From Escherichia phage VEc25: a stretch of 64,000 nucleotides of DNA. This document shows, in pieces, positions 1-64,000 of the stretch; positions within the stretch are counted from its first letter, which is position 1; each line of letters starts with the position of its first letter. The translations under genes were made by a program, and so were the position numbers. The stretch lies in sequence record MW175414.1; one strand, given 5' to 3'. The notes beneath the pieces are model-generated. The model saw nothing but the letters and a program-made list of their open reading frames with translations, ran no database searches and was not told the DNA's origin.

Positions 1-169
1 CTCTTTGATTGGTACTCTGTCCATTAAGACCCAGCCTGACAGTGGTAAAGCTACTGCTGAGATTAGTGGTAATGTACTGACAGTTAAACCTGTAGCCGCA
101 GGTGACACTACTGTAGTAGTCACCAACGGAACCAAGGAAGTAACTGTTACGGTTAATGTTACAGAGTAA
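1..169 (+). CDS. 3' end of an upstream gene; Ig-like (Big_2-like) domain C-terminus, possibly capsid decoration protein (partial)
   Basis: Frame 2 reads ...LTVKPVAAGDTTVVVTNGTKEVTVTVNVTE then TAA at 167-169; followed by hairpin terminator 191-214. Confidence 0.4.
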   Translation, partial: SLIGTLSIKTQPDSGKATAEISGNVLTVKPVAAGDTTVVVTNGTKEVTVTVNVTE

Positions 170-190
170 TGTGATTGTTTTTATGAATGT

Positions 191-214
191 AGCCCTCCTT
201 GTGAGGGCTTTTTA
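191..214 (+). terminator. Rho-independent terminator
   Basis: GCCCTC/GAGGGC stem, 5-nt loop, then TTTTT. Confidence 0.6.
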
Positions 215-238
215 GTATTTATAGGAGAGTAAATAATT

Positions 239-553
239 ATGGCTAATAAGAACTGTCTTCGTGTATGGCATATCCCTCAAGTACCCGGCAAAGCCTTCTA
301 TGTTGAAGTAGATTCAGTAGAAGAAGGTGTACGTATCATTGATATACTAGCCAACTATGACCTATTCCAGTATGAGAACAATATCAAAGGTGATTACTGC
401 AATGTCTCTGGTTTACAGATGTATGATGAACATATCACTGATGATGAAATGGAAGAGATGGGTCTGACTGACCGTTGGGTAGACTGGTACTATGAAGATG
501 ACCAGAGCTTTTTTGATAACCCGAAAGAGTATTTGAATAATCTCAAGAAGTAA
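239..553 (+). CDS. Hypothetical acidic protein (104 aa)
   Basis: ATG at 239 preceded by AGGAGAG; ORF runs to terminator. Confidence 0.5.
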   Translation: MANKNCLRVWHIPQVPGKAFYVEVDSVEEGVRIIDILANYDLFQYENNIKGDYCNVSGLQMYDEHITDDEMEEMGLTDRWVDWYYEDDQSFFDNPKEYLNNLKK

Positions 554-593
554 TTTCTTGGGGTTAATGACCCTTATTAATTCCTTATCCTTT

Positions 594-617
594 GCCCTCC
601 TATGGAGGGCTTTTTTA
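594..617 (+). terminator. Rho-independent terminator
   Basis: GCCCTCC/GGAGGGC stem, 3-nt loop, TTTTTT. Confidence 0.6.
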
Positions 618-627
618 CGGAGTACAA

Positions 628-834
628 ATGTTTAAGTTCTTAGACCTTATCTGGGCAGTCATTTTGCTGGTTGCTACAGGCTTTGTATATGGCTTCTTGC
701 TCCCATCAATGATGTCTGCTTTAGACAGCATCATTGTTGTTATGGGCTTGATAGTCTGTATTGTGTGGCCTCTTATCGTAGGCCGTATCGTTTATCTTAC
801 AGTTAAGAAAAGGATGAGAAGAAAACATGTATAA
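628..834 (+). CDS. Small membrane protein (68 aa)
   Basis: Track ORF 592 starts at TTG inside the terminator hairpin; first ATG is 628 (MFKFLDLIWAVILLVATGFVYGF...), two hydrophobic segments; overlaps next gene by 8 nt. Confidence 0.45.
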   Translation: MFKFLDLIWAVILLVATGFVYGFLLPSMMSALDSIIVVMGLIVCIVWPLIVGRIVYLTVKKRMRRKHV

Positions 835-1663
835 GTACATTGCAGTAGCAATTGCAGGGCTAATCATTGCTCTAAGTTTAACGAGCTGCTATGACCGAGT
901 TGAACCAGGTAATGTAGGTATTATCGTTAACCGTCTTGGTGAAGATAAAGGTGTGGAAAATGAGGTTAAAGGTGTAGGCCGTTACTGGCTCACTTGGAAT
1001 GAAGAACTTTATACATTCCCGACCTTTAAGCAGATGAAGACCTATGACGGTCTGTTCTACTTCCAACTGTCTGATGGTACTCAGATAGGCCACCAGATGG
1101 CTATCAGCTATAAAGTGAACCCTACTAAGGTAACTAATATCTTCCAGACGTATCGTAAGGGAGTTAATGAAATTACCGAGCAGGATTTACGACAACGTAT
1201 TGCTGATGTACTTAACAGACAGGGTAACCTGATTAACACTGATACCTTTATTGATGGTGGTAAATCTAAGCTACTGGATAGTGTCACTGACACAATCCGT
1301 AAAGAGATGGAACCAGTGGGGATTGATATTATTGCTATCTCCTGGATTGGTGCTCCTGAATACCCTGATAACGTTAAACGTGCCATTAATGCCAAAGTAG
1401 AAGCTACTCAGAAAACTCTGCAACGTGAGCAAGAGATTCAGCAACGTGTAGCAGAAGCTAATATGGAACGTGAACAAGCTAAGGGTGTAGCAGATGCTAT
1501 TCTGATTAAGGCTAAAGCAGAGGCTGATGCTATTCGTTTACGTGGTGAAGCACTCACTGAGAACCCAAATGTAATGCAACTGGAAGCCATTAATAAGTGG
1601 AATGGTACATTACCTACCACAATGATTCCTGGGGCTACTACACCTTTCGTTAATGTGAAATAA
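827..1663 (+). CDS. SPFH/band-7 (stomatin/HflC-like) domain lipoprotein
   Basis: N-terminal signal with lipobox LTSC; SPFH-like core; C-terminal Ala/Glu-rich helix (AKAEADAIRLRGEA); SD AAGGA. Confidence 0.55.
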   Translation: MYKYIAVAIAGLIIALSLTSCYDRVEPGNVGIIVNRLGEDKGVENEVKGVGRYWLTWNEELYTFPTFKQMKTYDGLFYFQLSDGTQIGHQMAISYKVNPTKVTNIFQTYRKGVNEITEQDLRQRIADVLNRQGNLINTDTFIDGGKSKLLDSVTDTIRKEMEPVGIDIIAISWIGAPEYPDNVKRAINAKVEATQKTLQREQEIQQRVAEANMEREQAKGVADAILIKAKAEADAIRLRGEALTENPNVMQLEAINKWNGTLPTTMIPGATTPFVNVK

Positions 1664-1669
1664 CTAAGC

Positions 1670-1699
1670 AAACCCACCATTACGGTGGGTTTATTTTTT
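1670..1699 (+). terminator. Rho-independent terminator
   Basis: CCCACC/GGTGGG stem then TTTATTTTTT. Confidence 0.6.
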
Positions 1700-1725
1700 G
1701 AAGTTATCTAACACTGGGTATTCCT

Positions 1726-1950
1726 ATGAAAGTAAATGTTTTACGTCGTAAGAAAGTTCCTTTCTTTCAAATCAATTGTGGTTCATGTTTTCAACACGAT
1801 GATGACTACTATATGAAGTGTAGTTATCAATCTAAAGAACACTTCTACGGTGTGAATTTACAAACAGGGCATCTGTTCACATTTGATAATAATGACTTTG
1901 TTTATCCTGTGACTTTAGAAGCATGTATTCCTGACCCACTTAATAAATAG
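1726..1950 (+). CDS. Hypothetical Cys-rich small protein (74 aa)
   Basis: ATG start; CGSC...C...C spacing suggests possible zinc ribbon. Confidence 0.4.
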   Translation: MKVNVLRRKKVPFFQINCGSCFQHDDDYYMKCSYQSKEHFYGVNLQTGHLFTFDNNDFVYPVTLEACIPDPLNK

Positions 1951-1951
1951 T

Positions 1952-2308
1952 ATGGCTCAAGAAAAGAATCGTCGTCAGACACTTATCGAACGTATTCAGG
2001 CCAGAATCAAATTACAGGACTTAGGCTATACCGTTAATGGTCAGCCTAGTCTCTGTCACATCTGGACTGGTTCACATTCAGGTAATGGACGTGGTGGGCA
2101 ATATGGCAGGATTTCCGTGAATGGAGTTACCTCTGCAACTCATATTATTGCCTATACCCATTATCATGGTTATATCCCCAATAAGATGCAAGTAGACCAT
2201 CTCTGTAATAACCGTCTGTGCTGTAACCCTGAACATCTTGAATTGGTTACTCACCAAGAGAACCAGAGAAGAAGGGCTAAGCGTTCTAAATCTAAAGGAA
2301 ATAAATAA
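1952..2308 (+). CDS. HNH endonuclease (free-standing)
   Basis: C-terminal VDHLCNNRLCCNPEHLELVTHQENQRR matches the HNH core (His-Asn...Cys pairs...His). Confidence 0.65.
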   Translation: MAQEKNRRQTLIERIQARIKLQDLGYTVNGQPSLCHIWTGSHSGNGRGGQYGRISVNGVTSATHIIAYTHYHGYIPNKMQVDHLCNNRLCCNPEHLELVTHQENQRRRAKRSKSKGNK

Positions 2309-2479
2309 ATGATTAAAAAACTTATTTGTAAACTTATTGCAGCAATCTTAATTAGTATTATTGGTATTGCATGGGTAATTTCTACGCCAGATAACGTTAT
2401 GCAACAAATTTATTATGCTGTATATACATCAACCTCTTTTGTTTGGGTTTATGTAATGTACCGTATTTGTAGCGACTAA
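2309..2479 (+). CDS. Small membrane protein (56 aa), absent from ORF track
   Basis: ATG at 2309 immediately after HNH stop; MIKKLICKLIAAILISIIGIAWVIS...FVWVYVMYRICSD; two hydrophobic stretches; below 60-aa cutoff. Confidence 0.3.
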   Translation: MIKKLICKLIAAILISIIGIAWVISTPDNVMQQIYYAVYTSTSFVWVYVMYRICSD

Positions 2480-2508
2480 TACTTAATATAGCTTAACTGG
2501 AGAGTAAA

Positions 2509-3567
2509 ATGGCTAGTATTGATTCTATTGCCGTATGTAATCCACGGCAGGTACGTAAATTTGTTGAACACTGTATCCGTTCAGGATTGGTTCCATTTAT
2601 CACTTCATCTCCTGGTATGGGTAAATCTGCAATTGTTCGTCAGATTGCAGAAGATTTTGGCCTGAAACTGATTGACCATCGTCTGTCTACTTCAGCACCA
2701 GAAGACCTGTCAGGTCTGCCTCGTTTTAAAGAAAATGGTCGTGCTGAATTTGCTCCATTTGATGAGCTATTCCCATTGGAAGGGGATGTTGTACCTGAAG
2801 GATTTAATGGCTGGCTTCTCTTTCTCGATGAGTTTAACTCTGCTCGTAAAGAGATTCAGGCTGCTGCTTATAAATTGGTACTCGACCGTATGACTGGTCA
2901 GAAGAAGCTACATCCTTATGTAGCTATCGTATGTGCTGGTAACAAAGCAACTGACCGTGCCATTACTAATAACCTATCTACAGCTATGCAATCACGTCTT
3001 ATTCATCTGGAAATGGAGACTGATTTTGATGTCTTCATGGAAGATGTAGCCATCCCTAATAAGTGGGATGAGCGTGTAATTGCATTCCTGAATGCTAACC
3101 CAAATAAACTGAATGATTTTGAACCAGACCATCAAGAGAAGACTTTCTGTTGTTCTCGTACATGGGAGTTCGTTAACAAGATTGTTTCCATTCTCCCACC
3201 AGGACCAATTAATAGTGAAATGACTCTACTGTTAGCAGGCACTATCACTTCTGGTGTAGCAACATCATTCGTCCAGTTTACTCAGGTCTATAGCAACATG
3301 GTGTCTTTGAATGAGATTTTGGATAATCCTAAGAAAGCTCGTATGCCTGAAGACAATAACCTGTTGTGGGCTGTAGTCACTTCACTGATTAACAATACTG
3401 ACGAAGATAATCATTCGAAAATCTTTGATTACGTTGAACGTATGCCATTTACGTTCAAGGTTTTGTACTACCGTTCCGTAGGTAGTCTGGTTCCAGCTTT
3501 GGTTAAATTACCGAACTGGCGTGTTGCTGCAATCACATTATCTAAATACGTTCATGGTTCCAATTAA
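2509..3567 (+). CDS. AAA+ ATPase, MoxR-like
   Basis: Walker A SSPGMGKSA, Walker B LLFLDEFN; SD GGAGAG. Confidence 0.65.
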   Translation: MASIDSIAVCNPRQVRKFVEHCIRSGLVPFITSSPGMGKSAIVRQIAEDFGLKLIDHRLSTSAPEDLSGLPRFKENGRAEFAPFDELFPLEGDVVPEGFNGWLLFLDEFNSARKEIQAAAYKLVLDRMTGQKKLHPYVAIVCAGNKATDRAITNNLSTAMQSRLIHLEMETDFDVFMEDVAIPNKWDERVIAFLNANPNKLNDFEPDHQEKTFCCSRTWEFVNKIVSILPPGPINSEMTLLLAGTITSGVATSFVQFTQVYSNMVSLNEILDNPKKARMPEDNNLLWAVVTSLINNTDEDNHSKIFDYVERMPFTFKVLYYRSVGSLVPALVKLPNWRVAAITLSKYVHGSN

Positions 3568-3733
3568 TAAGAAGGGAGTTACAGACCTCCTGTATGTTGC
3601 TGGCTTTAACGGTGAAGAAATTACCGTATATGCCTCAAGTCTGGCTGCTGCTAAACAAAAGGCAGTTGAATACTTTCGTCCAAAGAAACGTGTAGCCCAT
3701 ACTATTTGGGTTCATCTCGCAGAGGAAAACTGA
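3554..3733 (+). CDS. Small hypothetical protein (59 aa)
   Basis: ATG at 3554 overlaps the ATPase stop; fills the ATPase-VWA gap; no strong SD. Confidence 0.25.
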   Translation: MVPINKKGVTDLLYVAGFNGEEITVYASSLAAAKQKAVEYFRPKKRVAHTIWVHLAEEN

Positions 3734-3734
3734 T

Positions 3735-4877
3735 ATGTCCATGACAGATGCTCAATTAACCCGTGAATATGACAGATGTCAGGCTAAAGCCTTTATGGGC
3801 AAAACTGCTGCATTCTTTGGTTCACTGTTATGTTCTCTGAAGTTCCGTTGGGTAAAAGATGGCTGTGATACAGCACAAACCGATGGTGAGCATCTCGAAT
3901 GGAATCCTGATTGGTTTGAAAGTCTATTACCTGAATCTCGTGTAACAGTACTTATGCATGAACTATGGCATGTCGGCTTACTGCATTCTGTTCGTATGGG
4001 TTCTCGTGACCCAGAAGTATGGAATTATGCCTGTGATATTTATATCAACAATCAGCTTATTCAGGATGGCTACAGCTTTATAGAAATCGAAAATTGCTGG
4101 AAAGACCTTAAGTATGCTGGTTGGGCTGAAGAACAAATCTATGATGACCTCATGAGCAAACAGATACGTCCTCCTAAAGCATCAGGTGCTTTTGGGACTG
4201 GCTCAGGTGGTGACATGAAACCTTCCACTTCGAAGGCTAGTCAGGTGAATATTGTCAATAATGTAGTAAGAGCCATGCACCAACAGAAACTATCTGGTGG
4301 CTCTTTGCCTGGGGTATTACCTGGAAAAATGGAAGAAGTTATTACTCAATTCCTGAAACCAGTAGTACCGTGGCAGGTTTTACTTGAACGCTTCTTCAAT
4401 GACCTGCAAGAAACTTACTACTCATGGCAACGGCCTAATCGTAGATACCCTGATATGTACCTACCATCTCCTATGGATGATGACGGTAAACTGGAACATC
4501 TGGCTTATTTCCTCGATACATCTGGCTCCATTAAACCTAAAGATGCTTTACGCTTTAGCTCTGAAGTGGCCTATGTAAAAGAGAAATATCAGCCTCAGAA
4601 GATGACTCTAGTTCAGTTCACTACAGAGATTGTAGACGAACAAGTCATTGAAGATGGTGATAAGTTTACTGATGTCACTATCAAAGGACGTGGTGGTACT
4701 AGTCTGGTTCCTGTACGTGAGTGGATTATTAAGCATAAGCCTACTGCTGCCATTATCTTTACTGACTTAGAAGTCAGACCGATGGAGCCATTGCCATTTG
4801 ACATTCCTGTCATATGGGTAGTTATTCGTAACCCTGGTGCACAAGTTCCATTTGGGAAAATTATTAACATTACATGA
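3735..4877 (+). CDS. HExxH metallopeptidase-like plus VWA (MIDAS) domain protein, MoxR partner
   Basis: HELWH zinc-binding-like motif near N-terminus; DTSGS MIDAS motif in C-terminal half; SD GAGGAAAA. Confidence 0.55.
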   Translation: MSMTDAQLTREYDRCQAKAFMGKTAAFFGSLLCSLKFRWVKDGCDTAQTDGEHLEWNPDWFESLLPESRVTVLMHELWHVGLLHSVRMGSRDPEVWNYACDIYINNQLIQDGYSFIEIENCWKDLKYAGWAEEQIYDDLMSKQIRPPKASGAFGTGSGGDMKPSTSKASQVNIVNNVVRAMHQQKLSGGSLPGVLPGKMEEVITQFLKPVVPWQVLLERFFNDLQETYYSWQRPNRRYPDMYLPSPMDDDGKLEHLAYFLDTSGSIKPKDALRFSSEVAYVKEKYQPQKMTLVQFTTEIVDEQVIEDGDKFTDVTIKGRGGTSLVPVREWIIKHKPTAAIIFTDLEVRPMEPLPFDIPVIWVVIRNPGAQVPFGKIINIT

Positions 4878-4883
4878 GGTTTT

Positions 4884-5390
4884 ATGGTTGTTAATGGAAA
4901 ACTATTGTTAGGTGCTATGCCCATTAAGGGCATGGTTAACAGTAAACTCAGTTCAGGTGAGACTACATTTGGACTGGGAGAAGCTGGTTATGACATCCGT
5001 ATTAAACAGGATGTTACCTTCTACCGATTTCTTGGTTTGATTCCCTGCATCAAGATTAAAGATGAAGGAAAGACCAAGTGGAAGTTTGGCACTTTCACAT
5101 TAGCTTCTGCAATGGAACGTTTCAATGTACCTGCTGGCCTAGTAGGTATTGTCCATGACAAATCCACATGGGCAAGGCGTACATTATCTGTATTCAATAC
5201 CGTTATTGAACCAGGATGGTCAGGCTATCTGACTTTAGAACTGGTTTATCACGGTCGTAAAAAACTTCATATCCCTGCTGGTTCAGGTATTGCTCAGGTC
5301 ATCTTCCATGAGACAGTAGAGAATACTGCCTACAATGGGCGATACCAGAACCAGCCTAATCAACCTGTAGCTGCTAAGTCAGCTCGTTAA
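4884..5390 (+). CDS. dCTP deaminase/dUTPase-superfamily enzyme
   Basis: Size and motifs (GYDIRIK..., GWSGYLTLELV) fit the dCTP deaminase/dUTPase beta-clip fold; SD GAGG. Confidence 0.5.
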   Translation: MVVNGKLLLGAMPIKGMVNSKLSSGETTFGLGEAGYDIRIKQDVTFYRFLGLIPCIKIKDEGKTKWKFGTFTLASAMERFNVPAGLVGIVHDKSTWARRTLSVFNTVIEPGWSGYLTLELVYHGRKKLHIPAGSGIAQVIFHETVENTAYNGRYQNQPNQPVAAKSAR

Positions 5391-5403
5391 TTAAGGAAAT
5401 ATC

Positions 5404-5604
5404 ATGTCTATCTTTACTACTAAGGTTAATGGTCAGAAAGTTACTGTTGTTGCTCGTAACGTAGCTTACGTTACTGAAAACAGTGAAGGCCGTGGTGTAA
5501 TTACTTTTACTAACGGTGATTCCATTGATACTCAGGTAGGTTATGACTCTATCCGTCGTAACGTAGCTAAAGCACTTGATGGTGCTAAAGACATCGCAGA
5601 GTAA
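5404..5604 (+). CDS. Hypothetical protein (66 aa)
   Basis: ATG with AAGGAA SD; followed by terminator. Confidence 0.4.
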   Translation: MSIFTTKVNGQKVTVVARNVAYVTENSEGRGVITFTNGDSIDTQVGYDSIRRNVAKALDGAKDIAE

Positions 5605-5679
5605 GGTGTTTACAGTAATGGGGTTATATAGTAGCCCCATTTATGGAAATTCCTTTCTCCATTGCTTAGTCCCAACTAT

Positions 5680-5703
5680 GCCCACTTTATGTGGGCTTTT
5701 TTA
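5680..5703 (+). terminator. Rho-independent terminator
   Basis: GCCCAC/GTGGGC stem, TTTAT loop, TTTTTT. Confidence 0.6.
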
Positions 5704-5717
5704 ATTAGAGACTATGT

Positions 5718-5960
5718 ATGAGCAAACTAGGTATACACGTTTACATAGATGAAGCCGAGAAGATATACCCCTATACCTTATTTAGTTCCAGTGATTTACT
5801 TCAGATGAAGGTAAACTCCATCATCGTAAACTACTGGTATAACGATAAGAATTGGGATTACTGGGCTGCACGACAGAAGAGTAAGAACAAGAAAGATATA
5901 TTCAAAAGCAAATCAACTCCACATATGTTTCCTTGGTATCACAGAAACCGGAGATATTGA
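5718..5960 (+). CDS. Hypothetical protein (80 aa)
   Basis: ATG start; weak RBS; basic, aromatic-rich. Confidence 0.3.
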   Translation: MSKLGIHVYIDEAEKIYPYTLFSSSDLLQMKVNSIIVNYWYNDKNWDYWAARQKSKNKKDIFKSKSTPHMFPWYHRNRRY

Positions 5961-6421
5961 TGACAAGAATACCATTTTTAAAGCCTAGAAAACGAACACC
6001 AAAGCTGTATCAAAAGACTTCAGAAGACGGTTTAGCCTTGAACCAGAAAGCTATTAAGGCCGTTAGTGCACTGGTTCAAGGTAAACAGGATGCTGTTGCT
6101 TTACGTCTTGTTGTTGAGCAAATCTTAGTTGCTCTGACACTGGCTCAAGTAGCTAAACAAGAAGGTAAACAAGAAACCTGTAAAACAGCATTAGGTGCTT
6201 TGTACTGGTTGTATAAAGACCTTGCTGACAACTTTGAAATGTCTATGGATAAGTGGCAGGGCATTTCTTGTGTACTTGCTCTTAGAGAAGGGCAGGAATT
6301 ACTGTCTACTCTACCAAAAGCAGAATTTAAACTAGCCTACACTGGAGCACATAAGATTGTTCTTGGTTCCAGTAAGGACATCTTTAACCACCTCAAGCTA
6401 TTCAAGGCTTTCTATGATTAA
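5960..6421 (+). CDS. Hypothetical protein (153 aa)
   Basis: Track start 5933 is TTG; ATG at 5960 with GGAGAT SD and TGATG overlap with upstream stop. Confidence 0.4.
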   Translation: MTRIPFLKPRKRTPKLYQKTSEDGLALNQKAIKAVSALVQGKQDAVALRLVVEQILVALTLAQVAKQEGKQETCKTALGALYWLYKDLADNFEMSMDKWQGISCVLALREGQELLSTLPKAEFKLAYTGAHKIVLGSSKDIFNHLKLFKAFYD

Positions 6422-7355
6422 TGCAAAAATCCTCGCTGATAGTATTACTCTTTCTGGTGACCGCCTGGTAACAATGGAACTGGTTTATCCGCGTTTCATT
6501 CATTCAGAATTTATGACTCACCGAGCACTTAATCGTAATGCTTCCAGTAGTCGTGCTATTCCTACCCAACGCCTTATTGAGCAAGTTCGCAATGAACCAG
6601 TAATGCCAGTACATTGGGGTAAGAACCAGAAAGGAATGCAGGCAAGTGAAGAACTCACTCCTATGGAGATTAAGGATGCTGAGTTCATTTGGGAAAATGC
6701 TGCCTCTGCTGCTGCTGTATATGCTGAACAACTTCGTCGCGGACAAGTACATAAGCAGATTGTTAATCGTATTCTGGAACCATTCACGCATATCCGTGTA
6801 GTAGTGACAGCTACTCAATGGAATAACTTCTTTGGTTTACGCATTCATCCCGATGCTCAACCAGAGATTTGTGAATTGGCTACTAAGATGAAGGAACAGT
6901 ATGACCAATCAAAACCCCGTACCCTGTTGGCTGGGGAATGGCATTTGCCGTACATTACTAATAGTGATTACCTCGATGCTTACGATTATTGCAAACATCA
7001 ACGAATTACTCGTGATGAACCAAGTAGTGATGAGATTAATTGCCTGTTAGTAAAAATCTCTGCTGCTCGTTGTGCCCGTGCTTCCTATAACAACTTTAAA
7101 GGTACTCCTTCTACTATCGAAGAAGACCTGCGTTTGTTCTCTAAATTGGTTGAAAGTAAGCCTGTTCACGCAAGTCCTACTGAACATCAAGCAACTCCTC
7201 AGCATGTAATGAGTAAAGGCTTAAATGAGCCTACTGACCCATCTACATGGGAAAATGGCATTAGCCACATGGACAGAAATTTACGTTTATACTCAGGTAA
7301 TCTATGTGGCTGGATTCAATTCCGTAAGCTGCTTGCAGATGAATGCATCCACTAA
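6414..7355 (+). CDS. Flavin-dependent thymidylate synthase (ThyX-like)
   Basis: Track start 6357 is TTG; ATG at 6414 overlaps upstream stop (ATGATTAA); motif HRALNRNASSSRA resembles the ThyX RHR-x7-S signature (first Arg is Thr). Confidence 0.5.
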   Translation: MINAKILADSITLSGDRLVTMELVYPRFIHSEFMTHRALNRNASSSRAIPTQRLIEQVRNEPVMPVHWGKNQKGMQASEELTPMEIKDAEFIWENAASAAAVYAEQLRRGQVHKQIVNRILEPFTHIRVVVTATQWNNFFGLRIHPDAQPEICELATKMKEQYDQSKPRTLLAGEWHLPYITNSDYLDAYDYCKHQRITRDEPSSDEINCLLVKISAARCARASYNNFKGTPSTIEEDLRLFSKLVESKPVHASPTEHQATPQHVMSKGLNEPTDPSTWENGISHMDRNLRLYSGNLCGWIQFRKLLADECIH

Positions 7356-7400
7356 GTAGGTCTTTTGTGGGTGTAGACCACTCATAATAAACTCCGCTAT

Positions 7401-7428
7401 TTGCCTCCTACATGGAGGCAATTTTTTT
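7401..7428 (+). terminator. Rho-independent terminator
   Basis: TTGCCTCC/GGAGGCAA stem then TTTTTTT. Confidence 0.6.
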
Positions 7429-7452
7429 GATTCCATGTACATAGGAGGCTAT

Positions 7453-7686
7453 ATGGCTAAACCACGTAAATTCCGTATTAAGGATAAGCCTGTAATGGGT
7501 AGTGCTGCCGGTCAGTCACATGAGAAAGGAGACATTGTTTATGAATGCCTTCAGTATGATTACGGCGTTGCTCATGATGACACTCGTGCTACTGGTGTCC
7601 CACATACCTCAGTAACTCTTGAGGAAGATGGTAGCTACCCATTCTTCACTGTTCCTACTCATAACCTGGAAGAAATTCATGATTGA
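7453..7686 (+). CDS. Hypothetical protein (77 aa)
   Basis: ATG at 7453 with AGGAGG SD; the upstream in-frame ATG at 7435 lies in the terminator T-run. Confidence 0.4.
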   Translation: MAKPRKFRIKDKPVMGSAAGQSHEKGDIVYECLQYDYGVAHDDTRATGVPHTSVTLEEDGSYPFFTVPTHNLEEIHD

Positions 7687-8005
7687 CCCAAATATCATCC
7701 ATGCCAAAACAGGCGAATCCCATAAGCTGTCTGAATATTCCAAAGTAGAAGATATTGCAGTTTGTCCTGCAAATATTGCTTCTCTTTGTATCTGTATTGC
7801 AGAGCTATCTAAAGAACGCCAACTATGGCTATCTCCTAATAAAACAATGGTTCAGGCAGGTCTGGCAGAAGTGCAACGTATGCTGGATGAATGGTCTGAA
7901 GACCAGATGTTCATTGATGGCAATGCAGAAGCAATAACCGATGACATGGCCTCTGATATGGCTGTGTTTGTATTACAAGCAATGGCTGAAAAGCGTAGTA
8001 GTTAA
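7679..8005 (+). CDS. Hypothetical protein (108 aa)
   Basis: ATG at 7679 overlaps upstream stop (ATGATTGA); track start 7619 overlaps the previous gene. Confidence 0.4.
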   Translation: MIDPNIIHAKTGESHKLSEYSKVEDIAVCPANIASLCICIAELSKERQLWLSPNKTMVQAGLAEVQRMLDEWSEDQMFIDGNAEAITDDMASDMAVFVLQAMAEKRSS

Positions 8006-8030
8006 TTAATAATTTACTGGAGAAAATTCG

Positions 8031-10556
8031 ATGCAAGTAGCTGACTCTACTGAACTGACCACATCAGCAACGTTGGGTGCTCAAGATGCTATGGCCTTCG
8101 GTATTTCTGAAGACCCAGCATTCTTCCAAATACTCAGTGCTAACCTCTATTCTAATCAGAAACTGGCAATGGTACGTGAGACATTGTGCAATAGCTGGGA
8201 TGCTCATATTGAGGGGAATAAAACAGATATTCCTATCCATGTAACCATTGATAAAGATGGTTTCCTTATCTTCCGTGACTATGGTTCTGGTATTCCTAAA
8301 GATAAGATTCAAGAGGTCTATGGGGTATATGGTGCATCTACCAAGAAAGCTAATACTGCTTCCACCGGTGGCTTTGGCTTAGGATGTAAATCCCCTATGG
8401 CCTATACAGACAGTTTTACTGTCACATCTATGTGTGACGGAACCAAGACTGTCTATCACATTGCTAAATCTTCTGTTGAGACTAACGGTAAACCAGGGAT
8501 TATTCCTATTGTTAGCGTACCTACTGAAGAATCCGGGCTTGAAGTTAAAATTCAGCTTCAGTCAGAAGATATTTTAGAAATTGATTCATATATTCGAGCC
8601 ATTGTATTACATGGCGAGATTAAATGTATTTACTACAATCAGTATACAGGACCAAATACAGTAGAATTACTGCCTGTACTGGGTATGTCTTTTGAACCAG
8701 GTAGCTATAACCTAGACCATAGCACATGGCATAAATATTACATGGGCAGTCATTCAATATTTATCCGTTATGGTAATGTTATGTACCCTGCTTTGGATAC
8801 CCCTGCTACACATGAAGCATTAAAACTGGTTAAACAGTTTATGCAGGTTATTAACTGTAGCCGTATCGTTGTTCAAGCTGCCCCATCATCACTAGCTGTA
8901 GCACCTAGCCGTGAAACACTGTCATCTCAAAAAATGACCGAAGACGGTATTGTAAATTTGGCTGTAGCTTTAGTAGATAAAATGGAAGCAGATATTAAAG
9001 CTCGTCTTCCAAATGCTATTGAATATATTGGGAAGGCTATTAAAGAATATAGTCCTCACCGTTTTGAAGTAAATAGTTATTTGCCTTACACCAATTTAGT
9101 GCCTGATGTTATTGTCAGTCGTTATATGTCCTCTACTTTATTCAGTAAGCAATATGCCCATCTGTGTAAGAAATGGGGAAATATGGAAATTGACCGTCAA
9201 CTAGAACATCCTGCACTGGCTCATTTCTCTGGTTCTCAAAAAGCCCATCTCCGTAAGCATTTAAAGAGGGCTAAGGATTTACGTAATTACAGGGAATTAA
9301 CTAAAGTATTTACTGATATGGCTATTAAGCCAATGTTCAAAACCTTTGCTAAATTGGGGATTACTAAAGGTATTTCCCTATTTCATTATCAATATGGTGT
9401 TGAACTGTGGCGTAATAATATTGTTAATAGTGTTCGTAGAATACACTCATTAAACTTCATGACTTATAGTTCTAAGAAGTGCCGTGTATTTGTTACCCCA
9501 CGTATTACCAATATTGAAGATAGTCTGGCTGGGTATCCAGAGTTTGATAATCTTTCTACTGAGACACTGGTGAAATATAACTCAATCATTGTCAAAGTTG
9601 GAACCAAGAAAGGTGAAGCAGAAGCTATGACTAATCTACTCACTAAAGCAGGATACGAAGTCATTAATATGGCTGAATATCATGAGTGGGATTGTATAGC
9701 TCGCAGACGTAAAGAGGAACAAGAGGCTAAATTAGCCATTTCCAAATTACAAGCTAAGAAGGCTACTAATAAGAAAAAGGTTAGTCCTAATCGTCTTATT
9801 AGTATGAATATCCTTGAAATACCAAAAGAGCATCGTAGCTATTCAAGTGAGGTATGTGGTTCTCACTACGCTTCTCGTTCTCATGACCGAATGGTTGATG
9901 TAGATACTCCCCAGTATTACATCATGCAGGAAGATATTAATAACTACACAGGAAGGCTTGGTGTTCTTTCTATGTGGCAATTAACCCCTGCTACCATTAA
10001 AGCTGTAACTGTTGTTTGTCGTAATAAAATTGAACGTAATAAAGCTATTAAGCGAGGTGCTGTTCATTTGGATGAATGGACTGCTCCGTATATTGCTTCA
10101 GTTCTTACATCCAAACAATTCATTAAGTATGTCACTAAAGAACGTCAGAAAACGTTAAGTGATATTGGTATTTACTCCAAACACCTCAGATTACTGAGAG
10201 AACTGGATATTACATATGCCCCATTGAAAGGTCTGCGTTATGACCCAGAACTGGAGAATGCTTATCTCTTCTTACAAAGTAGTAGCTACCCTAAGCTACG
10301 TGCATTGTTAGGGAAGGGTCTGATTACTGAAGAAGAGTATCACTTCCTCAGTGATGTTGATGTGCATTGCAAGACTTTCAGTAAGTACTCGGAACTTCGT
10401 AGGATACCGAAGATGTTCCTTGATATTGATGCTGGGGGTTATATGTTGGCTGCATGTACTGTAGACACATTGCTTCGTGAAATCGAACAATTCCCTGAAT
10501 CAATCCCTGCAATCAAACTGCTTGTAAAAGCTGCTCTTAAACGGAATACAGACTGA
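8031..10556 (+). CDS. GHKL-family ATPase, rIIA-like
   Basis: Bergerat-fold boxes: N-box ETLCNSWDAH, G1 RDYGSGIP, G2 GGFGLGCKS; 841 aa; immediately followed by a coupled large ORF, as in T4 rIIA/rIIB. Confidence 0.55.
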   Translation: MQVADSTELTTSATLGAQDAMAFGISEDPAFFQILSANLYSNQKLAMVRETLCNSWDAHIEGNKTDIPIHVTIDKDGFLIFRDYGSGIPKDKIQEVYGVYGASTKKANTASTGGFGLGCKSPMAYTDSFTVTSMCDGTKTVYHIAKSSVETNGKPGIIPIVSVPTEESGLEVKIQLQSEDILEIDSYIRAIVLHGEIKCIYYNQYTGPNTVELLPVLGMSFEPGSYNLDHSTWHKYYMGSHSIFIRYGNVMYPALDTPATHEALKLVKQFMQVINCSRIVVQAAPSSLAVAPSRETLSSQKMTEDGIVNLAVALVDKMEADIKARLPNAIEYIGKAIKEYSPHRFEVNSYLPYTNLVPDVIVSRYMSSTLFSKQYAHLCKKWGNMEIDRQLEHPALAHFSGSQKAHLRKHLKRAKDLRNYRELTKVFTDMAIKPMFKTFAKLGITKGISLFHYQYGVELWRNNIVNSVRRIHSLNFMTYSSKKCRVFVTPRITNIEDSLAGYPEFDNLSTETLVKYNSIIVKVGTKKGEAEAMTNLLTKAGYEVINMAEYHEWDCIARRRKEEQEAKLAISKLQAKKATNKKKVSPNRLISMNILEIPKEHRSYSSEVCGSHYASRSHDRMVDVDTPQYYIMQEDINNYTGRLGVLSMWQLTPATIKAVTVVCRNKIERNKAIKRGAVHLDEWTAPYIASVLTSKQFIKYVTKERQKTLSDIGIYSKHLRLLRELDITYAPLKGLRYDPELENAYLFLQSSSYPKLRALLGKGLITEEEYHFLSDVDVHCKTFSKYSELRRIPKMFLDIDAGGYMLAACTVDTLLREIEQFPESIPAIKLLVKAALKRNTD

Positions 10557-12646
10557 TGAAACGAAATTATCTCACCATTATTGCCCTGTCAGTAGACAGT
10601 CGTAACCTCACCCTATGGCAACCAGATGGTTCTACTATGGTCATCCCCCAAGGGGATGCCCGTGTACCACGTATTGTTGCTGAAGCAAAAGAAAAGAATC
10701 TTACCCCAGGTAAGATTATCGAAGTGGATGTCACTATCGAAGCTCAGATTCGTCAGGAGTTTCTGGACGCTGAACGTGATACAGGTGGCTTTGTTAAATT
10801 CTTCCGTATTACCAAGAAGAAGCTACAAGAGTTCTTCTTAGGAGAAGAGGAAGAACAAGTCCCTCATGTATCACCTGTAGAGTTAGGTGCTAAACCTACT
10901 GCTTTCAATGCTTTTATTGCTAATGCTGTGGGCAAAACTCTTGCTGTACAACATGCATCGTTAAAAGTACCTGAACCAGAAATGACGGTTACTCATGAGC
11001 GTTTTTACGGTAACTATGCTGTATGGATTACAGATGTAGACCCACGGAATCATCGTATTGAGGTTATTCATGTTATCCGTGAAATCTCAGGAAGAACCAG
11101 TGAATATGTCAATAACCTACTGGCTCAACCAACCCCATTCAAAGTATTTGATTGGCTCACAGAGACTCAGGCTAAAGAGTTTGTAAGACGTTTGAATAAC
11201 ACTCAGGGTGTTATCTCTGTCTATAACAAACTGGAAGACGGTATTCCTGCTAAGGTTGCTGTAAAGGCCACAGAGCCAACCAATAAGGAAAAGCTAGAAG
11301 CTGCATCAACTAAGCTGAAAGCTATGGGTGCTGTCGCTACTGATGCTTATGAGTTTCATACTGACTTGAATGAGAATGAAGAGACTATCGTAGCTGTAGT
11401 GAATGATAAGGTGGTTCCTGATGTTCAGAACCTACACCGTCACATCCGTCAATCTGCAAACCTGAAAGACTATAAAGGCTTTACTAAGTTCCTTGAACGT
11501 CTGTCTACTGTAATTGATAAACGTCGTCACTCTGTTGAAGACCTGATGAAGTTTATGGAAAAAGGTGACCTGCCAATTGCAGATGATGGCTCCATTGTTA
11601 TCTTCAAACGTCTGGAAAGCAAAGACAATCCTGAACATCTCAAAGACGTAATGGATGATGTATTTGTTGATTGCCATTCTAAGAAGATTGAGCAATGCGT
11701 TGGTATGCGTGTAATGGTTAAAGAAAACCTTGTAGACCAGAACCGTCGTAAAGACTGTTCTCATGGTTTGCACGTAGCTTCTCTGCAATACATTCGTAAT
11801 TTCTCAGGCAACGTAACCATTATTGGTAAAGTTGCTCCAGAGGATGTATTTGCAGTACCAGAATACGATGTTACTAAGATGCGTGTATCTGCTTATCACA
11901 TCATTACCAAGCTACCTGATGCTATTCGTGACCATGTTAATAATGGCAATCCAATCTCCACCATTGAGGGTGGTACGGAAATCCTGAACATGGTTCTCAG
12001 TGGTAATCACCCCGAACCTTCCCGTCAGGTACTGGTTGGTGGTCATTATGGAACCAATCTGACTTATTCAGAACTCACTCGTAATTATCTGGATGATGAT
12101 GAAGACAGCGTTATTCCAGATGAACCAGTAATTAAGAAAACTGCCTTGAATATGGAAGAGAGCTTTACGGCAACTAATCCTAAAGCTGAACCAGTGAAGG
12201 CAACGGATGTTAAACCTATTAAGAAGACTAAGATGGAAATTCTTAAAGACCTTTGGAACCAGTTCCTGAAAGCAGAGACTTCTAATGAAGCTATTACACT
12301 GGCTGATGAAATCATTGCTGCTAAGGGCAAATGTAAGAAGTCATGGGCTTCTTTAGGCTTCAGTGGTGGCATGGTTCAGAAACTGATTGATGCTCGTGCT
12401 AATAAACCTAAGCCAGAAAAAGCAGTCAAGCAGGATAAAACTGTTGCACCTAAGAAAACTACAGTCACTCGTAGTCGGAATGCTGATGTTATTCGTAGTT
12501 ATCTGAATGACAAAGGTATGTCTGATTACTGTAAAGCTCATGCCATTCACGATGTGAAACGTGCTGCTAAGAAATCTTATGCTGCACTGGGTCTGACTCC
12601 TGAAGAATGCAGCCAAATTGATAAACTGAAGCATCACCTGAAGTAA
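10556..12646 (+). CDS. rIIB-like protein (696 aa)
   Basis: Start overlaps rIIA-like stop (ATGA); assignment by position and size only. Confidence 0.35.
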   Translation: MKRNYLTIIALSVDSRNLTLWQPDGSTMVIPQGDARVPRIVAEAKEKNLTPGKIIEVDVTIEAQIRQEFLDAERDTGGFVKFFRITKKKLQEFFLGEEEEQVPHVSPVELGAKPTAFNAFIANAVGKTLAVQHASLKVPEPEMTVTHERFYGNYAVWITDVDPRNHRIEVIHVIREISGRTSEYVNNLLAQPTPFKVFDWLTETQAKEFVRRLNNTQGVISVYNKLEDGIPAKVAVKATEPTNKEKLEAASTKLKAMGAVATDAYEFHTDLNENEETIVAVVNDKVVPDVQNLHRHIRQSANLKDYKGFTKFLERLSTVIDKRRHSVEDLMKFMEKGDLPIADDGSIVIFKRLESKDNPEHLKDVMDDVFVDCHSKKIEQCVGMRVMVKENLVDQNRRKDCSHGLHVASLQYIRNFSGNVTIIGKVAPEDVFAVPEYDVTKMRVSAYHIITKLPDAIRDHVNNGNPISTIEGGTEILNMVLSGNHPEPSRQVLVGGHYGTNLTYSELTRNYLDDDEDSVIPDEPVIKKTALNMEESFTATNPKAEPVKATDVKPIKKTKMEILKDLWNQFLKAETSNEAITLADEIIAAKGKCKKSWASLGFSGGMVQKLIDARANKPKPEKAVKQDKTVAPKKTTVTRSRNADVIRSYLNDKGMSDYCKAHAIHDVKRAAKKSYAALGLTPEECSQIDKLKHHLK

Positions 12647-12713
12647 GTAGGTTAACTATTCAAGTAGCTCCGGTTGAAATATACTGGAGCTATCTTTGAA
12701 GAGGATACATACT

Positions 12714-13109
12714 ATGGCCAAAGTTTATCGTGCTAACCGTAAAGCCCATGATGACGATATTATTCGTATGAATGCAGTCGGTTTATCATTGGGAACCATT
12801 GCTAAAACATTAGGTGTTCACCCCACTACAGTTACCTTACGATTACGCTCTCTTGGTATTGAACCAACCGACACACGTCGAACATTTATGGAGAACGTAC
12901 TAGCACCATTACCTACTCACGTAGCTGATTGGTTATCAGAACAAGTAGGACCAAAGTATGAGATTCGACAATACGTTCGAGACTTATTACTGGAAGCCTA
13001 CAATAATCGTCATAATCATAAGGAAACTGCTCATGAACGATTCCTCAAAAGATACGTTGGTACAAACTCAGAACTGGTTTCTGAAGGCAGTACCCAACCC
13101 AACGAGTAA
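12714..13109 (+). CDS. Helix-turn-helix DNA-binding protein
   Basis: Track start 12696 is TTG; ATG 12714 with GAAGAGGA SD; HTH-like segment VGLSLGTIAKTLGVHPTTVTLRL. Confidence 0.45.
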   Translation: MAKVYRANRKAHDDDIIRMNAVGLSLGTIAKTLGVHPTTVTLRLRSLGIEPTDTRRTFMENVLAPLPTHVADWLSEQVGPKYEIRQYVRDLLLEAYNNRHNHKETAHERFLKRYVGTNSELVSEGSTQPNE

Positions 13110-13485
13110 AAACATTAGTACCCAGATTGGTTGTCATCTGGAAGAAGTAGCAGAAATGCTAGAAGCAATATGCAGCGTCTACAAGGAAGACGATAAGAAA
13201 ATAGCTTATCTGAGAGAAGCCATTGTTCATGTAGCAGACCTCATTAAACAAAATGGGGGTATTGCTGTGAAAGACCCAAATGATCTTTTAGATAGTATTG
13301 CTGACCAGATTGTTACAGCAACTGGCGTCGGTACTTTCTTGGGTATGAACGTACCTGGAGCACTCACTGAAGTGAACCGTTCTAATTATTCAAAATTTGA
13401 AGACGGTGAGCCTGTTTTCAATGAGAATAAGAAAATAATGAAAGGTAAGAATTACACTCCGCCTGATTTAACCCCATTCATTTAA
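13033..13485 (+). CDS. MazG-like nucleotide pyrophosphohydrolase (all-alpha NTP-PPase)
   Basis: ATG 13033 with AAGGAAA SD; EExxE-type acidic helix HLEEVAEMLEA; overlaps the 3' end of the HTH gene by 77 nt out of frame; ATG 12958 is an alternative start. Confidence 0.4.
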   Translation: MNDSSKDTLVQTQNWFLKAVPNPTSKNISTQIGCHLEEVAEMLEAICSVYKEDDKKIAYLREAIVHVADLIKQNGGIAVKDPNDLLDSIADQIVTATGVGTFLGMNVPGALTEVNRSNYSKFEDGEPVFNENKKIMKGKNYTPPDLTPFI

Positions 13486-13488
13486 AAG

Positions 13489-13513
13489 AGCCGCCCATAT
13501 AGGGCGGTTTTTG
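13489..13513 (+). terminator. Rho-independent terminator
   Basis: CCGCCC/GGGCGG stem, ATATA loop, TTTTT. Confidence 0.6.
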
Positions 13514-13527
13514 TATCTGGAGAACTC

Positions 13528-14847
13528 ATGTATAAAAGTACTACTAAGCTGCCACTAAATCCTGGTCAAGAGGCAGCGGCAGAAGGCTTCTTCGACTTTC
13601 TGCTCGACCCCAATGCTTCTGAACTTCGTATTAGTGGACCTGGTGGTACAGGCAAGACATTTACAATGGCTCATATGATTGACGAGATTATGCCCCGTTA
13701 TCATGAGACATGTAGTCTGATGGGAATCCCTGCTCTCTATAACGAAGTTATTATGACTGCTACTACTAATAAGGCAGCAGAAGTATTAGCCCGTGCAACA
13801 GGGCGTCCTACGTCTACCTATCATTCCTTTCAAGGTCTGACAGTACGGAATAACCTAAAGACTGGGGAAGCAGACCTGATTCCGTCTAAGTCCTTCAGTA
13901 TCAAAAAGAATAAGGTCATTTTTATTGATGAAGCATCAATGATTGACCGTAAACTGAAGAAGTTTATTAACGAAGGTACTCACCAAAGTAAGATTGTTTA
14001 CTTAGGCGATAAATGCCAATTGTTACCTGTAAAGGAAACTTCTTCACCTGTCTACAATGACAGTAGCATTAAAGAGTTTATGCTGACCCAGCAGATGCGT
14101 ACTGATGTCCCTGAACTCCATGCACTGCATGAACAGCTTCGTGGAACCATTGAAGGTAAGCACGGATTCCTGCCTATTAAAGCAGTTCCGGGTATTATCG
14201 ACTGGATTGAAGATGGTGATGAAATGAGAAAAGAAGTCAAAGGTCATTTCATGACTAAGACTGACACTCGTATTGTTGCCTATACCAACCAACAGGTTGT
14301 TAACTATAACACCTTCATTCGAGCCATGAATGGATTCCACGGAGAGTTCTGTATTGGTGAAGAGTTAGTAAGTAACTCTGCTATTCAGATTGGTGCTGGT
14401 GACCGCCTCAGTATTGAACAGGAATGCCAGATTGTTGACCAGGATTCTGCTACTCGTAAGATTCTGATTGATTCCTCTGGCATCGAATTAGAAGTACGTG
14501 ATTGCACCCTGGATACTGGTTATGGTGGTGTCTTTGAAGGTATCCCTATTCCGGTAGATATGGATTATTTCATTCGTTTGCAAAAGTACTATGCACACCA
14601 AAAGAACTGGGAACGTCACTTCTATTTGAAAGAAACATTCCCTGAACTTCGAGCATTACATGCTTCTACTGTGCATAAGTCTCAAGGTTCTACCTACGAC
14701 ACCATCTTTATTGATGCTACTGATTTATCTACTTGCCGTCAGCCTGATGTAGTAGCACGTCTGCTTTATGTAGCAGTATCTCGTGCTCGTCATCGTGTTG
14801 TGTTCTATGGCTCTTTGGCAGAGAAATTTGGTGGTCTGGTTCGCTAA
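13528..14847 (+). CDS. SF1B DNA helicase (Dda/RecD-like)
   Basis: Walker A GPGGTGKT, Walker B VIFIDEASM, C-terminal VHKSQGSTYD and YVAVSRARHRV helicase motifs. Confidence 0.75.
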   Translation: MYKSTTKLPLNPGQEAAAEGFFDFLLDPNASELRISGPGGTGKTFTMAHMIDEIMPRYHETCSLMGIPALYNEVIMTATTNKAAEVLARATGRPTSTYHSFQGLTVRNNLKTGEADLIPSKSFSIKKNKVIFIDEASMIDRKLKKFINEGTHQSKIVYLGDKCQLLPVKETSSPVYNDSSIKEFMLTQQMRTDVPELHALHEQLRGTIEGKHGFLPIKAVPGIIDWIEDGDEMRKEVKGHFMTKTDTRIVAYTNQQVVNYNTFIRAMNGFHGEFCIGEELVSNSAIQIGAGDRLSIEQECQIVDQDSATRKILIDSSGIELEVRDCTLDTGYGGVFEGIPIPVDMDYFIRLQKYYAHQKNWERHFYLKETFPELRALHASTVHKSQGSTYDTIFIDATDLSTCRQPDVVARLLYVAVSRARHRVVFYGSLAEKFGGLVR

Positions 14848-14856
14848 GGAGAACTT

Positions 14857-15384
14857 ATGCAACTGGGTGAAAAACAAATCCGTGAAATGACTAATAGTAG
14901 TGAACTGGTTCAGGAATTATTCTTAGCCGAGTTACGTCGGCTAGATAAAGTACTGGATAGTATTATTACACGTAATGGGGAAACATTCGCTGTATACAAC
15001 TCAACAGGGTTCCTGTATTTAGGGGAGTTCTATTCGAGTTCCCGTTCATCACAACAACCCCCTTCTGGTCATCGTCTGGCTCTAGCTAATCACCTACTGG
15101 ATGATATGCGGGAGTATCTGGAACAAGCAGGTAAACTTCTGCTAGAAGTCCATATGGTAAATCAGATGGTCTTTCGTCTGGTTCAGGGCTGTAAAACTTA
15201 TCAAGACGTTCGTGATGCATTGCCAGAATGCCTCATTGCTATGGATAAACAGGGTCATCTGAAATCCTTACAGAGAACCAGAAAGGCAGCATTTACTCTG
15301 GATAATGATGCTATGGCTCTCCGTCAGTATGAGAAAATCTTACCGATTATCGAATACTATGCGGGAACCCATCTTATCTTTTGA
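14857..15384 (+). CDS. Hypothetical protein (175 aa)
   Basis: ATG with AAGGAGAA SD. Confidence 0.45.
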   Translation: MQLGEKQIREMTNSSELVQELFLAELRRLDKVLDSIITRNGETFAVYNSTGFLYLGEFYSSSRSSQQPPSGHRLALANHLLDDMREYLEQAGKLLLEVHMVNQMVFRLVQGCKTYQDVRDALPECLIAMDKQGHLKSLQRTRKAAFTLDNDAMALRQYEKILPIIEYYAGTHLIF

Positions 15385-15391
15385 GGTCTGT

Positions 15392-17356
15392 ATGCGTCAC
15401 ATTACATTCAACAATGAGGGTATCTACCCTATTGCTATCCTTACTACAACGTTACGTAAGGATGATATTGTCAAAGCATACATGGAACCCTGGGATGTAG
15501 ATAAAGATTCAGTAATGATTCTTGAACTTCATACAGCCCCAGGGAAAAAGAAAACTCCTGCTAAAGAGATGCAGGAGTTTATTACCCAAGAATTAGTGCC
15601 AGCATTCGAAGCAGCACAAACTCAGTATATCATCTGTGGTGATTCTGAATATTACAAACAGCTAACCAAACAAGGTAAAGCTGATGCCAATATTGGCTAT
15701 GTAATGGATTGTGCTTATGGGAACCAGAAAGTTATTTACGTTCCCAATTACAGACAAATCTTTTATGACCCGGATAAGGTAAAGACTAAGATTGCTTTAT
15801 CTATGCAGGCTCTGATTGATTATGTCTCTGGTTCTTATGTTGAGCCAGGAACTAAGATTATCCACTATGCTGATTATCCATTAACTCCAGAAGCTATATC
15901 TAAGTGGTTAGATAAGTTACTGGAGATGAATGTTCCGTTAGCAGTGGATATAGAAACTTTCAGTCTGAAGCATTATGACTGTGGTATAGGCACTATTACA
16001 TTCTGCTGGAACAAGCATGAAGGGATTGCATTCCCTGTGGATTATGAACCAATTGAGGGGGCTACTGAAGCTCCTTATGGTAGACAAGTTCACAACATGC
16101 TTGTTCGTTCTATGCTCAGGGACTTTTTTATTAAGTATCTGAACAGGCAGATGTATCACAATATTGCCTTTGACGTATATGCACTCATTTACCAGTTATT
16201 TATGACAGACCTTCTGGATACGGAAGGGTTGTTGCATGGCATGAGTATCATGCTAAGAAACTGGGATTGCACTAAGTTAATTACCTATCTGGCCACTAAT
16301 TCTTGTGCTGGTAATAAGCTAAGTCTTAAAGACCAGGCTCAGGAATATGCTGGTAACTATGCTCAAGAAGAAATCAATGACATTACCAGAATCCCATTAG
16401 CAGAGTTGTTGGAATACAACTTAGTGGATGGATTATGTACCTGGTATGTCTATGAAAAGCATTGGGATACTCTGGTTAATGACCAACAGTTAGATGTTTA
16501 TACAAACATCTTTAAACCTGCATGTGAAGATATTATTCAAATGCAGTTAACTGGTATGCCTATCAATATGAAGACAGTATTGGAGGTAGAAGAGGCATTA
16601 ACCCAAGACTATAACAATGCGTTAAAAACAATTGCTGACAGTAAAGTAATCAAAGATTTTACCCGTCTTCTTAATGAAGAATGGGTAGAAAAACAGAACC
16701 AGATTCTGAAGAAGAAACGAGTGACTTTAGCTGATGCTAAAGAGCAGTTTAATCCAAACTCAGGTATTCAATTACAGAAGCTACTTTTTGAGTTTCTGGG
16801 GTTACCCGTACTGGGTCTGACTGCAAGTAAACTACCTGCTACTGGTAGTGGCATACTCAAGTCTTTGAAGAACCATACTCAAGATACCAGTATTCTGGAA
16901 ATTCTTGATGCTCTGATTGATTACAAAGCTGTAGATAAAATTCTGACAGCATTTATTCCAGCATTAAAAAATGCCAGACAAGGACCAGATGGTTGGCATT
17001 ATCTCTTTGGTAATCTGAACTTAGGTGGGACTGTATCAGGCCGTCTATCCAGTAGTGAACCAAACCTACAGAACCTACCTTCTGGTTCCAGATATGCCAA
17101 GATGATTAAAAAGTGTTTTGAGGCTCCCCCTGGGTGGATATTCTGTGGGCTAGACTTTGCTTCTCTCGAAGACCGTATATCTGCTTTAACAACCAAAGAC
17201 CCTAACAAGCTGAAGGTGTACATGGGTGTGACTGTTTATACAGTTACTATAGAAGGAGTTGACCATCATATCCGAGATGATGATACAATCGTTTATGATG
17301 GTAAAACTTATACCGGTGAGGAGTTCTATGACGCTTTTACCCGTGGCCTTCTATGA
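15392..17356 (+). CDS. Family-A DNA polymerase, N-terminal fragment (3'-5' exonuclease and motif A)
   Basis: ATG 15392 after GAGG; exo motif LAVDIETFS; motif A GLDFASLEDRI; the last ~40 codons do not look polymerase-like and stop at 17356. Confidence 0.7.
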   Translation: MRHITFNNEGIYPIAILTTTLRKDDIVKAYMEPWDVDKDSVMILELHTAPGKKKTPAKEMQEFITQELVPAFEAAQTQYIICGDSEYYKQLTKQGKADANIGYVMDCAYGNQKVIYVPNYRQIFYDPDKVKTKIALSMQALIDYVSGSYVEPGTKIIHYADYPLTPEAISKWLDKLLEMNVPLAVDIETFSLKHYDCGIGTITFCWNKHEGIAFPVDYEPIEGATEAPYGRQVHNMLVRSMLRDFFIKYLNRQMYHNIAFDVYALIYQLFMTDLLDTEGLLHGMSIMLRNWDCTKLITYLATNSCAGNKLSLKDQAQEYAGNYAQEEINDITRIPLAELLEYNLVDGLCTWYVYEKHWDTLVNDQQLDVYTNIFKPACEDIIQMQLTGMPINMKTVLEVEEALTQDYNNALKTIADSKVIKDFTRLLNEEWVEKQNQILKKKRVTLADAKEQFNPNSGIQLQKLLFEFLGLPVLGLTASKLPATGSGILKSLKNHTQDTSILEILDALIDYKAVDKILTAFIPALKNARQGPDGWHYLFGNLNLGGTVSGRLSSSEPNLQNLPSGSRYAKMIKKCFEAPPGWIFCGLDFASLEDRISALTTKDPNKLKVYMGVTVYTVTIEGVDHHIRDDDTIVYDGKTYTGEEFYDAFTRGLL

Positions 17357-17873
17357 ACAACGGTATAAGATTTCCGATGAAGGTTTCATCTTAAATCTTG
17401 CAAACAATCAACCCCTAAAACCGACTCTCAATCCTAACGGATACCTTAAGGTTGGGTTAGCTAATGGGGATGGTACACATCACCAAGAGCTACTTCATAT
17501 TCTGGTAGCTAAACACTTCATCCCTAATCCTTATGGCTATGAACAGGTGAACCATAAAGATGGTAATAAACTGCATTGTCATAAGGATAATCTGGAATGG
17601 TGCTCTGCTACTCAGAATGTTGAACATGCACTTAAAACAAGGCTACGTCCTGGTTACATGTCTGCTGACGATAAAGAAAAGTATCTCTTTGAGGTGCTGG
17701 CAGGTAAGCAAGTTAAAGACATTGCTTTTGAAATAGGTAGACGTCCTGAAACTTTGCATAAGATGCTCAGAACTACTGCTGACCGACTTGGTGTTCGAAA
17801 TGAGTGGGATGATGTTATGAGGAGAAATAGAAAAGATGTTGCTTTACGACAGCTTGCCAAAATCAACTCATGA
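17328..17873 (+). CDS. HNH homing endonuclease inserted within the DNA polymerase gene
   Basis: Track start 17259 is TTG; ATG 17328 with GAGGAG SD; NUMOD-like N-terminus (YKISDEGFILNL...NGYLKVGL) and HNH core HKDGNKLHCHKDNLEWCSATQNVEHAL; third frame relative to both polymerase fragments. Confidence 0.65.
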   Translation: MTLLPVAFYEQRYKISDEGFILNLANNQPLKPTLNPNGYLKVGLANGDGTHHQELLHILVAKHFIPNPYGYEQVNHKDGNKLHCHKDNLEWCSATQNVEHALKTRLRPGYMSADDKEKYLFEVLAGKQVKDIAFEIGRRPETLHKMLRTTADRLGVRNEWDDVMRRNRKDVALRQLAKINS

Positions 17874-36700: not shown

Positions 36701-38279
36701 CAACAGCATCACGAATAGTAACTTCTGCTTCTGGTGCTTGAGCCATAGCTTCTTGTGCTGCCTGTGCAACATAGTCATCAGCAACAGGAGATGCTTCTTC
36801 ATTCTGCTTCATAACCCGTTCACCACGAGCTACCAAAGTGTTCTTAATAGGGGAAACAACCTTACCTGCTACACTACCAGCAGCTTTAACACCAGCCATT
36901 GTGGTACGCAATACAGGAGCAGTTGCAGCACCTGCTAAACGAGCAGCACCAGCCGGAGCCTGTACAACACCAGCAGAACCAAAGCCATAAAGAGCACCTA
37001 AACCAGCTTGTGTACCGACACCTTTAAGCAGGTCTTGGTTCTTATCAATGTTTTGTTGCTGTGCAATATTCTGAGCCAGTTGGCCTGTAGCACCCTGAAC
37101 ACCTTCTTCCACTGTTTCACGGGCAAGGTTCATACCTACAGCACCTAAAGAACCAGCACGGAAAGGAGCCATCTCAAAACGAGATACCAGAGGACCAGTT
37201 GCAGCAGCAATAGGTAATTGAATAGCAGCAGCAGTAAGACCAGTTTCAGATGCAGTCTGACGACGAGCCTGTTCTGGAGACATACCATCTTTAATATGTT
37301 GTTGATAAACAGGAGACTTCTCTAAGTCTTTAAGACTCATCTTCATAATTTCATCAGCAGTTTGTTGGTATGCACCACCAGCTTCCATTGCACCAACACC
37401 AACTATACCTGGTGCAGCTCTGCCTACAGTAGAAGCAATACGAGCCAGGGACTGAGTACCAGTACCTGCATCAATAGCACCAGCCAATGCAGCACTACGA
37501 AGAGTATTTACTGGAACAACTGCTTTACCCAGTAAAGATGCACCCCTTAATACAGGACCAGCACCTAATAGAGAACCTACCCCTTCCGCTAACCCATCAG
37601 AAATAATAGAGTCAGTTTGAGCAGCGTTCTCAATTGAACCTACAAAATCACGTCCAAATTTAGATAAGGAAGCTACTATGTCATTAGTGCCTTCTTTCTT
37701 ATCTGTTTGATACTGACGTTCACTCTCTACTTCACTCATTAAGTTACGAGCAGCAAAGAGCTTACGTTTATCTTGTAATGCTTGGCTTTGGGTAGCATGG
37801 ACAGCATCATTAAACTTACTCAATTGTTGAGCAACAACAGCACCTGCATCATCGTTGAGTAAGCCTGCTCCAAGAGCACCAATGCCCCCAAGGGTATTAA
37901 CAAAACCAAGACCAACACCAGTAGCAATATCCCCCAGTTCTTCCCCAGGAGTTCTTGTAGTAACTGAATCATTAAATACCTGGTTCCCTGCATCAGCACG
38001 AGCGTTGATAAGTTGTAAGCCTTGCTCAACCCCATACTTATTCATGATTTGCATTGGAGTCAGATTCATGAAATCTGATTGCACTGTCCCTGGTTCAAAT
38101 GCATTAGCCCCAACATTACCAGTACGGGCAGCTTGCATTTGATAAGCAGCATCAGGAGAAACAAGAGGAGTAGTGACACCTTGTTCAGCTTTCTTCTGGG
38201 CGGTTGCAGTAGAGACGTCAACTTGCTTTGCATTGGTTACGCTGTCTGCGAACCCAGCCAGTCTATCAAATACTGACAT
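27777..38279 (-). CDS. Virion-encapsidated RNA polymerase (N4 vRNAP-like giant protein, ~3500 aa)
   Basis: Single ~10.5-kb ORF; track start 38297 is TTG, ATG at 38279 with AGGAAA SD gives 3500 aa; position at the end of the leftward late block matches N4-type phages. Confidence 0.8.
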   Translation of the reverse strand: MSVFDRLAGFADSVTNAKQVDVSTATAQKKAEQGVTTPLVSPDAAYQMQAARTGNVGANAFEPGTVQSDFMNLTPMQIMNKYGVEQGLQLINARADAGNQVFNDSVTTRTPGEELGDIATGVGLGFVNTLGGIGALGAGLLNDDAGAVVAQQLSKFNDAVHATQSQALQDKRKLFAARNLMSEVESERQYQTDKKEGTNDIVASLSKFGRDFVGSIENAAQTDSIISDGLAEGVGSLLGAGPVLRGASLLGKAVVPVNTLRSAALAGAIDAGTGTQSLARIASTVGRAAPGIVGVGAMEAGGAYQQTADEIMKMSLKDLEKSPVYQQHIKDGMSPEQARRQTASETGLTAAAIQLPIAAATGPLVSRFEMAPFRAGSLGAVGMNLARETVEEGVQGATGQLAQNIAQQQNIDKNQDLLKGVGTQAGLGALYGFGSAGVVQAPAGAARLAGAATAPVLRTTMAGVKAAGSVAGKVVSPIKNTLVARGERVMKQNEEASPVADDYVAQAAQEAMAQAPEAEVTIRDAVEATDATPEQKVAAHQYVSDLMNATRFNPENYQEAPEHIRNAVAGSTDQVQVIQKLADLVNTLDESNPQALMEAASYMYDAVSEFEQFINRDPAALDSIPKDSPAIELLNRYTNLTANIQNTPKVIGALNVINRMINESAQNGSLDVTEESSPQEMQNVALAAEVAPEKLNPESVNVVLKHAADGRIKLNNRQIAALQNAAAILKGAREYDAEAARLGLRPQDIVSKQIKTDESRTQEGQYSALQHANRIRSAYNSGNFELASAYLNDFMQFAQHMQNKVGALNEHLVTGNADKNKSVHYQALTADREWVRSRTGLGVNPYDTKSVKFAQQVALEAKTVADIANALASAYPELKVSHIEVTPLDSRLNAPAAEVVKAFRQGNRDVASSQQKADSVNQVKETPVTKQEPVTSTVQTKTPVSEPVKTEPTTKESRPQAIKEPVSQSEKRDVNLTNEDNIKQPTESVKETETSAKESTVTEELREGIDAVYPSLVGTADSKAEGIKNYFKLSFTLPEEQKSRTVGSEAPLKEVAQALSSRARYELFTEKEVANPAFNGEVIKRYKELMEHGEGIAGILRSRLAKFLNTKDVGKRFAQGTEANRWVGGKLLNIVEQDGDTFKYNEQLLQTAVLAGLQWRLTATSNTAIKDAKDVAAITGIDQALLPEGLVEQFDTGMTLTEAVSSLAQKIESYWGLSRNPNAPLGYTKGIPTAMAAEILAAFVESTDVVENIVDMSEIDPDNKKTIGLYTITELDSFDPINSFPTAIEEAVLVNPTEKMFFGNDIPPVANTQLRNPAVRNTPEQKAALKAEQATEFYVHTPMVQFYETLGKDRILELMGAGTLNKELLNDNHAKSLEGKNRSVEDSYNQLFSVIEQVRAQSEDISTVPIHYAYNMTRVGRMQMLGKYNPQSAKLVREAILPTKATLDLSNQNNEDFSAFQLGLAQALDIKVHTMTREVMSDELTKLLEGNLKPAIDMMVEFNTTGSLPENAVDVLNTALGDRKSFVALMALMEYSRYLVAEDKSAFVTPLYVEADGVTNGPINAMMLMTGGLFTPDWIRNIAKGGLFIGSPNKTMNEHRSTADNNDLYQASTNALMESLGKLRSNYASNMPIQSQIDSLLSLMDLFLPDINLGENGALELKRGIAKNPLTITIYGSGARGIAGKLVSSVTDAIYERMSDVLKARAKDPNISAAMAMFGKQAASEAHAEELLARFLKDMETLTSTVPVKRKGVLELQSTGAGAKGKINPKTYTIKGEQLKALQENMLHFFVEPLRNGITQTVGESLVYSTEQLQKATQIQSVVLEDMFKQRVQEKLTEKAKDPTWKKGDFLTQKELNDIQASLNNLAPMIETGSQTFYIAGSENAEVANQVLATNLDDRMRVPMSIYAPAQAGVAGIPFMTIGTGDGMMMQTLSTMKGAPKNTLKIFDGMNIGLNDITDASRKANEAVYTSWQGNPIKNVYESYTKFMKNVDFSKLSPEALEAIGKSALEYDQRENATVDDIANAASLIERNLRNIALGVDIRHKVLDKVNLSIDQMAAVGAPYQNNGKIDLSNMTPEQQADELNKLFREELEARKQKVAKAKAEVKEETVSEKEPVNPDFGMVGREHKASGVRILSATAIRNLAKISNLPSTQAATLAEIQKSLAAKDYKIIYGTPTQVAEYARQKNVTELTSQEMEEAQAGNIYGWTNFDDKTIYLVSPSMETLIHELVHASTFEEVYSFYQGNEVSPTSKQAIENLEGLMEQFRSLDISKDSPEMREAYADAIATIEGHLSNGFVDPAISKAAALNEFMAWGLANRALAAKQKRTSSLVQMVKDVYQAIKKLIWGRKQAPALGEDMFSNLLFNSAILMRSQPTTQAVAKDGTLFHSKAYGNNERLSQLNQTFDKLVTDYLRTDPVTEVERRGNVANALMSATRLVRDVQSRGFNMTAQEQSVFQMVTAALATEAVIDPHAMARAQELYTHVMKHLTVEHFMADPDSTNPADRYYAQQKYDTISGANLVEVDAKGRTSLLPTFLGLAMVNEELRSIIKEMPVPKADKKLGNDVDTLLTNTGTQVMESLNRRMAGDQKATNVQDSIDALSETIMTAALKRESFYDAVATPTGNFIDRANQYVTDSIERLSETVIEKADKVIANPSNVAAKGVAHLAKLTAAIASEKQGEIVAQGVMTAMNQGKVWQPFHDLVNDIVGRTKTNANVYDLIKLVKSQISQDRQQFREHLPTVIAGKFSRKLTDTEWSAMHTGLGKTDLAVLRETMSMAEIRDLLSSPKKVKDEISTLEKEIQNQAGRNWNLVQKKSKQLAQYMITGEVGNNLLRNAHAISRLLGERITNGPVADVAAIDKLITLYSLELMNKSDRGLLSELAQSEVEGMEFSIAYMVGQRTEEMRKAKSDNRTLLNHFKGYIPVENQQGVNLIIADDKEFAKLNSQSFTRIGTYQGSTGFRTGSKGYYFSPVAARAPYSQGILQNVRNTAGGVDIGTGFTLGTMVAGRITDKPTVERITKALAKGERGREPLMPIYNSKGQVVAYEQSVDPNMLKHLNQDNHFAKMVGVWRGRQVEEAKAQRFNDILIEQLHAMYEKDIKDSSASKSQYVNLLGKIDDPVLADAINLMNIETRRKAEELFGKDELWVRRDMLNDALGYRAASIGDVWTGNSRWSPSTLDTVKKMFLGAFGNKAYHVVMNAENTIQNLVKDAKTVIVVKSVVVPAVNFLANIYQMIGRGVPVKDIAVNIPRKTSEINQYIKSRLRQIDAEAELRAAEGNPNLVRKLKTEIQSITDSHRRMSIWPLIEAGEFSSIADAGISRDDLLVAEGKIHEYMEKLANKLPEKVRNAGRYALIAKDTALFQGIQKTVEYSDFIAKAIIYDDLVKRKKKSSSEALGQVTEEFVNYDRLPGRFRGYMESMGLMWFYNFKIRSIKVAMSMIRNNPVHSLIATVVPAPAMFGNVGLPIQDNMLTMLAEGRLDYSLGFGQGLRAPTLNPWFNLTH

Positions 38280-38297
38280 AGTAGGTTTCCTATACAA

Positions 38298-38340
38298 ACT
38301 TATATCTATTAGAAATCACACTATACCTAGTGTAAGGACG
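38298..38340 (-). promoter_or_regulatory. Candidate promoter for the vRNAP gene
   Basis: Minus-strand read: TTACAC, 17 nt, CTAATA/TAATAG upstream of the SD; sits just downstream of a minus-strand terminator. Confidence 0.2.
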
Positions 38341-38364
38341 AGAAAAAAGCCCCGAAGGGCTTTT
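38341..38364 (-). terminator. Rho-independent terminator (minus strand)
   Basis: AAGCCC/GGGCTT stem, 4-nt loop, then TTTTTTCT on the minus strand. Confidence 0.5.
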
Positions 38365-38379
38365 GTATTATGGTAGAAA

Positions 38380-40314
38380 TTAACGAGGAAATATATCAGG
38401 GATACCCAATCGACGTCCGGCATCTCTGCCTAAACTTCTCCGGTTTGCCTCGCTCTCTTCCTGTTTAATATTTTGTAGGCTCTTAATATCCAAATTCTGA
38501 GGGTCAGCAGCTACAGCATTACGAGCACCATCAAGAAGACGTTTAGCAGTGTTAACTCGCTCTTGATAGCGAGGTAGTACACTTCTAAGGTTTTCCTGAC
38601 CGGTCTGAATACGACGCTGTACTTCACGTAAATCAGCAAGTGCAGTATCTAACGTATTCTGTGCTGCATAGATGTTTGATTGAATTTGTGCAGTAAGCTG
38701 ATTACGAGCATTCTGTTCAATAGCAGTACCAGTAGTTGCAAGTTTTGCATTTGCTTCTACGGCTGCTTTATCCAGTTGGTAATCACCGCCCAAATCAATA
38801 ACATCAGTATCAAAGGCATTTCGAATACCACTAAACCATCCCTCTGGTTTACCAGTGATACTACGTTGAATGATTGCTCCTGCCATAGCGGGAGAAATAG
38901 CATTCTGTTTTGCTACCTCATTGATTTGTCGAACCAGTGCACCTTGGTTAATGCCTTTCAGTTCATTGCTATCAATAATACGTTTAGCCACCTGACCAGT
39001 CGTAGAAGGGTCAACAGTAGCAGCTTGGTATTCAGGCAGCAGAGTATTACCAATATTCTGCATATTACGAGTACCAACAGTATTACCAGCAACAGAAGTG
39101 AATGCTTGTTCTTGTAATGGATTAATAGAATTACCTGTTTCTGCTTGAGCAATGTAATCCTTCATTTCATCCCATGACAGGTTCTTATAAGCACCAGGAG
39201 TATCATCTGGTAAAGCAGCCCATGTACTCTTCAGATTGCCATTCTTACGGGCATTAAAAATAGCTTCACCCAGTTTGTCTTGGTTCTCCGGAGACATAGG
39301 AATGTTCTGCCAATCTTCACCAAATACCTTTGGAGCAAAGTCTTTAAGGGTATCTTGGTTAATCTGGTATGCACCAACAGGAGAAGCACCTAGTGTCTTC
39401 TTCATAGTGTCTTGATGCTGAACCACCTCACCTAAGTTCATCTGAGTAATAGGTACATCAGTTGGTGTGAACTTATAGGTAGTGTCATATGCAGAACCAT
39501 TCCGAGTACCCTGAGTACCAGGAGGAGATAGAGATGCAGAACCAGTTCCCGGGGTATATGCACCTGGATATGCTCTATCTAACTGAGATAGTGCACGACT
39601 TACTGCTCCTGGTGACATTTGGTCGAACGTACCCTCTGCAAGCATACGAGCATCGTCAGCACTGTATGCACCACGACGAATATTATTCAGTAACTGCATA
39701 GCAGCCTGAGTATCCGCATCGTTACGCATATCAACACCTAAGTCGAATAAGCTACGACGTTGACCAATACCAGCAGTACCCTGCCCTTGAAGGTTGTTCA
39801 TGTAGTCCATAACAACACCAGCAGGAAGGGTTTTTAATACATCCCCATACTGAGCCTGTGCTGCCTGAACCTTTCTTGGGTCACCAGATTGATAAGCCAG
39901 AGCCAATTCCTGCAATGCAGGAGCAGCAGCATCAGTAGCTGCATTTACCTTCATGATTCTGTCATTACTGTATCGAGTGAAATCCAGATTTTGTTGTTTA
40001 GATGCTTGGTCTAACAGATTGCCAGCACGATTATCTAAGTTCTCCATAGTACGAGAAGAAATTAGAGAAGGGTCATAGCCAGCAAATAATGCTCCAGAAG
40101 CTAAGGCATTACGATACTCATTAGGGTCTTGGTAACGCATGGCTTCAGCCATAATTGCATCACCAGCTTGCTGTCTTGCAGAGTTTCGAAAATCACCTAA
40201 TGCATTACTCAATCCGGCAGTGGCATTACCCAGCATATTGGAGAAAGTACGAATACTATCCCCAACACCAGAGAAAGAAGGAGCATCAACATTACGCCAG
40301 GTTATCTGACTCAT
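38380..40314 (-). CDS. Virion structural protein (644 aa)
   Basis: ATG at 40314 (MSQITWRN) with GGAGG SD preferred over the track ATG at 40329; ATGA overlap with upstream gene. Confidence 0.45.
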   Translation of the reverse strand: MSQITWRNVDAPSFSGVGDSIRTFSNMLGNATAGLSNALGDFRNSARQQAGDAIMAEAMRYQDPNEYRNALASGALFAGYDPSLISSRTMENLDNRAGNLLDQASKQQNLDFTRYSNDRIMKVNAATDAAAPALQELALAYQSGDPRKVQAAQAQYGDVLKTLPAGVVMDYMNNLQGQGTAGIGQRRSLFDLGVDMRNDADTQAAMQLLNNIRRGAYSADDARMLAEGTFDQMSPGAVSRALSQLDRAYPGAYTPGTGSASLSPPGTQGTRNGSAYDTTYKFTPTDVPITQMNLGEVVQHQDTMKKTLGASPVGAYQINQDTLKDFAPKVFGEDWQNIPMSPENQDKLGEAIFNARKNGNLKSTWAALPDDTPGAYKNLSWDEMKDYIAQAETGNSINPLQEQAFTSVAGNTVGTRNMQNIGNTLLPEYQAATVDPSTTGQVAKRIIDSNELKGINQGALVRQINEVAKQNAISPAMAGAIIQRSITGKPEGWFSGIRNAFDTDVIDLGGDYQLDKAAVEANAKLATTGTAIEQNARNQLTAQIQSNIYAAQNTLDTALADLREVQRRIQTGQENLRSVLPRYQERVNTAKRLLDGARNAVAADPQNLDIKSLQNIKQEESEANRRSLGRDAGRRLGIPDIFPR

Positions 40315-40847
40315 ACGTATAGCCTCCATCCACGGTGAGATTCACAAGTACCATCTCGCAAACGGTACATTTGCTTACGACTTAACCCGTGCTCACGGCA
40401 GAATTTGTTTAAATTAATAATTTCCACAACATCACCATTGGGGTTTATGTACCAATGAGACTTACTATTAGCCTTAGCTACGTTGTCAGACACTGGGATT
40501 AGTTTACAAACTTTTGGACTATACTCAGGGGCAAGTCCATTATCTTTATCCAACTGGTAGTTATTGTTTTCTGGGTCAATGCCTAAAAGGGAGCAAGTAT
40601 CATAGTACCACTGAGCGAAGTCTTGGTAGTTACCCCATTCTTTACTAACAACAACCCCTTTCGCACCGTATTGGGAATACCCAGGATTAGCCGGATTGTA
40701 GCACCGCATAAACATCCCCCACCATCTTATGTATGCAGAGCATGTTTTACTGCCATCTTTTGTTTTAGTAGAAAACTTACAACCAGAGTTAACCATATGA
40801 GCAGGTTTCCACTGAACGTTAATATTTGAGTTTGGGTATTGTTTCAT
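40311..40847 (-). CDS. Degenerate HNH-like homing-endonuclease-like protein inside the structural module
   Basis: Track start 40874 is GTG; ATG 40847 with AGGAGA SD; motif YIRWWGMFMRCYNPANPGYSQYGAKGVVVSKEW...YQLDKDNG...YSPKVCKL resembles a phage family built as W..M..RC.NP...Y..YGGRGI.V...W...DRIDNNG.Y.P.NCRW (recalled, not searched). Confidence 0.3.
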   Translation of the reverse strand: MKQYPNSNINVQWKPAHMVNSGCKFSTKTKDGSKTCSAYIRWWGMFMRCYNPANPGYSQYGAKGVVVSKEWGNYQDFAQWYYDTCSLLGIDPENNNYQLDKDNGLAPEYSPKVCKLIPVSDNVAKANSKSHWYINPNGDVVEIINLNKFCREHGLSRKQMYRLRDGTCESHRGWRLYV

Positions 40848-40917
40848 AGTTGTTCTCCTAATATTGGCACACACTAACTAAACAATACCCAAATCTCAAT
40901 GAGCCATGTGATACCTC

Positions 40918-41370
40918 TTAACGAGTTAAGCGATTAGCTGCAATGTAAGCATCAGCCGTAGATTGGTCACGATTTTCTGCAACAGCACGACTACGAGCAC
41001 GGTCTTCCAGAGCAGTGTTATAGGACTTAATCTGGTTATTCAGATTAGTGTTAGTAACATCTTTAGCAAAAGAGAACTGATTCTTAGCTAACTTGTTAGC
41101 CTGTAATGCACCATAGATATTACCCAGTGCATTAAGACCACCTAACCCCAACTGGAAGGTAGGAATGTTCAGACCCAGTTGGTCAGTAAGCCCTTGAGTC
41201 TGTCCACCGGTATTCCCTGTAGCACCACCAGTAATGTTCTGAAGCCAGTCATTACTAAGGATGCCGGATTGCATAGGGTTATAGTTCATGGTTGGGGTAT
41301 TAAAGGAACCATATCCATAGCCAAAATTGCTTTGTGCAGATGGGGTTCCAAAAAGGAAATTAGTATCCAT
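40918..41370 (-). CDS. Gly-rich hypothetical virion protein (150 aa)
   Basis: ATG with AGGAGA SD; GGATGNTGGQTQG low-complexity segment. Confidence 0.45.
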   Translation of the reverse strand: MDTNFLFGTPSAQSNFGYGYGSFNTPTMNYNPMQSGILSNDWLQNITGGATGNTGGQTQGLTDQLGLNIPTFQLGLGGLNALGNIYGALQANKLAKNQFSFAKDVTNTNLNNQIKSYNTALEDRARSRAVAENRDQSTADAYIAANRLTR

Positions 41371-41383
41371 AAGGATTCTCCTG

Positions 41384-44041
41384 TTACGTATCTAAATCAA
41401 GCTGCAACGTTATATCTGCAAAGTTGGTAATCATGTTGTTAGACATATCAGCTATATCATGACCAGTCATAAGAGTACGGCTAAGGAATGAATCCAGTGG
41501 TTCAAATTGTTGGCCTACATTAGTTAGGTTCATTGGGTCAATGTAACCCATGCCCTCAGTGCCAAACATTTCCTTGTACTTTTCCTGAATGGTTTTCATC
41601 TGGTCACGGTACTCTGCCATAAGTTTCTCTGTCTTTTTGACAGTTTCCATAGCAGAAGCATTAATGTAATCACTTATGCCATTTCCTACAGATGAAGTGA
41701 GTTTAATGATGTTGTCTGCTTTCATCATTTCACCCAGCATCGTAGACATGGATGAACCAGTGGATAAAGCTGTGCCGACATTCATGGCTACCATAGAGGC
41801 AATAGTAGCAACAATGATTCCAATTTTATCCCCAAGCAGACTAACAGAGACTGTTTGAATAATGGACATCAGAATCATAGCTGCAATGGCATTAGCCACA
41901 GCCCCAACGATAATAGCAGCTAACCCTGCAAAACCTAATGCAGCACCAATAGAAGCAGCAGTACCCATTACCCCAGCACCAGCAGCAGGGGTAAAGAACA
42001 CAGACACCACTACTGCAACAACAACCACTACTACTTTAAAGATGCCAGACTGATACCATTTCTTCTTAACTTTCTTATATGAGTTAAGAACCAGATAACA
42101 ACATGCAGTAGATAACTGAGTACCATTTACCAAAGACATACTACGATAAATGTTGTTATGAAGCGGGATGATAAATCCGGACTCTTCATCATCATTTAGT
42201 GCATCTACACCAGAAATGCTTACAGACTTATTCTTGTAAACATTATTGTTATGGTTCAGGCCATAGACAGAAATCTTCCTCCATGAATTATCCCCATCCT
42301 GCCAATACATTGTTATCTTATCTAGCCTGTAGATAGTAAACCCAACTTTGTCATTACCCTTTTCAGAGTACATAACGGCTTTCTGCATAAGGACTACAGT
42401 ACCTTCATAAGCAAACTTGAGCTGCCCTTTCTTGGCTCCAGAGAATGCTTTACCTGAACCAACTGATTCTTCAATGAAGTTCCAACTAATAGTCATGTTG
42501 TAACGGTATCCACCGTTAGAACGAATATTAATGGATTTAGAAGGTATTGTTGGATATACGGGTCTTTTAGGAGGCTTCCCTATGGGAATATCCCTATTAC
42601 CACTGCGAGATTCCCACCATTCCTGATAAGCATCAAAGTCCCTGTTAGCCTGAGCAAAGCCTTCTACCAAAGCATCCATAGTTGGGTAGTTTGGGTCAGC
42701 AGGCATTGATTGATTCACTAACTGGAAGAATCTGTATATGTACTCTTTAGCTGTATTTTCAGGACTATTAAGAGAACAACCAAATACAGCATAGATATAC
42801 TGAATATCACCAATATCTTTGTTCTTCTTCAGGTCATCCATAATGTCAGAAATCTTACCCCCTGTAGCCTTCTTAAAGGCTTTCTTACAAAGAGTATATG
42901 TAGAGCCAGAAATCCAGTTCTTATCACTACGGATAGGGATGAATGAATAGAATCTGTTATTGGTCGTCTTATTAATAAACAGAGCATCAAGGATGGCATT
43001 ACCACTGTTCTGTTTATAAATAAACAATTGAGGCATACCACCAGCAGACATAGTAGTAACTACATCTGTATTCTGATAAGACCATGTATAACCTAAAGTA
43101 TCTGTAGTTACTGTAGTAGTTCTGGTTTCAGTAACCCCACCACCTAAATCAATAACTTCAGTGTTTGTAGTGGAACCAGTAGATACAGTGCCAGTCTGTA
43201 CCTGGGTCATTGTAGTCTTACGAATAATGATTAAGCCTACTTCACTTGGTTCACGAAATTCTTTCTCGTAAACATCTGAGAAGTTAGTCCAACTAACCTG
43301 TTCTTCTTCAGTATTGGTACTTTCCTCATCAGGTCTGCCATCAGAGAATACACTCTTAATATGAGTAACTGTCTTCAGGGTAGCTGACTTAGGAGTATGG
43401 TTCTGAGATACCTGAGTCCATTCAGAAGTAGAAGGTAAGTCATCAGCAGATGATACAGGTACAACAGGGTGAACCACTGGGTCTGCAACACTAGTAGGCT
43501 GTATGTAGTAATAGTTCACATACAGATACATTGCATCCTGACTGAAATTCTCTGGGTAAAAGGATAACTCACTACCATCAGTAGCAGTGAGTACAATCCT
43601 GTCATCATCCATGATATCTATTTCAAACTCTTCAGTAATACGGTCTGGATAATTCTCATAGAGGAATTTATCAGCCCATTCCTCAAAATCACCAAATCCA
43701 ATCCTACTGCTCTGAACCTGTACCTCATAACCTGCTTTTTGAGGAACTTGCCATTTAACTACTTCAGGGTCTATCTGAGACAGTATTGACAAGTTCCCGT
43801 AAGCAATACCAATTGAAGGGTCATAGTTAGTTGCAGCCCAACCAGGGAATCTACGTAAACGAATACCAGGTCCATTTAAATAAGAGTCAGTGATGGTATC
43901 ACCCATACTAAAGTCAGATTTACTGACGATGTTACCAATCACCGTAGTCTTTAAATAATTTGGACGTTTATGTATATCCCCTGCCAAATTGTAGACAGAG
44001 GATGCTACGTAGATTTTAGTCTTACTGCTAAACAGTCCCAT
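41384..44041 (-). CDS. Large internal virion protein with C-terminal multi-transmembrane region (candidate ejection protein)
   Basis: 885 aa; C-terminal ~220 aa hold several hydrophobic helices (VVVVVVAVVVSVFF..., AAIIVGAVANAIAAMILM...). Confidence 0.45.
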   Translation of the reverse strand: MGLFSSKTKIYVASSVYNLAGDIHKRPNYLKTTVIGNIVSKSDFSMGDTITDSYLNGPGIRLRRFPGWAATNYDPSIGIAYGNLSILSQIDPEVVKWQVPQKAGYEVQVQSSRIGFGDFEEWADKFLYENYPDRITEEFEIDIMDDDRIVLTATDGSELSFYPENFSQDAMYLYVNYYYIQPTSVADPVVHPVVPVSSADDLPSTSEWTQVSQNHTPKSATLKTVTHIKSVFSDGRPDEESTNTEEEQVSWTNFSDVYEKEFREPSEVGLIIIRKTTMTQVQTGTVSTGSTTNTEVIDLGGGVTETRTTTVTTDTLGYTWSYQNTDVVTTMSAGGMPQLFIYKQNSGNAILDALFINKTTNNRFYSFIPIRSDKNWISGSTYTLCKKAFKKATGGKISDIMDDLKKNKDIGDIQYIYAVFGCSLNSPENTAKEYIYRFFQLVNQSMPADPNYPTMDALVEGFAQANRDFDAYQEWWESRSGNRDIPIGKPPKRPVYPTIPSKSINIRSNGGYRYNMTISWNFIEESVGSGKAFSGAKKGQLKFAYEGTVVLMQKAVMYSEKGNDKVGFTIYRLDKITMYWQDGDNSWRKISVYGLNHNNNVYKNKSVSISGVDALNDDEESGFIIPLHNNIYRSMSLVNGTQLSTACCYLVLNSYKKVKKKWYQSGIFKVVVVVVAVVVSVFFTPAAGAGVMGTAASIGAALGFAGLAAIIVGAVANAIAAMILMSIIQTVSVSLLGDKIGIIVATIASMVAMNVGTALSTGSSMSTMLGEMMKADNIIKLTSSVGNGISDYINASAMETVKKTEKLMAEYRDQMKTIQEKYKEMFGTEGMGYIDPMNLTNVGQQFEPLDSFLSRTLMTGHDIADMSNNMITNFADITLQLDLDT

Positions 44042-44044
44042 GTA

Positions 44045-44953
<909 letters not shown>

Positions 44954-44961
44954 TCATTGGT

Positions 44962-45002
44962 TCATTAAAAGAAAACGGCTCACGGTTTTACCCAGTGAGC
45001 CG
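44962..45002 (-). terminator. Rho-independent terminator (minus strand)
   Basis: CGGCTCAC/GTGAGCCG stem followed on the minus strand by TTTTCTTTTAAT. Confidence 0.5.
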
Positions 45003-45023
45003 TGCTGACTTACAGATTAACTC

Positions 45024-45650
45024 TTATTGAGAGTCTACGCTACCAGCAGCAATCTGAGCAGCAGCCAGAGTTTGCAATTCTTCCTTAGTCAGTGGAGGCA
45101 GAACTTCAATGGCAAACTCACGTACCCATGCAGACGTAATATTAGGCTGACCATTCTTACCTTTGGTAACTCGAATGTTCAGGAACTTACGTTCTTTGAG
45201 GAAGTTATAAATACAGTAAGGGATGTGATAGCCCTCATCAGTAGCTTCACCAAATGGAACGAATTTACGAACAGTACCAATATATTCGTTAGCTACTGTA
45301 ATAATCTCACCAGGCAGGTCTTTCTTCTTAGGGTCAAGGTTCTGAATACGTACTCGAACCAGCTTTAATTGTTCTAAGCGTTGCTGGTGACGTAAAGAAG
45401 TTGCCGTAGTTACTGTACCTGTAGACAGAGCCAGAGGATTAGGCTGAGGTTCTACTGGTTCCTGAGCTTTATTTTCCTGTGCTGCTTCAATCTTCTTACG
45501 AAGAGTTTCAGCACTAATATTATTTGAGTATGAAATACCCATCATATTAGCTCGTTGTTTCAGCAGAGAAAGTTCATCAACCTTAACTTCATCAACGGTG
45601 TCATCGTTGCCCTGAGTTAAATCAGCGGTCGGTTTATCGTTAATGCTCAT
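45024..45650 (-). CDS. Hypothetical structural protein (208 aa)
   Basis: ATG with AGGAT SD; immediately downstream of the capsid gene terminator. Confidence 0.4.
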   Translation of the reverse strand: MSINDKPTADLTQGNDDTVDEVKVDELSLLKQRANMMGISYSNNISAETLRKKIEAAQENKAQEPVEPQPNPLALSTGTVTTATSLRHQQRLEQLKLVRVRIQNLDPKKKDLPGEIITVANEYIGTVRKFVPFGEATDEGYHIPYCIYNFLKERKFLNIRVTKGKNGQPNITSAWVREFAIEVLPPLTKEELQTLAAAQIAAGSVDSQ

Positions 45651-45661
45651 GTGTATATATC

Positions 45662-45695
45662 CTATTCATAAAGTAAGGGGAGGTTTCCCTCCCCC
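45662..45695 (-). terminator. Terminator/attenuator hairpin after the capsid gene (minus strand)
   Basis: GGGGAGG/CCTCCCC stem, TTTC loop, followed on the minus strand by TTACTTTAT. Confidence 0.45.
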
Positions 45696-45712
45696 TGATG
45701 TTAGCCCAACTA

Positions 45713-46918
45713 TTACAGCGGAGCTACAGTTTTAATAAGAGCCAGACGTTCTGGACGTTTAACCAGAATACCGTAGTACCATTTGATGCTGGAGAAGCCA
45801 GTTTCACCATATGGGTCATTACGGTCAGCAGTTTCTTTACCAGGCATTTTAGTCATAACGGTAAATTTAAGTGACTTACCGTCAGTCTGGAAGCCAATAG
45901 AGGTAAAGGAATCATCACCTACTACCAGCATTGGGTAAACGTCATAGTGCTCTTGACCAGATACCATAGAGGTACGGTAACCAGGGTTAGCTCCAGTAGC
46001 CTGTGCACCAGCACCTGCCCAGTGCAGCATCTCAGGAACCTGAATGATACGGAACTTGTCAATAGAACCGACTTCACCATTCATGATAGTACCTGCATCA
46101 GCATAGTGCTGAGTTTCGATAAAGGCTTTATTACCGAACAGGTCTTTCATTGCTTTCAGTTCTGGAACCAGTTCAGAACCTACATACATAACACGAGTAG
46201 CACCGATGACTTTAGTATCAATCATACGGGAACCAGTGATGATGGTAGTCTGAGTAGGAGTACGGTTCTCCGTCAGAATCTGGTCAAGACGCATCAGGTT
46301 CTTATAAGAAACTACAGACGGGGTAGAACCTTCACCAGTGATGGTGGAATCAGAAGTAGCAGCACCAGCATACAGAACAGTACCAGCAGCAGCCAGCAGG
46401 TCTTTTTGCAGTACAGCCTCAGTAATCTGAGTAGCACCATTCATCAGTTCACGGGACAGGTGTTCCATCAGGCCATCATCAGAATCGAAGTCAATTGATT
46501 CCTGAGTGAACTCATAGAAGAAGCCAAACTTGTGAATAGAACCTTCACGAGCAATACGAGTAAAACCAACACGGTTAACTCGACCACCGTTTTCAGTCAG
46601 TAGAGGCAGTTTGGAAGTAATGTTACCGATGTCTTTGCTGGAACCATACAGGTTACCATTAACGATAGTAGCACCACTTGCATCAATACCCTGGTCATTG
46701 ATGTTACGGTCATCCAGCAGAGGAACATATTCATATACCTTGATGGTCTTACCGTAATGCTTCGGCATGTTAGTTACAGAGGCCAGTGGCATGAAGTACT
46801 GCTCTTTACGGGCAGTGATGATTGCTTTCTTCAGCCAGAAGAAGGTTTGCATCTGGTCAGAGTTAGCACCATCAATACTAGATTTCTGACCGTCAATAGG
46901 AGCGTTATAGTTCAACAT
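45713..46918 (-). CDS. Major capsid protein
   Basis: 401 aa, strong AAGGAA SD, own downstream hairpin, portal then scaffold-like gene upstream in transcription order; size matches N4-type capsid protein. Confidence 0.55.
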
Positions 46919-46929
46919 GTCTCAATTCC

Positions 46930-48147
46930 TTATAGGCCGTTCAGCCGAGGTAGTTTCATAAAGTCCTCATCACTCATTGCAAGAGGATTAACAAGGACTT
47001 CTGTCTTACGCGGTGTAACCCGTGATGGGGATGCCGCTGCTGCCTGTTGAGTATTAGTGATTTCAGACTTAGGAGTTGCAACACGAGTTGCTACTGGTTG
47101 AACCACTGGTTTAGGTTGTTCAACAGGTTTCTGCTTAATCAAATCATTAAAACCACCATTAGCAGCAAGGTAGTTACCGACTTGATTATAAGCATCCAGG
47201 AATGCTGTACCGATTGGGATTTGGCCTAAGATTTTGAGTCGTTCAATTTCAGAAACAATACGGTCGTAAATACCGTTAGCTTTCTGTTCAACGATGGTAT
47301 TAACCAGACCACGATTTTCCAGCAATGCCTGTTTGCTGTGGTCATCCCACGTAGTCGAAATTAACTGAAGAGTAGCTTGTCCTTCTGGAGTGGATTTAGC
47401 ATCTTCCAGTTCGGTTACAAATGCTGCTTCAGCATCTGACACACGGTGATTACCAGCTTGGTATTTAACTTCCTCTTCCGGATTAATATCCAGAACATCA
47501 ATACCAGATTCTTTAACCAACTTCTTAATAGCATCAGGATTCCCTTTAACTAAATCGATAGCATAAGAGAGTTGCCCTTCATCTAATAATCCGTTGTTTT
47601 CTAACATCAGGAGATACTTACGATACGGCTGAATCTCCTGCATTTTACGGGTATAGTTAGCTCCCATTTGCATCAAGCTAATGACCTCTTCAGGACTCTG
47701 AGGAGTAATCATTTTGCCGTTAGCTTTAAACGGAGCCATTATCCGTTCATAACCAGCCTTATAGTCGAAGTCAGTTTTCTGGTCTGATACCTGCTTGTCT
47801 TCTACTACTTTTGCTTGGCCTTGCTCAGTAGTAGAAGGTGCATTATCAGTAGCAGGCTTACTGTTGCTGTCAACCTTATTTGGGTCAACTGTAGCACTAT
47901 CATTACCAGTTGTGAATGCATCTGAATTGCTTTCTGATTCAGAAGTATTTTCTACTTCAGTTGGTTCAGTAGTTACTTCTGGTTCATCAGTTTGTTCAAC
48001 TTCAACAATTGGGTCTGGTTGTGCAGGAGTATTATTTTCTACCGGTTCCGGGTTGTTCTGAATGCTTGATGGACCAGGCATGTTCAGAATCTCTTCATCC
48101 GACATTTTAAAAATGTCGGAAGCTGTTTTTGCAGCTTCCGTAGTCAT
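46930..48147 (-). CDS. Scaffolding-like protein with acidic low-complexity N-terminus
   Basis: Pro/Glu/Thr-rich N-terminal ~120 aa; located between portal and capsid genes; GGAGATA SD. Confidence 0.4.
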   Translation of the reverse strand: MTTEAAKTASDIFKMSDEEILNMPGPSSIQNNPEPVENNTPAQPDPIVEVEQTDEPEVTTEPTEVENTSESESNSDAFTTGNDSATVDPNKVDSNSKPATDNAPSTTEQGQAKVVEDKQVSDQKTDFDYKAGYERIMAPFKANGKMITPQSPEEVISLMQMGANYTRKMQEIQPYRKYLLMLENNGLLDEGQLSYAIDLVKGNPDAIKKLVKESGIDVLDINPEEEVKYQAGNHRVSDAEAAFVTELEDAKSTPEGQATLQLISTTWDDHSKQALLENRGLVNTIVEQKANGIYDRIVSEIERLKILGQIPIGTAFLDAYNQVGNYLAANGGFNDLIKQKPVEQPKPVVQPVATRVATPKSEITNTQQAAAASPSRVTPRKTEVLVNPLAMSDEDFMKLPRLNGL

Positions 48148-48172
48148 GGGGGTATCTCCGAGTTAGGATTAA

Positions 48173-48520
48173 TTAAACTTCTTCAGGTTCACCACGAGCA
48201 ACATCCAATGCATTCTCAATATCTGATTGGACACCTACCAGTGTTTCTGCTTTCTGAAGAGTAATTTCCAGATAACGTTTTAAACAACCAGCAGCTTGAG
48301 CCATAGCAAGAGCATCAGCACGTTGACGGTCTTCAAGCAATGGGTCACAGGATTCTTGTACATAACGAGCACAGTCTACAGTACAGAATTGCTCAAGAAT
48401 TACTTTACGGAAAAGGGAATTACCCATCAGCTTACGAACATCTTCTGCATAAGCACGAGCAGCTTTAATACCCTTCAGTTGGTGTTCCAGTCCTTCAATT
48501 TCTTTTTCTTTGCTGTACAT
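48173..48520 (-). CDS. Hypothetical protein (115 aa)
   Basis: ATG start; coiled-coil-like. Confidence 0.4.
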   Translation of the reverse strand: MYSKEKEIEGLEHQLKGIKAARAYAEDVRKLMGNSLFRKVILEQFCTVDCARYVQESCDPLLEDRQRADALAMAQAAGCLKRYLEITLQKAETLVGVQSDIENALDVARGEPEEV

Positions 48521-48522
48521 AA

Positions 48523-51306
<2,784 letters not shown>

Positions 51307-51326
<20 letters not shown>

Positions 51327-51933
51327 TACACCTCTCCAGAGGGACATTACCAATACGATTAGCAATCCATCCTGTAGTGTACTCAGGCATATTAAGAGAT
51401 AAATAGTAGTTTAACTGTTTACCATCTAGAGACTTCAAAATGAGCTTACAGGCTTCTACTTTGCCTCGTTTATTCTGAAGGCTTTTATATGCACTTAGAG
51501 TTCCAGAACCGACTTTACCATCAACTTGTATTTTAGGGTAGTCTTTGCCATTTCTGGAGAAAGCATTAAGAGATTCTTGTAACCAACGAGATGGTCTTGC
51601 AGGTCCAGTATTAACACCAGCATCTACTAGTTTTTCTGTTACCGCTGGTGATACATCTGCAAACTTAACAAAGCCAGGCTTCAAGATGTAATCGTTGTAA
51701 TAAATACTTGATGCCATTTCCTGAGTTAAGTTCTTCATTGAACCATCCCAGTTATACATCGACTCTAGTTCTTGCTTATGCTTTTGAGCAACCTGAATAG
51801 TTACACCATGATTAGTTTCACCTCCTGGGTCTTTGGGGTCATTAACGTATCCACCCTCAACAGCAAATACAGCAGCAATGATTGCTGCAATAACCCCTCC
51901 AACACCGCCAACCTTCTTCTTACTTATTGCCAC
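51307..51933 (-). CDS. SAR-type endolysin, GH108 N-acetylmuramidase with C-terminal peptidoglycan-binding domain
   Basis: GTG start with AGGAGG SD 6 nt upstream; N-terminal Gly/Ala-rich weakly hydrophobic segment (VGGVGGVIAAIIAAVFA); GH108 signature EGGYVNDPKDPGGETNHGVT. Confidence 0.65.
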
Positions 51934-52183
51934 ACCAATCCTCCTTTGGTTTCAAACGAACCAGTCGGCAAATAATATTCAGCACAAAGAGTGCTATAGC
52001 AATGTTATTGCCATGTGGAATATCTTTGAGGATATGTTGGGGTAATGCAGAGAAAGAACTGGATAAGACATCCACACAAGAGAAGAACAATATTGCTAAT
52101 GTGCTAATCTGAATAGATGCCCATTTCCAACAACGTTTCCAATTAGGAACCATTTCCACATGTTTGGTTAACTTGCGAACCAT
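51920..52183 (-). CDS. Candidate class II (two-TM) holin/pinholin
   Basis: ATG 52183 with GGGAGA SD; 87 aa; two hydrophobic helices (ISTLAILFFSCVDVL, IAIALFVLNIICRLV) and charged C-terminus; overlaps endolysin start by 14 nt. Confidence 0.35.
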   Translation of the reverse strand: MVRKLTKHVEMVPNWKRCWKWASIQISTLAILFFSCVDVLSSSFSALPQHILKDIPHGNNIAIALFVLNIICRLVRLKPKEDWCGNK

Positions 52184-52500
52184 GCAAAAATCTCCCGTCT
52201 GGCAGCAGCCAGTATACCAATAATGATACCTGCTCCAGCCCATACCCATTTACCAAACAATCCAGCACCAACAACTTTGTGTTTGATGGTAATGAACTCT
52301 TCAATAGTAGGGGCAGACTCAGCCAGAGACTTTTCTACATTCTCCAGTCGAGTGTCCATCTTATTAATAGACAGTTGAAGGTTACGTACAGCATCATCTA
52401 AATCTTGCCGAGATTTAGCATCACGGGCATTATTTTCGAAGAGTGTCTTCATACGTTCCTCCATTCGAGCTAGGAGCACCTCTACGGATTCATGACTCAT
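52168..52500 (-). CDS. Lysis-associated membrane protein (110 aa; single C-terminal TM; holin or antiholin candidate)
   Basis: ATG with AAGGA SD; N-terminal helical domain then GKWVWAGAGIIIGILAAA hydrophobic helix. Confidence 0.35.
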   Translation of the reverse strand: MSHESVEVLLARMEERMKTLFENNARDAKSRQDLDDAVRNLQLSINKMDTRLENVEKSLAESAPTIEEFITIKHKVVGAGLFGKWVWAGAGIIIGILAAARREIFAWFAS

Positions 52501-52507
52501 GCTAAAT

Positions 52508-52538
52508 CCTTATCGAAAAAGCCGGGTATCCCCGGCTC
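52508..52538 (-). terminator. Rho-independent terminator (minus strand)
   Basis: AGCCGGG/CCCGGCT stem followed on the minus strand by TTTTTCGAT. Confidence 0.5.
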
Positions 52539-52603
52539 TGTTAGTCCTAATGAACAGAGAGTGTGTTTATACACCCGTCAAATAGTACCGATATTTACTA
52601 GTA

Positions 52604-53860
<1,257 letters not shown>

Positions 53861-53889
53861 TTAATACCCCCGTTGCTGGGGGTTCCTTG

Positions 53890-60463
<6,574 letters not shown>

Positions 60464-62056
60464 TCACACGATATATGAAGAGAGTGGGTTAACACTTCCA
60501 GTATCATCACCATCATCCCACAATGGGTCACCTGATGTATTAACTGGAACCATACCTGCTTGTGGTTTCCACGGGTTCAGGTAGCCAAGCATTGAAATGG
60601 TATCAATACAGTCATCCTTACCTTTAAGACCATTGATAGTGGCTAAACGAATTTGCCCCATAAAGAGTGTCATGATTGGGCTATCTTTCATCTCAGCAGG
60701 AAAATACATCTTACCAGCTTTGAACCAGGGAACCACGAGGTTAAACCTTGATAGCTTACTGGTTACAGGATGAATACCCGGTTGGCCTCCACGACTGGAT
60801 GCAAAGTTAAAGAACACATTACGGTTAAGCATTTCCTTCTGAAGAAGAGAAATAAAACCACCTTGCTGTCCAGTAGTTTCTACACCAACTTGTTGTGGTT
60901 GGTATTCCTGAACCAGACGGAATAAGTCATCAAAGTTCTTATCCATAGTTTGACGGCAAGCAATACCATCTACCCAGAACCAGTCACCGTTAGAACCATA
61001 TGCCCATACTGATATTACAGAGTAGTCAGATACCTGCTTCTCGCTGGTAGCAAAGTCAGTGGTGATATAGAAGTTATAACAAGAACGTAGACGTAATAGC
61101 TGCGTACGGGAATACCATTTAATCTCTGAATCTTGAATCAGACGTTCATCTTCAGAGCTGATACGTAACATCAATTCCTGATAAAAGGATGCCAGCTTAC
61201 CTGTCTTCAATGCCATCTGGTATTGGTCATTGATGTAGTCATAGGAGAAACGGTCTTCCCAAGCACCTTGAAATTCTTCTCGCGTACATGGGAATTTCTC
61301 ACATACAGGCCATACGTTGACATCCCAAGCACCAGATTCAACTGCTTCAATAAGAATATCTTCCTTATTAAAGGGAGTACCATTAAAGATTACCTTACGT
61401 CTTGTTGGGTCAAGAGCATGGTTCACACCCTTATATACCGTGTCTTTAATGGCTTCCATTGATGTACGTGAGCGAGCATCATCATCACTAACTAAGTCAT
61501 CCAGTACACAAAGAACGGGACGTTTACCAAAAATCTTAGTACCACGAAGACCTGTCTTAGCACCAAACATCTTCACACCAAGACGGTGACCTTCAGCATT
61601 TACAAACTCAAGGTAGTTATCTGTGAAGGTAGCTTTAGGAATCCATTGTTGCAGGAATGGTGAATTGTTGTATCGAAACTCAATGTTCTTACGGGCAGAC
61701 TTAACACCGTTATCCATAGAGTCAGATACATAAATCATTCCTTCTACTTTACCCAAGCTAGGTAGATGCCCAAACACTGCTAAGAACAAAGTAAAGTATT
61801 CCATGAACAGAGTTGTCTTTGCTGCACCACGGAAACATAAGTTAGCAATGTACTGATTCCTACTGGTTATCTTATCCAGCATCTTTAAGTGAACAGGAGG
61901 GGTTTTGTTTGATTCCCCCTCCTTACCATTAACCAGCTTAATAAAGTTAGCAAAGGTCAGTGCAAATTCGGTTGGTATATACGTAGGGGTATTCAGAACG
62001 GAATAGTCCACTTGGTCTAGCCATTCATCCAACTCCTGTTTAATTAGTTCAGACAT
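60464..62056 (-). CDS. Terminase large subunit
   Basis: Track start 62098 is TTG; ATG 62056 with GAGGA SD; Walker A-like GAAKTT, ATPase then nuclease-like acidic motifs (VLCVLDDLVSDDD); 530 aa. Confidence 0.65.
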   Translation of the reverse strand: MSELIKQELDEWLDQVDYSVLNTPTYIPTEFALTFANFIKLVNGKEGESNKTPPVHLKMLDKITSRNQYIANLCFRGAAKTTLFMEYFTLFLAVFGHLPSLGKVEGMIYVSDSMDNGVKSARKNIEFRYNNSPFLQQWIPKATFTDNYLEFVNAEGHRLGVKMFGAKTGLRGTKIFGKRPVLCVLDDLVSDDDARSRTSMEAIKDTVYKGVNHALDPTRRKVIFNGTPFNKEDILIEAVESGAWDVNVWPVCEKFPCTREEFQGAWEDRFSYDYINDQYQMALKTGKLASFYQELMLRISSEDERLIQDSEIKWYSRTQLLRLRSCYNFYITTDFATSEKQVSDYSVISVWAYGSNGDWFWVDGIACRQTMDKNFDDLFRLVQEYQPQQVGVETTGQQGGFISLLQKEMLNRNVFFNFASSRGGQPGIHPVTSKLSRFNLVVPWFKAGKMYFPAEMKDSPIMTLFMGQIRLATINGLKGKDDCIDTISMLGYLNPWKPQAGMVPVNTSGDPLWDDGDDTGSVNPLSSYIV

Positions 62057-62741
62057 CAATAATATCCTCGTCTTCTCGAACCAGTGTGGAACCTGCAATT
62101 ACTTTAGTAGGTGTACCAGCTTCAATAGCTGCTTTCTGAGCTTCAGCCAACTGGGTTAGTGTGTTCTTGAGTTCAGTCAATCCAGAGTTTTCTCTCAAAT
62201 CCAGATTGATATTAGTAACAGCATCCTTCGGTTTCTGGAGGTGAGTAAGGATAGAGTTGGCAGCATCACACTGTACCTTCTCACTGGTAGCATTCTTCAT
62301 GAGCCATGCCTGATGGTTCAATGCTTCCTGAAACAAATCCTGATTAACAATCCATACTGGAATCAGTGATTGTTCCATAATGAGGTTTACTAACTTACCC
62401 CTATGGTAAGCAGATACATAAGCAGAGATGTCCTTCTCACTGGTTCCCCTTGCTACTAATTCAGCTTGTCTGTTGGGGAATGTTTTGAAGTAAGCATCTT
62501 TGTTGCTATACCCCATGTGTTTGTAAGTAACATATTGAACAGCATTAAGGTAATCCTGGGTCTTAAACTTCCCATCCTTCATCACCCCAGCATAAGTCAC
62601 AAAGTTATTTCTAATTTGCTCTGCTGCTGTCTGGTCTTGGGTCACATTGTTAATCATGTTTACCAGTTGGTCAGTAACACTGCTTTTAAACTGGGGAGGC
62701 AATGCAGAAACAATGTCTTTCTTAGTCAGTAGTGTGCTCAT
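62049..62741 (-). CDS. Hypothetical protein upstream of terminase (230 aa; small terminase subunit candidate)
   Basis: 8-nt overlap with the terminase start; first gene of the leftward late block. Confidence 0.3.
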   Translation of the reverse strand: MSTLLTKKDIVSALPPQFKSSVTDQLVNMINNVTQDQTAAEQIRNNFVTYAGVMKDGKFKTQDYLNAVQYVTYKHMGYSNKDAYFKTFPNRQAELVARGTSEKDISAYVSAYHRGKLVNLIMEQSLIPVWIVNQDLFQEALNHQAWLMKNATSEKVQCDAANSILTHLQKPKDAVTNINLDLRENSGLTELKNTLTQLAEAQKAAIEAGTPTKVIAGSTLVREDEDIIDV

Positions 62742-62868
62742 AGTCTTCCTACAAATTATCTAGAGTGAAGAGGATTCTTTTCTTGGGGTTAGTACCCCTT
62801 GCAGAAACCTATACATAGATTTAGACTTTAGACTTTCTTTAGTCTCCTTACAATAGTAAGACAGAGAC

Positions 62869-63210
62869 ATGGGGAGCCTATTGCCCAAAGGAACCAGTAA
62901 CATGAGGCTATTCTATAGTTTTGACGGTAATGACCAATGGAATGAGATAGACTTCAGTAAAATAGGTGGAGCTATCCCAGTTGGGGGGGCTATGCCAGGT
63001 GACCATATCTTATGTCACGATGAGGAGTCTTTCCATTACATCTCAGGTATGATGTTATTCAATAACGTCACTGGGTTTACTGTCCATAAACCTGCACCAG
63101 TACGTGTCATTACCAAGCCTATTGAGGGTCTTGCATTCTTTACAAGAATACCTCAAAGTATCTCTATCAAACGACAGCGTGACGCCATCGAGATGACCGT
63201 GGTTGCTTGA
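62869..63210 (+). CDS. Hypothetical protein (113 aa; start may be ATG 62902)
   Basis: Rightward ORF after the divergent intergenic region; + strand supported by terminator 63374-63400; AAAGGAA SD precedes the internal ATG 62902. Confidence 0.35.
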   Translation: MGSLLPKGTSNMRLFYSFDGNDQWNEIDFSKIGGAIPVGGAMPGDHILCHDEESFHYISGMMLFNNVTGFTVHKPAPVRVITKPIEGLAFFTRIPQSISIKRQRDAIEMTVVA

Positions 63211-63373
63211 TAAGCCATTGCCCGCCCAGGAGTTGGTGGCGGGAAACAGGGAACTGTTTGAATAACCACTCCAGCTACATTCACCTATCTCCAAGACACC
63301 TTTGTTATCTGCCATTGGGTGATGAGTAGTATCAGAGAGAACTGATTTAACAAACACACTCGGTATAGGAATT

Positions 63374-63400
63374 GGGAGCCAGATGGCTCCCTTTTTCTTT
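63374..63400 (+). terminator. Rho-independent terminator
   Basis: GGGAGCC/GGCTCCC stem, AGAT loop, TTTTTCTTTT. Confidence 0.55.
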
Positions 63401-63420
63401 TATGAACCAAGGAGTTCTAT

Positions 63421-63786
63421 ATGAACATTCGTCCTAATGAAGTTTATGGTATCAACCTAGAATACACTACAAACAAACCTGCTCTATTTCATTGTGGTTC
63501 CACCAATCTATTCCATGCTATGTGTGGGAATACCAAACCTCTTTACTTACCCGAATCAGACGATACTCATGCCCTACTAGGTAACTGGTTCTTAGAAGGT
63601 AAAGACATTAGTACCATTCTCCTTGAACCAAGGAAGAAAGTAGCAATACCTACTAATGCATGGAATAACGAAGTCATTTACTTCCTCGCACCTGAAGGCT
63701 TTGAACCAGTGATAGAACAGAATCACTTTAATCATGCAGTTACTTTCTACTTTAGAGAGACTTCAAAGTTATCTGCTTATAAATAA
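63421..63786 (+). CDS. Hypothetical protein (121 aa)
   Basis: ATG with AAGGAG SD. Confidence 0.45.
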   Translation: MNIRPNEVYGINLEYTTNKPALFHCGSTNLFHAMCGNTKPLYLPESDDTHALLGNWFLEGKDISTILLEPRKKVAIPTNAWNNEVIYFLAPEGFEPVIEQNHFNHAVTFYFRETSKLSAYK

Positions 63787-64000
63787 GGAAAGCTATGTGG
63801 TATATAACAGTTAAAGGTTTATCCGAACCAGTGATGATAGATAGCCTGGCCTTCATAGAAGTAGGTCATCCTATTCTTATAGAAGGTAAGTTGTATGAAG
63901 TTGTTAGTATTTATAAGAGATAAATAGGAAGTCTATTAGATAGATACCTTATAATTTTTTCTTAGTGAAAATAGTCATAGTTACTTGTGAGTTCAGTATT

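Follow-up and report, generated by a model that had tools for sequence, protein, structure and literature searches.

The DNA analysed (hereafter the window) is a stretch of 64,000 nt from an N4-like Enquatrovirus, Escherichia phage VEc25, with 98-99% identity to coliphage N4. Two overlapping ORFs, named gp19 and gp20 in the N4 annotation, lie between two terminator-like hairpins (Table 1). The overlap is 8 nt long (ATGTATAA, positions 827-834), as stated in the original prediction, and a Shine-Dalgarno sequence (GGAG) is present 7 nt 5' of the gp19 start. The upstream hairpin (7-bp stem with 6 GC pairs; -18 kcal/mol, z = -3.8) is 11 nt from the gp19 start, and the downstream hairpin (-14.3 kcal/mol, z = -3.9) is 7 nt past the gp20 stop. 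An alternative TTG start for gp19 at position 592 was rejected; it crosses the upstream hairpin and is unsupported by homologue alignments and by the N4 annotation. An Rfam search of positions 1-3000 found nothing, and the strand opposite gp19 and gp20 contains short ORFs only. GC content is 0.413 for the pair and 0.416 for the whole window, and composition gives no foreign mark. The pair is located just 3' of the early RNAPII genes gp15 and gp16; the label "early region", which had been given to it, is approximate. Because both ORFs are annotated in N4, match PHROG families, and stay adjacent in homologues with identity as low as ~30%, we conclude from sequence comparison that gp19 and gp20 are real genes, not chance ORFs.

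Table 1. Features of the gp19-gp20 unit and its boundaries in the window.
Feature	Positions	Strand	Details
Upstream terminator-like hairpin	594-616	+	GCCCTCC-TAT-GGAGGGC then T6; left boundary of the two-gene unit
gp19	628-834	+	ATG 628, TAA 832-834; 68 aa
gp19 conserved core	703-747	+	End of helix 1, 4-residue turn, start of helix 2: P26-S-M-M-S30-A-L-D-S...G40
gp19 basic C-terminal tail	799-831	+	TVKKRMRRKHV; assigned from charge positions; homologues keep basic tails
gp20	827-1663	+	ATG 827, TAA 1661-1663; 278 aa
gp20 signal peptide and lipobox (predicted)	827-889	+	MYKYIAVAIAGLIIALSLTS followed by C21; L18-T-S-C21
SPFH alpha/beta domain of gp20	890-1360	+	Residues 22-178; AF2 secondary structure and Pfam match
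Long gp20 helix	1367-1561	+	Residues 181-245, single, 65 residues; Ala/Gly/Glu-rich repeat
gp20 conserved C-terminal tail	1562-1660	+	NP..MQLEAINKW258-N-G260-xLP263...PF
Downstream terminator-like hairpin	1670-1699	+	9-bp stem then ATTTTTT; right boundary of the unit

Hydropathy analysis of gp19 revealed two hydrophobic stretches, at residues ~7-25 and ~35-57; the protein ends in a basic tail, KKRMRRKHV. AlphaFold2 (AF2) modelled the protein as a helical hairpin (helix 4-29, turn 30-33, helix 34-66; mean pLDDT 78), i.e., two helices with no soluble domain. gp19 matched PHROG 1130 (E = 2.7e-20), which is placed in the category "moron/host takeover"; it matched no Pfam family. No holin family was matched by gp19 in Pfam or PHROG, or by 28 of its relatives in Pfam. 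Strong conservation was limited to the short turn and the helix residues on either side of it: P26, S30, and G40 were invariant in two independent alignments (A4 and A5), and Leu was nearly invariant at position 28, where gp19 has Met. The basic tail should be cytoplasmic by the positive-inside rule; thus, an N-in/C-in topology with the turn in the periplasm is predicted. A search with the single gp19 sequence retrieved two proteins only, owing to a word-index limit. A profile built from 20 partners matched 87 proteins, none of which carries a name.

gp20 matched the Pfam Band_7/SPFH family PF01145 over residues 24-210 (E = 1.7e-23; 84 bits, cut-off 23.6) and PHROG 200 (E = 6.8e-95), and its AF2 model had a pLDDT of 77.6. 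The N-terminal signal consists of K3, a hydrophobic core, and a lipobox that fits the pattern [LVI][ASTVI][GAS]C; the predicted mature protein begins with C-Y-D-R-V. The first SPFH strand starts at residue 22. Because it begins one residue past Cys21, the domain must lie flat on the membrane. The 65-residue helix, in which A209, A211, A218, G220, A222, A229, and A233 are conserved, is the counterpart of the coiled coil that forms the wall in SPFH cages, and the sole match in a sequence search of PDB was the prohibitin-2 coiled coil (6iqe, E = 0.0022). In the C-terminal tail, W258 and G260 were invariant and P263 nearly so among 40 diverse members. Residues 251-278 had pLDDT below 50 in the monomer model, which is consistent with a tail that folds only in the oligomer.

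Foldseek top matches of the gp20 model were prohibitin (8rrh, 1e-14), HflK/C (7vhq and 7wi3; values for HflK/C structures ranged from 8e-14 to 1e-10), and erlin1/2. The probability was 1.00 for prohibitin, HflK/C, erlin, stomatin, and flotillin; QmcA-YbbJ scored lower (2.5e-8). Sequence identity to HflK/C and prohibitin was only 15-18%. The only NCBIfam match, to TIGR01932 (hflC; E = 3.2e-4), was below threshold (19.6 bits, cut-off 134.4). The gp20 model thus contains every architectural element of the SPFH proteins that form cages. Many homologues are named "serine protease"; Band_7 alone was detected, and the name probably derives from the proteases of stomatin operons. Taken together, these analyses bear out the original description of the two products as a two-helix membrane protein of 68 aa (hydropathy and AF2 hairpin) and a 278-aa SPFH protein (Band_7 profile match) with an LTSC lipoprotein signal (lipobox present).

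Conservation of the gene arrangement was analysed in close and distant loci. In 91 of 92 close loci, a homologous hairpin ORF of 55-78 aa abuts or overlaps the start of the SPFH gene, with gaps ranging from +3 to -20 nt. The locus search was run from a 10-sequence alignment. A homologous partner was found at 58 of 80 distant bacterial loci, directly upstream and on the same strand in 57 of them and ~1 kb further upstream in the other (L152). At the remaining 22 loci no partner was detected by the profile; one of them (L095) nevertheless encodes a hairpin, of divergent sequence. Across the family the partner is a hairpin of 55-90 aa. In Kayvirus, Bruynoghevirus TL, and phiCbK, a small membrane protein without detectable homology to gp19 is encoded upstream. 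The reverse search, from partner to SPFH gene, succeeded in 4/4 cases. Partner and SPFH protein are fused in frame in 18 of 150 family representatives (50% identity); fusions were also observed at the DNA level at two loci (L127 and L136) and in one enterobacterial protein (P0074). A C-terminal "fusion" (P0127) was not relied on; because its topology would be inverted, it could have arisen by reading through two genes that lie in the opposite order. The VEc25 pair shows the PHROG 1130 plus PHROG 200 pattern, with a coupled upstream hairpin gene that has P26, S30, and G40. The strong conservation, the agreement of both search directions, and the natural fusions indicate that the pairing, to which the original prediction had drawn attention, is meaningful. 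On this comparative evidence, gp19 is a dedicated partner of the SPFH protein.

Homologues of gp20 were found in 641 of 50,697 phage records. Carriers include the model phages N4, K, and phiCbK, phages of Gram-positive hosts, and phages with unrelated receptors; strictly lytic phages are among them. In N4-like phages, SSU5-like phage-plasmids, P2-like phages, and PVP-SE1-like phages, the pair is housed in early or replication modules. In temperate relatives, it lies within the lytic replication operon, away from genes expressed in the lysogen. At 26 Dyella/Rhodanobacteraceae loci the pair occupies the same chromosomal position; the Dyella copies adjoin a divergent BlaI/BlaR1-type signal system and have no lysis context. 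The shared chromosomal position, together with the occurrence in unrelated phages, indicates a general cellular membrane module that is also carried by phages. An SPFH virulence protein, PM0222, has been described from a Pasteurella prophage (PMC9872710).

The membrane in which the two proteins reside was assessed from N-terminal signals and fusions. At least 97 of 150 family representatives have a lipobox, the Cys of which is usually 3 residues from the first strand; in ~20 representatives and in an SSU5-type protein (P0088), a plain signal-anchor replaces it. Asp at position +2 is an inner-membrane retention signal in E. coli, and aromatic residues at +2 can also hold lipoproteins in the inner membrane. 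The sequence C-D-R-V, with Asp at +2, is present in 50 of the top 120 homologues. It is typical of enterobacterial homologues outside the schitovirus clade, which has C-(Y/W)-(E/Q/D); N4-type proteins have Tyr at +2 (C-Y-D/E), not Asp. The fusions imply that both parts are in one membrane. From the fusions, the variants with a signal-anchor, and the Asp that enterobacterial homologues have at +2, we infer that the family resides at the inner membrane, on its periplasmic side. In gp20 itself, the residues at +2 (Tyr) and +3 (Asp) are ambiguous, and sorting to the outer membrane is possible in this phage.

The known system that gp20 resembles most in overall structure is prohibitin PHB1/PHB2 (8rrh, 9o9z); prohibitin is directed away from the matrix, as gp20 is predicted to be from the cytoplasm. 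Prohibitins are TM-anchored hetero-oligomers, unlike gp20, which is predicted to be lipid-anchored. The E. coli HflK/HflC cage (with FtsH; 7vhq, 7wi3, 9cz2) shares with gp20 an N-terminal anchor, the SPFH domain, a long helix, a C-terminal closing segment, and a periplasmic location, which is a prediction for gp20. However, HflK/C combines two SPFH paralogues, each having its own TM helix, in a hetero-oligomer, whereas gp20 is a single SPFH protein with a predicted lipid anchor and a separate hairpin. In the Staphylococcus Kayvirus MbpV-MbpS pair, as in gp19/gp20, the gene of a small basic-tailed membrane protein overlaps the start of the SPFH gene (by 1 nt), and MbpS is a distant homologue of gp20 (~30% identity). 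MbpV differs from gp19 in having a single TM helix and no detectable homology to it (E = 0.024 against nine sequences), MbpS is TM-anchored, and mbpV-mbpS adjoins lysis genes, unlike gp19/gp20.

The original prediction compared the pair to bacterial stomatin-like operons. In SPFH-NfeD operons (QmcA-YbbJ, 8z5g; Pyrococcus PH1511-PH1510), an SPFH gene is likewise coupled to one that encodes a small membrane protein, which there assembles with the SPFH protein. The likeness proved to be an analogy only: NfeD was not matched by gp19 or 28 relatives at E ≤ 0.01, gp19 lacks a soluble domain, the gp20 family probably faces the periplasm, and the fold match to QmcA-YbbJ is the weaker one. gp20 is closest to the outward-facing prohibitin, HflK/C, and erlin group, not to the cytoplasm-facing stomatin-NfeD pairs. 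A soluble OB-fold domain is the defining feature of NfeD partners (PMC4208085), and the QmcA type faces the cytoplasm according to Hinderhofer et al. (2009, PMC2636767). The same authors found no NfeD homologue for SPFH3, SPFH4 (the "prokaryotic prohibitins"), or SPFH6-12, and the accessible sections of their paper describe no other partner for these groups, in contrast to the gp20 family with its conserved partner; this comparison does not imply that gp20 belongs to SPFH4.

These findings lead us to propose, as a reading we consider somewhat probable, that gp19 and gp20 are the two components of a membrane scaffold, akin to those of prohibitin and HflK/C, on the side of the host inner membrane that faces the periplasm. 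After export, gp20 would receive a lipid at Cys21 and stay in the inner membrane, where it may assemble as a ring or cage whose wall and cap elements would be supplied by the long helix and the conserved tail, respectively. gp19, with both ends in the cytoplasm, would contact gp20 through its periplasmic turn. At ~1:1, it would also contribute the transmembrane portion, which in TM-anchored SPFH proteins belongs to the same chain. During infection, the complex may enclose a patch of inner membrane. As to purpose, we suggest with low confidence that the scaffold might condition or protect the inner membrane, or might sequester a host inner-membrane protein, for which an FtsH-type protease is the precedent.

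Superinfection exclusion, which the original prediction had put forward along with envelope remodelling as what the pair could act in, was considered as an alternative. It could operate by masking of an outer-membrane receptor, as with T5 Llp and Cor, or by an inner-membrane block of DNA passage, as with T4 Imm and Sp. Like T5 Llp and Cor of phi80/N15, gp20 is a predicted lipoprotein encoded by a phage and made during infection, and its Tyr at +2 would allow outer-membrane sorting. The neighbour gp18 is P22 gp17-like and is filed under "superinfection exclusion", the pair lies among genes expressed ahead of virion genes, and the PHROG category of gp19 points the same way. However, Llp and Cor are small outer-membrane lipoproteins that block FhuA and have neither an SPFH domain nor a TM partner; neither gp19 nor gp20 has homology to known exclusion proteins; and PADLOC gave no match for gp19, gp20, or their neighbours. 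The fusions and signal-anchor variants point to the inner membrane and not to outer-membrane receptors, and in temperate relatives the pair is part of the lytic replication operon and does not lie among lysogen-expressed genes. Receptor-specific exclusion is disfavoured by the distribution of the pair, which is shared by phages that use unrelated receptors, occurs in phages that infect Gram-positive hosts, and has a fixed position in Dyella. This distribution and the inner-membrane evidence make the Llp/Cor type unfitting for gp20, and we think that the pair is not a receptor-blocking exclusion lipoprotein. A general inner-membrane block to DNA entry is possible. No result of the analysis speaks for exclusion in particular, and as a whole it appears improbable to us.

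AAA+ membrane proteases are partners of prohibitins as well as of HflK/C, which, together with the HflK/C-FtsH complexes among the best fold matches, the same domain order and predicted periplasmic orientation of gp20, and the weak HflC profile match, would suit an HflK/C mimic. In such a case the gp19/gp20 ring would capture or modulate host FtsH from the periplasm and alter the turnover of phage or host membrane and regulatory proteins. The same idea has been raised by authors of phage genome papers. We regard it as unlikely, since the HflC score falls far short of its cut-off, identity is only ~16%, and there is a single SPFH gene instead of an HflK/HflC pair; strictly lytic carriers show that a role in lysis-lysogeny cannot be general. 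A function in lysis timing, with gp19 as a holin- or antiholin-like hairpin restrained or organised by gp20 and aiding the long lysis inhibition of N4, would agree with the resemblance of gp19 to class II holins (68 aa, two TM helices, highly basic C-terminus), with the position of the Kayvirus equivalent mbpV-mbpS beside the endolysin gene (MbpV has been called holin-like), and with a published N4 lysis study that calls the mechanism of lysis inhibition unsolved. Yet that study of the lysis cassette does not mention gp19 or gp20, the cassette (SAR endolysin, pinholin, regulator, and gp60/gp60a spanins) is elsewhere in the N4 genome, holin families were not matched, and most carriers hold the pair among replication genes, with the Dyella copies lacking lysis context; we consider this function very unlikely. 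Finally, the scaffold could stabilise or repair the inner membrane against abortive-infection effectors or envelope stress, delaying cell death until progeny are made. The early placement of the pair in many unrelated phages and the BlaI/BlaR1-type system beside the Dyella copies fit such a role, and the available parts of two reports tie bacterial SPFH proteins to membrane stress responses (PMC8581546, PMC11222466). All of this support is circumstantial, no match to a defence or anti-defence family was obtained, and the role seems distinctly doubtful.

Literature searches (N4 with SPFH, gp19/gp20, CRISPRi-ART, and SPFH with superinfection exclusion) found no functional study. Many genome papers mention phage SPFH proteins; in the literature searched, their role is only guessed at. 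The present analysis places N4 gp20 in a large subfamily found in 641 phage records. In much of this subfamily there is a dedicated partner with two helices, which is uncurated; partner and SPFH protein occur either split or fused, and the subfamily is predicted to face the periplasm. The misleading database names "serine protease", "transposase fusion protein", and "QmcA" are corrected accordingly.

SPFH proteins are universal membrane organisers, and the solved cages of HflK/C, prohibitin, erlin, stomatin, and flotillin have recently made their mechanism approachable. As a compact system of two genes in a coliphage that has been studied in depth, gp19 and gp20 lend themselves to asking what an SPFH scaffold does during infection, and could show how the transmembrane part is recruited when the SPFH protein itself is lipid-anchored. 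A more speculative extension, to which we give only a small likelihood, is a "split prohibitin": a lipid-anchored SPFH cage with a separate TM hairpin that many phage families would use early to control a patch of inner membrane, e.g., through a cage around FtsH or some other membrane machine, or as a shield for the membrane against abortive-infection pore formers. If this is true, the split prohibitin would be a widespread, unrecognised module for host takeover or counter-defence in >600 sequenced phages.

Nucleotide comparison put the first 5,000 nt of the window at 98.2% identity to Escherichia phage N4 and at 99% to several Enquatrovirus isolates. The N4 record names the two ORFs gp19 and gp20. 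RefSeq labels them 'membrane protein' and 'lipoprotein', respectively, and the original N4 annotation describes gp20 as 'similar to Yersinia pestis protein'. Both genes are therefore already annotated, and the observation of an overlapping membrane protein/lipoprotein pair in the original prediction is real: the ORF check recovered reading frames of 68 and 278 aa sharing 8 nt (ATGTATAA). The pair follows the early RNAPII genes gp15/gp16, decoration protein gene gp17, and P22-gp17-like gene gp18, and has the same GC content as the genome. An Rfam search revealed no family in the gp19-gp20 region. Terminator-like hairpins bracket the two genes, which thus look like a discrete two-gene unit.

Features of the gp19-gp20 pair and of neighbouring genes (window nucleotides unless residues are stated)
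Feature	Position	Description
Terminator-like hairpin	191-209	flanks gp18
gp18	239-553	Pfam GP17 (PF17420), E=1e-55; family named 'superinfection exclusion gene product 17'
Terminator-like hairpin	594-610	between gp18 and gp19, 11 nt 5' of gp19 start; z about -3.9
gp19	628-834 (+)	68 aa, two hydrophobic stretches
gp19 helix 1	residues 4-29	AlphaFold2 model
gp19 turn	residues 30-33	AlphaFold2 model
gp19 helix 2	residues 34-66	AlphaFold2 model
gp20	827-1663 (+)	278-aa SPFH lipoprotein precursor
gp20 alpha/beta SPFH domain	residues 22-178	AlphaFold2 model
gp20 uninterrupted 65-residue helix	residues 181-245	AlphaFold2 model
gp20 C-terminal tail	after helix	low confidence in AlphaFold2 model, yet conserved
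Terminator-like hairpin	7 nt 3' of gp20 stop	z about -3.9
gp22	1952-2308	HNH_3 homing-type endonuclease (E=8.6e-20), inserted into the group of small genes that directly follows gp19-gp20
gp24	2509-3567	AAA_5/MoxR-like ATPase; weak Pfam scores
gp25	3735-4877	DUF2201_N putative metallopeptidase (E=1e-85) and VWA-like DUF2201 (E=2e-46)

Terminator-like hairpins were enriched in window 1-5000 (10 found vs 2.9 ± 1.8 expected), and sigma-70-like promoters were depleted (7 found vs 14.2 expected). The small units gp17, gp18, and gp19-20 each end in a hairpin plus T run. Intrinsic-terminator-like hairpins thus close these gene units even though phage RNA polymerases are believed to transcribe the region. 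gp18 is a single-gene unit flanked by such hairpins. P22 gene 17 is needed for escape from resident-prophage exclusion, not for excluding; the label 'superinfection exclusion' on the gp18 family may therefore be misleading. gp24 and gp25 form a further conserved pair, and the name 'HNH endonuclease' given to gp25 (PHROG 1314, RefSeq) is not supported by its domain content.

The predicted SPFH domain of gp20 was confirmed by a Pfam Band_7 score of 84 bits (cut-off 23.6). The protein matched PHROG 200 (E=6.8e-95), and its lipoprotein signal, ending in L-T-S-C21, is a textbook one. The AlphaFold2 model (pLDDT 77.6) has three parts; the tail keeps W258 and G260 in all of 40 members with 35-58% identity, and P263 is nearly invariant among them. 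The top Foldseek matches in the PDB were full-length cage formers: human prohibitin (8rrh, 1e-14), followed by E. coli HflK/C (7vhq, 7wi3), erlin1/2, and stomatin. Lower scores went to flotillin and to QmcA-YbbJ (8z5g, 2.5e-8), a complex that faces the cytoplasm. The sole PDB sequence match was the prohibitin-2 coiled coil, and the HflC equivalog model matched far below its cut-off. Judged from sequence and model, these findings indicate that gp20 is a true SPFH protein, similar in type to prohibitin and HflK/C, and not an HflK or HflC orthologue. Records of the family carry the names 'serine protease', 'transposase fusion protein', 'protein QmcA', 'HflC protein', 'HflK family protein', 'lipoprotein', and 'MbpS', and SPFH was the only detectable domain in these variously named homologues. 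A domain search detected no protease domain in gp20; 'serine protease', used for many homologues, is thus a misnomer.

gp19 matched PHROG 1130 (E=2.7e-20) and was modelled by AlphaFold2, from an alignment of 29 relatives, as a helical hairpin (pLDDT 78) with seven basic residues in its tail. Two independent alignments agreed that P26, S30, and G40 are invariant in the family and L28 nearly invariant; this motif spans the end of helix 1, the four-residue turn, and the start of helix 2. No Pfam family, including NfeD and holins, matched gp19 or 28 relatives. Thus, of the proposed likeness to bacterial membrane-protein/stomatin-like operons, the SPFH assignment stood, and the NfeD analogy did not hold in detail.

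Homologues 60-65% identical to gp20 were found in three settings: SSU5/pHCM2-type phage-plasmids of E. coli (roughly 110 kb), between RecA and DUF1281; integrated prophages with a DUF2800/Enc34-SSB/PolA/SNF2 replication module; and other schitoviruses. A two-helix ORF of 55-78 aa aligning with gp19 abutted or overlapped the SPFH start in 91 of 92 close loci (gaps of +3, -1, -4, -8, -16, and -20), and the lone exception is cut by a contig end. An HMM built from these hairpin ORFs, run iteratively over 80 distant loci drawn from a species-level genome collection, found a hairpin homologue in 58. Dyella, Leptospira, Sutterella, Saprospirales, and Dependentiae are among the taxa, and identity of the SPFH proteins to gp20 is 31-51%. 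The hairpin was directly upstream on the same strand in 57 of these; in the other (L152) the match lay about 1 kb further upstream. At least one of the loci without an HMM match (L095) does carry a hairpin, divergent in sequence but with the LP.LISS motif of the family. In the reverse test, using a hairpin-family profile, all four proteins picked from 87 matches had a Band_7 gene immediately downstream. The hairpin was fused in frame in 18 of the best 150 representatives (50% identity), in 17 of them at the N-terminus, ahead of a basic linker and the lipobox signal typical of the family; the reading frame is uninterrupted in L127, L136, and enterobacterial P0074. By these sequence comparisons, gp19 is a conserved partner of the SPFH protein.

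The SPFH subfamily comprised 169 clusters (50% identity) at E<1e-30 and 963 at E<1e-10, and tblastn gave matches in 641 of 50,697 phage records. Carriers include Staphylococcus Kayvirus (MbpS), Pseudomonas Bruynoghevirus, PVP-SE1-like and phiCbK-like phages, Lak megaphages, a crAss-like phage, Mx1, P2-like P88, RCS47, and Stx2a phages. Clear gp19 homologues were present in P88 (E=4e-21) and PVP-SE1 (E=6e-18); gp19 homology was undetectable in the upstream small membrane protein of Kayvirus, phage TL, and phiCbK. The pair usually lies among early or replication genes in phages. At 26 Dyella/Rhodanobacteraceae loci (L101-L151; also L178, L179, L184), it has on one side a divergently transcribed gene pair, for a BlaI-like repressor and a BlaR1-like (Peptidase_M56) sensor, and on the other nrdAB, encoding ribonucleotide reductase; both flanks were seen in 19 loci and one in the other 7. 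Given this fixed chromosomal position, the pair is also an ordinary cellular module, and the position hints that it may be under envelope-stress regulation. L094 (NZ_JPLA01000211.1), a contig of 579 bp in the assembly of Dyella japonica DSM 16301, codes for the last 138 residues of gp20, with 99% identity to those of the window phage; this looks less like a Dyella gene than like contamination by an N4-type phage.

We infer a location for the gp19-gp20 complex as follows. The basic tail would put the C-terminus of gp19, and hence its N-terminus, in the cytoplasm, and the conserved turn would then be at the periplasmic surface. The fusion layout (hairpin, basic linker, signal/TM3, SPFH) fits this N-in/C-in arrangement and would force both parts into one membrane. 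In most members the first SPFH strand comes only three residues after the Cys; the SPFH domain would therefore have to rest on the membrane surface itself, where the gp19 turn could reach it. C-D-R-V occurs in 50 of the 120 closest homologues, and in E. coli Asp at +2 signals retention in the inner membrane. Another 57, the schitovirus clade, have C-(Y/W)-(E/Q/D)-R-V. With Tyr at +2, outer-membrane sorting of N4-type gp20 is formally possible; lipoproteins with an aromatic +2 residue can likewise be kept in the inner membrane. A plain signal-anchor replaces the lipobox in about 20 of the best 150 representatives and in P0088, the very common protein of E. coli SSU5-type phage-plasmids (L003-L007; 362 index blocks). 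The lipobox cysteine has disappeared from P0088 (…MGIIG-Y-DRVEPG), which shares 62% identity with versions that are lipoproteins and is presumably held by its uncleaved signal-anchor.

gp19 and gp20 are probably the two components of an SPFH scaffold that lies on the periplasmic side of the inner membrane. Lipid-anchored gp20 would form the ring or cage, and gp19 would be a membrane-spanning partner giving the helices that TM-anchored relatives carry themselves. The complexes of HflK/C with FtsH and of prohibitin with AAA proteases suggest, as the leading specific idea, that the scaffold may sequester or modulate a host inner-membrane protein; general membrane stabilisation during a long infection is an alternative. 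The original prediction suggested superinfection exclusion or envelope remodelling, and nothing specific speaks for this. Exclusion is unlikely: a receptor-type exclusion lipoprotein fits the distribution of the pair poorly, though an inner-membrane entry block is conceivable. A role in lysis timing, suggested by the holin-like shape of gp19 and the Kayvirus gene context, is very unlikely: the N4 lysis cassette is located elsewhere, and gp19 and gp20 go unmentioned in a study of that cassette.

Phage SPFH proteins appear in the searchable literature in genome descriptions only, with suggestions of possible help with Sec export (PMC7150955) or possible links to lysogeny via FtsH (PMC8540360, PMC10269572). 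According to the classification of prokaryotic SPFH proteins (PMC2636767), NfeD homologues are absent for the HflK/C, prohibitin-like, and minor subfamilies. Within this literature, the conserved hairpin partner and its fusions thus appear to be previously undescribed. The SPFH kind itself is known; what appears new about gp19-gp20 is the conserved partner, split or fused.

Follow-up and report, generated by a model that had tools for sequence, protein, structure and literature searches.

The window, a stretch of 64,000 nucleotides of Escherichia phage VEc25 (MW175414.1), carries on its forward strand two open reading frames (2,509–3,567 and 3,735–4,877) that correspond to gp24 and gp25 of coliphage N4, with 97.7–99.4% nucleotide identity to N4 and its relatives. 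The gp24 product is a 352-aa AAA+ ATPase of the AAA_5/MoxR-like group, and the 380-aa gp25 product contains a zincin-like domain, a linker, and a VWA/MIDAS domain. Both genes lie in a probable forward-strand transcription unit (1,670–5,696) with the order gp21, gp22 (HNH), gp23, gp24, a small open reading frame, gp25, gp26 (dCTP deaminase), and gp27, which is bounded by terminator-like hairpins at 1,670–1,692 and 5,680–5,696. The two hairpins are among the strongest of 15 terminator-like sites found by a terminator scan (5.9 expected), and terminators are annotated at the equivalent positions in the AL25 record. N4 gp24 and gp25 are listed as middle transcripts in a comparative study of N4-like phages (PMC4193335, citing Kazmierczak and Rothman-Denes, 2005), and their expression precedes that of the late genes (PMC4193335). 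In the same comparison of 25 N4-like phages, made in 2014, the two genes account for 2 of 14 core genes and are among those with no assigned function (PMC4193335). The pair is therefore not a new discovery, having been catalogued between 2009 and 2014 as "AAA ATPase" and "vWFA" of unknown function, and is a catalogued yet uncharacterised variant of the MoxR-VWA systems. A literature search for functional or essentiality data on the family returned genome-annotation papers only, and N4-like phages are unmentioned in the two phage Tn-seq preprints. Sequence searches of gp24 and gp25 against the PDB gave no meaningful match, NCBIfam gave zero matches, and the PADLOC defence-system models matched neither protein nor the small open reading frame between them (E ≤ 0.01).

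This small open reading frame (3,554–3,733, forward strand; ATG at 3,554, TGA stop at 3,731–3,733) encodes 59 aa and matches phrog_19202 (E = 5e-33), which confirms as a real gene what the initial annotation had listed as an intervening ORF. Its first 14 nt, from the ATG onwards, are shared with the end of gp24, and its stop codon lies one base ahead of the gp25 ATG, and from the sequence of these junctions the gene is predicted to be translationally coupled between its two neighbours. It is syntenic in three other loci (L005, L083, and L084) and is unannotated in the N4 RefSeq record. The gene occurs in 32 phage records compared with 573 for gp25, and 17 of the 32 are from other genera, with 44–56% identity. 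The 59-aa gene is real, yet it lies outside the conserved core of the module.

The gp24 ATPase

The gp24 protein matches phrog_1297 (E = 1e-135) and consists of an AAA+ core and lid (residues ~1–230) followed by a conserved helical C-terminal domain. The Walker A and Walker B motifs named in the initial annotation (GMGKSA and FLDEFN) are present as S33-S-P-G-M-G-K-S40 (2,605–2,628, forward strand), which fits the GxxGxGK[ST] pattern, and as L103-L-F-L-D107-E108 (2,815–2,832), which fits the hhhhDE pattern. Within Walker A, residues P35, G38, K39, and S40 are invariant in 31 phage sequences, and G38 and K39 are retained in 48/48 bacterial homologues. Similarly, D107 and E108 are invariant in the 31 phage sequences, D107 is found in 48/48 bacterial homologues, and the position of E108 is occupied by E or D in all 48. 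The candidate sensor-1 residue N145 (A143-G-N145) and the candidate arginine finger R163 (S162-R163) lie downstream of a pre-sensor-1 β-hairpin at residues 132–145 and together span positions 2,935–2,997 on the forward strand, while R217, a candidate sensor-2 arginine, is encoded at 3,157–3,159 within a T-F-C-C-x-R-T-W motif. All three residues are invariant in the phages and present in 48/48 bacterial homologues, and their roles are proposed from their positions and by analogy: R163 is presumed to be equivalent to the arginine of the MoxR "DRF" motif, and the R217 motif may be equivalent to the MoxR "SPRA" motif.

The AlphaFold2 model of gp24 contains short strands at ~72–73 and 79–80 between β2 and β3, consistent with a helix-2 insert (pLDDT there ~62), and strands at 132–134 and 138–145 ahead of N145, which form the pre-sensor-1 β-hairpin. 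The nearest solved structures in a structure search are midasin (14.5), dynein (14.2–13.2), CbbQ (14.0), and NorQ (13.3), with HslU, RFC, and Lon scoring lower (≤12.4). Against Pfam, gp24 scores 21.9 bits with AAA_5 (PF07728), just under the 22.0 cutoff, which a few homologues exceed (P0197 and P0202), and it has no match to AAA_3 (PF07726), the family of MoxR proper. The earlier designation as MoxR-like thus holds in the broad sense only, and gp24 is an AAA+ ATPase of the AAA_5/MoxR (helix-2-insert) group. Its catalytic AAA+ set is complete and conserved, and its fold is that of CbbQ, NorQ, and the AAA modules of midasin and dynein.

The zincin and VWA domains of gp25

In gp25, a zincin-like region (~1–145) is followed by a flexible linker (~146–250) and a VWA/MIDAS domain (~251–380), and the only Pfam matches are to DUF2201_N (PF13203; E = 1e-85) and DUF2201 (PF09967; E = 2e-46). 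The "HNH endonuclease" label attached to gp25 in RefSeq and phrog_1314 is consequently wrong; a genuine HNH_3 domain belongs to gp22 (window positions 1,952–2,308), and the widespread use of this label for genes of the gp25 family needs correcting. The initial annotation had proposed that one protein combines an HELWH motif with a VWA domain carrying DTSGS, and both are present, as H75-E-L-W-H79 and D261-T-S-G-S265.

The first of these is part of a zincin metal-binding and catalytic signature, HExxHxxxxH (H75-E-L-W-H79-V-G-L-L-H84; 3,957–3,986, forward strand). Residues H75, E76, H79, and H84 together with D101 do not vary among 31 phage sequences that share as little as ~50% identity, and the histidines and D101 are present in 69/69 bacterial homologues at 27–33% identity. 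In a set of 150 non-redundant representatives, H75, E76, and H79 are retained in 144, 138, and 142 sequences, respectively. The catalytic glutamate E76 is kept in 61/69 bacterial homologues and replaced by T, I, or L in the other 8, all belonging to a single Desulfobacterales/Thiotrichaceae clade that retains the metal-ligand histidines, which suggests that catalysis is dispensable in at least one lineage whereas the histidines are not. A second motif, N97-Y-A-C-D101 (4,023–4,037, forward strand), is invariant, with N97 and D101 found in 69/69 bacterial homologues. The N97-x-A-C-D101 motif may supply the third metal ligand, for which H84, N97, and D101 are candidates and every one is invariant. 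Inteins are typically located in functionally critical motifs, and in the homologues P0244 and P0250 class-1 inteins are inserted between A99 and C100 of N-x-A-C-D. The conservation of the HExxH across homologues, on which the earlier reading depended, indicates that the motif is not a chance match.

A profile of the N-terminal domain matches the M48 peptidase 3c37 (E = 9e-4) with the HExxHxxxxH signature aligned, and further matches (E = 0.02–0.65) include HtpX, BepA, Ste24, and the minigluzincin MJ1213. Peptidase_M48 is touched by 15 of 20 N-domain members and SprT-like, weakly, by 14 of 20; the SprT-like and WLM matches are far under the Pfam thresholds. Two structure searches with gp25, dominated by the VWA domain, returned VWA matches only and none for the zincin domain, and the zincin fold, with a putative relationship to M48 and SprT-like peptidases, is predicted from these profile matches. 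Among the M48 peptidases, HtpX and Ste24 are embedded in the membrane and BepA is a membrane-associated periplasmic protein; a glutamate in an ExxxD-type motif serves as the third ligand. By contrast, gp25, which has the HExxHxxxxH signature of 3c37, carries N97-x-A-C-D101 where that motif would lie, is joined to a VWA domain, and has no membrane or export domain detectable by Pfam; no DNA-binding domain was detected alongside the zincin. The metal-insertion or remodelling chaperone role first proposed for the pair is qualified by these results, since the conserved catalytic glutamate and the M48 homology point to proteolysis rather than, or besides, metal insertion or pure chaperoning.

The C-terminal domain of gp25 shows a Rossmann-like VWA fold. 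Its MIDAS comprises D261-T-S263-G-S265 (4,515–4,529, forward strand), in which D261, S263, and S265 are invariant in every set, and a second segment from T322 (G-G-T-S) to D344 (F-T-D-L) (4,698–4,766). All of D261, S263, G264, S265, T322, and D344 are invariant in the 31 phage sequences, and among the 69 bacterial homologues the metal-binding residues are fully conserved (T322 and D344 in 69/69), with G264 in 68/69. Similarly, in the non-redundant representatives D261, S263, and S265 are each present in 150/150, T322 in 148/150, and D344 in 149/150. The MIDAS of gp25 (DxSxS, then T, then D) is complete. The linker gives no reliable alignment with the bacterial homologues; its residue D160 ("GDM") is invariant in the phages and present in 141/150 N4-like sequences, and was weighed as a possible internal ligand for the MIDAS or site of self-cleavage.

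Distribution and linkage of the pair

The family comprises 21,604 clusters at 50% identity and extends beyond N4 to several phage lineages (N4-like, jumbo, and Vequintavirus phages), ICEs, and conjugative plasmids, with members in 573 phage records and 66 plasmids, 29 of them conjugative. ICE-like loci around family members carry T4SS, PRTRC, RNase H, and Gp157 genes, together with Mom-like genes whose matches are weak and below cutoff. A gp24-like ATPase gene lies within 5 kb upstream of the gp25 homologue in 57/61 bacterial and 58/63 viral loci. Of 124 informative loci, 115 thus show linkage, with the two genes on different strands in a single case, and for example the homologues are adjacent in Asteriusvirus A4. 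The co-occurrence of the two genes across related phages, anticipated by the initial annotation, is thus borne out by this linkage and by their place in the N4-like core. In Vequintavirus, a gene labelled "anti-sigma factor" that lies upstream of the homologue was considered as the ATPase and rejected; the real ATPase, nom_3, is on the opposite strand at a distance of 3.7 kb.

In 50 of 61 bacterial loci, the ATPase and zincin-VWA genes form a trio with a DUF3150-like gene, the product of which is probably an adaptor or substrate in most bacterial copies. This protein has no relatives among PDB sequences or PHROGs, and no copy of its gene is found in the 64-kb window (E ≤ 10); N4 is without the third component. 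The 59-aa ORF was considered as a remnant or analogue of this component and discarded, being a separate small family confined to a subset of N4-like phages, and nothing connects the two.

Proposed mechanism and alternative explanations

Several known systems combine a MoxR-type ATPase with a VWA protein. CbbQ-CbbO (Rubisco activase) and NorQ-NorD (nitric oxide reductase maturation) likewise pair an AAA_5-type MoxR ATPase with a VWA/MIDAS adaptor, and act on specific metabolic enzymes encoded nearby. At 380 aa, gp25 is by comparison far shorter, begins with a zincin, and is found on mobile elements; CbbO and NorD are not known to contain a peptidase domain. RavA-ViaA, CoxD-CoxE, BchI-BchD, and CobS-CobT are other MoxR/chelatase-VWA pairs. 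In eukaryotes, midasin (Rea1/Mdn1) fuses six AAA modules into one polypeptide of ~5,000 aa that includes no protease; gp24, compared with the AAA modules of midasin and dynein, is single-module and would need to oligomerise. Wss1/SPRTN with Cdc48/p97, which removes DNA-protein crosslinks, offers an analogy only, as a small zincin with an AAA+ unfoldase; Wss1/SPRTN and ArdC of conjugative plasmids also recall the occurrence of the gp24/gp25 module on DNA-transferring elements, again by analogy only, but gp24 belongs to a different AAA+ clade from Cdc48 and the SprT-like and WLM matches are far below threshold. The vWA-MoxR ternary conflict systems (VMAP, iSTAND, FtsH, and β-propeller types) resemble the bacterial trio in having a MoxR-vWA core with a third protein (Kaur et al., 2020, PMC7159879). 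In these systems, effector domains follow the vWA on its C-terminal side and serve host defence of multicellular prokaryotes (PMC7159879). The gp24/gp25 family differs in its N-terminal zincin, in having a DUF3150-like third gene, and in being carried by mobile elements, and PADLOC gives no match.

Taken with the conserved motifs, these comparisons lead us to regard it as somewhat probable that gp24 and gp25 form a two-component, ATP-driven machine for protein remodelling and processing, of the MoxR/AAA_5-VWA kind and expressed from one middle-phase transcript. The chaperone-like part of this reading, already present in the initial annotation, is one that we infer. By analogy with CbbQ-CbbO, NorQ-NorD, and midasin, gp24 would assemble into a hexameric ring, on which one or a few gp25 molecules would dock. 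Following the general MoxR-vWA mechanism (PMC7159879), Mg2+ bound at the MIDAS of gp25 would capture an acidic side chain of a client protein, and ATP hydrolysis by gp24 would pull on or reshape that client. The fused zincin could then cut an exposed segment of the client, whether to inactivate or mature it, as the goal itself, or to set it free; we know of no characterised MoxR-VWA system that uses a protease. Because the module is common to N4-like, jumbo, and Vequintavirus phages and to conjugative elements, a client specific to N4 is less likely than a generic host protein or one bound to incoming or replicating mobile-element DNA.

Other explanations differ in what the zincin site does and in the client. 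A fortuitous HExxH beside accidental gene neighbours, with no functional module, might be imagined from the shortness of the motif, which arises by chance in many proteins, and from the marginally sub-threshold AAA_5 score of gp24, but conservation over 31 phage, 69 bacterial, and 150 representative sequences and linkage in 115 of 124 informative loci make this so improbable as to be negligible. A metal-cofactor insertion chaperone like NorQ-NorD, CoxD-CoxE, or CobS-CobT, in which the HExxH…H/D site of gp25 would hold a metal for a client metalloenzyme without peptide cleavage, is decidedly unlikely: E76 is kept in 31/31 phage, 138/150 representative, and 61/69 bacterial sequences, the N-terminal domain appears homologous to active M48 and minigluzincin peptidases, and no metalloenzyme gene recurs consistently beside the pair in phage, ICE, and plasmid settings. 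It is very unlikely that the pair acts as a chaperone in assembling, or as a protease in maturing, a large DNA-translocating structure, such as phage virion or ejection proteins or a conjugative type IV secretion apparatus, although the trio on the Burkholderia plasmid NZ_CP009155 lies directly upstream of, and co-oriented with, a VirB11/B2/B3/B4…TraI/TraD operon, T4SS genes recur near Paraburkholderia copies, "structural protein" genes flank the pair in Asteriusvirus A4, and roseophage RPP1 has a second structural module near its gp24/gp25 homologues (PMC4193335). The N4 pair consists of middle genes between nucleotide-metabolism genes and is not among the five named N4 virion proteins (gps 52, 54, 56, 59, and 67) (PMC4193335), and the acidobacterial and Desulfobacterales copies have other neighbours (RNase H, Gp157, and PRTRC).

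The remodelling and processing machine could, as a special case with the class of client specified, act as a mobile-element device for establishment or counter-defence, seeking out and destroying a host protein, for instance a defence factor or one bound to DNA, that stands in the way of foreign DNA as it enters or replicates. All loci and records inspected are on mobile elements or in mobile-element-like contexts, as this explanation would predict, but we consider it unlikely. Counter-defence genes are usually variable accessory genes, and there were zero PADLOC matches. The pair is expressed before the late genes in N4, in keeping with such a device, yet it is a strictly conserved core component across N4-like phages of many host genera (PMC4193335).

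For the preferred reading of gp24 and gp25 as a remodelling and processing machine, the catalytic residues are under strong constraint, and inteins target one of the motifs. If an AAA+-driven protease with a MIDAS receptor is indeed encoded here, it would represent a new architecture among ATP-dependent proteases and would imply a common step of host takeover or DNA establishment in phages and conjugative elements. A bolder reading, possible though doubtful and offered tentatively, is that the family is an unrecognised class of ATP-dependent protease carried by mobile elements, in which a VWA-MIDAS receptor, an AAA_5 unfoldase ring, and an M48-like zincin blade would remove one conserved host or DNA-bound protein that blocks the establishment or replication of foreign DNA. 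Were this true, two of the 14 genes of the N4-like core would mark out a step that mobile elements have in common and that is both essential to them and druggable.

Gene layout and transcription around gp24 and gp25

The window is closely related to coliphage N4, of the genus Enquatrovirus in the family Schitoviridae; over positions 2300-5000, it shows 97.7% identity to N4 and up to 99.4% to other isolates. The gene pair corresponds to N4 gp24 (2509-3567, 352 aa) and gp25 (3735-4877, 380 aa), and the small ORF of 59 aa that the initial annotation placed between them (3554-3733) matches phrog_19202 (E = 5e-33). This ORF is annotated in some relatives (AL25, PMBT57) and absent from the N4 reference annotation. 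Its ATG lies inside the 3' end of gp24 with a 14-nt overlap, its TGA ends 1 base before the gp25 ATG, and a GAGG is located 5' of the gp25 start. The family includes 32 phage records, 17 of them from other genera at 44-56% identity, and the ORF is a real gene with a distribution limited to a subset of N4-like phages.

Two strong terminator-like hairpins on the + strand bracket gp21-gp27, one upstream (1670-1692) and one downstream (5680-5696), with no comparable hairpin between them in the + strand terminator scan. Terminators are annotated at the equivalent positions in the AL25 record, and gp24 and gp25 are therefore probably co-transcribed with gp22 (HNH endonuclease) and gp26 (dCTP deaminase). 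In N4, these transcripts belong to the middle phase (PMC4193335). Just 5' of this unit lies gp20 (827-1663), an SPFH/Band 7 protein by its Pfam match (E = 2e-23) that N4 annotates as "lipoprotein" and AL25 as "serine protease"; its 3' end falls at a bidirectional terminator-like hairpin (1669-1693). Farther downstream, gp30 (6357-7355) is a thymidylate synthase of a divergent ThyX type, matching phrog_85 at 9e-111 and Pfam Thy1 at only 1.8e-10 with partial coverage; its ORF is listed with a TTG start that lies 5' of the start annotated in N4. The cumulative GC skew of the window climbs to a maximum near 28 kb and falls steadily thereafter, which is consistent with the change of gene direction in N4-like genomes, where early and middle genes point rightward and late genes leftward.

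Domains and conserved motifs of gp24 and gp25

The gp24 protein matches phrog_1297 (E = 1e-135) and is only marginal for Pfam AAA and AAA_5 (21.9 bits vs. a cutoff of 22). Among 31 phage homologues, the most distant at about 52% identity, the Walker A residues P35, G38, K39, and S40, the Walker B residues D107 and E108, and the segments A143-G-N145, S162-R163, and T-F-C-C-x-R217-T-W are invariant and R150 is almost so, while G38, K39, D107, N145, R163, and R217 are each retained in 48/48 bacterial homologues (about 25-35% identity). In the AlphaFold model (pLDDT 85, pTM 0.76), the AAA+ core has additional strands, some following beta2 and others preceding sensor 1, and a helical domain of 110 residues forms the C terminus. 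Judged from its sequence, gp24 is a conserved AAA_5-type ATPase and apparently an active one.

In gp25, curated Pfam models identify DUF2201_N ("putative metallopeptidase domain," E = 1e-85) and DUF2201 ("VWA-like," E = 2e-46), and the structural model (pLDDT 81) contains two well-predicted domains with a poorly predicted linker at about residues 190-250. The MIDAS is complete (D261-x-S263-G-S265, T322, and D344) and invariant in phages; its metal-binding residues are present in 69/69 bacterial homologues, and its five residues are kept in 148-150 of 150 non-redundant representatives. The initial description of an ATPase with an HExxH/VWA partner is borne out. D160 (in "GGDM") sits in the otherwise variable, disordered linker, within residues 143-165 (window about 4161-4229). 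The residue is invariant in 31 phage sequences and present in 141/150 representatives, in a region whose alignment with bacterial homologues is unreliable, and may serve as an intramolecular ligand of the MIDAS or as a processing site.

Both structure searches with gp25 returned hits dominated by the VWA domain. A profile of 20 phage and bacterial N-domain sequences searched against PDB sequences matched the M48 peptidase 3c37, which has an identical HExxHxxxxH signature (E = 9e-4), the minigluzincin MJ1213 (4qhf) and an HtpX homologue (3cqb; both E = 0.024), BepA (6ait and others, E about 0.07), and Ste24 (4il3, E = 0.65). Searched singly, the members gave weak matches to Pfam Peptidase_M48 (15/20) and SprT-like (14/20). 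The zincin motif set is conserved, with H75, E76, H79, H84, N97, and D101 invariant in phages and all of these except E76 found in 69/69 bacterial homologues. Eight of the 69 have T, I, or L at the E76 position, and all eight come from one Desulfobacterales/Thiotrichaceae clade with the motif "H[TIL]VMHxxCxH"; these loci (L011, L023, L025, L034, L043, L044, L056, and L081) retain the three histidines and the MIDAS.

Canonical class-1 inteins (Hint and Intein_splicing domains) interrupt two gp25 homologues from the representative set, P0244 and P0250, at an identical site. The insertion falls precisely between A99 and C100 in the invariant zincin motif N-x-A-C-D, with junctions reading "...WNDA|C...VVHN|CDYVINN" and "...WNFA|C...VVHN|CDIRINN," respectively. 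Inteins are characteristic of functionally critical motifs in important proteins, and their insertion here marks N-x-A-C-D as an active-centre motif. Conservation, M48-type profile matches, and the intein site together make the HExxH a functional motif, and the chance match that the initial annotation had allowed for is refuted. The label "HNH endonuclease," common on gp25 homologues in public records (RefSeq, Pharokka-style labels), evidently comes from the name of phrog_1314, and the intein-bearing members might be its origin; it is rejected for gp25, in which Pfam detects DUF2201_N and DUF2201 only. The actual HNH gene is gp22 (1952-2308).

Linkage and carriers of the gene pair

The 14 core genes of 25 N4-like phages include gp24 ("unknown") and gp25 ("vWFA domain") (PMC4193335), and the pair is known in roseophages and in Sinorhizobium and Delftia phages with its function given as "unknown" (PMC2784036, PMC6992544, PMC5735904). 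The N4 GenBank notes read "similar to S. coel. protein 1/2." A pattern scan confirmed at least 573 relatives in one genome per bacterial or archaeal species, and a scan of viral contigs confirmed 587. A full HMM search covering 1.84 billion representatives gave 21,604 clusters at E ≤ 1e-3, of which 5,195 reached E ≤ 1e-30. Where 3.5 kb or more of upstream sequence was available, tblastn counts place a gp24-like ATPase no more than 5 kb away in 57/61 bacterial and 58/63 viral loci, always on the upstream side and, with a single exception, on the same strand. This tight linkage refutes an accidental neighbourhood of the two genes.

Isolated-phage records number 573 for gp25-like genes, the majority N4-like, and 818 for gp24-like genes; other gp25 carriers are the Asteriusvirus jumbo phages (A4, phAPEC6), the PA5oct-like Paride, Vequintavirus, a cyanophage, and 66 plasmids, 29 of them predicted to be conjugative. 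The homologues are adjacent and co-oriented in A4, and 3.7 kb apart and divergent in Vequintavirus "nom." The 346-aa "anti-sigma factor" directly upstream of the nom gp25 homologue (L163, MN850646.1, locus 3861-4901) has no Pfam match and was ruled out as the ATPase, the gp24 homologue being nom_3 on the opposite strand. Two genomic records contain longer N4-like segments. Over the 17 kb examined, L003 (JANQNF010000027.1, 69,347 bp, titled "MAG: archaeon") shares the gene order of the window between gp18 and rIIB, with 36-71% identity; it is the genome of an N4-like phage that was binned into an archaeal MAG. L004 (Mesorhizobium yinganensis CN2-181 contig2, 432974-450110 of 727 kb) has N4-like gene order inside a large bacterial contig, with gp24, gp25, dCTP deaminase, ThyX-like, and homologues of window ORFs 12696-13109 and 13528-14847 (36-54% amino acid identity); it represents either an N4-like element that has integrated or an assembly chimera, and integration would be unusual for this lytic family.

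A third gene (about 283-315 aa) accompanies the pair in 50/61 bacterial but only 19/63 viral loci, usually between the two (order ATPase-D-VWA in 42 loci). Two of five copies tested match Pfam DUF3150, one above the curated cutoff and one weakly; no relatives were found among PDB sequences or PHROGs, and the window holds no copy. Seven of the eight loci lacking E76 have a two-gene arrangement with no space for a middle gene. Neighbours in the bacterial loci, called with a crude ORF caller in high-GC sequences (key counts come from tblastn instead), are mobile-element genes, including VirB4/TrbE, VirB11-type ATPase, TrbL/VirB6, TraI_2, PRTRC-system ThiF, PRTRC_E, RNase H, Sipho_Gp157, DUF4942 methyltransferase, RecD-like helicase, and a weak Mom-like match under the curated cutoff. 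NZ_CP009155, a conjugative plasmid of B. pseudomallei, has the three genes directly 5' of its T4SS operon and in the same orientation. In the inspected loci, the carriers of the module are thus phages, ICEs, and plasmids.

Proposed mechanism and alternatives

The pair agrees with MoxR/AAA_5-VWA systems in most defining features, except that gp24 scores 0.1 bit below the Pfam AAA_5 threshold, and by analogy probably works like one. Unlike the characterised members, gp25 has an M48-like zincin N-terminal to the VWA domain, an arrangement known to us in none of them, and the family is carried on mobile elements and adds a DUF3150-like gene in bacteria. It is not new as a sequence family, since Pfam and PHROG models exist and the N4-like core genes were listed by 2014; no published function was found in the literature searched.

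By analogy with CbbQ-CbbO, NorQ-NorD, and midasin, and with the general MoxR-vWA scheme (PMC7159879), gp24 would hexamerise and gp25 would dock on it, the MIDAS metal holding an acidic residue of a client that ATP hydrolysis would remodel; the fusion of zincin to VWA suggests that the client may then be cut. This scheme as a whole is, on balance, somewhat probable. A specific role in counter-defence or establishment, which would be a sub-case of it, is rather unlikely, as the pair are strict core genes. Metal delivery in place of proteolysis would suit the clade in which E76 is lost but the histidines are kept, and is distinctly unlikely overall. Assembly of a DNA-translocating apparatus, to which the T4SS and structural-gene neighbours of some carriers point, is improbable given the N4 context and the absence of gp24 and gp25 from the virion proteins that the N4 paper names (PMC4193335). 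Within the preferred reading of client remodelling and cleavage, the existence of an ATP-driven machine of two proteins stands on far firmer ground than proteolysis or the class of the client. As to the latter, the breadth of carriers suggests a generic host protein or one bound to mobile-element DNA.

Follow-up and report, generated by a model that had tools for sequence, protein, structure and literature searches.

Introduction

The free-standing homing endonucleases of the Seg and Mob types, known from T4-like phages, have genes that are inserted either between conserved genes or at their ends and that occur sporadically among related phages. In mixed infections they cleave the allele that has no cassette and spread in this way; several of their genes are controlled by hairpins that hide the ribosome binding site (RBS). 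Other homing endonucleases are intron-encoded, among them I-HmuI (PDB 1u3e), the HNH enzyme of Bacillus phage SPO1.

A further point of comparison is the restriction enzyme PacI (PDB 3m7k/3ldy), a member of group 20 of the His-Me finger nucleases (PMC5714182), which has no catalytic His and uses a loop Tyr instead, with the metal bound through an Asp and an Asn (PMC5714182, PMC4081073). PacI also needs zinc-binding Cys4 structural motifs (PMC4081073). Here, we compare with these systems a gene of Escherichia phage VEc25 (MW175414.1) that lies among genes for virion proteins, in a stretch of 64,000 nucleotides that was analysed as a whole and is referred to below as the window.

Results

An additional gene in the virion structural block

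The window belongs to an Enquatrovirus and is colinear with phage N4, to which it is ~98% identical; all features given with coordinates below lie on its minus strand. An earlier, sequence-only reading had noted a 178-aa open reading frame (ORF) between two virion protein genes that overlaps the downstream gene by ATGA, and both observations hold. The homing-endonuclease-like ORF occupies 40311-40847, with its ATG at 40847 and its TGA at 40311-40313, encodes 178 aa followed by the stop (MKQYPNS...GWRLYV), and has a Shine-Dalgarno sequence of its own, AGGAGA (40854-40859), 6 nt upstream of the ATG. Upstream lies the homologue of gp52, a 16.5-kDa virion protein (40918-41370; 99.3% aa identity to N4 gp52), and downstream that of gp51, a 66-kDa virion protein (38380-40314; 98.6% aa identity to N4 gp51), which is followed by the vRNAP gene, gp50. 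The ATGA overlap, at 40311-40314, is real once the gp51 start is set by homology (MSQITWRN, compared with MAQITWRN in N4). The motifs quoted from the protein, YIRWWGMFMRCYNPANPGYSQYGAKGVVVSKEW, YQLDKDNG and YSPKVCKL, are all present. The ORF is a true gene and no chance reading frame, because it has eight close and thousands of distant homologues and a dN/dS of 0.04. It matches PHROG families labelled 'HNH endonuclease', with an E of 2.4e-39 for PHROG 2081.

Window-wide, BLAST against the whole N4 genome revealed only two insertions relative to N4, namely the cassette that carries the 178-aa ORF and a gene within the DNA polymerase gene that matches HNH_3 as well as residues 17-102 of I-HmuI. 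The ORF had been counted as the third such gene of the window, a number that falls to two when inserted genes are verified in this way. The window's homologue of N4 gp25 carries the RefSeq label 'HNH endonuclease', and by Pfam is a DUF2201 metallopeptidase/VWA protein.

Distribution and divergence

The ORF is missing from all 15 Enquatrovirus records of the phage collection (N4 and 14 others), whose flanks are 98-99% identical to those of the window, and several gamaleyaviruses likewise lack it. The identical site is occupied in PGN829.1, a Gamaleyavirus, as well as in ST4 and five N4-like contigs from metagenomes. Homologues at this gp52/gp51 position in metagenomic contigs show 59-99% identity. 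Missing from N4 and 14 other Enquatrovirus records and found at the same site in another genus, the ORF is therefore an insertion and no conserved structural gene, and the synteny comparison bears out the earlier proposal that a selfish gene had entered the virion block.

The counterpart in PGN829.1, gp63 (YP_010659736.1; 'HNH endonuclease / HNH homing endonuclease protein'), is also 178 aa long and is 94% identical to the window ORF in amino acids and 90% in nucleotides. By comparison, the flanking genes of the two genomes share only 70% aa and 70% nt identity for gp52, 48% and 58% for gp51, and 55% and 60% for gp53, from which it follows that the flanks diverged before the element did. Its transfer was not very recent, since the dS to the nearest known copy is 0.6. 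The dN/dS is 0.04 with respect to the PGN829.1 copy and ranges from 0.04 to 0.07 overall; judged by these substitution ratios, the ORF is under strong purifying selection.

Architecture of the insertion junction

Alignment with N4, PMBT57, PGN829.1, and ST4 set the limits of the inserted cassette at 40300-40899, where 600 bp stand in place of 7 bp of the N4-type empty site, AATTACA, which fall in gp51 codons 3-5. The stretch left uncovered by BLAST against the whole of N4 was 40310-40899, and the N4 identity of the window flanks jumps to 98-100% exactly at the cassette edges. At this locus the 15 close relatives (N4 and 14 others) are 593 bp shorter, and their gp52-gp51 spacer is 10 nt long. 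A search for a compositional anomaly in the 590 bp unmatched to N4 (40310-40899) found none, with a GC content of 40.3% compared with 41.6% for the window.

Junction comparison identified a remnant of the original gp51 start at 40896-40907, ATGGCTCATTGA, which reads MAH and then a stop codon and still has the original RBS, GAGG (40914-40917), ahead of it; this stub is found in eight of ten occupied loci examined. The interrupted host gene, gp51, has been retargeted to a recoded start that the cassette brings with it, ATGAGTCAGATAACC (MSQIT; 40300-40314), in which 5 of 15 nt are altered with respect to the empty sites, ATGGCTCAAATTACA (MAQIT). The last ORF codons (G173-W174-R175) contain a GGAGG at 40323-40327 that, from its placement 8 nt upstream of the gp51 ATG, is likely the Shine-Dalgarno sequence for gp51, and every occupied locus in the junction comparison has GGAG(G/A) 4-20 nt upstream of this ATG. 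As the cassette supplies both the recoded start and the GGAGG, gp51 is left intact, and the original target sequence is gone from the occupied allele.

The empty sites of both genera have ATGGCTCAAATTACATGGCGTAATGTTGATGC in common. This 26-mer occurs in six IMG/VR contigs, and the 26-mer of the occupied-type junction gave no match in the IMG/VR scan. The empty sites of N4 and pSb-1/ECBP1 share an identical stretch of 33 nt around the gp51 start, which is split in the occupied allele, and we infer that this stretch is the recognition site of the ORF protein. Features of free-standing homing-endonuclease genes that are seen at the locus are a gene present in some close relatives and absent from others at one precise site, an element more alike across lineages than the host genes that flank it, and a conserved host sequence, the presumed recognition target, that is altered in the occupied allele.

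A hairpin in the ORF leader

An RNA hairpin spans 40826-40899; its 19-bp stem, perfect over 14 bp, is built on the inverted repeat 40831-40844/40880-40893. In it, ORF codons 2-8 pair with the 5' leader, and the Shine-Dalgarno sequence and the ATG of the ORF are enclosed; its minimum free energy of -29.1 kcal/mol (z -5.03) was equalled by 0 of 200 shuffles. Comparable pairing between leader and coding sequence is present in five of ten homologous loci and is not significant in the other five. The pairing register of the 5' arm differs between loci, and RNAalifold yielded no consensus structure for the ten leader regions. Although real in the window, the hairpin is thus lineage-specific and no conserved element.

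A putative nuclease core without a catalytic histidine

Residues 1-131 (40455-40847) form the core, a putative nuclease domain with helices at 37-50, 74-88, and 119-127, strands at 97-100 and 115-118, and a long loop between the strands. Across 98 homologues, reaching down to 28% identity, K101, Y109, R48, Y50, Y60, W71, and C114 are invariant. The first strand ends in D100-K101-D102 (40542-40550), whose two Asp residues are 99% conserved and whose Lys takes the place of the HNH general-base His; distant relatives carry Arg there, such as the D-R of Staphylococcus phage Sb-1 orf050. The invariant Y109 (40521-40523), in the loop between the two strands, is a candidate PacI-like general base or nucleophile, and N122 (40482-40484), an Asn that is conserved in 98% of the homologues and opens the helix, in its first turn, that follows the hairpin of strands, is a candidate metal ligand. 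The 21 residues between K101 and N122 equal the spacing between H75 and N96 of I-HmuI, and with N122 in the first turn of helix 119-127 and D100 just before position 101, the His-Me metal-ligand pattern is present as judged from sequence position and a model rather than from 3D geometry.

The catalytic His that marks HNH enzymes at the C-terminal end of the first strand is absent from the ORF family. Pfam HNH models matched neither the ORF (E<=10) nor the 98 homologues (E<=0.01), and profile searches with these homologues detected no NUMOD4 or HNH_3 catalytic domain of the I-HmuI type. Homology to canonical HNH_3 was tried with hhalign, using the window's own HNH_3 gene alone and in a profile of 36 sequences, and was dropped when both gave a null result (for the profile, probability 0.3% and E 0.2). 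NCBIfam and PADLOC scans of the ORF returned nothing useful, phmmer found no match to the ORF among PDB sequences, and the best Foldseek hit of the core domain in the PDB had an E of 2.3. A GIY-YIG reading of 'RCY-x9-YG' was ruled out, as the model puts RCY at the end of a helix instead of on a strand, as was a PD-(D/E)xK reading of 'PE...DKD', for which the (D/E)xK spacing is absent.

The protein had been said beforehand to resemble a degenerate HNH-derived family. It is indeed homing-endonuclease-like, and the profile searches returned the PHROG 'HNH endonuclease' family and an I-HmuI-type C-terminal module with no match to a structural protein; derivation from HNH is, however, undemonstrated given the absence of a Pfam HNH match in any of the 98 members, the hhalign result, and K101, and 'degenerate' misleads for a gene on which purifying selection is strong. 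The beta-beta-alpha-metal (His-Me) nucleases are most likely its core's relatives, from which the core would differ in having no His. To our knowledge, nuclease activity has been reported for no member of the ORF family.

The C-terminal module and the wider family

Residues 130-178 (40314-40460) make up a predicted DNA-binding module of the I-HmuI NUMOD-like type, consisting of two strands and a helix-turn-helix. The family profile matches residues 109-169 of I-HmuI (E 5e-4), and 24 of the 98 homologues match PF22083, the best of them with an E of 3.8e-6 that falls just under the gathering score; the window protein alone gave no match to this model at E<=10. GIY-YIG intron endonucleases carry the same C-terminal module. 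The core of the ORF protein recurs in Bacillus phage BC01, fused to an AP2 domain, and in Lactobacillus phage Semele, between two DNA-polymerase fragments. Most relatives are ~220 aa long, and the clade of the ORF is without ~45 N-terminal residues that they possess. The conserved core, W..M..RCY ... Y.G..V...W ... D-K/R-D ... Y.P..C ... N, is encoded in >1,000 sequenced phage genomes, usually under the label 'HNH' or 'AP2', and the 'HNH' label of the family may have been inherited only via the shared I-HmuI-type C-terminal module.

Discussion

We consider it probable that the cassette is a free-standing homing-endonuclease element, that it entered an N4-type (Enquatrovirus) phage at the gp52/gp51 junction, and that it came from a relative of the Gamaleyavirus group. 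The NUMOD-like helix-turn-helix would bind the 33-nt gp51-start sequence of cassette-free phages, the core domain would nick or cut their DNA in a mixed infection, and recombinational repair off the occupied genome would copy the cassette into the cut one. In the active site, D100 and N122 would hold the metal, and Y109, possibly with K101, would stand in for the His, as Tyr does in PacI. As no promoter-like or terminator-like sites were found in 40100-41500, the cassette would be transcribed along with the late virion genes. Translation of the ORF is probably kept low by the leader hairpin that buries its RBS, an inhibition that ribosomes terminating on the MAH stub may lift.

It is unlikely, in our view, that the gene is instead a catalytically dead homing-endonuclease relic that kept DNA binding and lost cutting. 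The canonical HNH His and any HNH profile match are missing and the N-terminus of the clade is short compared with its ~220-aa relatives, as such a relic might show, and the cassette would persist because gp51 relies on a start codon and a GGAGG that both come from it, so that only precise deletion would be tolerated. However, a dN/dS of 0.04 holds across the entire ORF, the putative active-site residues are invariant across the 98 homologues, and the His-to-Lys/Arg state, seen also as D-R in Sb-1, is family-wide and thus no recent lesion. Moreover, an ORF that is far closer between two genera than its flanks implies movement in its present form.

Still less probable is a domesticated DNA-binding accessory protein, for instance one that regulates late virion genes or acts against defence systems, that is no mobile nuclease. 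It would have to be one that N4 and 14 close relatives manage without, that is distributed sporadically yet at one site across genera, that has no PADLOC match, and whose family, in the manner of classic homing endonucleases, has members that split DNA polymerase genes. The homologues of down to 59% identity at the same site in diverse N4-like contigs could suggest an ORF ancestral to the Enquatrovirinae and lost in the N4 lineage, but we give this very little credence, as identity between the genera is 94% for the ORF against 48-70% for the flanking genes, the empty sites of both genera share the same uninterrupted sequence, and the flanks reach 98-100% N4 identity right at the cassette edges.

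The cassette is a known, ordinary kind of phage parasite and, its HNH label set apart, a routine mobile element. It illustrates that insertion into the opening codons of an essential virion gene need do no harm when the selfish gene brings a recoded start and has an RBS within its own coding sequence, and the near-isogenic natural genome pair with and without the cassette, with its precisely defined junction, offers a ready system for measuring homing and marker exclusion in Schitoviridae. The label itself matters in that a very large family of phage proteins carries the annotation 'HNH endonuclease' yet shows no detectable HNH signature and has no catalytic His. The core family may conceivably be an uncharacterised histidine-less class of homing endonucleases, whether as a beta-beta-alpha-metal nuclease that depends on Tyr/Lys in the manner of PacI or as a nuclease of a new fold, although we hold this only tentatively.

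Among known systems, the GIY-YIG 'group I intron endonucleases' (e.g. P0066) share a ~45-aa NUMOD-like module that is 45-55% identical and often in tandem there, whereas their catalytic domain (PF01541) is unrelated to the window protein. I-HmuI has D74-H75 where the window protein has D100-K101, and unlike the intron-encoded enzyme, the window gene is free-standing and without an HNH_3 or NUMOD4 match. PacI shows no detectable sequence relationship to the ORF and a weak structural match. It is a dimeric restriction enzyme and no mobile-element protein, and its Cys4 zinc motifs have no counterpart among the seven Cys of the ORF, which form no CxxC pair and of which only C49, C114, and C150 are family-wide; the invariant Y109, in the loop between the strands, is by position alone a candidate equivalent of its loop Tyr. 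The Seg and Mob enzymes rely on GIY-YIG or canonical HNH catalysis, unlike the window protein, and their genes sit cleanly in the intergenic spacer, whereas the window cassette provides the gene that follows with a rebuilt 5' end. The closest likeness is to PGN829.1 gp63, which shares the gp52-ORF-gp51 position, the ATGA overlap, the MAH stub, and the recoded gp51 start, and which differs in setting, as its genome is that of a Gamaleyavirus and the window cassette lies in an N4-type Enquatrovirus background.

Anatomy of the inserted cassette

By megablast and whole-genome comparison, the window derives from an Enquatrovirus that is colinear with phage N4 at ~98% identity across all 64 kb, with the exception of two insertions, one within the DNA polymerase gene (17221-17922) and one (40310-40899) corresponding to the homing-endonuclease-like ORF. 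A sequence check confirmed that this 178-aa ORF is real and lies on the minus strand where the sequence-only reading had put it, running from an ATG at 40847, with an AGGAGA Shine-Dalgarno sequence 6 nt upstream, to a TGA at 40311-40313, and that it contains every motif quoted in that reading. In gene orientation it is preceded by the homologue of gp52, the N4 16.5-kDa virion protein (40918-41370, assigned by homology to N4), and followed by the homologue of gp51, the N4 66-kDa virion protein, after which comes the 3,500-aa virion RNA polymerase (vRNAP) gene. The reported ATGA overlap with the downstream gene is present once the gp51 start is set at the ATG at 40314 by N4 homology (MAQITWRN in N4 versus MSQITWRN here).

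Just 10 nt separate the gp52 stop from the gp51 start in N4, and in N4, PMBT57 and 13 other close relatives both flanks are 98-99% identical to the window while the locus is 593 bp shorter. The junctions were defined from the alignment of occupied and empty loci, a junction table and a coordinate check. The empty sites of N4 (Enquatrovirus) and of pSb-1 and ECBP1 (Gamaleyavirus) read TAA-RBS-ATGGCTCAAATTACATGGCGTAATGTTGATGC, and across a 33-nt block spanning the gp51 start the two genera do not differ at all, whereas the DNA identity of gp51 as a whole is only ~58%. In the window, 7 bp of the empty site, AATTACA, are replaced by a 600-bp cassette (40300-40899), exactly at whose edges the flanks return to 98-100% N4 identity. 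GC content is unremarkable, at 40.3% in the 590 bp without a BLAST match to N4 (40310-40899) versus 41.6% in the window. At the left edge of the cassette the old gp51 RBS and start codon are still present, in a stub reading ATGGCTCATTGA (MAH*; 40896-40907), and its right end forms a new gp51 start, ATGAGTCAGATAACC (MSQIT), changed at 5 of 15 positions relative to the original. A GGAGG 8 nt upstream of this start (40323-40327) is encoded by the last conserved codons of the ORF, G-W-R. Because the cassette supplies both the recoded start and the GGAGG, gp51 remains whole; the occupied allele no longer contains the original target sequence.

Neither a sigma-70-like promoter nor an intrinsic terminator was found within 40100-41500, and on this basis the ORF should be transcribed together with the late virion genes. 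Right after the MAH* stub, the leader pairs with codons 2-8 of the ORF in a 19-bp stem, 14 bp of which are perfect (arms at 40831-40844 and 40880-40893), enclosing the Shine-Dalgarno sequence and ATG of the ORF. The hairpin has an MFE of -29.1 kcal/mol (z -5.03), and none of 200 dinucleotide shuffles was as stable. Comparable leader-coding pairing was significant in PGN829.1, ST4 and two further occupied loci (L008 and L009) and not in five more divergent ones; as the pairing register varies between loci, RNAalifold recovered no consensus structure over the compared leader regions. Hairpins that hide the RBS recur among T4-type homing endonucleases as a limit on endonuclease expression. The UGA of the stub falls within the base of the stem, and ribosomes terminating there may open the hairpin.

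Distribution and transfer of the element

PGN829.1, a Gamaleyavirus, has the same ORF (94% aa identity) between gp52 and gp51, with the same stub and recoded gp51 start, and there it is annotated as an HNH homing endonuclease. Homologues occupy this position in ST4 (67% identity; not annotated) and in metagenomic N4-like contigs (59-99% identity), two of which (L013 and L014) match the N4-type configuration of the window almost exactly. In ST4 (OM982646.1) the homologue spans 4001-4528, a stretch that includes the annotated gp51 start (4494). The overlap between the 3' end of the ORF and the gp51 start in ST4 and L009 is ~26 nt long and out of frame, in place of the ATGA. With dN/dS values of 0.04 relative to the PGN829.1 copy and 0.05-0.07 relative to a copy of 78% identity, the gene is well conserved and not decaying.

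Other Gamaleyaviruses, pSb-1 and ECBP1, have the empty site. Compared with PGN829.1, the window has an ORF 94% identical in amino acids and 90% in nucleotides (dS 0.60), as against 70/70% for gp52, 48/58% for gp51 and 55/60% for gp53. The element is thus much younger than its flanks, which lateral transfer into the homologous site can explain and shared ancestry followed by loss cannot. The proposal that a selfish endonuclease-like gene had been inserted in the structural block beside the vRNAP gene is therefore supported, the ORF being absent from N4 and 14 close relatives and its site shared across genera. A scan of IMG/VR located the empty-site 26-mer in 6 contigs but the occupied-type junction in none, indicating that cassette occupancy is rare in that collection.

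Escherichia phage vB_EcoP_PW8 (PQ362703.1, Gamaleyavirus) lacks the cassette, yet its gp51 begins ATGAGTCAGATAACATGG (~1485-1511), a recoded cassette-type start fused directly to an empty-site-type upstream region. This junction could record a precise loss of the cassette, with a cleavage-resistant allele left behind; alternatively, it could be ancestral, the cassette having originated in an allele of this type.

The element was already annotated in PGN829.1; its presence in the N4-type genome of the window is a new occurrence.

Other endonuclease-labelled genes in the window

The ORF had been counted as the third such gene in the window; two inserted endonuclease-like genes could be verified, and a third could not. 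The other is an HNH_3, I-HmuI-like gene (ORF ~17259-17873, plus strand; PF13392; I-HmuI E 9e-7) in the polymerase insertion, where the polymerase gene is split into two ORFs, 15305-17356 and 17836-18666, between ...KLKVY and GYDGHS.... Since Rfam found no group I intron at this insertion, even at E<=1, the polymerase may be a 'gene in pieces' or hold an unrecognised intron. What was counted as another endonuclease may be the homologue of N4 gp25 (3735-4877, plus strand), for which RefSeq gives 'HNH endonuclease'. This label is probably a misannotation: Pfam returned no HNH match and identified a DUF2201_N putative metallopeptidase (E 1e-85) and a DUF2201 VWA-like domain. Four tRNA genes were also located by Rfam at 25706-26381 (plus strand), in a region that corresponds to the stretch from gp47 to gp48 left without annotation in N4.

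Domain composition and relationship to HNH nucleases

AlphaFold models of the protein are confident (pLDDT 90.5 overall and 88.9 for residues 1-131) and predict two strands and a helix-turn-helix in the C-terminal third (residues ~130-178). With a profile of 98 homologues, this module aligned with residues 109-169 of I-HmuI (E 5e-4) and gave a weaker alignment with AcrVA3; 24 of the 98 match PF22083, the I-HmuI NUMOD-like domain. Many GIY-YIG 'group I intron endonucleases' terminate in the same module, frequently in tandem. Together these similarities identify the C-terminal third as a standard homing-endonuclease DNA-binding module. Many GIY-YIG endonucleases, P0066 and P0103 among them, carry this ~45-aa NUMOD-like module in 3-6 tandem copies at their C-termini, a clear case of a DNA-binding module exchanged between homing-endonuclease classes.

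The core (residues ~30-128) is widespread in phages, with 1,092 phage records by tblastn; at a cut-off of E<=1e-3, phmmer with the whole ORF retrieved 10,973 cluster representatives, many via the C-terminal module alone. The core is combined with an AP2 domain in Bacillus phage BC01 and with a Cys-rich N-terminal segment in Staphylococcus phages Sb-1 and ROSA, and lies between two DNA polymerase fragments in Lactobacillus phage Semele. That the core stays constant while the DNA-binding modules vary suggests that catalysis resides in it. Family labels are inconsistent: P0016, a homologue from Vibrio phage 489E54-1, and several Vibrio phage records bear names such as 'putative portal protein', 'winged helix-turn-helix DNA-binding domain protein', 'AP2 domain protein', 'HTH endonuclease' and 'restriction endonuclease' (PHROG 8790), a mixture that indicates a family without curated definition.

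The HNH label itself originates in PHROG and GenBank annotations. Pfam HNH-type models matched neither the ORF nor any of the 98 homologues, and hhalign was null against a canonical HNH_3 family built from the polymerase-inserted gene of the window, which itself matches I-HmuI residues 17-102 and PF13392. The description 'degenerate HNH-derived' is corrected accordingly: an HNH origin finds no sequence-level support, and 'degenerate' does not suit a well-conserved ORF whose histidine is missing family-wide. HNH membership of the ORF is unproven.

The fold-level evidence, though weak, has the same direction. The core model contains two strands (97-100 and 115-118) joined by a loop and followed by a helix (119-127); a Foldseek search of the core domain against the PDB gave no match. 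The residue that ends strand 1, where the His general base would sit, is an invariant Lys (K101) in the 98 homologues and Arg in distant relatives. D100, just before it, and N122, in the first helical turn, are 98-99% conserved, and the inter-strand loop holds an invariant Tyr, Y109. That the very large 'HNH'-labelled family forms a distinct, uncharacterised homing-endonuclease catalytic class seems possible, if rather doubtful. The modelled core probably derives from the beta-beta-alpha-metal nucleases, as a histidine-less form with putative activity. Its K101-N122 spacing, 21 residues, equals that of H75-N96 in I-HmuI. PacI is a documented precedent for a His-Me finger without the histidine, using a loop Tyr and binding metal via one Asp and one Asn (PMC5714182, PMC4081073); the ORF protein has none of the Cys4 zinc motifs of PacI.
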